This document shows, piece after piece, positions 1-64,000 of a stretch of 64,000 nt of DNA. The position numbers were made by a program, and so were the translations under genes. This stretch comes from Yuukianura sp. NJ FZ-2021 (taxonomy: Eukaryota), in contig CM102290.1 of NCBI GenBank assembly GCA_046563655.1, forward strand, positions 2,418,001 through 2,482,000, given 5' to 3'. The first letter of the stretch is position 1. The number at the start of each line of letters is the position of its first letter. The notes below the pieces were generated by a model, which saw nothing but the letters and a program-made list of their open reading frames with translations, was not told where the DNA came from and did not search any database.

Positions 1-3000
1 TGGTTGGTTCAGCTATGGTGTTGGCCCAGCTACAGCTTAGCGTCCGAGTTCTAACGCCTAATTTCTAAATTTAAGTCCGAACCAAAAGTAGGGTGGGCGG
101 GAGACTTAAATATTTGAAAATTCTCTGTTCTCATAATTGATCTTGATGGGATCCTAAAAGTATCCAGAGAGATCTTATACCTTTTCCTTAAGGTTTTTAG
201 TGTTTTGGTCGGTGAGGCCTCCAGAAGAAAAAAAAAGTTGGTTGGAAATCGGTATAAAAGGACACTAATTTGGAGCCGTAAAACTTTTTTCTTCCTGTTC
301 TTAACGTTTCTTACGTCTCCGCAGAGTGCTCATCCTCCTTTGTGTCCATCATCTTCAGACGTCGTAAAAGAGCGACGCTCAAGCCCCCCTTTCAAAAAAA
401 AGTAGTACTCGGTTCCAGAAGTACAATAAACTGAAACAATGCGTGCAGCAGAGGGCTTAAATTCTTTTGTCCGTGACCGATCATCACATTCGACAGACAC
501 AAGGGGAACTTTTTCCTTTTGAGAAAAGTATGAGATCTCTTACGGAAAAAGTAATCGAGTGCGCGGGAAGAGATCATTTTTGTTTTATACCTCATCAAAA
601 ATACATTAATGAGCAGCAACAGAAGAGTTTTGGAAAAGTAAGCGGGAAAATACGGAACAGAAAAAAAAACGGTTTGCGTTAAGTTTTCTTTTTTGAAAAC
701 TTAGATTTAGACGAGATTGAACTTAAGTCTATATAACTCTGGAACAGTCTGTATGACTGATGACTCTCATTTGGGAAGACATACGTTTTTGTTGGCGTGG
801 GATCTGTTGCATATTAGTGTTTCCAGGTTCACTTTTTAAATCAAAGTTTGTAGCCCTTGATTGAGTCAGTCATTATGATTCACGAGATCTGCTGGACCTA
901 TGTTGCGACCGCTAGGTCCAGCTGACTGACGAAACTTTGAAGTCGCTAGCTGTAGTTAAACCAAAATCATTTTTTTTTTGCAAAAACTGCAATTATGGCG
1001 GACGTTCAACCTATCTAGCAGTCCTGAGCGTGCAGTAGTCTAAAGTTCTCCAAGTACAACGAGTAATTAGCCTTAGCGTGCAATCCTCGACTCCAACGAA
1101 AGTAATCCAGAAAATCCGTTTTGAACTTGCATGCTCTTCATCTTTTGGAGTTGGGCGGGGGAGGATTCAAATTTGAAAAGTGTCTCTGGAAATCTTCAAA
1201 AACTTTCATTCCAAGTCTAATTTTTTTTTTCATTCCGCTCTTTAACTTATTTCCTTATGATTACAAGTGGATGTCTAACTTTTTTTTCAAAAGACGATTC
1301 CATGGCTCTGAGTAATTACGACTTTGAAAGATTCCAATTCTTTTTTAGAGAAGGAATGATATCTTTTTGTGAAGCACTCACACGTTGCCCTGCTGACCCT
1401 GACTCTAGAGCCACAAAATGATATCCAAGGGCTCAAAGGGTACCATTGAACCAGAAGAGAGTACTTTGGTTAGGTTATGTTAGAGTAGGTTGGGGAGGGG
1501 AGTCAAAGGGGGGTCGCAGGAGACGACACTTGAGTCACCCTCTCTCTTTTTACTTCGGTCCAAGAATTTATGATCTTTCTAATCCCAAACGGAAATTACG
1601 TCAAAGGGAATTCATATAAATACGATTTGAAAAGGAGTGCGGGAAGATATAAAAATCCTTATATACTTTTATTTATTACCATTATTCTCTCTCTTCGTTT
1701 TTTTCAAAATAGTGTGTTCCATTCCTACAATATCCAAGTGAGTACTAAATATCAATCTGCATTTTTAATCTCTTCGTCCTATCATTTTTACCCAACAACG
1801 AACGCTCTCTGCTTAATCACCCTTCGATTCCCCCTCAAAAACTAAAGGCTTCCCTGGGACTCTAAGTTTTTGAATTTTTTAAAATTTAAAATTGCGCTGC
1901 TTCCCTCTAAACCTTTCATCTTTCCCTTCGTGTCTTGTGTGTATGTCAAAGGAACATGGCCAGTGAACCAGCAACGCGTGAGCGAATTGGAAACTGGCGG
2001 CCGGGGGAAAGTTGAGACGCTGAGATTTGACTTTCCCTAGCTCCATCCCCCTTATTTTCTCCACAAATAATCACCCTCCCCCCGATCCAAGGGAGGGGAG
2101 GCTGATTTCTCTTTGTTCTTCGATTTTAATCCGATACGCCATGGGCACACTAAACCCTAACGACTTTCTAGCATTAACATCCATTTCCTACGTTTCTTTC
2201 TTAACGAAATCGCTGCATAACGAAAATCGAGTTAAGGGGAAAGTTTATAAGTTTCCAGCCAAGCTAGTTTCAAATTCAAAAGTTTCGAATGTGAGATTAT
2301 GGTATATTTTTGTTTGCAAATTTTTATTTTTGGGATTTTGTTTTTGTAGGTCAATGTTCCGAGTTGTAGCGAAGTTAAAGTTAATGTTAGGTTAGGCCCA
2401 TGCGTTTTCAGGCCCAAAGCTCTTGGAGTTTGTGTAGGTTTATGAAATGGACAGTTGGGTTTTGCGTTTGGAGCGCGAGATTTGAACGTTGTTGGGTTTA
2501 TTAGAAGATAGGAGAGGATCTTTATATTTATTAGATCTCTCTCCCCAACACCAAAGCCTGTCTTCTGTTCCAAACCTAAAAGTTAAAAGTTATTGGGAGT
2601 GAATGACGAAGGATAGGGGAGGGAGAAAGGCTTTTTGTATTGTAGTGGTGGTGGTGGCGGAATTACTCAAAATTAAGTCCATGGGATTTCAAATTCGACA
2701 ATTCCCTGGCTCCCCTCCCGCACTTTCCGCTTGCCAGCTTGCCCGTTCTTGTCGTCCCGCTTCCTTCTTCCGCAGCCTCGTTTTTGAAAAAGTAGTGCAG
2801 TTGAAAAGAAAAGTCCCATTAAGACATAGGACTACTCCACGATATGATATTAGAACCATTATTTTTTGGCAAGAAAGCGGACTTATAACTACTGTGCTTA
2901 GGACAGGGAAAAAGCATAAGCAGCTAGGGAAAAATTTCATCATTTCTTCACATGCAGATCTTTTACTATTCATTATTTTCAACGATTATTTCTTAAAAGC

Positions 3001-6000
3001 GATTTTGAAAAGGAGCGCCTCACAATAACTGTTTACTTTTCAAATAAAGAAGAGGGGGAAGGAAACGTCCATTGATGAACGGTCTATGTGATTAAAGTCG
3101 AAAAAAAAAACTTCTTGCACTTCAAACCAAAAAGTTGTGCTGGGTGTAAGTGACTCTTAGGTTTGAAAAGTTTGAACAGCTTGCCGCGCTTTTTTTTCAG
3201 CAGTAACTACGAAGCAAAGTTGTTTTTCAACAGAAAACGCAAATATTGCAAAATAAACATGTACGTAAAACGAACGGCAAAAATGCACAAAATTGTGAGA
3301 GAATACAAATTTTGCAATTTACGATCTTTTAATTTGTCAAAATCAAAGCTTATAGTTAGGTTTTGCCTGCAGCATTTTATACTTGCACTAATTTTTGCAC
3401 ATGCGGAGTGGCTCTTTCATCATTTTGGCACAAGCGTAGTTTCAAAAAAAATCTTAATTTTCAAATTCTAAATCGCCAGTCATAATCATAAATTGTAATT
3501 AACGTCCCCTTTAGTAGTCCAGTTTGAGTGGGAAAATAAGTCATATCACCCCAACAATTATATAACACACCACTAACTTTTTTTTGCTTTCTTTTGGTTC
3601 GTAATGCTTCTGACGGAAATACGAACTCGAATCACACTCCTAGTCATGATTCATGGGAAGGAGGGGAATTAATGTTTTGGAGGGGGGAAGACATTAATGT
3701 TGGGTGGGGAGGTTCAAGCATATTATGTTTTTTGAGAGTATGGATTGTTTGGACCCCTTCATATTTTTCTATGTTCAATTGAAATCCGCTCCTCTTTTTC
3801 TTAATTATTACACGACAACCAAGTTTTTAATGTAAGTTTGAATCGAACAACAGCAAAAGAGGGGGAAAACTCAAAATTCAATGGCTAGGTTGTTCTTGTT
3901 GTCTCTCTGTCCTAGAACCAGAAGGTTACCAGATGAGAATTTTAGTTTGCTAAGGGAATTGATATCGAAAAGTTGGCCAATGTTAGGCGACGATGGTGAT
4001 GGTTGTCATAAACGAATGAAAAAATAAGAGAGTCAAATGTCACCTAGAAAAGTGACATATGCGTCGAGGCTGTGATGGGAATCAGACTTACTAATCAAAT
4101 GTGGGCATCTTACACAGAAACTGCTTTTTCAATCTTTTTTTAAAATTAAAAAAATAGAACGGAAATCCTTCAATGACACATTTGGTTTCATTTGTGTCTG
4201 TGCAAAAATCTTGAAGGAAAAGAAAAGCTTTGTGGTGGTAGTATTCAAACATGTTTAGAAAAAAAAAGTAGTGAGCGGAAGGATACAAATTTAGAATCTG
4301 CCAATTTCGAAATGGAATCTAAATCTTTAGAATCTGTTAGAGTCAAAGGGGTTATAAAGAGAAAAGGCTTATAATAAAGTCATTCTATTACCAAGTGACA
4401 TTCAAACAGTTTTTAGAAAGCAAAAGAGGAAGCTTGTGAGTTACATTTGAACAGTTTTTTTTTTAAATTCCTGGCGGCTTCGTTCAAATAAGTTTGCCCA
4501 AAAAAACGTCCCTTGTGTAACACTCTGTCCTCTCATATTATTTTGATGAGCTGGACCAATTCCAAGAATTGTGATTGAGTTTAGCTGGATGGTGAATATC
4601 CACCACCGCCGAATTTTTTTCCAAATGATATTTTTGGTTTTAGTATGGAACAAATTAGTGGAGACAGAAGCCAAAATTTACAGTCGATTGACACATGTAT
4701 GTATAGTAAGAAGGAGTAGACAGAGAGACTCTGAAACGGTGTTCAACTAAACTTTTTTTTTCTAAATTGCTGTTTGAACAGTTATTTGAACACAACTTTG
4801 TTCCTTGTTCATACCATAAAGCCATCGCGGATGGAAATGATCTCATTGAGGCGGATGCTTCTGCCAATTAAGATCTTTTCGGATCTCTCGGTCTCGGTTT
4901 GAAAGAAAAAGAAACAGTTTTTTTCTTCTGTGTATTCCCGCTGGTGTACTATTTGATAGTTTCCTATTGGATTCCTAGTAGTTTTTTAAGATTTGTTAGT
5001 AGTTTTTTAGATTTGTAGTAGGTTCTAGTGTCGGCACTTGACAATTACACTTGACTCCTTTCCATGTTTCAATTTCAATAAGCCTCTTCATCCTTGATTC
5101 TCTCCAGATGTGAATCTCTTCTTTACTTTAGAAGTTTTTTGGATCAGAGTCTCACTGTTCAAATAACTGTTTGAAAAAAAAGTGAACTAAATCTGATAGA
5201 TACAAATAAAGTATATTTATAGATTTTTTGGGAACTAATACCTTCTAGTTCTTACTAAACATTCGAAACACTTTGATTCCTCTTCCGTCTTTTTTCCAAT
5301 TTCCAAAGTTTATTTATAGCGTCATCTTTTCTGCTCTTCTTTTTTGATTTTTTGAACACAAACAGTCAATTCAGATATTGAAAAACAACCACTTTTCTTG
5401 GGGTACCCGTAATTTGTACATTACTTTTTGTAAATGGCACAAGTGAATGCGGCATCTTAAAAGGTAGGAAATTTCTGTTTGTCTTTTGGGATTTTTTTTA
5501 GGAATTTGTATTCTGAAATAACAAATTTTCCGGGAAAGATTGATTGATAACGAAATGCAAGCTTTTATCAATTTTAATTTCCAACTTAAATTGAAATCGT
5601 TTTTTCATTCAGATGACTCTGTACTGTTTAAACACACTTGAATTTGAAGAGATTTGCAAAGACTCGAAGTCCTTTAAGTTTCAAGTGTGATGGTAGGATC
5701 GGTTTCAGGTAAACAAGTTTCAAGTATTTGCATTTTGGAAAAACGAAGAGATTTTCATGATCCAACTTTACAAAAAAAAAGTTTGGTTTTTGAAAATTTG
5801 AAGTTTTCTAAGGTTCTCTTCCAAGTAGGCTATATATGCTAGTGTTTATTTGAGGAGTTTTGATGTTATGGTAGTTGAATGAGTTTCCTGATGTTGGAAT
5901 AAACGTAGATGTGGCTGGGATGACTCGTGACATGGCTCCTTGGCCTGTTGAAACTGTTCGATTGGTTGAATTGAAATATTTAAGTGAGTATTTGGAAGTG

Positions 6001-9000
6001 GCATATTGGGCATTAGGGGATCGTTGTCCTTCAACCCTCCCGCTCCTTGTCATTATTCTTCAATCTGTCGGCCCAACCTCTTTGTAAAAAAAAAAAGATG
6101 AATCTGAGGAAGTTTGTTATGGGATTTGAACAGCGCAGTTAGTCAGCAGTTAACAGGATCTCTGTCCAATTCGTCTCTGGACTCAATAAATAATTGACCC
6201 CGTTCCACCCCCTCATGCTCTCCTACGATTGACATCTTTAGCCTAACTTTTGGAACGCCACAACGACAGACCTCTGTCCAAAACATGTCCAATCCTCCGC
6301 CCCACCCTCCTCTCCATCTGTCCTTGCAAACAATCAATCAAGAAGACGCAGACGAGCTCTTTAAATGACAACATAACGCTACCCATAATTTTCTAATTTC
6401 AAATACTCAGTCCATACGAACAGAATTAAAAGGAAAATTTGGCTGTCCACGGATTACGTCATCACCAAAAGTTCTCCTTGTACACTCATGCGTCCTGAAT
6501 TCAAATGGCCAATTCCTAAGAGAACCTAACCCACTAATCCTTTAACTTTAAATGTGTGTGATCATATTTCATCTCAAAGTGCCTTGGATTCAAAATCTGA
6601 CCGATTTTTTGAACTGCTGAGAGCAATTTGGGTGAATTTTTTGAAAAACTATTTGGTTATAGTGATTTGGAAAAGCGGGAGAGAGGGTTGACCGTCCAGG
6701 GTTCAAAAAAGCAACAAATGTCGGCACATTTTTCATCGATCACTCCACCATAAATCTCTGGGCAGAAAAAAGTTCCAATCTAATTTTATTAGCTTGAGTA
6801 ACTCGAGGTTGGAATGTTTTCAGGCCGTTCTTTGTTCGGAAAGTTAGGTTTCGAAGCTTATGCTGGGAATGTTAGGTTTCCATCTAATTGAAAAGACAAG
6901 GGAACCCAAAGCAGACATAGATAGTCATCGAATCTTTATTTTGAATCAGATCTGGGCCGGATGTGGGAGACTTTTATTACCCTGCCCACTCCGTTGTTCA
7001 CAATCCAATGAATGTCCCGCTGGGACAGTCAACCCTGGGACAAGCTGCGCTCACTAGTCGCCCAGGCTAGCGACAAGCTCAGCTAGTCACCGACCGTTGT
7101 AAAACCTTCTCTCGGCCATCGACCATTTGAGTTTCTTGGACTAGCAGCATATTAGATTTAGGTGGCGCATTCTCTCTGCCTCATCAAAGCCAACAGATAA
7201 TGAAGTGGATTTGGACTCCACAAGGGATTGTGTAGTAACTTTTAGGAAAATGCTTATTTATTATTAATGCTTGATTTTCATGGTTATGTAATTTTTGGAG
7301 GTTGGTTGAGGTTGACTGCCTCAGCTAGGATTTTCAACTCAAAAAAAGAAGGAACGATGACAAACCCCCTCGTAGAGACTCCTTTGCTTCAATGTTAATC
7401 TCTGCCTGGTAGTTAAAATTGGACAGAACCTATACTCATAAACTTCATGGTTATGACCTGAGTTAACGACTAGACAAAACAAGGCACACCACCACACCAT
7501 CACTATCACCACAGATTTCTAAACGAAACGTTTGATTTTTTTTTTGAAAACGGGCGCTTAAAATCCCTTCTTATTCTGATGACGACGCTTGAACTGTTTA
7601 AAGGCTTTACACTTTCAAAGTTTTTGGAGGCTTGACCAGACATTTTTTTAACGGAGAGTATAGAGCCATTACTTTGTCAATAATAATATTCATATGACAG
7701 TAATAACATCTGCTGTGGGCTGAGAAGCATAAAGAAAATATGAAAAATCATAAGTTAGAAAAGTACATGGAGGGGGTAAGCCCAAGCACAAATTTCATGG
7801 CAATGAATTTAAAAAAAAAAAGAACAAGAAATAGGAAGGAAAATTTATTAGATGACTTTTAACTTCTTGCTCAAAACAATTCTTCCTACCACCAGAAATT
7901 GAGTGGCGAATGAACATTTAAATTTTTCAATATTAGATTTTATAACTTTTTCTTTTCATTTTTGTACTACATTTTTTTTAATAAAAAAAGATTTGTGTCT
8001 AGACTTTGCGTGTAGATATGTCTATTTCCTGATAGCGTCAATCCTCTGATGTTGCTAATTTTCTGTCTCCTAAGTTTTAACAGCGCTCGATAAACTTCCA
8101 AAACAGTTTTCAATTTTTGCAACTTTTTTGAAAACTAAAAACGTGTTTTAGGTTAAGTTAGTTTTTGGGCTGAAAAAGTGATTTCGGCGGTAAGTTTTGT
8201 TTGGATTTTTTTTTGTTAAAACGTTGTTTTGGTTTAATGACTCCCAGTGGCATGATGGAGCGACATGGGCCTTACCTCCCCTCCATTGTCTCTGCCTGTC
8301 CAAGCGTTGACTGCCTAACTTAAAGTCCTTAACGGAGATGATTAAACGTAATTATTATTCTGGCCATAAGAGGCCTTAAGACAGGAAGCTATTGAGAGTC
8401 TCGAGCACTTTTGGGAACACAGTGCATGTCCTGCCGTGGACGGGGGTAGCAAAGTCCGCACGGTTTTTCAAGGAAATGGTTGTACACTTTTTTGAAAGGT
8501 GGTTGGTTTGGTTGGAAGGTGTCTCTTTTTTGGGGTGTAAATCAGCGATTCATTGGGACTGAACTATCTGGGCGATACATCTTGATAGACACTTTGGTTT
8601 CAAGAACTTTGGGAGCGGAAATCCTGTCCTGTCCTTAATAACACTTCCATCCCCACCCATGGGGGTTAAAGGGCTCTCTCCATCTGATTCTCCATTGTAC
8701 TTATCAATTGTTCAATTTATTTCGATGACTTCCACGCTACACTGCTCCCTTAACTATTTTTCAAACAGAGGCATATTGAGTTTGTGCATTGTCTTCCAAT
8801 TAATGCCCGACTCCATCCTCTTCCCATTCAAAACCAAACGCCAAACTTCATTATAGGGGTGAGGGGGTCAGAGCAGGAAATTAATTCTACGGAAAACGCA
8901 GTATCTTTCACCCCATTCCCGATCCGGGTGAGGGCAGCGGAATTTCAGAATTTATTTTTTTGAAAATGCTGCTGCATGTGTGAAATGCTTGTACGAGGAG

Positions 9001-9202
9001 CAGTACAAAGCAACCAAGGTGCTGGCGAATGAGTTACAAAAGGTCAATGACCTCTTGACACTTTTGAAGGTTTAGTGTGCTCGAAGTCTAACATAATCCC
9101 GCGATAGATAGTTTGGAAGTATCTAGGGGTGACGTTTGGAAAAAAATTTATAATCAGTGTAAATTGAAATTGAATTGAATTTTTTTATTTGTGAATTTGC
9201 AG

Positions 9203-12200
9203 GGAAGGAAGGACCGACAGGTAGTCTTCCGTCGTACCAAGAATCCGGAGCTGAGGATCGGATTGCTCATATCCTGTCGGAAGCCAACCACGTTCTCCAG
9301 CGAAATCAGTTTGGAGGAGTGGGGATGACGTATGAGTCGGTTTGTGAAGACAATGCAGGGACAGGAGATGACAAGTCTCCGTCTAGCAACAATAACGGGT
9401 CAAACAACAATGGACAAGGACCACCTTCTCCGTCAAGCTCATCGAGCCGAGATCGGAGACTGCGCAAGTACGAGAACGACGACATTTCACAGGAACAATT
9501 GGCTCGAATTTATCAAGAACAACTTGCCAAACACATTTTGTCACACGGAGTGTCGGAAGCTGAGCCCCGCTTACCCACTGAAGCCTTCCAAAGGTACGAG
9601 TCAAGTTACAATTTTTATAAGTTTTCACACAATTTTTTTAATTCTTTGAAGAAATTGGATCCTGTATGGCCACCACAAAGTTATCCGTGGAAATGAAACT
9701 TCAAAATATAATTTTTAAAATTTTTGTTTTGCAGTATGTTGTTTCCGCATCTATTCGGTGGATCACTTCTCGAGTCCGAAGAAATCCGAATGATTTTGGA
9801 TGCCTATCACCGCGGATTTTCCAAAATCGCTGCCGCATCTTCCAGTCCCCACTTTCGACCTGTCGTATTTCAACCGAACACTGGACCTACTACAGTCAAC
9901 GGAATTGGAAGTAGTGCCCAAGACCTGTCTCTACCCAAGCGACCATCTCCTGACCTGAATGAAAACGACGAACAGGTAAGTCATTCATCACCTTCTCCTT
10001 GAGCGGCGCCAAATTTAAAAAAAAAACGTTAAAAAAAGTTTATCTTTTGATAAACCCACACCGCGTTCACACTCCATCCCTAGTTCAATAAAACGTTAAA
10101 TTTCTCACCTCTGTATGGATGTTGATGTTGTAGAAAAAGTGCTCATAAAGTGGTTTTGATTGAATACTAATTAGGCTGTAGTGACTGGTTGATTGATGTC
10201 GGAGGACCAGGGAACACCTTTCCCTGGCACTACCTCGTATGCTTTACTGTGGAAATGAAACGATGAAATATAGGCAACAGAAGGAAAACATGATACTCGT
10301 AATGGCTAAATTCCCATGAGACTACGCCAGTATTCCTTTTCACAGTACATTTTTTTTCTTCGTTTTTTCAACTCTAATCCATGTACAACTATAAACATTT
10401 TAAGATGGGAGTGATGGGTTGTTGGGATTTGAAAAGGTTGATTTTGTGTAGCGATTGAATTTGACGTTAATTTCAATTCCAAAAATCAGCTTTGGCAATT
10501 TACCAAAAACCTAAAGAGCAATATCTGTAAATCACTCAAGCCAGTATACACTTGGCTTTGCTCATTCCCATTCCCACCACCACCAAAAACACATACGCTA
10601 AGAACAACTTATAGTCGGCCTACGACCACTCAGAGGCCGTAACTCATAAACAATTAAGGTAGTAGTGGTGGAACTTGTCATGGAGTGGCCATTGTGTCCG
10701 CCATATTTAAAGAAATCCCAGAGATTTACCACATTACATGAGGATCTACAGAATATCCGCCAATGGTTGTCATCATTCCTCATTTTCTTTAGTATTTCAT
10801 AGTTCAGTAGCAAACTCTCAAACAATTCAAACCAAAAAAAATTACCTTTACTTACCGTTTTTTAGTGAAACTCAAAATTTCGTTTGAATAAAAAATACAA
10901 AATATTTTTGAATATTTTGCCTGTACTGAAGTCAACCTTCTGGAAATATTGGGATATGTTGGCCATACAAAGTTGTAGTATGACCAAATTTGGCCATGGT
11001 GACTAAAGGTCTGTCATAACTTATCATGAACGCTTAAAACCCCAACTACCAAGTTGTAAATCCGAGGATTTATTAGGCATGAGGACTGAGGATTTCCTCA
11101 AAAATTAGTAGTTGAACTATGTCCGAGAGATACCAGTTCCTTAACTTTGGTCTCTCCTACTAAACAGAACCTATTATCGTTTAGTTCTAATGGTTTTTGC
11201 CTACTTTATTGATATGTTCTCCCACTTCAGTATGATAATTAGCCATTGAGATCGGATTTGTAGGTTGTATTTATGTTAAAAGACAGTCAATGACCACAGT
11301 ATAATTGTCCGCGCAACTCTTTCAATCTTTTTTAAACTGTCAACTTTAATTTAATTGTTCTTTTAATTTTTTTTCAGATGGAGAGTGATGATGCAACCGT
11401 GGACTCCGCCGTTCGGCCAGTTCCAAGTGCGTTTTCCCTAGTTCGACCAAAGGGGGGTGCTAGCGGGGGTGGGGAACAAAGCGGCGGTTCTGGAGCTCCG
11501 TCTCCGTTGGACTCCATTTTGCATCCCAGTGGAGACGACTCTTCAAATGCTTCACCGCTTCAACGCATGGCATCAATTACCAATTCCCTAATCTCTCAGG
11601 TACATTTTCAATTATACTTTCAAAATTTGGTCACTTCAGACTGCCCAACGAAAAATTTACACTGACCTTTAAAAATTTAACAAAGACGTTTTTTTTTCTG
11701 TACAGCCATCAACACCCACCGTGTCATCGCCAAATCAACGCCCACTCAAAGCCGTTCTTCCGCCAATTACGCAGCAACAGTTTGACCAATACAACAACCT
11801 CAATACAGAAGACATTGTAAGGAAGGTGAGCTTCTCACTTCCAATTTTACTTTAATTTACTTTACACCCATTTTTGCTCAAAGTTTAATTTCAAATTTTG
11901 ACCGCGAGTGAAATTTTGGACGCCATAAAATTTCTTTTCCCGAACACATTCTTTTACACAAAGACGCAACTCTCCTATCTCAGAATCTAATCTATCAAAC
12001 AAGTTTGACGTATTTTCATTGACAATTAATTTAGTAGTGGTGTGAAAAATTTGGGAGCGTCAAGGTTGTGATTCCCGAAAACTAATTTTTTTTTACAATG
12101 ACTTGAACAATCAACCTAAAATTTCAAGACCATAAAATTTCAACGTTTAATTTCAAATTGCTTTTTTTTTATTTCAGGTAAAGGAGCAGTTGAGTCAGTA

Positions 12201-14508
12201 CTCAATTTCTCAGCGACTGTTTGGTGAATCTGTCCTTGGCCTGTCGCAAGGGTCAGTGAGTGATCTCTTAGCACGACCGAAACCGTGGCACATGCTAACC
12301 CAGAAAGGCCGTGAGCCCTTCATTCGTATGAAGATGTTTCTGGAAGATGAAAATGCTGTTCATAAACTTGTGGCATCCCAGTACAAAATTGCACCAGAAA
12401 AACTCATGAGAACAGGTGGATATTCTGGAAATCCATGTTAGTCCGCTCTCAATTCAAGGGATTGTTTGCTTTCACTTTTTAAAAATTTCAATTTCTAACT
12501 TTTCATTTTAACACGATTTTGTGTTCTTGTTGATGGTTTGAGAGAGGAACTTCTCAATACCAAGGTTCAAAAAAAATTTCAAAAGTGAATTGACGATTTT
12601 TCTTTACTCTCTTGGCAGCTCCGAATGCTCCAAATTCAAAACCACCGCCAAAACCATCCGACGTTCCGAAAGCACCACTGGAATCTTCCCCGGTTCTGCC
12701 GATCCAACCGACTCTCATTTCTCCAGTTCCAGTCGTTCACGAAGTTTTGAAAAAGTCACCAATGTCTCAGTGCCGAACAGCAACCAGTCCAGTTTTAAAT
12801 TTGCGCTCCAATCATGGCTGCCTTCCGCAGCAACCCTCTGTATACGAAATGGCAGCTTTGACGCAGGATTTGGATACTCAACTCATAACTACCAAAATTA
12901 AAGAAGCTTTACTAGCTAACAACATTGGGCAAAAGGTACATTTTTGGCAAATTTCGAATTAAAACTACGTCATTTTATGAAAGAATATAATTAACTAATC
13001 GGTTGACTTTGGTTGATTGCAGATCTTTGGCGAAGTGGTGCTTGGTTTGTCACAAGGATCAGTGAGCGAGCTTTTATCAAAACCGAAGCCATGGCATATG
13101 CTGTCCATTAAAGGGCGGGAACCCTTCATTCGAATGCAACTTTGGCTCGCGGATCCGCTCAATATTGAGCGTCTTCAGCATTTGAAGAATGAGAGGCGGG
13201 AAGCAAATAAGCGGAAGCGTGGACTCACTCCGGGCGGAACTCCGCTCGATTCTTATACTGCTGGGACTCAGGGTTCGTCTGATGCGTCAAACGATTCTCC
13301 AAATGAATCTTACAGTCCTGGAAGTGGGAACACAGTACCACCAAGTAAAAAACAACGGGTAACGATTTTGGAAAATTTGTCTTTTTTTGAAAATTGAATA
13401 GGTTTGAACGATTTTTCCACTCGTAGGTTTTATTTACGGATGAGCAGAAAGAGGCCCTCAAGTTAGCATTCTCCCTGGATTCCTACCCCAATGTCTCAGC
13501 TATTGAATTCCTTGGAAGGGAACTAGGCCTATCTTCCAGAACAATCACAAATTGGTTCCACAATCATCGCATGCGCTTAAAACAACAAACTTCCAATCCA
13601 TCACTCCAAGGTCAGTACTTAACTAAAGTTTTTGTTTCGATGGTCAGAGGTCAGACAATTCATGCCATTTTGTTTTTCCAGAATCCTCCTTGTCCTCTCA
13701 ACAGCCGTTTGATCCAATTCAGTTCCGACTCCTTCTGCACCAGAGATTAATTGAAATGCACAAGTATAATTCGTTACCACTGTTTGGAGGTCACAACAAG
13801 ACTTTGTCAGATGAAGGTCTCGACCTCACAGTCAGTAACAATCCATCCCGAATTCCATCGGACTCTGAAGACGATGAATTTGACGACGGCCATGAAGAAG
13901 ATGTGGGTTTTCACTTTTGTAAAACTGCGTTAAAATTACTTTAAATTAATTTTCTATATTGTAGGGGAGCTCTGATGGGGGTGACTCTGCTACGTCAACT
14001 GGGAGCAAAGACTTGATTCGAAAACGGAAGTCAATACGGAAAATAGGGTTAAATTTAGCATGTGGACAACCCAGACCAAGTAATCCTCTCTCTGAACTTT
14101 TTTTTTAAATCAATGTTCCTTACCGGTTTCCAAAACATTGTTTTTGTCTTAGTCAAATTCTGTGGTGGTACTTCTGGGTCGTCTCGTCGGAAACCTGTCG
14201 CTCCTCAGTGGCTCAATCCATCTTGGCATGACGATAGCGACGATGATGAAGTGCTCATCAACGGAGTCTGCGTAGTTCAAAATCCCCTCAATTACGACAA
14301 ATATGGCGGCAAGAAACCATGCGATCCTCATCTTCACAAAGTCAAATTGAAGGGCGGGAAAGGTGACCTTGAGGGTGAAGAGAGTAATGGTCGCAGAAGT
14401 GAGTTACTACCTCATCATCGAGACGCCATAAATCACCGGGATATCAAAGACTCCGGTCCGATTAGAGCGGAAATGGATTACGGTTCCGAAAATGACTGTT
14501 CCGATTAA
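9203..14508 (+). CDS. ct: Homeobox protein cut / CUX-like, 3' portion (5' exons lie upstream of the window)
   Basis: GT-AG exons in a consistent frame: 9203-9593, 9735-9975, 11378-11599, 11706-11825, 12178-12436, 12619-12935, 13023-13358, 13427-13610, 13682-13902, 13965-14079, 14153-14508 (TAA). There are two CUT domains ([92 protein letters not shown]). A Cut-class homeodomain follows ([19 protein letters not shown]...[16 protein letters not shown]), then a C-terminal RRKPVAPQW motif. Confidence 0.95.
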
Positions 14509-16360
14509 AATTTCGGAACAGAATAACATTTAAAAATTATTAAGGGCCAATCGTTCATCTTCTGTCGTCAGGAACAGTAAGTGTTTCGCTCGGGATTCTT
14601 CGGAAACCTGTCGTTATAAATTCGTCATCAATCAAATCTCAACTCCTCGGATTTTAATTCCGACTCTTTTCGTTAACCGTTTGTTATTATTATTAATCAT
14701 TATTATTATATTCATAAATTAATCATTGTACTAGGTAGGTTAAGCTTCGGCTTTCAACCACATTTTTGACTACCGTTCTATTGGAAACTGTTTAGGGTGT
14801 AACTAAAACTTTTAAGATTATTATTGTGCTAAAAACGAATGGTTAAAGTTAGTGTTAAACTTGTGGAAGTTTCTTGTGCAGATGCTCCGTTTGGAAATTA
14901 CTTTGCTCTGCGTCTGCCCTTACGGAAGAAGACGCAAGCAAAAAAAAAAAACAACAACATAATTTTGTGATAATGATGACTTTACCGTGACGGCGTAGTT
15001 TCATAGCTAATTACTCTTATACACTGATTTTAGGTAAAGTACGGACAAATACCAAAATGTTTTTATTATTAATTACGATTGAAAGGAAACTGTTTTAACT
15101 CCGATTTTTAGTCATTTTAGCACGTAGGACGCGTACTACACACTATTAATCTTAGTTCGTTATTTCTTTGAAAATATACCTCCAACAACCACTAAATCTA
15201 ATTGTAATTACTTAACTTTTAAGGTAATTTATGATTAATTCTACTACTACTATCAATTACTGTAACTGCTAAAAAAACTCTTTGTATGTTAAGGCTTAAC
15301 AACAACGTTTTAGTCCATTTTTACTTATTATTATCTAACCTATTTGACTATCCATTATTATTGTAAACTGCTGCATTACCTAGGGATGGAATATGTTAAA
15401 CGAAAGTACCGCTTCTCCATTTTGAATTAGAAATGTCAAATTCACAAAAAAAAACCGCCGCCAAAAATGTTTTAAATTTAACCGGTAATCAATGAACGAT
15501 TTATTCTATGTACCAAAAACACGGCTTTACCAAAAAATCTCTCCGGAACAACCACCCGATTTGCCGATATCGGAGTGAATTTGCTTTAATCAAATCTTGA
15601 ACACGGTTTTTATCATCCAGTTCTAAAAAACATGTTCACAAATCTGAGAACAGAATTTAAGTTACCGCGGCCGGATCTCTTTTTTTTGAATTTTGCTTTC
15701 TCTGTGTATACGATAAACAGTGGTGGATTTGTGAAAGTCAAAATTTGTTGTCTTTTTTTCTACCACCTTGCTCACGTAAACTAACGTCAGTGAGCAGTTT
15801 TTTAAAACAGGAAAATCTGTTAAAATTTTTTGTTTTTTTTTTTCTGAAAAACATCAGGATTCTAAAACTATTTTTTCCATTCCCGAATCAAAATTCTCAT
15901 CTCCCTGAAAAGACTGCTTCCAGACTGTCGGCCGAAGACACACTACTACTTTTCACGTTTCCATCTTCTCATCACCTTCAAAATTTCTAAAAATGAAAAG
16001 AATCTTGCATTGTCCCGCGATGTTACCATGACCAAATTTAAGACAAGTCAAGAGCCAAAAAGAAAGAAGACATACACATGCGCACTTGAGGCAGCACTAC
16101 GAAGCCTCTCATCTCTTCCAAGAAGCTGCCAACCAGTATTTGTCCTCACTGTGCATGAACATTTCCCGAAAACAACAAGGCACCACCAATTACCACTACT
16201 AAGACTATTTACTAATGAATGCTTAAGGAGTTGCTTCTGTTTGTCCGTCATCTTTATTAAGTATTTTGATCAAAAGGTACTTAAACTGTTAAAGTGCAGT
16301 CCCTTCATCATCATTTTGTTGCAAGTAATATTCCTAGCTCCTTCTTGATGGAAAAATAAA
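14509..16360 (+). other. Probable long AU-rich 3' UTR of cut
   Basis: AT-rich non-coding sequence follows the cut stop codon, with an AATAAA at ~16355. The true transcript end is unknown. Confidence 0.45.
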
Positions 16361-16689
16361 ACTGGTGTTAACTATTTGTTTCAATTTCTACGGACGAAAT
16401 TCATTCATGGACATTTCATTTTTTCCACACTTTTTTTTGTCACAAATTCCGTGATGGGTTGTTGACAACAACTTGTTGTGCAACTTGAGGAGACCTTCCG
16501 AATAACACAAATTCGAAGCCGAGTCGAAATTTTTAGGAACTTTTGAAAACGGCGTCCTTGAATTTGTTTATTTGTGAGTTGAAAAAGTTGGGTCTAAAAG
16601 TGGTCACTTATGAATGGACTATTCCACAAACTTTTTCGTCCCATTCAATAAATATAATTTCGTCCCTTTTTGAAATTTAAAATAGAAGT

Positions 16690-19600
16690 TTTGAAAATTT
16701 ATATCTCGCGAACGGAAAGCGATAGAGACCTAATCTCTTCGCGAAAAACTTTCAATAAATATGAAGAATTTTTACAAATTTTAAAAACTCCTAAATCGAA
16801 CATCAAGTTTTTCGTCAAATTTTGAAAAAAACCATGGACTATAGTCCATGGATTTTTTCGAAATTTGGCCAAAATCTGAGGGTACCTTTTTATAATTTCT
16901 AAAAATACTATATATTTTTGTGAATTCAGGAGTGAAGAGTTTACCTTTCTATCTCTTTCCATTCCCGAGATATGAATTTTGAAAGTTGTTAAAAATTAAA
17001 ATGAAATTCTGAAAATTTATATCTCGTGAACGGAAAGCGATAGAGAGCTAATCTCTTCACGAAAAGCTTTCAAAAAATATGAAGAATTTTTACAAATTTT
17101 GAAAACTCCAAAATCGAACAACAAGTTTTTCGTCAAATTTTGAAAAAAAGCAGCATGGACTATAGTCCATGGATTTTTTCGAAATCTGGCCAAAATCTGA
17201 GGGTACCTTTTTATAATTTCTAAAAATACTATATATTTTTGTGAATTCAGGAGTGAAGAGTTTACCTTTCTATCTTTTTTCCATTCCCGAGATATGAATT
17301 TTGAAAGTTGTTAAAAATTAAAATGAAATTTTGAAAATTTATATCTCGTGAACGGAAAGCGATAGAGAGCTAATCTCTTCACGAAAAGCTTTCAAAGCAT
17401 TATTAAGAATTTTTACAAACTTTAAAAACTCCAAAATCGAACATCAAGTTTTTCGGCAAATTTTGAAAAAACCATGGACTATAGTCCATGGATTTTTTCG
17501 AAATTTGGCCAAAATCTGAGGGTACCTTTTTATAATTTCTAAAAATACTATATATTTTTGTGAATTCAAAAGAGAAGAGTTTACCTTTCTATCTCTTTCC
17601 ATTCCCGAGATATGAATTTTTAAAGTTTTTGAAAATTAAAATGAAATTCTGAAAATTTATATCTCGTGAACGGAAAGCGATAGAGAGCTAATCTCTTCAC
17701 GAAAAGCTTTCAAAAAATATGAAGAATTTTTACAAATTTTGAAAACTCCAAAATCGAACAACAAGTTTTTCGTCAAATTTTGAAAAAAAGCATGGACTAT
17801 AGTCCATGGATTTTTTCGAAATTTGGCCAAAATCTGAGGGTACCTTTTTATAATTTCTAAAAATACTATATATTTTTGTGAATTCAAAAGAGAAGAGTTT
17901 ACCTTTCTATCTCTTTCCATTCCCGAGATATGAATTTTTAAAGTTTTTGAAAATTAAAATGAAATTCTGAAAATTTATATCTCGTGAACGGAAAGCGATA
18001 GAGAGCTAATCTCTTAACGAAAAGCTTTCAAAAAATATGAAGAATTTTTACAAATTTTGAAAACTCCAAAATCGAACAACAAGTTTTTCGTCAAATTTTG
18101 AAAAAAGCATGGACTATAGTCCATGGATTTTTTCGAAATCTGGCCAAAATCTGAGGGTACCTTTTTATAATTTCTAAAAATACTATATATTTTTGTGAAT
18201 TCAGGAGTGAAGAGTTTACCTTTCTATCTCTTTCCATTCCCGAGATATGAATTTTGAAAGTTGTTAAAAATTAAAATGAAATTTTGAAAATTTATATCTC
18301 GTGTACGGAAAGCGATAGAGAGCTAATCTCTTCACGAAAAGCTTTCAAAGCATATTAAGAATTTTTACAAACTTTAAAAACTCCAAAATCGAACATCAAG
18401 TTTTTCGTCAAATTTTGAAAAAAACCAAGGACTATAGTCCATGGATTTTTTCGAAATTTGGCCAAAATCTGAGGGTACCTTTTTATAATTTCTAAAAATA
18501 CTATATATTTTTGTGAATTCAAAAGAGAAGAGTTTACCTTTCTATCTCTTTCCATTCCCGAGATATGAATTTTTAAAGTTTTTGAAAATTAAAATGAAAT
18601 TCTGAAAATTTATATCTCGTGAACGGAAAGCGATAGAGAGCTAATCTCTTCACGAAAAGCTTTCAAAAAATATGAAGAATTTTTATAAATTTTGAAAACT
18701 CCAAAATCGAACAACAAGTTTTTCGTCAAATTTTGAAAAAAAGCATGGACTATAGTCCATGGATTTTTTCGAAATCTGGCCAAAATCTGAGGGTACCTTT
18801 TTATAATTTCTAAAAATACTATATATTTTTGTGAATTCAGGAGTGAAGAGTTTACCTTTCTATCTCTTTCCATTCCCGAGATATGAATTTTGAAAGTTGT
18901 TAAAAATTAAAATGAAATTCTGAAAATTTATATCTCGTGAACGGAAAGCGATAGAGAGCTAATCTCTTCACGAAAAGCTTTCAAAAAATATGAAGAATTT
19001 TTACAAATTTTGAAAACTCCAAAATCGAACAACAAGTTTTTCGTCAAATTTTGGAAAAAGCATGGACTATAGTCCATGGATTTTTTCGAAATCTGGCCAA
19101 AATCTGAGGGTACCTTTTTATAATTTCTAAAAATACTATATATTTTTGTGAATTCAGGAGTGAAGAGTTTACCTTTCTATCTTTTTCCATTCCCGAGATA
19201 TGAATTTTGAAAGTTGTTAAAAATTAAAATGAAATTTTGAAAATTTATATCTCGTGAACGGAAAGCGATAGAGAGCTAATCTCTTCACGAAAAGCTTTCA
19301 AAGCATTATTAAGAATTTTTACAAACTTTAAAAACTCCAAAATCGAACATCAAGTTTTTCGGCAAATTTTGAAAAAAACCATGGACTATAGTCCATGGAT
19401 TTTTTCGAAATTTGGCCAAAATCTGAGGGTACCTTTTTATAATTTCTAAAAATACTATATATTTTTGTGAATTCAAAAGAGAAGAGTTTACCTTTCTATC
19501 TCTTTCCATTCCCGAGATATGAATTTTTAAAGTTTTTGAAAATTAAAATGAAATTCTTGAAAATTTATATCTCGTGAACGGAAAGCGATAGAGACTAATC

Positions 19601-21830
19601 TCTTCACGAAAAGCTTTCAAAAAATATGAAGAAAATTTAGGAATTTTGAAAACTCTAAAATTGAACATCAAGTTTTTCGTCAAATTTTGAAAAAAGAAAA
19701 ACCTGGGATTATAGTGCATGGATTTTTTTTTCGAAATTTGGACAAAATCTGAGGGTACTTTTTTATAATTTCTAAAAATACTATATATTTTCGTGAATTC
19801 AGGAGTGTAGAGTTTACCTTTCTATCTCTTTCCATTCCCGAGATATGAATTTTGAAAGTTTTTGAAAATTAAAATGAAATTCTGAAAATTTATATCTCGT
19901 GAACGGAAAGCGATAGAGAGCTAATCTCTTAACGAAAAGCTTTCAAAAAATATGAAGAATTTTTACAAATTTTGAAAACTCCAAAATCGAACAACAAGTT
20001 TTTCGTCAAATTTTGAAAAAAAGCATGGACTATAGTCCATGGATTTTTTCGAAATCTGGCCAAAATCTGAGGGTACCTTTTTATAATTTCTAAAAATACT
20101 ATATATTTTTGTGAATTCAGGAGTGAAGAGTTTACCTTTCTATCTCTTTCCATTCCCGAGATATGAATTTTGAAAGTTTTTGAAAATTAAAATGAAATTT
20201 TGAAAATTTATATCTCGTGAACGGAAAGCGATAGAGAGCTAATCTCTTCACGAAAAGCCTTCAAAAAATATGAAGAATTTTTACAAATTTTAAAAACTCC
20301 AAAATCGAACATCAAGTTTTTCGTCAAATTTTGAAAAAAACCATGGACTATAGTCCATGGATTTTTTCGAAATTTGGCCAAAATCTGAGGGTACTTTTTT
20401 AAAATTTCTAAAAATACTCCATATTTTTGTGAATTCAGGAGTGAAGAGTTTACCTTTCTATCTCTTTCCATTCCGGAGATATGAATTTTTAAAGTTTTTG
20501 AAAATTAAAATGAAATTTTGAAAATTTATATCTCATGAACGGAAAGCGTTAGTGAGCTAATCTCTTCGGGAAAAAGTTTCAAAAAATATGAAGAATTTTT
20601 AGGAATTTTGAAAACTCCAAAACCGAACATCAAGTTTTTCGTCAAATTTTGAAAAAAACCATGGACTATAGTCCATGGATTTTTTCGAAATTTGGCCAAA
20701 ATCTGAGGGTACCTTTTTATAATTTCTAAAAATACTATATATTTTCGTGAATTCAGGAGTGAAGAGTTTACCTTTCTATCTCTTTCCATTCCCGAGATAT
20801 GAATTTTGAAAGTTTTTGAAAATTAAAATGAAATTTTGAAAATTTATATCTCGAGGACGGAAAGCGATAGAGAGCTAATCTCTTCACGAAAAGCTTTCAA
20901 AAAACATGAAGAATTTTTAGAAATATTGAAAACTCCAAAATCGAACATCAAGTTTTTCGTCAAATTTTGAAAAAAACCATGGACTATAGTCCATGGATTT
21001 TTTCGAAATTTGGCCAAAATCTGAGGGTACCTTTTTATAATTTCTAAAAATACTATATATTTTTGTGAATTCAAAAGCGAAGAGTTTACATTTCTATTGC
21101 TTTTAATTCCCGAGTTAAGAATTTTGAAAGTTTTTGAAAATTAAAATGAAATTTTGAAAATTTATATCTCGTGAACGGAAAGCGATAGAGAGCTAATCTC
21201 TTCACGAAAAGCCTTCAAAAAATATGAAGAATTTTTACAAATTTTAAAAACTCCAAAATCGAACATCAAGTTTTTCGTCAAATTTTGAAAAAAACCATGG
21301 ACTATAGTCCATGGATTTTTTCGAAATTTGGCCAAAATCTGAGGGTACCTTTTTATAATTTCTAAAAATACTATATATTTTTGTGAATTCAAAAGCGAAG
21401 AGTTTACCTTTTTATTGCTTTTAGTTCCCGAGTTATGAATTTTCAAAGTTTTTGAAAATTAAAATAAAATTTTGAAAATTTTTATCTCAGGAATGGAAAG
21501 CGATAGAGATCTATTCTTTTCGCGAAAAAGTTTCAAAAGAGATGAAGAAATTTTAGAAATATTGAAAACTCCAAAATGGAACATCAAGTTTTTCGTCAAA
21601 TTTTGAAAAAAACCATGGACTATAGTCCATGGTTTTTTGTGAAATTTGGTCAAAATCTGAGGGTACCTTTTTAAAATTTTTAAAAATACTACATATTTTT
21701 GTGAATTTAGCGGCGAAGAGTTTACCTCTCTATCACCTTTCGTTCCCGAGATATGAATTTTCCAAGTTTTTGAAAATTAAAATGAAATTTTAAAATTTTT
21801 ATCTGAGGAATGGAAAGCGATAGAGATCTA
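16690..21830. repeat. Tandem array (satellite): 16 full copies plus a partial copy of a ~318-bp internally palindromic monomer
   Basis: The central palindrome CATGGACTATAGTCCATG, or a close variant, recurs near 16841, 17160, 17480, 17798, 18116, 18434, 18751, 19069, 19387, 19710, 20031, 20349, 20667, 20985, 21303 and 21621. The intervening sequence is near-identical between copies. Confidence 0.98.
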
Positions 21831-22721
21831 TTTTTTCTAATTTTTCACAATTGTGCCACGTCAAAAAGTTAGAGAACATGTGAATTTTTTAAGAGGAAAA
21901 CATGTCGCGGCGGTAGAGTACGCGTGAATTTTCCGCCAGTATGACAGATGGACTGGACAGAGACAGAGGAACTCATAAAGTAGCTTTGGTAGCTTTGTCG
22001 GAAGGACAGACGGACACAGGGACATGTCCAACATGTGTTCTGCGTACTTTAGTATAATGCTTGCAACCTTTTCCGAAGTTGGAGCTTTGTGGCCATGCTA
22101 ACTACAGCAAAAGTTGCTGCCTTTTCCCATGCTCTTGACACATAGTTGCAGCTGTTTAGACCGAGCCCAAGTATACTTCTCATTTTACTTTAAGTGAAAT
22201 GAGAAGTGAGAAGGCAGGCACCCTACTCCGAGTGCCCGGCAATTTCAAATATCTCAACTGCGTAACTTAACTTGTTTTCATTACACAGCATGAAAGAAGA
22301 GAGGAGAACACCTTTATTTTACTAAATTTCAGTTTTACACAGTTTTATGCCGTGTTTTTAGTAAAGTTCAATACATAAGTAAAGTATTGGGTTTTCGAAA
22401 AGAGTTGACTGAAGAGACGTTCATCCGGTTGATGGAATTTAGTATTTGCATTGTTTTACGAGTAATTGATACAACCCGATTTGGTAGAAAGCGTTGTCAG
22501 AGGCCAGATTTTCATTTTCAGTTACTACTGGCAGTAGTCTACTGCTCCTGAAGAATTTAGGTTTTCTAATTGGGAAAAAGCGTTTTCTAGTTGTTTATTT
22601 TGTCCCATTCCAAATCACAAGCGAAGTCCATACATCGTCACACGTCGTACGCATCGATTACATTTTTGTCCGTTGCGCATTGACATTACACAGATTGGTT
22701 CACACAAATTACACAATTAAA

Positions 22722-26027
<3,306 letters not shown>

Positions 26028-26399
26028 TAATTGTGACCTTTCATCATCATTTGTATATAACATGTTGGATTGCATCTTGTACGGGATAATTATTAAATTG
26101 ATGTGAGTAATCTGTTTTCTATTATTAATAGAAACGTTTAAGTAGACCAATGATTAATGCATGCTATTTTAAAATTGTTTAAAATCTAAACTAAACAGTA
26201 GTAAATTTCTAGGCACAAAATGCAGGAAGAGGAACAGCACGTTCCAGATTCTCATTCTTTCTTAATGAACGACTTCACGAACGTTGACAGTTTAGAAAAA
26301 TGAAAAAGAAAGGATTACGAACTGTACTTAGATTAACGTGAAAGTAGTGTGACAGGGTGGGCTTCGACTGAGAATGGAATACTAAAGATAGACAGTTCT

Positions 26400-29174
26400 T
26401 CAGTAGGCACCTCCTGGACCTCCGGCATGCTCAAATGTATTTCCATATCCAGTTCCGGCACCACCGCCACGGTAAGGACGGCGATTTGATCCACCACGTG
26501 GAGCACTCCCATTTCTGTATCCGCTGTTATAGTAACTCCTTTCACCGCCTCCACGACTGTCTACCGGGTTCCCACGTCCTCCTCTCATCCCTCCGCCTCT
26601 AGGTTTATAGTCTCCTATATTACGCAAAAAAAAAAGCAATTTCAGATTAATCCCAAATAATATGACAAGCAAACTGCCATAATTGGTGTTAAATAATACA
26701 CACTTACCTTCTCCACGGTCTCTACCATCAACCCCACGGTCTCTATCACCGCCACGTCCACGATTAGATTCTCCACGGTAATCTTGATAATTCCCACGAT
26801 CTCTATCTCCTTGAGGAGCCCACCTACTCCCAGAACCTCCTTGACCTTGGTATCGATTCCCACCTCCCCGACCTTGATGGTGACCATTGGAATTTGCGTT
26901 TTGATAACGTCCTCCCCCTCGTCGAAAGTTACCCCCACTACTTCCTCCAGCGCCCCGACTGCCACCACTGGAATCTCCGCCTTGTGGACCTTCTAAAATT
27001 AAGCGTATATTTAAATTGCGAAACTATTTGGCTTCATAAATGCTGGGAAACATAATTACTTACCCCACGTCGAAAAGTTGTTCTCCACTATTACAAGGAA
27101 TTAAAGAAAAACACGTTACAATAATACTTCAACTTTTGGAAGTTAGTGTAGAGTTCATTTCTGTTCAACTTACTAAAATCGTTTCCCTCCATTCCTTCGC
27201 CAGTGTTAGCACCATATCCTTCATACTTCCCAGTCTTAACCTCCCATTCTTGTGGTTGTTCTTGCATGTCACCACCGGCACTGTCAATTTGTCCATGCTG
27301 AACAAGGTCAGACCCTTGCATCGGCATTTCCATAGAACTTTGGCCCATGTCACCTTCAGTCGGTGGGAGTGGACAGGAGCCGTTGTACACATCGGGAGAG
27401 ACCTCTTCGTGGACTTGGTTTTCATGGTGATCAACCTGTCCCAACTGAGAAGTTTGAGGAATCACTTGGTGCATAGTAGCTAATTGTTGGTTCATTAGCT
27501 GGGGCGGAGCGTTGGTGGAAGTCACAACAACAGCAGGATCCATGTCGGGCGACTCAATCATATTCTGGACGTAGCTGAAATTCCCGGACTAAAAACAGGG
27601 ATATGCAGAGGTAAGTTCTCAACTTTTAGAATTTTTGCTAATTAGTAATGTATAGGTTTAACAGAATGGAATCAGTTACTATACCTTACCTCGTTAGGAA
27701 GTTGAGCGCAGTCGGAAACAGTAGCAGTGTTATCAGAAGAGTCTGCCGATATATCGGCATCACCGGAGTCCGATTTGCTAACGTGAAACTTCGGGTTTTC
27801 GTCATAACTATATGATACGGAGTTCAACGAGAGCAATAGCTTTTTCATGTGACTGTACGTTAGTGACGTCTTCGGAATTACTTTATCCTTTCCATCTACA
27901 TTTCAAAAGTCAGTTAAACCGCTGCTTCAATACATGATAACATGAATTTAATTGAAGCGTTCCATATGAATCGAATTACCCAGAAGATTGGAAAACAGCT
28001 CATTCACATTTCCGGCATTCCAGTTTAAGGACAAATCAAAGTTCGCCAAATTAATCGGAGCAAGTTCATCGAGAGCCTGGTTCTCCTCCGGTGACAGGGT
28101 TAGGCGGCTGGGATTGGTACCGTTGACAAAATCAGCACGAACATGTGGTAGCATAACCTATATCAAACATAGGTAAGCACATGATATATCACTACACATT
28201 ATTTTTGTAAACACAATGCCAATAAATGCAAAGTTAAGTTACTAATCTTAAGTAGAAATCGTAGGTAGAAGTTACACTTACAAGCCGACTAAGCCAGTTC
28301 GTTACTATCATTATTTCTTTTGTCCGCTCCGCGTCCGCCTGAAGACGCTCTATTTGTTCACGCTTATTTTGCTTCTTCAGCATACGACTTGTCTCCAGCT
28401 GGATTTGGCTTACTTGCTTTGACAAGTCGCGCGCGAACTCCAGCGATTGCATTAGTTCACCATACTTCGCAACGGCAGCAAGTTGGTCCGCGTTGAGATC
28501 TTTGCCTTGTTCCTGCTCCTGTTTGTACCCATCCAGCTTGATCTATGCAATGAAATACACAGAAATGTAGGTTTAGCAAACTAGGGCTTCTTTTCTTTTC
28601 TGCCATGTTCCTTTAGGTTCTAAACAATAACAAGAAGATATAACATTCCAGTATTAAGAAATTCAAATTGTAATTCCAATTGCAACGATAAAGATGTGAA
28701 GTAAAATAGGAAAATAAATGTAAATGTGAGTTTATACCGGCTCGGCCGTCGACCGAACTACTGCCCGGTTGCCGGTTGCCTACCAAACCCAAACCGGCAT
28801 CATCGGCAAAAACATAACAGAACAGATACAATGTAGGAAGTCTGGATGGTATGTAAATTTGTAAAGTACACAACAATTAAGCTCACAAACTTAAATTACT
28901 CAATAGAGAACTTTGCCTATGTTATACTTCTAACTACTTTAACTTAACTTACTTGTCGTTCTTCCATGGTTATGGTTCCATGTACTAAACCTAATACTCC
29001 AGTAAGTACTCGCATTGTATCCTTTATAAATTAGCAACTTACCTTCCGTTTCTCCATGTTCCGAATCTTGTGCTCCACTAGAGTGACAACTTGCTTGAAA
29101 GGTTCCGTTAAATCGATTGGTAACTTCAGGTCTTTTTCCTGTGCAGTTGGCACTTTCGCGGAAGCCGACGGCAT
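26400..29174 (-). CDS. Capr: Caprin homolog (RNA-granule protein with HR1 region and RGG-rich tail), ~571 aa
   Basis: The protein starts MPSASAK...VEHKIRNMEKRK|IKLDGYKQEQEQGKDLNADQLAAVAKYGELMQSLEFARDL and contains LLDGKDK, a DPAVV motif and a C-terminal RG/RGG-rich region. Exons (minus strand): 29174-29043, 28542-28282, 28157-27980, 27895-27690, 27588-27174, 27087-27064, 26992-26708, 26614-26400 (TGA). Phases are consistent. Confidence 0.92.
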
Positions 29175-30841
29175 TTTATCCACCTCAACTTCTGTCGCTG
29201 AAATGACATAAACAAACCGATTATTAATTTGTCCCTTTATCTGTTTTGCTAAATCATTAAATCACGAATTAATTGATGACTAATTGAAGTTACCCGTCTT
29301 CGAAAAAATATCGATAGTACTCAAAAGGAAGAGTGAAGAAAGAGGATACACCTTATATAAGGATGACTGGCTCCGGAATGACGAAACAAAAGAAGAAAGA
29401 ACGGACGAATCGAATTAACAGTACACAGGCAGACCAACCAGAGACGGAGAAAAGAACAGGGGAAATTACTGGACTGAGAAGAGTAGCAGAAGAAGGCGTA
29501 GAACCGAAACCAGTCCCGTCTTTATGCTTTTCCACACCTCTGCTACTATTCCGCGCTCCAATTCTGTTGTAATCCTAAAGCAGCGCTTCTAGTTTGTAAC
29601 AAATTATGATTAACTATTAACTATGATATTAAGATTAATATAACGATTATTCAAATAAAATTATATATATATTATAAACACGTGTTACTAAATCCTAGTC
29701 TCGATACAACTCGTAAAAGGAATAACAGCACCAACCCCATAATCTTTACCCTCAGCAATTCTAATTGCGCTTAAATTAGAATGAATACGGCTTTTTACTT
29801 AAAAAAGAATTATCAACCGATTGTGAAAATTTTAATGTTCATTTAAATCCGTTTGAATCCAAAATCCAACAGTATTCCTCTGATTTTGATTTTACTACAG
29901 AAATACTTCAGGCTGCTTTACCATCGCATTGCCTTTGGGCCCACAGAGCAAGTCAATAATAAATATCATGTGTTCAAAATGTCTGTCTCATCTTTTCTCT
30001 CCCTGTGTAACTTCACCATTTCAACTCGCATCTCGCCCTGTGGAGTTTTTGGAGCTTATGGGTTTTGTGCAGAGAAAGATGAAACAGACATTCTGAACAC
30101 ATGATAAAACAATATCCTGAAAGTTGTGTTTGAAAAGTTACGAAATAGCATTCAACAAAACAATACAAAGAAAGGATTTCCGCGAAAGTTCACGTCACGT
30201 TCTTTTTAAATAAAGCAAAAACGCCGCACAGGTTTACGCATATGTGATTTTGTCGCTTTCATACTCTTTTTAAAATGCACCCGTCTCAAAAGCAAATTTC
30301 ATCTTCTTTTTAACTAAGCTACCCAATTTCCAACAAACCACCGCTGAATCTTGCATATATGTGTTTGTAAAAATATGACAAGTGAAAACTTTTGTATGTT
30401 GAAAATGGGTACTTTATAGATATTTATAGTTGTCTCCCACCAATCATGCAAGTTCTGCTTTTGCTTCTGCTCCGTGCTTACGAGAAGGCGATGCAGCGGC
30501 CATTGCGACGTTTTATCTTTACCGTTGTTTAGAGCTCTCTGTCCCATTACTGGTTTATCATTGTTTATCGATTAGTTAGAATTGAAGGTAAACTCTTTAA
30601 GGTAGATTACTTGCCGCGAAGGCATTCGTAGTACTTTGAGACTAGGATTTACGCTTCTCTGATCCAGTACAATTTATCGCCTACTACTTTTTCCAGTGTC
30701 TAAGAATATTTGACCCGCTGACTCTATAGCTACTATCAGCCAGGTAAAAAGTTATAGTATAGTAACGATTTCTAAAACAAATCCACGGTACGGTTGTACT
30801 CGTTTTAATATGTTAATGTTTGGGATAAATGTTCTAGGAAA

Positions 30842-31362
30842 ATGTCGGATCCGGATCCACCTACTAGGTAATTAGAAACTCTCTAAACGTTATTAATTTA
30901 CACGATTGGGGATGGAGGTATATTAATCGTCTACTCTAAATTCACAGCGACAAGGCTCCGCCTACGCGTCCTGCTGCGGCGGTTCAAGCTTGGACGAGGC
31001 GACCTAATATTCCAGTCGCACCAAGTGCTCCCGGACCTGTGGTTTACGCAAACGTGCCTCGGTATGTTCCGGTTCCCAGTGCTCCTGGTGCTGTGGTCTA
31101 CACGTATGGCCCTCGTCATGTTCCGCTAGCAAGTGCGCCTGGCCCCGTCGTGTTTGCCAATTGCCCACGCCCTGGGGAACTTGTCATGGCGGTGCCGCCA
31201 AGATACGCTGGAACCACCTACTCCTATCGTTATCTTCAACGTGATGCAGAAAGTCGTGTTTGTCTTCCTCCTGCCCCTCCTCCTCCTCCTCCTGCTGGTG
31301 AGGTTACTACTTTAAAGGGCGACATGTCTATAGTGAAGTTAGTAGTACTTCAGTGTCACTAA
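30842..31362 (+). CDS. Proline-rich coding exons with three 18-aa SAPG repeats; either the N-terminus of the downstream CNOT2-like gene or a small separate gene
   Basis: An ATG exon at 30842-30867 (MSDPDPPTS) splices to an exon starting at 30948. That frame is open to TAA at 31362. A phase-1 donor G|GTGAG at 31297/31298 matches the phase-1 acceptor at 32487. Confidence 0.6.
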
Positions 31363-32486
31363 TAGAATTAATTCGTTGGCGGAATGTAGTTCATGGAAAT
31401 TGAAAGTTAGGTAACTCCAACTTAATTAGATTAGTCCACCCGTGTATTTTCGCGGGCATAGCTACGATCTGCGACAGTTAGAAACAACAATTTACTTTGA
31501 GCTACAATTCAATTAGCGGCAACATTGAGCTGTCTCATTTTGGCGCCGCGAATTTAAGTTTTTCTTCCCTTAGTTTTACCCGGTGTTTTCCCTAACTAAT
31601 TACTATTCCGGATTTTGCTGCCGGACAGTTAGGAGCACCGCTTACTTTATTAGTTCACTAAAGCTAAAAATGTTTAACGCTCCATATTATACCATATTAT
31701 TCATAATTCGGGTTTCAAAGGCGACAGAACGCGTTGCGCAACATTTGAATTCTTCATTGAAGACTTGGAATTTCCCGCGTTTAGATGTAGCGACAGTCTC
31801 TGAGTTTGCTAAATTCGTAAAAATATAACTCGTTTACCGATTTTTTTTTCTTTTTGGAATTGTTCAGAAGGAAATCCAAATGGAACCGAGTAATTGGGAT
31901 TGTGACGCCAACGCCAACCGAAGTTTATTATTAACAGAATATGTTAATAAATTGAACACTAACAAAATACCGATAGAAGAACCGATGACCATATACGAAA
32001 TACATGCCCAGATCCACGCCTGGTTCCGAGGGTGTTCGTGAATTACGCAAAAGTCGAGTTGTCCTTTTCCTCGGCTGAAGGCAAAAAAAGGAGATAATGA
32101 GATAAAAGTAGTAAATTCAAAATTAATCAGAGTAAATAAATCAATTACTTGCATCCAAAAGATTCATTTCCAATTTCTGAAACGCAATAAATTCACGAAT
32201 GCCTCTGGAAACCAGGTAATGTTCTATTTGTCCGTATTTCGAAGGTGTTACTTATTAAAGTAAGAATTTCATTATAGTAACATACACTTGATTTTGCGAT
32301 GTAAATTAATGGACACTGCCCGTATTTTTAATTTTCAGGGTACTTTGATCGGTTGAAATTCATTTCCGCTCCCCAACCATGAATTACACTCACAATACGA
32401 TGTTACGTACGTAGGGTTTTCGCTATCATGTTTGTAGTTACTAATATTGGAAAAGAAGTATGTAATTTGTAGCGATTTTTCTCTAG

Positions 32487-33757
32487 GATGGGTAAAACCA
32501 TCGAGGTCCTCTCACTTCACGATGAGCAATGAAGACTTTCCTGCCCTTCCTGGAACAGCTCCTACCACCGTACAGCCTAGTTCTGATAGTTCAAAGGGCC
32601 AAGGGTCATCATCTTTAGAGCATAATTCTCAATCTCATTCTCAGGACAAGACTTCTGCCAAGAACGGAATCATTACAAATCCTGACGGTAACTCAAACAG
32701 TATTGTTGTTACATGAGTCAATTTAATAGTGGTAACTGTGGCAGTTTCGTGACCGAAAGGAAACGGAATCTTTGCTAAACATTGATCATGGAAGGAGACT
32801 ACCACTACCAGTACTACATAACGACATAAAGCACTTTGAGTTGCTCAGTTTTCAGGAGTACTTTGATACAAATGGAATATTATTAATGTAAAGCATTGTT
32901 GACTTGTGACTTAGTCTTGGTTTCCTCCCGAACGAACATACTTAAGTAGTTATTTCTTCTTGATTCAAAATTCAAGGTTAATACGTAATAAGTTATGCAT
33001 GTTTTATTGCTTTATCTGCGATGCAGGAATTTAACTACTTGTTTGGTTTTCTCCGCAGGTACCGTTTCCAATATTCCAAGCAGTATGGTCAGCGATCAAT
33101 TTGGGATGGTGGGACTCCTAACATTCATTCGGGTTGCCGAGTCAGATCCGAATCTGGTCGCGTTGGCGTTGGGTTTCGATCTAACTGCTCTCGGTCTCAA
33201 TCTAAACGCAACTGAAAGTCTGTACCCATTCTTTGGTGGTCCATGGGGCGAGGGTCCTGTCCGTGCCGAAGACGTTGTATTCAACGTTCCTCAGGAGTAC
33301 AATATCAGTGATCCAAATCGGGAAGGGCAAGAGTTCACATCCAGCATCCGGTAACCCATAACTTTCTATTCCTAGTCGTTGTTTCCAATTTGTTAACCTT
33401 CTTTCTCGTTCATTTTCTAGGGAAAAGTTACTGCCCCTTAAGATCACAAAGTACAAGGATGAACTGCTTTTCTATCTCTTTTACACTTACACGGGAGATA
33501 GTCTTCAACTTCTCGCAGCTTCTGAACTGTACAATCGGGACTGGAGGTATCACAAAGAGGAGAAAATTTGGATCTGCCGTGCTCCCGGGGTAATCGCCAT
33601 CGAGAAAGGTCAAAACTACGAACGTGGGACGTACTACTTCTTTGATCCCATAAGCTGGCGGAAGGTGGGCAAGGAGTTCTATCTTGAATATGACAAGCTA
33701 GAGGATCGGCCAGTTATTCCCAACACGTTTGTCCAGAATTTTGTCATGGGCTCGTAA
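32487..33757 (+). CDS. CNOT2: CCR4-NOT subunit 2 (Regena/NOT2)-like, conserved C-terminal exons; the first coding exon is ambiguous (ATG 30842 or ATG 32379)
   Basis: Exons 32487-32687, 33059-33350 and 33421-33757 (TAA). They encode FTMSNEDFPALPG, DQFGMVGLLTFIRVAESDPNLVALALGFDLTALGLNLN and a NOT box (ELLFYLFY...AASELYNRDWRYHKEEKIW...YERGTYYFFD...WRKVGKEFYLEYDKLE). Confidence 0.93.
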
Positions 33758-36700
33758 ACTTTTCAACAAAACAACCACTTTATAAAAGTTTCTATAAAAT
33801 CTAAAAAATTAAAAAGGGCACTCTTTACAACTCGCATGAAAGTTAAGGCACGTAAGTTAGTACATTGCTAATTTGTCATCTTCGTGAAATGAAAGTATTC
33901 TGTGGTATTTCATTAGTTCTCTTAACTACTCCATTCTCGTTTCATTTTCTCTTTATCGCAATTCCGGGAGATTCTTTGCATGGGGAAGGCGAAACCCCAA
34001 GAGTGAGCTTTTCCTTTTATTCTTTCTTGGAACTCATGAAAAGCTTGGTTGGTGTTCTATTTGAAGTTGTTGGTCTGTCGCTTTGGACTCAGTCGGTTGG
34101 AGAAAGCTGAAGAAAGTGGTCACTCCTCCTAGCAACGGGATACTCAAGTTCATTTTGCTGACATTAGCTCTTTGTCATTTAAGGTGTTATCATTTTTCAT
34201 CGTTACAATTTTTCTAGAATTGTGCTAGAAGTTTTCCTCGCAGGATTTTTACGCGTGGCTTTGGGGTAAGTCCGATCCATTTTTTGGAGAAAGTAAGGAA
34301 AGTCCAGTAAGAAAGCATGAAACGGAAACTCCCCTCACAAAGCCTTTACTCGTGTCATTTTGACATGTGAAAAAATACACTTGACCAACTTTTTCTCTTG
34401 CCGATAATCCAATTGTCTGTCAGGACTTTTGGGAATTGGACTTGTAGTGTTCTTTCCCATAGCCGCTCAGAGTGGCCGCGAAAATTTTACTTTTTCTCGG
34501 CGGCGATTTGCAGTTTTGAGATTTCGTAATCCCCCTCGTTACTGAAGCTGACGATACTTTTAGTACTTTTACGGATTACTTTTAATCTAACTTTAGTTAC
34601 AGATTAAAATGAAGTGAAGAATAATTTGGAAGAGTGAGAAGATTCTTTGGAAAGGATGAAACATTTGTTAACTTTTTCTAAACAGAAAACGCGGAACCTT
34701 AGGTGCAATCAATAACGAATTTCTAAAAGCTAGCATTCTGTAGGGCTAATTTTCCTTTTCATTTTATAACTCTGTTCTCTGTTTGCAACAGGTTTCTAAA
34801 TTGAACTCACAAAACTTTAGCAACACATTGATTACTTTCTCCATACTTTTAGTTTTGTTTCATCATTTTCATTTTGACAGTTTGTGTTTTTAGACCTGTA
34901 AGTTGAAAGTTGACCTCCTTTGAAGCTTTGACCTTTCCTCTCTGGATAAACGTAAGCTATAAAACCGGAATTTGGTCCATGGTTTCTCCAAAATATTTGT
35001 ATTTTACGCAATGGACTTTCACCACGGGCGGTGGTCAGGTTCCCTCCGAAAATTGATTCTCCAATTTGGTAAAAAAAAAAACAACTTTGTTTGAAACCCT
35101 ACGGTAACTTTTTTTGCTCGTTTTCTCTTGGTTGGTTTTTTTTTGTACGGGCACGTTAATTGTCAGTTCCAGACTTTTAGTACACTAAAAAAAAACTCCG
35201 CTCTTGTCATTGGTTTTACTCCAATTTTATCGATGCAAAACCTGAAACGTCACCGTGTTAGATATTCGTAACTTTATTTTTTTTTAAGGAGGCAATAAAC
35301 CTAAAGAAGCAAATATTAACCTATAAATGAATTGATGAATGATATTAAAATTCAACGTTTAGATTATTGAGATTTTTCGTTTCATTTTAAATTCTTTAAA
35401 ACTAGGCTTACGTTCGTTTTCAAATTTCAAAATGGGCGAAAATGACAAATTATACGTTTAGGGAAACAAAGGTTGATTGAACATACAAAGGAGAAAACGA
35501 TATCTTCAATTCACTCTTGAATTTTGATGACATTTGTGAGGCAAAGGCAATGGAGGTTAGCGGAGTCATGCTCTTCCGGAGAATCGTAGGTCAGGGGTCA
35601 CAGCGGCTCAAGTAGGTTACGTTAAGCAGTACTTTTAAACCACAAAGCAATTTTGGACCACTTTGCCTTCATTCTGCCCTCGTTCAAAGTCACTCAATAA
35701 ACAAAGGGAGAAAGTTTGCTGACGAGCGGAAAAAAGATACAAAATGTTTTTTTTCACTTTTGACACTTTCCATTTCCAAGTCCCCGCTTAGATCCCACCG
35801 CAGCATCTTCCCTAAGTGTCACTCCTTTCCTGGAGCCCTTAGCGCCACTCTAAGTACTCCCCCTCTCATCCATTGTAACGGCCTAGACAAAGCAAAACCG
35901 ACATGATAAAAAAGCAGCATGGAGGGAAAGAATCAACTTCCACCAATGGAATTTTAACCAAACAATGTGTTTCTCGAAACTCAAATTTCCAAACTTTAGA
36001 AAAAAGGAAGAACATTTTTTAAAAGTTTGGACAATGCTAGAGACTGGAATTTTGATGAAGTGAGCCACATTGAAACTGAGAAGTGAAAACAAAAAATGGG
36101 AGAAATTTGAGCACTGTCGTTGAATTTTGAAAACGAAACCACTAGCGATTTTGTATGGGGTGTGCATTGAAGTAAATTAGAAAGGAGTTAAAGCGGTGCT
36201 GCTGAATCCATTCGTTTTCAAATTTTCTTTGCTCCGCAATTGTAAGCAGAAACCAAAAAAAAAAAGGTTAAAGTAGTTCTTCGTTCCATGTCACAAACTT
36301 TGTGTTTGGAAATTCGATAGAAAGGATACCCCGCTCATGATTTATTTGCTAGTTACTCCCGCTTTTTTATTCTATGTATCCCATGATACAAAAATGAAAA
36401 GTTTTTCTCGGTTCTTGGCGTGACGTTCTGGAAGAGAAGGGATGAGCCCTTGTCATGTGTGACAAATAATTAATATCACTTGGCCAAATGACTACAAATT
36501 TAATATTTTTCTTTTACTCTTTTTCCATACTTTCTCTTTTTTGTTCCAAAAACATGATTTCTGGAAATTGTATCCTCTGACTAAGATAAGAGAAGTTAGA
36601 TAAAAGTGAAATTTTTCAGTAAAACAAATTCAGAATTTCATTTCAGGAAGTTGAAAAGAGGAAGGTGTTTTACCTCGGAAATTTAAATTTTATAATTTCA

Positions 36701-38617
36701 ATACCTTTTGCTTTCCACTTTGCCAGAAATTTTGAGCATTTTTTTTATTGTAAAGCAAGTAGTAAAATGTCCGCGTGTGTGGAAACCTTTAAATCGAGCT
36801 ATAAACCGCTAGCATGGGTTGATGCTGAACAGTATGGCTTTCGATGAAGAGGTCTTCTGTCAAAATTTATGTTGACATAGACATACGAGTACAGGAAGCG
36901 GGGATTGATCCAAGTTGAGTGGCACTGCTGGGCCGAAAGGAATATTAAAACTTTTACTGCTCAAATCACTTTCGTTTCACAAGAAAAAGACAGAAGACGA
37001 CTCTATGCCGGAAGGGAATGCTAAAGGCCTAGAAGTCGTAAATTCTGTAATTGTGATTGGCTGAACCAGATTGCGACGCCATTTTAGGCTTTCCCTAACC
37101 TAACTAAATAGAGCCTAACTTTTGTCTGCTGAAACCTTAACTATGTACCTCTAGCCGAATGTAACCTAATTCGGTTCCATTTCCATCCAAACTCAATTTC
37201 ATACGTTGTGAGCTCCAACGTGTAAGCAAACGTTGATTAAGCCTTTGGATCTTCCAAACTAAAAGTGACAGGAATCGCACTACACGGAAAACCTTGCGTC
37301 CGGATTCCTTTGGAACTCAATCAGTTCTCATTTGTGCCCTTGGTTTGCAAGCTAATTTGATTAGCTTCTCCTACGGTATCTTCCTTCAAATGAACAAAAT
37401 GTAGGTGAAAGTAAAATAGGTTTAGGTGACAGTAAAATGAACTTGGGCAACTCAAACAAAGTTAAACTATCACGACCTTGGGAGAATTAGTTCAGTAAAT
37501 CAGTCATGGTTTTGACAGAGGTAGAGATAGGATTGGAAAAAGTTAAACAACAATTGGAGCACATTGGAAATTGACTTGAGTAATGATACACAGACGGAGC
37601 ATCCGGAATGAAAGATGAGGATATTTATATTTTGATCTTTTGCTACAAGTAAAAAGAAAGTGAAAAAGGCAGGCTTTAATACAGTCAGTTTTTCCGTCGA
37701 CGCGAGAAGAGCTTAAGTGTAGATGAAACCCAGTGCAAAAACGGGTTTAAAGAACGAGTGAAAGGTAGCAAATTCCTTTTGAAGTGAAGGCGAAGATCCA
37801 CTTAGGAATTAGTAACAAAAGAAAAAAGTAGATCGAGAAAAGAAAATTAATATAAAAAATGTTCATTTCCAAAAAAAAAATAATTTTGACAAAAAGAAAC
37901 ACGTGTAGACACACCCACAGAAGATTTAAAAAAAAACCCAAAATAAAGTTTTGATTTTTTTAAATAAAATTTAAAGCAAACATAGTTTAAAAAATTAATG
38001 TAGCTTTATGTCCTTATTCTGCACGTATTAGATTTGTGATGGTTAAATGTCATTAAAAAGACCCACTTTAACAAAACTTTGAGTGAACTAGAAGTGTCGA
38101 AATGGAAAATGTCTTTCATGTGGGATTCTGGTTTGATTGCACTTACTCGAAGAGAAAGTGGCTGAGAATAAAATTTGTACAATACAGCAGTGCAGTATAT
38201 GAATTAAAATGTGGGTTTCTGGGTAGTAGACTACAGCGTTTTAGTCTGTTCAGCCTTTCGGCTAGCCTAACCTATACCAAACCCAAACTTTCTCCAGTTC
38301 CCGTTGAGTCATCGAGCCATGTCTTTTCCAAGCGACTGCATAGGAGCTCAGCAGAAGCACCCAGACCAGTCGACCATGGCGATTTAGAATCCCCACTTTT
38401 CATGGATTCTTTTATTTTCTAGAACTCATTTATGAATCACACGGGAGGGAACTTCGGAGGTGATGGTAGCCAAGGTTAGCGCGTCGAACGAAGAGACATT
38501 TCTGTTACTGCCAACTTTGAAACCTTGAGCTCCAAGACGACCGGCTAAAATTGGACACGAGAAGAGCTGGCCTAGCTACTGAGGTCCTCTTTGTCCCTGG
38601 ACAACCAAAGTTCCAGA

Positions 38618-41600
38618 ATGGGTGGAGGGGCCAGTATGCAAAAGAAAGCTGGTCGAGATCATCATCGTTCTTCAACCAGCTCTGACTCGTCGGCCTCATC
38701 TCAGTCCAAACTGCGTGCAAAAGGAAGGCGAGCAAAAGAACAAGTCCCGCAGAAAGCAAGGCCCTCTGCAGACGCACCTTTCTCCATGGGAAAGCTTGAA
38801 CGCGGTAAGAAACTTTTCTTTGTCAGTGTCTCTAAACCACTATAAATTGCAAATCCTTTGAGGTCGAAAGGTCAAAGACCCACCAATCCACTTACTTTGA
38901 TTAAGATGTTAGATAGACATGCACAGATTGCAGCCTAAGTTTTATACAAATGCGGGAATAGACTTCCTCAGAAGGTAGGTTTAGCAGAAGTTCTATCCAA
39001 TTTACATAATGCATCTCACTTTTATTGTTCTCTATTTTCAGTGAAAGTTTTATACAAATTCATTAATCAAGACTAACATACGTAGAAGGCATAGAGAACT
39101 TTAACGTTTTTAGGAACTCCTAAACTATAGTAACTGGGCAACCTAACGCTGACATTACATAACATAGGTTGCATAACGTTACGACTAAGGTTTCACTCTT
39201 ACTATAATCCTTCCAGTGGTTGTGATAGTAACTCCAATTTGCCAAGTGCAACTCATATCCCAATCCTCTTGCGTAATTATGTTGTGCTCCTAATGAAAGA
39301 AATGGAGAATGTATAAGACTAATTTTCCCCAAACACGCTTCTATCATAACTTTTTTAACCCTACGTTAGAAAGAGTCTTCTTGAAACGAATAAAGTTACT
39401 ACGACTGGAAAAATGGTCATAAATTTCCAAGACACTTGGGAGGTTTAAATGTTTCAGAGTTTTTGGGGAAAGTTCTGTTGGGAGTTGTTGGAAGTTCCAA
39501 CGAGTTCTAAACTTGTAATTGCTCTTTGCACATCATTTACATTAGAAAGTGGGCGTAGTACACTTACCAAGGCAAAATTTCTTTAATAATCCCTCAGAGA
39601 AACAAAATGAACATTAATGTTTCTGCCTTAAATGTAAAATGGGTTTCCCAAGTCAATGTTAATTCTACACCCATTTAATTACTCTAGCATCCGACCCACA
39701 TAAAAACTTCCGTAGTAAAAATGAAATGAAAATATAATGAATAGCTTTTCATTTTTTTTTAGCTTTAAGCCTAAAGTGTTTTACGTTAATTTGGAAAAAT
39801 TCGTATATTTTGGTTGTGGTAAAAGTGTAACTTGTTGACGTAAACATTAGCTCAGGAAGTTGTTGCTTATTTGGCTTCTTATGGTATAATTGGAGCGAAT
39901 TGTGTACTGAGTTCCAAAAGGACTTCAGTTTGATGATGACTTTGAGCAGTTTCACAAGCTGACAAACTTGACCGCGTGTGTATTTTTTGTTGCAATGCGT
40001 TTCTTTGGCTTCCTTCGATTCGTGTTTTGTGTCACGAATTTGATAGAACTGCGAAATAAAGGTTTCTTGTACTTTTTTTTTGGTTTGGTTGATTCTCTGA
40101 AGCCTTGGAGAAAGAAAGTAAAAAACGGCCACCTATTCTTTTCTGTTTCTTTGAAGTTGAAAGGTGAACTTTGTCAATTAGACGAATGGTTGATGCAGCG
40201 AAAGGCGGAAAGTAGGATTTAGACGAAGGTTGAACTTTGTGTGAGGGCAGAGTAATAAGGATTAGGTTAAGACGTATAAGACTTTCTTTGATCGTTGGCC
40301 CATAACTTTTGTAGTAAGGAAAGAAAAATATAGTAAAAGGCAGTAGCCCTTGTTGGTTTTGACACCAACGATATCCCTCAATCGAATCAACAGCCTAAGT
40401 CCCTGTCCTCCCAACGCAAATACCACCACATGCTCTCTCCTTGGTTACAAATTCCATTTTCAAATTCAAAAGAAAGTACTAAAAAGGAAACTCACCTTAC
40501 CGCCACCACAATAATCGCCAATTCCAACCACTTTCTCCACTACAATTCAGCCACAGCTTTCCCTTCTCTTCAAAGCGTTGGCCACAAAGTTTTTGCGAAT
40601 CCAACTTTCCAAGTACAAGATTTCCAAATCTGCTGGGATTTGCCACTTCAATTTTCAAAATAAAAAGAGCTTAAAACATTTTAAATCTGGAGGCACTTAG
40701 ACGTTAACACGGTTTTCAAATTTAGAACTTGTTTTCAAATTTTTTCTCAACTCACTGAACATTACAGGAACGAGTGGGGACTTTATTTGATTTTTTTTTA
40801 TTTAACATTCTTGAGGCTGACCTAACGAGTTGTATCTCTAGAAGTGTTAACGTTGACACCTTAAAGGAGCAGGAGAACACGAAGTTAGGTTGAGTGACAT
40901 CATGGAATGAAGATATGACTGACCATATTTGATGACGACTGTATGCAATGTATGGGAGTTAAAGTGTAAAGTAGGAGGCTAAATCGCCAATGTGACTCGG
41001 TTGATGTAATGATGCAAAAATTTGGGTAAGAAAAGGAGTGAAAGTTTCCTTTCTTCTTGTTTGTCCAACGCTGTTCAATTATTGTTATCCAGTGGACTGG
41101 CACTTATTAGTGCACGTTTCCAATTCCACTGAACATATACAGACGACCCTATCAAATATTTAGTAACAAATATTCCACTCCCACTGTCTCATGCTCAAAA
41201 CTTTCCCTGTTTCGTCATCCATTTCGACACAACCTCCTAGCAGAAATCAATCCTAGGGGTTCAAAATCTATCCGCTTGGGCTCATTGATTGCTATTTTGG
41301 CTCAAGCGGTGGTGTGCCAATTATTTTTTGAACGCAAAGTCAAGAAATGTAATTTGGGGGTTTAAATTTTCTTTTATGTTGAGACGTTGACCAACAGTTT
41401 CAACTTGTATGAAATAATGATCAGTCACTTGTTGTGATAAAACATGATGAATATGACCCAACCACTTTTGTTGTAAGCTCAAAACCCAGTTTCTCAATGC
41501 GGGAGAAAGAAAATGTTAGGCTAGATTAGGCTACGTTAGGCTTGGCTAGAGCAAGCAAAGTGAAAGCGGGAAAGCCATATTGAGAAGCATATTTTCTTGG

Positions 41601-44600
41601 AGTTGACGAGATTTCCATCTCTCACTTGCTTTCTGCTATTCTTGAAAATATTTGGAGTTTATGGAGGTTTCAATCCGATTTGAAAAAGGGCGGCGGTTTT
41701 TTGGTTTTTTTTCCTAAACTTGTATACACTCTGCTCTAGAAATAAAAGTAAATGAGAATAAATTCGTTGAGGAATAAGAAAGTACAGGGCGGCTCAAACG
41801 TAAAGATTTTCATTCAGAAATTGCTCCCTCGTGGACCTTAACCGCAGCCACCAGCACAACACGCTGAAAGCAAATTTCTTTTCAGAATTTCAAAATTTCA
41901 AAACAGAAAACATATTTTGGTTATTACTATATTTGGAAAAGGCTCAAAAGGAAAATCGGTGCAGCGTTACGCTCCTCTTCGTCTTCAGTAGCTTTTTTGG
42001 ATGAAACTTGGCAAGCAGAAAATGGACTAGTTCAATACTCGGAAATTCATTGATTTTTTCAGTTCTTTGCACACGTTGATTTTGTCAAATTTAGTTTCAC
42101 CGTGGAGCAGGAAAAGAATTTATAAGAAAAACAGGAAATCCTATCCCAAGGCGGATGGGAATGTCCACAGATTTTTTCGTTTCTTAAGATGTGAAGCAGG
42201 AAGTGACATAACGTCAACTCCCCACTGCCACAACGCCATTCAATTTCAATCGCTCTTTTTCAAATTCAACACATAAGAGGAACTTTTGAACTGCCACAAG
42301 GTTTACTTTCGCTGCTTAAACATTTTTCCAGTGGTAATTCGGGACTTACAGCCAGAAATTCTAAACCGATAGAGCAAACGCCTAGTCGTAAACCAAATGC
42401 CCTGAAGCTGTTTTTTAAATCCCGTCAAGCCCGTCAACCGTCATCTCAAGACGAACAAGGTTAGGTTGTAATTGAATTCGCTAAGTTACAGCAGGGACTT
42501 CCAGAACCATTCTAGAATTGATTCCTTCTAGGTGGAAGTTGTCCTGGGAGTGAAGCATGGGTGAATTGTTTTCAAATTAATGTCTCTGAACGCTTCTTGG
42601 AGCTTTTGTTCACGACTGAACCAGTTTCTGGTTTTGCTGGACCAAAAGCCGATTTCTGTGTTTACTTTCATAAACTTCTTTCCAGAATACGATTTTGTCA
42701 CAACATGTAACCAGACTCTGTAAGAAGTATAGTATACATCAAAACTCTTTGTATTTTGTGCAACCTGAAATTAGAAATTTTGAAATTATATATGTGAAAT
42801 TTCATATCGGGAAAGGATTTTCCTCGTTGTCGTTGCGTGTAGAAATGGATTGTTTAAAATATAGGCGAGGATGGATGATGGAACGACTCGTAGTTAGCTT
42901 TTCCCAACTGTATTCACAAAACCTAGCCTAACACCGAAATTTATCCATGTCAGGGTAACTACAAAGGAAACGCAACTTTAGTCAGGAGTTGTCATCATCT
43001 AGGCAATGACATAAACAAATCAGAGGATGTCAAAGTTCACAGGCTCTTTTGTACTATTTTTATTTAATTTTTTGAAAGTACAGCTCCCGTTGAGCTTGAG
43101 TATTGAGTTTGAGGTTCATGAACTGGAATTGAGTTAGAATTAGGTACGGACATAACTTAAGCTTTTCGTTTTTATATTTGTTGAAGCCCGCTAATCCTAT
43201 TTAGTTTTCAAAACCAATTTTCGTGGACATTTTTTTCATTTTTTTTTTCAAAAAAACAGATTTATATAATAAATTATATCAGACAAATATGAAGTGGAAA
43301 GTAAGAAATGGAAGAAATGCGATGTGAACCCAACCAAAGTCAACGGCTAAAGCGGATTTGTTGTCCATGACGAAATTAAAACTTGTGAGATTGAGTGGAA
43401 ATTTTTTGCAAGAAAGGAAATGTCAACAAAGAACTTGGTGGAAGTTGACCCATAGTGTAGGGTGTATAAGGGGTCAAGACTCTGGAAATCCACTTGGGAA
43501 AAAATCTCTTATTTGCAAAGGATATGGAAGGAAAGCGACGTTTTATCGTGAGTTGCCAATCTCATTCTCCTATCGCACGTTTCTCGTCAGTCGCATTCTT
43601 CTTTGTTGGAATTTCTTGTTCGAATTTAAGATTTTTCTTTCATGAAGCTAGAACTCCCGTTTCAACAAACTTTTTTTCATATAATATTTTCCTGATGTGA
43701 ACTGATTGAGTGCACGAGTTGATTAAATCACAAATCCTGTTTTCCAACTCCATTTATACCAAAAAGGAAATGAAAGTGAAAGTCAGAGAAAGTGATTTCC
43801 ATTGTTCCAAAATTCCTGCCATTATTTAATCCCAGTCTCTTAGACAGAAATCAACTTCAACTTTGGGCTCAACAACGCCACGCCAAAACTGCGCTTTTCT
43901 GTTTTAGGTCCAACTCATTGCAAAGCACAAAATATTGAACTTTCTCCATTAAATTGATCAACCTTTACCTTATTATGTTTCTATTCTACCCTTAGGGATA
44001 GGTTAGAATTGAAGTGGAAAGTATTTTAAGCGTAAACTGGGAAAAGGTGAGCCTGACTAGACGTGGATTTTTGGATTACCTTTCCCCTTTGCTTTCTTCC
44101 TTGCTTGATTCCATTATTATTCCATTCATGAATAAGGAATCTGCATAAATCTAATCAATTCCTTTTCGTTCTGAAGCCCTCAAGGAAGTGTCCATAAAGC
44201 ACCTTTTTCATCATTTTTCGTCTCCCTTTAGATAAAGTCTACTGGAGAAACTAAAATTCATGCTTTTCAAAAAAATTTTTGAGGAGCCAGGTACTTACAA
44301 AGCGCTCCGATTTTGCTCAGTGACTAGTGAAAGCAGAGGTAGCGGCTTGCATTCAGCTTTGCTTCTACCTATCGCACCTTCCCGTTCCTCTTATAGTTGT
44401 AAAAATTTACTTCAGCCACTTGCTTTCTTCTCCAGTTTATGCAAAATAATTTTTTTCTAGTGAACAACTGAGGCAGAAGTAGGGAGATAGAAAAACAACC
44501 TACACAATTTTAAAGTTATGCTTTACGAGTAGAAAATCTGAGAATTTTTGCAATTTCCGGAATGAAATTAAAATTTCGAAAGACGGATTTGCGAAAAGAG

Positions 44601-47600
44601 ATAAAGGCTTTATAGCAAGAACCTTAAAGTGAAAGCGCTAAAATAATTAAAAGTTTAAGGATCTTCTTCTACAGCTCTTCAGTTTTGTAGGCTTTATTCA
44701 GAAGACGTGCAAATCTCATTTCCATTGTGATTTTAAGTAGGCTTCCAAGAAAATTGAATTGAAGAACTTTTAAATGTTTTTTCTAAAGCTTTTCACTTTC
44801 CTGAATTGCAAACTAAAGTTTTATTACTCCTTAGAATTTAAAGCAGAGCTCATTTCAATTTTAATTAGAACCATTTTGTGAAAAGGAATAAATTTAATTT
44901 AATTTTTTTCAAAATATCGTTTTCGTCAAGGGCTTAATAAAAATTCGAAAATGTTCAAACCAATGTATCAGAAACTGGTTTCAAAACATCGACGTAGCAA
45001 ATGTACTACCAGCCAAGTCAATCATCATAACAGAAAGTAATAAAAAAATAGAAGGAGTTTTTCCTTAAACACGGAACTCATTTACCGTTTCCAGATGCCT
45101 GGAGTCTCCATTAGAACACTGTTATTTGACCTAAATTGAATTGAAACAGGAGAAAAAGCGGAAACGCTATGGTTGGCCGATCAAAACATGATGGAGATCA
45201 ATAATACTAAAAGCCTTTTTTGTTTTGCATTCTGTGGTGTGCAGGTATGAAGGCAGCCATTTTGATACAACGCTGGTATCGCCAGTACCTCGCTCGCATG
45301 GAAATTCGGAGACGGTATACATGGAACATATTCCAGACGATTGAATATGCTGGAGAACAGGATCAAATGAAGGTGAGTTTTGTGAAAAAAAAAAGTAAAT
45401 TGGAGTATGTTAGAGTAAGAGTTGCAAACGTTGACATGAGGAAACATCACTTCCAGAACACTTCAACTTCAAAATGAACGCAACTCAATTACTTTCCAAG
45501 GTTCGCAAGCCTCTTCCATCCTGCTGGTCAAAATGTCCTAGTTAGCGAAATCCTTCGTAGGTAATGTAGGTTTGTCCGTGCTTGGAATATTAGAGAAATT
45601 AGGTTTTCACCACTTTTATTCTTACTGGTCCAACTAAGCAGGAGAAAGGTGGGATGTTCCTGCACTGTCATTTGTAGAAGTGCTTCAACCAGTGTTTCAT
45701 TCATATATTATGTATGCCGCTGAGAGAGTGGGGGAACGTGACAAGACGCTAGACACTGAATACATGCATGACTACCTCACTCAAGCCAAACTCATTCAAC
45801 ATTGACTACTGATATGTCCTGTTTTGAATTTTTCTGGAAAAAAAAAACGGTACGACGCAATCGGTTAAATGGTCCGCCGACAGAAGTGGATAGACAAAAG
45901 TGGACTCTTACAAAAGTGGATATTTTACAAATCCTACTTTACAAATCTGTACCCTACAAAAGAGGATACTTACAAAAGTGGATCCTTACAGAAGAGGATG
46001 CCTACAAAAGTGGACCCTTACAAAAGAGGATTGCGACAAAAGTGGATATTGAATTATTTTACTTTTGGTTAGTAATTTTGTGCTTCGGGATTAAAAAAAA
46101 ACATTATTAGGCACTTTTAATAATTTTAATTCTCTCTACTTTCTTCATGGTAAGTTAGGTTAAGTATTCGAGTATTAATGACTGTTGGTTCAGTTCAAGG
46201 TTAGGTTTTTTGATTTTTGATGTTGGTTTTCGTTAGGTTAGGTTAGGTTAGGTTACGTAAACAATGTTAGTGTAGTACGTTGACTACCAGGAAGAATATC
46301 CACTTTTGTCGCAATCCTCTTTTGTAAGGGTCCACTTTTGTAGGGATCCACTTCTGTAAGGATCCACTTTTGTAGGTATCCTCTTTTGTAGGGTACTCAT
46401 TTGTAAAGTAGGATTTGTAAAATATCCACTTTTGTAAGAATCCACTTTTGTCTGTCCACTTCTGTCGGCGAGTCGGTTAAATTGTAGGTGAGTTTGAGCT
46501 GGCAAGCCGAGAATTTTGTTTTGAAACCGCAACGTTCAAAATCAAAGGAAGTTTCGTATTTGCTCCTGCGGATGTTTGTTTCTTTTTTAATATGAATTTT
46601 GATATGGTCGATTGAGAAATAATGTCAGCGGAGTGAAAGAAAATAATTGTCTCATTTTGTCAAATTGGATTTGAAATTTGTCAAAAGATGACTGTTGTGA
46701 AAGTCGATAGGGTTGGGGAAAAGTTATAATAGTATGTGCAAGACGGAAAATGATGAGATAGTAAAAACATGGACTCCGAAACCTTTGAAGTGGGAAGCAC
46801 CATTTTGGGTATCAACGGAATGGAAAAATTTTCCAACAGATTTGATCTAGAAATACACTACTGCCAAAATGTATTACTTTTTATCCAAATTTTTCGAAAA
46901 TTTGAATTCCGTTCCAATCCTTTATTCAATACTAGTATAATTTTCACATCCAATTTTCCTTTTACTTTGGTCTTCGATTCTACTTTTCCGGTTTCTGGAA
47001 GTGAAATATGATACAAATATTTAAACGAGGAGACATTAACAAGAATTCAGCTCGCTGTAATTTGAATTCGGTTCTGAACCAAACAGACGAGGTCAAACAC
47101 TATCTCCATATTATATAGTTTTACTTTGTATTTGTTTAAGTTGTTTTTATTAACTTTTATTTTGATACAATTTGCAGTTGTACAACTTCTTCAACGCTCT
47201 GCTGACACATATTCCACAGAAGCCAGGAATGGGAAGCCTTAGCAGAGACGCCAGCGGGAATCTTGGTTTGAACGAACGCGGGTCACTCGACTCACTTGCA
47301 ATTTCAGTATCATCAGGTTAGTTTTGTGCTAAACTTTCTCTGAGTTCCTGTCGTTGTGCTTTTCCCCATAAATCCTCAAATTTCAAATTATGATTTATGG
47401 TAATCATATTTTTCAAAATTTTACAGATATATGTATAAGTCAATGTTGTCATAAAAATTCAAGTTTTATTTATTCATGTCTAACCTTTACGGTTGTTCTG
47501 GAAGTCGTTCGAAATCAGAAATGATGCAGGGAATGTATCCAAATAGACATGTATCCAACTGAATAAGGGTATTCGAATATACATTCCTCAGGGAAACTGT

Positions 47601-50600
47601 CTCTAGTTGATCGTCTCATCTGAATGCGCAGACTGGCACTGTACTAAAGAATTCCAGCGTCTGTTGGAAACTGGGAAGACTTTCTTTTGTTTTCCGAATA
47701 TCTCTACAAGATCACTAAGAGAGGAAGACGATATGAGTTGGGCAACCTTGTTCTGACAACACAATATCCTGTGCGGTGGTTGAAGTGGATTGGATGGAAT
47801 ATATTGACATTCGAGATGGAATATTGAAAGACACAAAGGCAAAAGTTCTACTATGCTCCAGAAGTGTAGTTATCATTTTCCTTTTCCAAAACAGTCTCAT
47901 TTCCACGGAATAAAGAACCTCATCCTTTTACCTTTCTTTGGCGTTGGTTTTTGCATGCTAGAAATAGATGGATTCCGTATGAATCGATCTGAATGTTTTA
48001 TGAGATCTTCGAAAAATGCGTCCCAAGATGCAGTAGCTTCTTTTCAAATATTGCCGCAGGGAGAATATAAAACCGGAGAGACTATGTGGGTGGCACGACT
48101 TTCACTTTTGCTTTTAGGCTTCTGTGCCCAGGTACGAAGCGTCTCAAACGGATATCAAATTATGGTCGAGCTAATGCATGCTATTGTCTTTTTCAAAAAA
48201 AAAATCTTTTTAATCAATTGCCCACTCAAAAGTTAGAAACGAAGTTTAGTTTTGAAAAGCACGCCAAGTTCAAATATTTTAAAAAAAAAAGTCTTATACA
48301 AAAAAATAGAATTGTTCACCTTGATTGAAACAAATCGAATGCATTTCGAGAGAGTAATTTTGGAAACTAAATGAACAGTGGAGGGCCGTTGATGGAAATC
48401 GCCCAGTGAAGAGAAGAATTGTCTGTTGGTGAGAGATGTCCTTTGGAGAAAACCCTTCAAGTCCCCACTTCTCCAGTAAGGACGTCTTTCATTAAGGACT
48501 TTCTTCCGACTGGATGAGACTGAAATTGAAACAAAACTTGTTTAGAATAGGACCTAACTTTCTCAAGGGCCTTTTCTTCTAAAGGCTCTTCCTCACGAAC
48601 TGTTTTTTGCCAAAAGATAGATTCATCCATCTGTTTTACTTACAGTTTCAGCTTCCTTGTTTGTCAAATCACTGCCTTTCACTTTTTTGGAACCTGAGAA
48701 TTGCTAGACGTTCTAGTTGCTTTTGGTGTAGTAGATCTCCTGCAGGGAAACACAGCAGCAGTCGATAGATTTTGACTTTGCAGTAAGTATGGAAAAGAGA
48801 CTCTCCGTGTGACAGTGGTGGGGTATTGATTTGAAATCCCAGATATTTCTAACATCTTAGTGAAACTTACTTCTGTAAAGAAAAAATTACGTTGGCTCCT
48901 GGGTGGTTGAGTGTTTTGAAATTCTAAACTTTGCATTTTTGGTTTAGTTTTTCAGATAAAGACTTCGTGCCCAAGGTCTTTTTCTGTTCAGAATTTGGAA
49001 AGGCTGCCTTTCTCCTCATAAGGAAAATTAGCAGTAGGCTTTCCAATTAAAACTTTCCGAGGGAAATTGATACTGAAGAAGTGAGCCAAGAAAGGGAAGG
49101 AGAAAGTCTGTTTTTGTTCATAATCCATAAAGCCTTTTCAGCATTTCCCTAGTACGTCTGAAGTTTGTATTCCTAACACAAACTATTTTTACTAAACTAT
49201 GATGTTATAGAATTTATGTTTTAATTAACTATCTAAAATGTATTATTACATAAAATTATGATAGAAATATTTTTATGGAACATAGGTGGTGGTGAAAGTT
49301 CGAGTCAATGTGAAACACCAGGACGAGGCGGGAGTAGTCGGATGCGTTTGCGAAAGCGGAAGCTGTTTACAGGCCCTTCAGGGGGAGTTGACCTGGAGGA
49401 TATTCCGGTTGAAAGTGATTACAAAGGGCCCCATGTCAAGTTCCCTTTGACCCTTCAAAACCTTCAGGAACTCATTGACGCCTTCAATGGGAAAAAAGTA
49501 AGTATCAAAATGTCAAATGTTGAACTTAAACGAACCAGATTAAAGCAGTTTATGTTAGCGACTGTACAGTAACTAACCCAAAGCTAAACTGAGACTGCAA
49601 TATGTGAAAAGGTTATTTCGAAAATTTCGAGGAAATTTGTTGTCTACGTCGGATACCGCAGTTTTAAACTATATTAAAAAATTAATCTAGAAAATTCCAA
49701 TTTAAAGCAATGTTAGGTTAATCTAACTCTTTCCGACTCTTTTGCAGCAACTTCATATCAGTTATGTTGCAAGTATTCTGAAACTGGCAGCAGCAACCCT
49801 TCGTACTCGTGGAAATTTTAATCAACCTTCAACGGTACATTCAAAACAAATAACAGTCTGTGGTGACCTGCATGGGAAGCTAGATGACCTCTACGTTATT
49901 TTCTACAAAGTAAGTTTTTAAAAAAAAATCAAATCATTTTGTTTTGCAATTTTATGACCCGTGATAGTTATGATATGTCAATGTTGTCTGAACAATTTTG
50001 TTGCAGTTTATGTTAGTGTGTTAAGTGGAGTCGTTGCGGTCTAAATGGCAGCCATTCTAGGTTATGGCAATTGTTGTTTTGTGACATTCAATAAGTGGAG
50101 TACATACTAGATTACTGTTTAATTTTTTTTTAGAATTTGCAGCGACAGGGATAGTACATAACATTGAAAAAACGAACAAGCTGGGTCGTAGTTCCCGTTG
50201 TTTTGACTTGATTTGGTTTCAACAATTGAGGTTTTATGAGCACTACAGCTAAAAAGAAAGTGAGCTGGGCTATTTTTTGAGGATGATGGGAATTTGTAAT
50301 GGCTTTGCATGTGCTAACCATGGAGGGAGTAACTATACTCCTACACATCACAAGAACCAAAGCTGGAAAGCCCAAGTCAAAATCTTCCGCCAAAATCACT
50401 TTCACTTTTATGGCTTCCTTCGCTGGCGGACTTTGCTTTTCGCTTCCGTCAAAGGAAAAATGCTGGTGATTTTATGGGAAAAGAGTGCCTAATGCTCTCA
50501 TAAAAGAACCTTAGCCCAAACCCATTGGCATCTAACCCACCACTAGCTAGAAGCAATAGTTAGGTTAGGCTAGAACTAGTACTGTACCTCACTTACTATG

Positions 50601-53600
50601 GGATCGCCTTAGAAAAAAGTTTCCATCAAGAATCACTCCCGTGACACAAACTATCACCCTGGAAAGAGATGAGATGAAGGAAAGCCATCAAACGGGAGTT
50701 TGTTCAAGGGAATACAAGGAAACCTGTCAAACTTTTTAGTTCTCTCTTTATTATGGAACTGGAGGGAGTAACTACTGGAGTTCTGTCTTCGACGAGGTGT
50801 CTCAGAGGAAAGAACTAAAGCAAGGGGGCTAAGGAACCAGCACAAATAAATTATTCAAAGGAATTCAAACCATAGAGAGATTCTCTCATCACTTGTTTAC
50901 TCACCCACGAGGAACTTTGTACACTGTCAGTCACAAAGGTTTCTTACTTTCTACTTTCTAGTCTGCTGAATAAGGCAGAAGAAACCATATATAACAACTT
51001 AGATTCCGATGGTAGCCAAACAATAGAATTTCCGTCTGTCTCGAATACAAAGCGACAGCATTTTTACTTTCTTTGTTCCTACAATTTCCATTTGGTAGCG
51101 TGTAGTACCACCCAGGGGTTATCTTAGTCAGTGCTAATATAACTAGGTTAAGTTTTCGTACTTGGCCAACCAAACATAAGTTACACAACACACCAAATAT
51201 ATTTTTGGATTTAACATAGCGTTGGTTGTACACTGATGGAATGTTTTGAGAATGAAGGAAAACTAAAATTTAAAGAATGAAGGAAAAATAATTTGTGCGA
51301 AGTTGAGAGAAAATATCTTCTGGGGAAGCGAAGGAAAATTTTGAGAAATTCGGAGGGAAGAATTTAACTCTTCACATGTAAAATGTAGTTTTTGTTTAAA
51401 TATTTCAAAACGTTCGTATGGTCTAACTTTACACTGCGTCAAAGTTAAGTTTTTGCTTGGATTCTTTGACACGGCGAAAGCTGCTTTCTAAAGTCAAAGT
51501 TCTTCCCACGACGAAAAGCTTTCTCGGACATTTCAAAATTTAATCTTGACTTGAATCTAGGATTGGCTTCAAATGAATGTTCCTGCTTTACTCACATCGT
51601 GCACTCTGTCCAAACTATTTCCACGTATCGCTTTCCCATACGGCCTAAGATTTCCAAAAACGAGTTTTTCCAAGGTTCCTTGACAACCAGATTCAACTTT
51701 CTTTAACAGGTTAGGCAATAACTCAAGTTTTCCAAAAATCTTGAGTAAAAAAATTTTTTCTTTTTTTTTGCCTTCTTTTTCTACCTTCAAAAGTCATCTC
51801 TCTTCCAGTTTTAATTATTTTGCCCAAAAAACTTAAACCTCGAGTTATTGCCTAACCTTTCAAAGAAAAGTATTCGTTCCTTAATCAACCTTGAATTTTC
51901 CCTTTTTTAAATTACCTGTTCAACCTAATCTAAACTGCTTTTGGTGCATTTAATTTCTAGAATGGGCTTCCGTCTGCCGAGAACCCCTACGTGTTTAATG
52001 GTGACTACGTGGACAGGGGAAAGAAGAGCTTCGAAACCCTTCTGACTCTACTTTCTTGCTTTCTTTATTGTCCCGATGGAGTGTGCCTCAACAGAGGCAA
52101 TCATGAGGATCATATCATGAACATGAGGTAACCTTATTTTTTAACCTTTGACCTTCCCAATTTTCAATTTTCAAAATTCCTAAAGGATTTGAACTGAAAC
52201 TATTAAGAAAATGCATTCTTTGCACAAGTTCCTTTGAAACTCAAATCAATTCTTTCTTTCTGCCTTGGTACTTGGAAGGCTGCACTGCGTCCCCTTAGGG
52301 AGAAAAAGTGCAGAGATGAAGGAAAGTAAAAATCCAAAAAATGGATAAGCTTCTTTTTATTGTTCCAAGATGATTTCTTTTCTAAGAAGTCAAGTGCAGT
52401 AATCTCAAGGGTTGGAAAGCAAGCTTGGATTTTTGTTGTTGTGGAAGTTTTTATTTGAGTTTTAAGTGGAGAAAGTGGGCTGCAGAAGGACTTTTTTTAA
52501 TTTCCCTTCCATTTAACATTTCCAACTCCAACTTTTGAAGGTTTTTAGAACCCACTTAATGCCTACCCTCTTCAAATTCTCATTTTTTTTAGATACGGCT
52601 TCATTCGAGAGATTCGCCTCAAGTACAAGGTAAGACCTCTCAATGTCATGTTCAACATTTTCGAAAAACTTTCAAGTAGTTGAGAAAATGAAACCATTTT
52701 TATTCTTATCAAGGGTCATGAAATAGCAAAGGCCAAGTAGTGTCTATTGACCTAGTTTTTCAGAAAAAAAAATTTAGATTTTTAGGTTTTTATTTTAACG
52801 AAGGGAAGGTTTCTTCGATTTTTCTTGCAATGCCGACATTTGGAATTGGTTTGAACGTGTCGTGGAATAAAGTGAAAGCATGGAATGAAAGCTACTATAA
52901 TAATTGGAGACTAACTACCGGTTACCTAAAGTACAGGTTTGTGTCAAGTTATTTCCTTGCTTACGTATGTCTATGCTTTGCATTGGTGGAGGGAATTACA
53001 AAATTGGTATTGAGTTGATGCGACTGTTTTTCTCCAAAAAATCGATTTCTTCAATTCCATTTTAATTTCCAAAATAATTCTCGCATTGAAACACTTTTTG
53101 AGTAAACTGCGCTTTTCTGCTTCCAAGTTTTGACTTTTTGGAATTCTCTAATATTACAAAAAATAGAGCAAAAGAAAAACAATATTGCGTTTCATATTTC
53201 AAACCGAAGCCGGGTAATAAAACGCGAAGTGTGACGATGTTTTCCTAATGGTTTTTGTATTTTGTTTTTCAAAAAAGCACTAGATTTGTTTTTGTCGGTG
53301 TGAAGAAATAAAAGCTTTCGCCACTGGGATGTTAGTTTAAAAAAGTCAAGATTGTGGACTCTCGCTGACTTTTGGTTTCCGCTGAATATCCATTTCGAAG
53401 AGAAAACATTTTCAAAGAAATTGAATTTAAATTGTAGATCAATTTATGTCTAATTACATAGTAGATAAAGCTCCAGGTGCTTTCTGGATTTCGAAAAACC
53501 GACTTCTTTTCAAGAAACCATTTGTGGATTGTCTAGAAGCAGTTTCTAGTTTGTCTAGAAAATTATCGCAAATGGAAAGCCCAAAATCAAACAAGGGAAT

Positions 53601-56416
53601 TCACTTTGTGTTCCTATTTAAAAAATAAATTTGAAACACTTAAAGTTTCCAAAATCCGAAAACTTTCGCTTCTGCAGCAAGACTCGCTCAAATAATTGGA
53701 GACTTTGTTTTTGACTTGGACTAGGACATCTCCAAACTGATGGAAATTACTGAACTAGCTAGACGAAAAGCAGATGAAAGTCTAATAGGATTTCCCACGC
53801 CTCACCTGAAGTTAGAGCTTTTATGTCAGTTAGTCAATTAAATCCTTCCACCTCAAATATTACAAACTTTGTACTATTCTACATGAACTGTTTTCGAAAT
53901 TTTCAGTTTTGTAGAAAAATTTATAAAAGTATGTTGAATTTCTTTTTTATTTCATTTTTTCTTAATTTAAAACTTTGTGTTAGTCTAATTGCATGTAGAA
54001 AAATCTAATTCGTAAATAGACAACCCAACATCCCCAATTCCATAACTTTTGTAAAGTATAGTGCTAACTAACGTTCTGTTTGTTTACGAAATTAAGAATT
54101 AATTAAGTTAAATTGTAAATCAAGATTATAATTATAGTTATGTGTCGCAGTAGTTAGTGTAAGAGGTATGAGGTATTATTGAAGATGACTACTTGTGTAA
54201 CGTCAGATAGGAACGCCATGACTATACTCCTTAGCGTAGAGGATAACACCGATCAATCTGTAAAATGACAGAAATGCTTTAATAATGTGCTGTATCCTTC
54301 CGTTTTTAGGTTTTTGCTGGGAGATTACTCAATCTGATTGATCAAGTCTTCCGAAGTTTACCCCTGGGGACGATTATTGATGGTCGAGTTCTGGTGGTCC
54401 ATGGTGGGATTTCAGCGTCCACGGATCTCAAACTAATCGAAGACGTGGATCGACACAAAGTAAGAGCATGACATTACTATTCCTCTGATCTAGGGGATTT
54501 TAGGGTGATTTAGGCAGCATCTAACATGATTCCAATCGTTTCTCGTAGTATGTGTCCATCCTAAGACCACCAGTAGTTGAAACTATGGATGGTGCTGGCA
54601 AGATAATTCCACTATCTGATCTCTACTCCAGTGGCAACAACTCATCGGAATGGAAGCAAGTGAGTTTTTCAAAATAGCCCGCCAATTTTTGTAAAAAAAA
54701 TGAAATTACCGCGTTGCTTTTGAAAACTCCAACACAGGTTTTGGATTTGCTTTGGAGTGACCCGCACACTGGCAACGGATGTTCCCCAAATACGTTCCGC
54801 GGCGGCGGCTCTTATTTTGGTTCCGATGTCACGGACAAGGTGCTCAGCAAACATGGCCTCCAACTACTCATTCGATCGCACGAGTGCAAACAAGCCGGTT
54901 ATGAATTTATGCACAACAATAAGGTCAATATAACCTCAACAGTCAAATTCTACGTACTGAAAAGTCCGGTTTTCTGTTGAATTTTTTAATTTCTCAGTGC
55001 GTAACAGTATTCTCAGCCTCAAATTACTACGAGGAAGGTTCGAACAAGGGTGCATACATTAGACTCATTGGTGGACCAACAGAACCACTCGAACCATATT
55101 TCGTTCAATTCAATTCCGCTACACCAAAACTCCGCGGAATGAGTATTCGGCAACGCGTGAGTCTCGTCGAGTCGTCGGCTCTTCGAGAACTTCGTTCAAG
55201 AATTAACGAGAGACAGGATCAACTGACTCAACTGTTCAAAACTTATGACTCAGAAGGCACAGGTAATGGTTACAAAACTTTAGCAACACTATGTAGTTTA
55301 ACATAATATTTGCGCTCCAGAGAGGTCAATGATGCTTCCTAACTTTCAAATTAAGGCGCCATAGCTTGGAGTCGTCTTCAATTCAGAAGAGTATAATAGA
55401 CCCAATTTAATTTAAGTGTTTCAAATTTTCCCGCTCTCCGGTGGTTTCCTTGGGACATTAATTCCTTAAAACCCGCAAACCATATTTCCTGCCTCATTTC
55501 CTCCGAATGAAGCCGCTTTCCCTCTTACACAAAACCCGCTTTCTCCTGATCCAATTGGGAAGGCATATTGAAATTCTGAGAAAAGACTTTCTTACTTCCA
55601 TTGCTTCCTTGATTTCAAAATTTTGAAAATGAATTATAATTTTTTGGAATCCAATTTTTGTAGGTGTAATTACTGTCAGTGAATGGTGCATAGCATTGGA
55701 AAAAGGAACAGAACTACGACTCCCTTGGAGACTTTTGAGAAGTCGAATTGCTGAATTGGACACTCGCGGTAACGTAAAATACCAAACGACATTTGAAACA
55801 TCATCAAATGTTTCGGAGGTAAAAAATTAAACAAAATCAAATAGATTTTTGAAATTTTCTGGAAATGTGTTCAAATTTTGAATTATACGCTTTTTGACTT
55901 TTTGAAACCAGGATGGCGAGGTCACAGTGGCTGAAGTTCTCTACCGGAACAAGTCTAGTCTAGAAGCAATTTTCCGAATCATTGACAAAGATAATTCAGG
56001 TAATTCCGTAAACTAACTGCAAGTACGAAAGTTGTTAACTTTCGTAAGATATGGTTATGAGTGTATATTTGGCTAGAAAATTCATGACTAATTTTTTGTA
56101 ACTAGGCTACATATCAATGGACGAGTTTTCAGAGGCATGTGACCTATTAGGTCGTCATCTCTCGTCTCCCATTCCACCGCAGACGATGACCGAAATGGCA
56201 CGAAGCATGGATCTTAACAAAGATGGACTGATTAGTCTCAATGAATTTCTGGAGTCATTTCGAATTGTTAGCGCTGGGCAGGACTGCCTGGATGTTGATG
56301 AAGACGAACTTGAAGATGGCGGAAGGCGGGAAAGCGGAGAAGGAGCAAGTATTGACCCCAATGACCTTCCACCAGACAGACCACCTCCACCACCGCCCAT
56401 TGTCACCGAAGTGTAA
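38618..56416 (+). CDS. rdgC: Serine/threonine-protein phosphatase with EF-hands (rdgC / PPEF family)
   Basis: Exons: 38618-38804 (MGGGAS...SMGKLER, less certain), 45245-45372 (IQ motif [10 protein letters not shown]), 47178-47316, 49286-49497, 49748-49909 (GDLHG), 51961-52127 (GDYVDRG, RGNHE), 52593-52629, 54310-54459 (HGG), 54549-54659, 54738-54923 (LLWSDP, RSHE), 54998-55262 (SASNY), 55664-55818, 55912-55999, 56106-56416 (TAA). EF-hand loops include [13 protein letters not shown] and [13 protein letters not shown]. Confidence 0.94.
45871..46474. mobile_element. Non-autonomous foldback/MITE DNA transposon, 604 bp, in rdgC intron 2
   Basis: Terminal inverted repeats of ~180 bp (45871-46050 and 46295-46474) are built from ~16-bp subrepeats (ACAAAAGTGGATCCTT-like). 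The direct repeat GGTTAAAT flanks both ends (45863-45870, 46475-46482). There is no transposase ORF. Confidence 0.92.
46233..46256 (+). repeat. Short interstitial (TTAGG)4 tract inside the MITE
   Basis: The sequence reads TTAGGTTAGGTTAGGTTAGGTTAC. TTAGG is the common arthropod telomeric motif. Confidence 0.8.
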
Positions 56417-59400
56417 CGATTCCTCCGACAGATAGAAGTTACTCATCTTCTTCGTTTTCGATGTCTGGTGGACTTTGAAAGCTTCATAATAAGAGTTTTG
56501 GAACTTAAAATTAATTGAACCTTGATGGATATTGAAATTTCATGGAGCATTTGCAAAACAAAAGTCCGTTGTACGGAATAACTCAAAAAATTTTAACATT
56601 TACAATTGTTAACCTATATTTGAGGTTATCTACAAATGTTTACCACATATCCCAAACATATGCACTTTCTCTGACCTTTGACCTTTTGGACCACAAGTGA
56701 TTATATCAATAGAGGCCAAAATCCCAATTATAAGAGAAATATTAACTCAAAAGTGTATAATCAAAGTTCTAACGTGGATTTAATTACCTAAGTATTTTAT
56801 CCTCTTTTACTTTCACTTTATACAATTGTGATTTTTAAGTTAAAAATTATGATTTAGAATTGAAACAAAATTGTTGCTGTTTTTGTGTAAATCTAATTCC
56901 ATTGTAATTAATTCGACTTAGGTTGATTTTAAATCAGAATGAATCAGTTTTTTGAGAGAACATGTTGCCTTTCCGAAGAAAACCCAATTACCTTAGGCTT
57001 CTGAAAAATACTATTTGAATTCTGAAAACAAATTTCACTTTACTCAAGTTTTGATAAATTGAAACCAACAACGTTTTTTCATATGTTCTAGATTGATTGT
57101 GGTGGTGGGAAGTCGTGAGTGCTATTGCTATTGAAAGTAAATGAGAGTTTTACCCAAATTATAATTATGAATATTAAAATGTTAAATAAAAACAAATTAT
57201 CGTGCAACGACATTTTGTCTTCAGGAATGTTTTTCCGTACGCTGACGATAACCTTTGGAAGTTAAAGACGAAACAGAAGGAATTATAATTTCAGAAGGAA
57301 GTAAAAACTACTGTTGACACAGCGATCCCCTTGTTTCGGGTCAAAGGTTAACCTAAATAATTTTAATTCCAATGAACTAACACATGAGTATAACGGGGTT
57401 TGCTGCATTGTATGCCTCAAAGCGGTGAACCGATTCTTTCTTCAGTGCGGTCTGTGTTTTGCGCCAAGAGAGTGCGACTCTGTTTATTTTTCAACTTTGA
57501 ATTCAAACAAAATTCCTCTCGGGCCCTTCATTTTTAAAACAAAAAACAACGTTTTCCTCACAAATCCGGAAAACAAGCCAAGCAAAATTCAAAATCGTTC
57601 ACATAAAGATAAAACTAGCTAAGACTAAATTAAACAAAATTAAATAATTTCCTTTAAAGTTACTTTTGTTTTATGATTTTCTAAATAATCACAATAACCG
57701 ACGAACCTCCTCAAACTCCAAGTTTCCTTACAACGAAAATTATTTGCAAATATTTGTTTGTTTCGTTTGCGTGTACAGTGATGATGCGGAACACGCATGT
57801 TTTTCATCAAGTTTGCAAAAAATGAAGACGAGAATTTGGGAATTTTAACTAATATTTGGTTTTGGAGAGGTTTGTATACTTAATTGGATTGTAAAGGAAC
57901 TTGAATTATTTAATAATTGAACTTTGTTTAATTTTTATTGAATTGCATCAATTAATTTCTTTTTAAAATTATTGTTGAAAGAGGAGTTGTTGGGCACGCA
58001 CATCTTCTACTCAAATTAAAAATAATGTAATGATTGAGGAAACCGAATAACTCTTCCTTTTGCATTTTGAAACTAATTACACCAGTTTTTATGTAGTGAC
58101 CTGTCATGTCAGGAACATATTGGCGGAGTTGAAAAAATAAAAAAATTGTTAGGCGTTTGAACTCCAATTTTGCTAAATACTATTACTGACATATTATTGT
58201 TGGAAATTGGTCATTTTTGGAGCAGCATAAGGTAGGCAAGGATTGGTTTCGTGGTGACTTGGTTAGGCCCTTGGGCACTTAATATATTAACAATTGTCCA
58301 AATGTGAGAAAAGTTTTTCAAGCAGAAGAATTGCAAGTAGCAATTATCACTCACTCCCAACACGAACTAATGAATTAATCTGACAGTTGGCAAATTGCTA
58401 AGAAAGGAAAAATTGATGATGGGAAGCAAGGACAACTTCTACTTCTTCGTCAACACGCAAAAAGTACAACGTAAAATTTCAAATGTTCAGTTTTTGGCAA
58501 AAATTTTAAAATTTTCAAAAAAGAAAATTCATAAAAAAAAGTTCTCAAACAAAATCAGGTTTTGTACTAGTTTGCACTTACTCACTCTTAAGTACAATTT
58601 GAGAGTTGACTGAAGTGTCGATTTCTTGTAAACACTTGACTCCAGTATGTAATTGTACACAGTATAAGTGGAGAATCCTTGACGTTGTTGAAGCGGTAAA
58701 ATTTGAAAGATTTATATTATGATTAGAACTGTTACAACAAAGGAAGAAGGACGCGTAGACATCGGTTGTTCTAATCAGACGATCTGAACATGGAAAAAGT
58801 TATGTTCACAGTGATGAGAGGTGCTTCAACCTCTAATTTTCTTCGTCCAGAATTATAAAAAAGCTCTGTCATTCCTCTATCCTCTTTCGTTTTAGGCGGC
58901 TCTCCAAATCTGCCTGGAATTAAAAGTAGCAAATTGTGGTTGCATCTTGGTCCAATGTTGTCCTTTGTGTACTCGAGAACATGATTGAGGATTTGAGCAT
59001 TGTTCAGAAGTAGACTCCAACTTCAACCATGTTATTAAATGGTACAGTCCAAAGAAAGTTACGAGCTTTGTCCCCGGATACGTCTATTCAATAACAAATT
59101 ATTCTTCTGCAACATAAAGCTCCATTGACTTTCCAACGGGTTTTCTTACCCATTTCAATCATCATCTTCTCATGATCCTCATCTTCTGCCTTCACTTCCT
59201 TCGTTGCTTAACCGATCTTCCGAAATCTTTACAACCATCGCGGACATTAGAAATTCAACGCCACACAATAGTTAACTTGCATTTTCATTTCCACACATCC
59301 TTCTTACGTTGGATTTTTAATTTAAAAAAGAATTGAAACTAAATAAAAAGTGTAAAAAGTCTAAAAAATTTTTTAGAGAGGAATTTAATTTTATTACCAG

Positions 59401-62400
59401 TAGGAGTGCATCCTGAAGCGCTAAGAAAACTAAAAAAATAGAGAGCAAATCAATTAACTTAGAGTAAATAAAAATGTTCATGTGGAACGAAGTAATGGGG
59501 GCAGAAGCGCAGGAAAGAAAAAATAACAGTAGAAAATGATGGGGTGGCGTAAATTGACAAAGAGTTAATTAAAATTGAGACCGTTTCAACTGAAGGATTT
59601 GTTAAAGTGAAAGAGTGCATACGTGTGTCTACTATAATATCGTAATGCAAATGTTTAGAAAGTTATGAACCACTGTGGTATGTTTGTGGGAGTAGTGTCC
59701 ACTGGTTCTATTGGTTTATTTCTTCTGAATTGTTTACAGTTACAAGGCAAGTGGAGATGACAGGAGTTAATTAATTGTGTCATCATCATCATCATCAACT
59801 CCATATTCATCATCATCATCAGTTGAGCCTGGTGAACTTGTGTGTCTCCCAGGGTCCGCTTTCTTCTAACTCGCACTCTGGTCGGCCTTTGGGTTGAGAC
59901 TGATTTAATTTCATTTTGAAAATAATTAAGTTGACTTAGCCTATAATTAAAAGTGGAATTAACAAAGGAAGTCTCTGGGACCAATTCATTAGACGGTTTT
60001 AAGCACAAGTCCGCCCCTTTGCCCAAGCCTCATCACAAAACTTCCTCCTCATGTATGTTGTTCCTAATAAGGCTCCGCTTTGCCAAAAGGAAACTTTGGA
60101 AAAAGTAGTTTCCATAGGTTTTCATTGGTGTTGGAAGAAAAAAAAGTAGGAAATTCAGTTAGTGCCATTGTACTATGGCAAACAATGGACACGGTTATTG
60201 ATTTCAAGAACTAACACAAACCGCTCCAAACCTCATGCAATTCAATGAGAACCTTCATTTCTTTTTCAATTTAAAAAGCCACACTCTTTTAGTTTCCACT
60301 TTTTCGAAAAAAAAAAAAAACAAAACAAAAAAACAAAAACAGCGGATCCATCCTAAACTTTCACCAAAACAATTTCCATGTGCTATCTGAACGTTTAGAT
60401 AAATGCCGTCTCAAAAGATTGAAAAAGTATATTTTTTTAACTGGCTGTTTGATTCTAACACAAGAAGATGCTTGTTTGGGTAGTCTTTCTTTTCCCTTCT
60501 TTTTTTCAATGCTCAAACTGAGTTATGCTTTTGATTTTGCTGGAATGAGAACAACCGTCTTACAACAATGCCATAATTTTCATCTCTGTGGAATTTCTTT
60601 GTTGAAGAGGAAATTCAAAGGAACAGGTAGGAATTAGAGTAGACGCGATACAGCATCTCGTTTGCTCAAGGCAAAAAGAACTTTGTTGTTTAAATTGTAA
60701 GTGATTCAGTTAGCATTTGTATGATTGATTTGAAATTGAGGAATTCCTTCCGTTGTTTTGCTTTCCAACAATGATAAATTAAAGATGTGAAAAGTTACTT
60801 ATATTTGCTTTTGCTAACTTTTTATGCTACACATTACTACGAAACAAATGGGATCTAAAATGCTTATTGTAAATTTTTAAAAGTTAGGCTTTTGTGGAAC
60901 AGAATTTGTGTTGACGTTGATTGTTATACCGGAGTAACATTTTTGAAATTTTTGAAAAGCTGGTTCATTTTGAGCATCTCTTAATTCAATTGTGGATATA
61001 TTTTAGTTATGAGTTCTGAGAGTTAGAGAAGTCTATTTTTTGTGGTTCTGGTAAGAATGCTATGTTTAGTGTCTGATCTTGTCACAATTAGTAAGTGCAA
61101 TGTCACGTAATCACAACAAAGGAAGGGGAGGTAATAATAGGATGAGAAGTAGGGATAATGAACTTACAACAAGCGGAGCCAAGGAACTCCAATTGTCAAA
61201 AATTTTCAGGCACCCTAAAGCCCTCTACACTCCGCTCTTTTTTCAATTTTATCAAAATATAACGTGGAGCATGACACAAAGAATTTTTTTCAAAAATAAA
61301 TAAAATTTGAGCAGAGCAGGTCAGCCTTTTTCCAAAAAAGATTTAAGAAGAAAAAACCAAAGTATCAATCATGTGATCGAGTGAACCAAAAGTTATTCTT
61401 TCGAAACCAGAAAAAAAAACCGAATGACGCCCAAAGGTTTCCAAAAAATGACAACGAGAGCGGATCACTACTCTGCTGCACCCATAATCCAAAATGTCCG
61501 TATTAAAACCAATGATTTTTCAGAATTTGAGCCATCAATTACTACAGTCTCGTTCAATTGTTGAAGTTGGCTGTACTTGGAAGTTGGACACTTTGAGTTG
61601 TGCAGTGCTACTTTTATGTTGAGTCCTGTTCTAAATAAGTGAAGATGATCCAATTGAGGAGTATAAGATGTAGAGATGGGGTTAAGTCAAAGTGAGCATT
61701 ATCAGACCAAGATCACGAAGAATAAAAATTGGAATAATGATACAGCGGCGCCTTGGACGGTTCGCATGCAATCCTCAGCTCTCGTCCTTGTAACAACGTT
61801 TACAACAGTACACACGCACTTCAACAGGCACTTATACGGATACGCAGTTTGGAGAAATTCTAAAAAACTTGTAACTTCTTCAACAGATCTCAAACATTGT
61901 TCTGTCAAAAAGAAGTTTTTTTTTTGGAACAATTTTACAAATGTATGCTACTTCACTCTTTTAGTATTAATTTAGAAAAAATAATATTCAATACATTTAC
62001 TAGAGTTTTTTTTTGAAAAAAATACTTGTATTGCCGATATGCACTAACTAATTACGCTTCATCGTTAACTAACCAGTCTTTTTTAGCTAAATATTTATTC
62101 ACCCGTGGACTGTGAAATTTAAAAATTCAAAAATTCAACGCCGTTTGAAAACTTTCTTGTTGTATTTTTTTTTAATTATAGATTTTAATTTTTTCGTTCA
62201 GTTTTATGAATTTTGAAAAAAAATTTAAACAAAGTTTACCACGAACGGAACATTTTTTTGTAAAATTGAAATAATTTGGAGGAAGAAATGCCGAAAGGAG
62301 AGTTTTCTTATACAATTTATGCGTTTCTAATAATTTGTGCGTGGAGCCGTTAGCATGCTAAACGTTTTAAGTTAGTCTGCGTCTGTTTGAAGATTGTTGG

Positions 62401-64000
62401 TTAGCTAATGTAAATGAAGGAAGAGTGCTACCGAGTTACCCCTTTGTTTCAGTTGATTATTTGGAATTTCTACTTGGAGGTTAGGAGGAGCAGGGGAAAA
62501 GACAAACAGAACAATGGGATTAAGGTGAATGTTTTAAGTGATGCTGGAGGGATGATGAGATGAGGTAAGACGAGTAGCCGTGTTGGAATTGACTTATTCT
62601 GGATAGACCCATGCACCTTCTATGTAAAATAATAGTAATTAAGTCCTTCCCTCCAAAACGTTTACTTTGTCCTTAATCCAACTAAATTGTGTCCAGAAGG
62701 CATCTTCCCTTAAAACTTGTTCTCACAAGATCCGTTAAGAGAACAAAACAAGCAGATCACTTTCCATGCCAAATTCACTTATCAACCAAGAACAAGTCGA
62801 CAAGACTTCAAAACCCAGAGGGTTTCGTGAGCAAAACGGCTTTCGTCATCGTCATATCTAAATTCTTACTTTCTTTTGAAAAAAAAAAATACAAGTCTGT
62901 TTGTCAATGCACATTTTCTGACTTTCACCCGCTTTCACTCTATTTTATAGCGTAGTACTTGTTGTTTCAGTTATTCTCTTTTTTTTTTAATTTGAAAAGC
63001 TTCACGAGTGGAACCGGCGTACCCTGTTCAAAATGAAGTTAAGCGTTGATTCCAGGAGCTCGAAAATTTTGAGGTCTGGAAATTCTGTAGTAATTTTCAC
63101 CTCTAGGATGGAGTCATGGGTTGACCGAGCCGTTGCGTGTTAAGATTTGAAGACGATGCAAATTTGAGGGTGCAGACGATGTTTATCCATTTCATTTTCT
63201 CAAATTTAACCACTGTGTTGCTCTCTTTTTTTCTCGGTTTGTGGTGTTTTGGTGTTTATGCGCAGAATGGGCTTTACAAACCAGGGAACCGCATTATTCC
63301 TCAACCATAACCACCCTCCTCTACTCTTCTGTTTTGAAGGAAGTAAAGCACAAAATGGCCGAGCTCTTTTGTTTTAATTAATAAAATATCTCATCATCAC
63401 TTTTAAATAAAACGCCCCCTCTCAAGAACCCTGGGAAAAACTATTTGAATGAACTTGACACCCCTCGTGAGTACCCTTTGCAAACCAGGAGTGGGGGAGG
63501 ACGGGAACACGCCAAAGCGAAAAGTTGCATGAAACTATACTATGTCGTTTTCCCTTAACTTAAAAATTTTCCCGTGTTTACGCCTCAAACACTACTACAA
63601 TAGAAAATAATAATTTTTCTATTTGATATGAACGAGTAAGCAGTAGGAGTTGCCAAGTGAGTGGCTCAGATGGGAGTTCTATTTAAGTCCAAAAGTGTGT
63701 CCCTTAATGTGTCCTTAAGAGCCCTTTGGAAAAGAGGGGTGCCTCCCTTTGTTACATTCTGATTAACGAGCTAGGGCACGCCCGCACCTTCCTTCTCCTG
63801 CTTAAAACGATTCAACCTCTCCCAAATCCACTTTCCAATTAATCCTGTTGCCTTTTCATTTTCAGAAACTTAAAAAAATGCTTTTTCTAAAAAAACAAAC
63901 TTTTCTTCACTTTTTTTAAAAAACCATTTTTTTTAAAACTAAGCAGGTAACAGATGTGTCTTTGTTCAGTTTTAGGAGGAAAGTGAGAATGAGTCGTATT

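Follow-up and report, generated by a model that had tools for sequence, protein, structure and literature searches.

The tandem array between the cut and CDC5L genes probably belongs to a young family of dispersed euchromatic satellites, like the 1.688X or Rsp-like repeats of Drosophila. The window, by which we mean the whole 64,000-nucleotide stretch analysed, holds a head-to-tail run of non-coding monomers longer than 100 bp, and many other short arrays of the same monomer, with variable ends, lie among genes elsewhere in the genome. Each monomer consists of two head-to-head copies of a ~150-bp arm, the product of an old duplication, which meet at a 20-bp palindrome.

Tandem Repeats Finder gave the array a period of 318 bp with 93% matches (Table 1). 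The 318-bp tandem organization described in the original prediction stands, with a start ~23 bp to the left of the position first assigned (16690); the left edge lies in an A/T-rich junction spacer and the right edge 39 bp into a left arm. A public DNA contig of another haplotype bridges the left flank and the first monomer, and the left junction is therefore not an assembly error. The higher-order repeat in monomers 2–9 has a lag-3 identity of 97.5–99.4%. The palindrome first noticed at the centre of the leading monomer proved to be perfect; across the 16 monomers the full 20-mer is exact in eight and its inner 18-mer in 14. The A6/T6 tracts said to flank it are present but do not touch it in most copies, one A-A mismatch intervening, and no 10-bp periodicity of A-tracts was detected.

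The flanking genes had been correctly named, as CUT and homeodomain exons and CDC5L were identified on the two sides. The cut stop codon lies 2.2 kb upstream of the array, and the last open frame is the putative terminal exon of this gene. An AATAAA had been proposed as the cut poly(A) signal; the motif exists, but given the other AATAAA motifs at 14504 and 16647, and a last cut frame that ends at 14508, nothing links it to cut. Five open frames between cut, the array and CDC5L had no Pfam match, so no extra gene was found in this interval.

Table 1. Features of the window around the cut–CDC5L array (positions counted from the first nucleotide of the window)
Feature	Position	Strand	Remark
3' exons of cut: third CUT domain, homeodomain, last open frame	13017..14508	+	
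AATAAA named earlier as putative cut poly(A) signal	16355..16360	+	
Tandem array, 318-bp palindromic monomer	16667..21830	+	16.2 copies
Left arm of first full monomer, 148 bp	16694..16841	+	
20-bp perfect palindrome, monomer centre, first of 16	16832..16851	+	spacing 317–323 bp
Right arm of first monomer, ~139 bp	16842..16980	+	~75% identical to left-arm reverse complement
A/T-tract spacer between monomers, ~31 bp	16981..17011	+	loop of tail-to-tail fold-back axis
Monomers 2–9	17012..19559	+	three-monomer higher-order repeat
CDC5L start codon	22722..22724	+	0.9 kb downstream of array

That each monomer folds back on itself was borne out: one monomer reached -96.4 kcal/mol as RNA (z -9.16, 0 of 100 shuffles as good) and -49.3 as DNA (z -6.49), and the junction between monomers also folds, forming a second axis (161 nt, z -8.75, 0 of 200 shuffles). 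The longest unbroken helix is 15 bp in the monomer and 18 bp in the dimer. On recomputation the outer arms paired at the same 42 of 49 positions as counted before, but the gapless pairing claimed for the outer arms did not extend to the full arm alignment; in the consensus of the family described below, 105 of 139 aligned arm positions are Watson-Crick pairs, with one 9-bp gap. The arms evolve separately, and there is no clear indication that RNA pairing is under selection. In a comparison across arrays the arms cluster by side, left and right forming separate groups; at mismatched positions pairing is restored by eight of 24 new alleles, which is the chance rate, and two of three double changes are compensatory. 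The two strands of the cut–CDC5L array fold alike (-96.1 versus -96.9 kcal/mol). The family consensus has eight G-U positions on one strand versus two on the other (p 0.11), and the G-U-richer strand folds better in 16 of 21 monomers, which are related and hence not independent.

A genome search identified at least 503 monomer matches (40 of 188 candidates scored), and 235 exact copies of the 18-bp centre, the control giving none. At least 42 arrays were found, at least 32 of them on C8, the chromosome that hosts the cut–CDC5L array, and ten on C1, C4 and C7, some of the latter as long and young as those on C8. C4 also has a PIF1-type frame, which was not linked to the repeat. Enrichment was assessed with a 32-mer that is equally frequent in C8 and other monomers (0.35 versus 0.33); in its complete list C8, which makes up 15.5% of the assembly, has 46 of the 66 sites and 18 of the 25 arrays (p 4e-10 relative to that share). 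Array density is 1.18 per Mb on C8 versus 0.084 elsewhere (~14-fold), and the C8 arrays are spread over 2.3–5.4 and 8.2–14.4 Mb. Arrays occur in either orientation, between genes and inside introns, and no large heterochromatic block of the repeat was seen in the assembly. Identity is 0.89–0.997 within arrays (above 0.93 in 19 of 21) and ~0.92 between them, the within-array value being the higher in 19 of 21 arrays, a pattern of concerted evolution. Some neighbouring arrays fall into two starred clades, one joining the cut–CDC5L array with an array 170 kb away and the other joining three arrays within 170 kb; over 78 pairs from 13 C8 arrays, distance and divergence showed no relation (rho -0.15, p 0.23). 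There was no chromosome-specific subfamily among 21 arrays, the C8 label changing five times, a number as low in 61 of 500 shuffles.

The centre and one arm recur as a module in a larger dispersed tandem unit of 0.8–2.2 kb. Scoring 40 of 151 candidates for this sister repeat gave at least 52 matches on C2, C3, C6 and C14, concentrated on C2 and C3, and none on C8; as it clusters on chromosomes other than C8, local spread appears to be a habit of the family. Its 2.2-kb units are circularly permuted between loci, its modules often have damaged centres, and the part that the C2/C3 repeat has in common with the monomer is the right arm. The right arm is 0.79–0.80 identical to the sister module and 0.70–0.81 identical to its own left arm, lower in most arrays, which makes the fold-back no younger than this relationship and speaks against a recent origin of the palindrome from a single-armed module.

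We consider it unlikely that the arrays are a non-autonomous transposon, either a tandemly inserted fold-back MITE or repeats in the interior of a Helitron-like carrier. The monomer is shaped like a MITE consisting of inverted repeats alone, it recurs as a module within a larger dispersed unit, and some DNA transposons typically cluster locally, as this repeat does. However, despite the inverted arms, no shared outer termini or flanks were found in any of the 21 arrays compared, whose start and end phases are scattered over the monomer. A target-site duplication of constant length was likewise absent from these arrays, 13 having none and eight having direct repeats of 4–6 bp at chance level, and the near-single copies that we inspected lack clean ends and grade into partial neighbours. 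The flanks, which are unrelated among the 21 arrays, and the permutation of the larger sister unit between loci argue against a Helitron carrier. No array was present in 60 evenly spaced 10-kb samples of the genome (600 kb); the abundant, dispersed TE-derived repeat that the original prediction had named as a refuting case is thus matched in its dispersal, but not in abundance (0 of 60 samples) or in TE ends and target-site duplications.

The concentration on C8 raises the matter of what this chromosome is, and its gene content suggests that it is likely to be the ancestral hexapod X. Four of the six located genes that are X-like in a cockroach table are on C8 (p 0.007), and among 17 unselected C8 genes four are X-like, where the baseline is 5.3% (p 0.011). 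Three cockroach-X genes are on C2 and none of six on C3, and the X-like share of C8 (4/17) versus that of C2 and C3 together (1/12) is not significantly different (p 0.29). The part of the table used has 24,962 rows, the paper having 28,141 genes. The C8 genes cut, Cdc5, rdgC, UBE2G-type and guanylate-cyclase-alpha were left out of the test, as were sv, toy, FAM210 and AAR2, since they have no row in this part; the MCCC2 row was excluded because the C2 gene resembles PCCB. The pangolin family was looked for and not found.

It is conceivable, though we think it improbable, that C8 is an X marked by a satellite that supplies its own double-stranded RNA whenever an intronic or read-through transcript crosses a monomer. 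The siRNAs from the fold-back, together with gene-adjacent arrays and the invariant dyad, would on this remote reading aid the machinery of dosage compensation or of paternal X loss in identifying the X. The satellite would have no relation to 1.688X, and the lineage parted from flies more than 400 million years ago; C2 likewise has ancestral-X genes, and the sister repeat there could mark a second X. The ~14-fold density and the strong single-chromosome enrichment (18 of 25 arrays), the placement of C8 arrays beside and inside genes along the chromosome, the X-like genes counted above and a centre invariant among array consensuses are all in keeping with this, as are the 1.688X repeats themselves, which are described as arrays near genes on the X with a role in X recognition (PMC11228850). 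However, the X identity of C8 derives from homology, with three cockroach-X genes also on C2; the ten arrays on C1, C4 and C7 include equally long and young ones; and the sister repeat clusters as strongly on other chromosomes, so that the C8 enrichment needs no function. If X-marking were nonetheless true, Drosophila would not be alone in having satellites by which the X is recognized with the help of small RNAs, and a defined sequence that can be knocked down would be available in springtails. Our literature search (titles and abstract openings) found no paper on springtail satellites or X recognition.

In the consensus sequences of the 21 arrays the centre has 0 of 20 variable positions versus 79 of 298 outside (p 0.003), and for G/C positions the counts are 0 of 10 versus 34 of 83 (p 0.008). 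This invariance may reflect selection, and self-repair of the palindrome could likewise maintain it. A signal at the DNA level, in which the dyad would be a dimeric-protein site or a cruciform nucleation point under selection (for instance as an insulator, pairing or segregation site) and the arms passengers, seems to us very doubtful. The invariant G/C positions, the many arrays between genes, and the exact or near-exact centres that persist in the sister repeat and in copies with only 78% similarity to the family would suit such a signal; however, the diverged copies were found by their centre, and its conservation in them is thus subject to ascertainment. Damaged centres are frequent in sister modules, and the centre does vary inside arrays (25 variant cells over the 20 positions). 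No viral contig matched the centre.

Lastly, a dedicated hairpin-RNA gene like hp-CG4068/esi-2 (described as 20 palindromic repeats of ~260 nt; PMC11840564), in which the array would be one transcript from cut or CDC5L, diced to act on a specific target, is highly improbable, and the cut read-through locus of the original prediction is weakened with it: the outline of tandem palindromic repeats is similar, the folding is strong with a long fold-back structure and there are expressed genes on both sides, but the array is one of more than 40 similar ones and so not a discrete locus, it has no strand preference, its arms are drifting apart, it matches no coding sequence in the window or in the 600 kb sampled, and none of its 117 weak Rfam matches to hairpin families reaches the gathering score.

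A dispersed euchromatic satellite is the reading we prefer, and the palindromic, cruciform-capable satellite that had been offered as the second option fits such a tandem family of fold-back monomers. In the observed pattern, new sites have received pieces of arrays that lack fixed ends, and most of this copying is inside one chromosome. It probably took place through break repair or template switching that started at the two hairpin or cruciform tips. The 42 array ends lie closer to the two symmetry axes than a uniform placement would give (mean 29 versus 40 bp, p 0.0008), a test that may be biased because both axes adjoin A/T tracts. An alternative route would be reinsertion of excised circles, although only one of 21 arrays has complementary ends of the kind that a simple reinserted circle should leave. 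Growth and homogenization of each new array follow by unequal exchange, as the higher identity within arrays and the three-monomer repeat show, and the probable X identity of C8 may add to accumulation there. The hairpin would be a by-product of DNA symmetry; intronic arrays would necessarily enter pre-mRNA and may yield incidental siRNAs. If neutral, the family offers a compact case of a palindromic module that became a satellite spreading within one chromosome, with its sister repeat doing likewise elsewhere.

A monomer of two diverged, oppositely oriented subunits is also found in Tribolium brevicornis TBREV and in MITE-derived satellites. TBREV is a large satellite of heterochromatin whose monomer is much longer; the arrays here are short and euchromatic, and we found no MITE ends. 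The tandem organization in 9–20 palindromic units of ~260–320 bp that form imperfect hairpins is shared with hp-CG4068/esi-2 (PMC11840564, PMC10317233); esi-2, however, is described as one cluster with a common transcript and Dicer-2-dependent siRNAs, whereas the present repeat occupies more than 40 sites and is known from DNA, the material of all five public sequencing runs listed. As reported for Cast1-9 of Tribolium castaneum, there are bursts through gene-rich regions, exchange between chromosomes, insertion at A/T tracts and circles proposed as carriers (PMC11610590); in that account the Tribolium X has longer, not more, arrays, in contrast to the ~14-fold density on one chromosome here, and our monomer differs in being palindromic. 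The 1.688X (359-bp) and Rsp-like repeats are likewise AT-rich, of similar monomer size and in short arrays among genes (PMC11228850, PMC7403614); they too are concentrated on one chromosome, which here is probably the X, and share with the family variable junctions and homogenization within arrays. Compared with these Drosophila repeats as described, the present family has dozens rather than hundreds of arrays and no large heterochromatic block in the assembly, and its monomer folds back, so that one transcript would suffice for double-stranded RNA.

The array, which lies between cut on its left and CDC5L on its right (an exon of the latter has its best match, at 60%, in Folsomia candida, as would suit a springtail), belongs to a dispersed satellite of the euchromatin whose monomer is palindromic, in a genome of 98.7 Mb that includes eight large contigs of 6.6–15.5 Mb. 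Its GC content is 28%, compared with ~38% in its surroundings, and each monomer consists of two arms, the left one 148 bp long, on either side of a 20-bp palindrome, plus a 31-bp A/T spacer after the right arm; in the family consensus 105 of 139 aligned arm positions are paired, with one 9-bp gap in the alignment. The original prediction had described every monomer as folding back on itself, and this was borne out: folding was far above that of shuffled sequences (z −9.16 as RNA, −6.49 as DNA), the central palindrome was correct on re-examination, and a recount again paired 42 of 49 outer-arm positions. The monomer–monomer junction forms a second hairpin (z −8.75), monomers 2–9 form a three-monomer higher-order repeat, and a publicly available DNA contig likewise joins the left flank to the first monomer, despite gaps and 21 letter differences from the assembly.

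Coordinates of features in the window and in other stretches of the same genome (L-numbers, local coordinates; G000 is the assembly, C its contigs; the window is G000:C8:2418001-2482000)
Stretch	Contig	Coordinates	Feature
Window	C8	16667–21830	Tandem array, 16.2 copies of 318-bp unit, 93% matches
Window	C8	16832–16851	Central palindrome
Window	C8	14504, 16355, 16647	AATAAA, candidate poly(A) signals for cut
Window	C8	45894–46451	Two 16/32-bp repeat blocks, opposite orientation, 250 bp apart; small fold-back-like element
L026	C1, 7.85 Mb	2660–2790, 4210–4340	Pieces of apparent other repeat with outer-arm-like short motifs, flanking an array
L060, L174	C5, 10.51 and 10.64 Mb		Pair of decayed monomers separated by 133 kb
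L088	C2 end	G000:C2:9331706-9332026	Activin-like gene
L089	C6 start	G000:C6:39984-40304	Activin-like gene, strand opposite to L088
L116	C8, 11.75 Mb	1227–4268	Piwi/Argonaute gene
L118	C8, 13.25 Mb	3161–6732	Piwi/Argonaute gene
L126	C3, 4.26 Mb	5180–5857	Plexin-like Sema-domain exon
L129	C3, 6.5 Mb	9–5722	5.7-kb satellite of 117-, 132- and 142-bp units, 274- and 391-bp higher orders
L133	C3, 9.51 Mb	5641–6294, 9045–9806	Intron-free RelA/SpoT-domain frame a few kb from divergent RNA polymerase second-subunit frame
L158	C4, 7.51 Mb	8030–10000	Intronless PIF1-type helicase frame, at least 657 aa

Two readings had been offered, an endo-siRNA hairpin locus and a satellite; the folding suits both, and dispersal as a family upheld the satellite and went against a discrete hairpin-RNA locus. 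Incidental siRNAs may arise from the satellite. A genome search with one monomer gave at least 503 matches (the best 40 of 188 candidates scored), and the union of this and two probe searches placed the monomer in at least 32 arrays on C8, the chromosome bearing the window, and 10 on C1, C4 and C7, with three decayed copies on C3 and C5. The arms of the C5 pair are identical, which points to a recent segmental duplication, and the pair therefore counts as one event. The inner 18-mer of the centre occurs 235 times, 47 on C1–C6 (67.6 Mb; zero on C2 and C6) and 188 on C7, C8 or small contigs (3 of these listed individually; at least 7 on C7). A 32-mer chosen for equal frequency in C8 and non-C8 monomers, with its sites listed completely, was found once on C1, 12 times on C4, 7 on C7, 46 on C8 and nowhere else in the assembly; counted by array, 18 of 25 lie on C8 (p 4e-10), a 14-fold enrichment per Mb. 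Sixty evenly spaced 10-kb stretches (20 on C8, 40 elsewhere) held zero arrays and three weak arm remnants, all on C2, with none in the reversed control. The 200 kb sampled of C8 includes two Piwi/Argonaute genes, which hints at an expansion of that gene family.

When the window's array was compared with 20 arrays drawn from among the strongest matches (135 complete monomers), between-array identity was ~0.92 regardless of chromosome and was exceeded by within-array identity in 19 of 21. The arrays have no fixed ends: their flanks are unrelated and they end at many monomer phases. Complementary ends occur in one of the 21. The 42 ends sit closer to the two symmetry axes than expected by chance (p 0.0008), but the A/T tracts present at each axis may exaggerate this figure. 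A MITE or Helitron cargo would be at odds with these ends and with the lack of a constant target-site duplication among the 21 arrays; the satellite may have reached new sites through repair events at the tips of hairpins, or via circles. Two starred clades unite neighbouring arrays at most 170 kb apart, and across all C8 array pairs distance and divergence were not correlated (p 0.23). One array lies between consecutive exons of an L-type calcium channel gene, antisense to it, two on C4 appear intronic judged by translations, and among seven arrays with an identified neighbour gene, four share its orientation and three oppose it. The flanks of the L026 array perhaps reflect insertion guided by microhomology. 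The C4 PIF1-type frame is possibly a Helitron.

A larger sister repeat (period ~800–880 bp, with a 2.2-kb form on C3 whose start point differs between loci) contains the centre and right arm and, at two C3 loci, full palindromic monomers; decayed copies on C3 and C2 have ~700 bp in common at 78%. Among the best 40 of 151 candidates scored, a set thereby biased toward close copies, its unique part gave at least 52 matches on C2, C3, C6 and C14, with C8 yielding none; as these matches lie on other chromosomes, chromosome-restricted clusters are a habit of the whole group. In the arm tree left arms cluster with left and right with right, the sister module adjoining the right arms, which argues that the fold-back is old and that the arms are not being re-made alike. 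Elsewhere on C3, the L129 satellite is unrelated to this family, and the RelA/SpoT and RNA polymerase segment is possibly horizontally transferred or virus-derived.

To gauge selection on RNA structure, changes were counted by pairing state: variation affected 47 of 210 paired, 18 of 48 mismatched and 9 of 40 unpaired spacer and gap positions; pairing was restored by 8 of 24 new alleles at mismatched positions, and two of three double changes were compensatory. G-U pairs numbered 8 vs 2 between strands (p 0.11); the strand thus favoured gives the better fold in 16 of 21 monomers, but not in that of the window's array. The centre behaves differently from the rest of the monomer, with none of its 20 positions varying among array consensuses vs 79 of 298 outside (p 0.003).

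C8 is probably the X, judging from the genes it carries, which are provisionally named from Pfam matches and characteristic features. Twelve homologues of fly element-F genes were located, six on C8 (two Pax6, two plexins, Cadps and maverick), four on C2 and one each on C6 and C4. The X is reported to be homologous across insects and springtails (10.1101/2023.04.19.537501). In the accessible part of the cockroach table (PMC6894488; X-like being log2 M/F < −0.5), six of the element-F genes are X-like, four on C8 and two on C2 (p 0.007); Pax6 is autosomal there. Of the unselected genes in that part, 4 of 17 on C8 are X-like vs a 5.3% baseline (p 0.011), compared with none of six on C3 and one of six on C2; C8 did not differ significantly from C2 and C3 together (p 0.29), and these counts are not fully independent, since some genes are linked. 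The Sema-domain exon on C3, where a plexin cytoplasmic domain was not found, is possibly a truncated plexin paralogue. The activin-like genes of C2 and C6 have identical domain translations, and the two contigs may belong to a single chromosome or have a common end duplication.

The folding resembles that of esi-2 (hp-CG4068; PMC11840564, PMC10317233), a discrete locus, unlike the family here, and the layout is similar to that of Drosophila 1.688X (PMC11228850) and Rsp-like repeats (PMC7403614) and of the Tribolium Cast satellites (PMC11610590).
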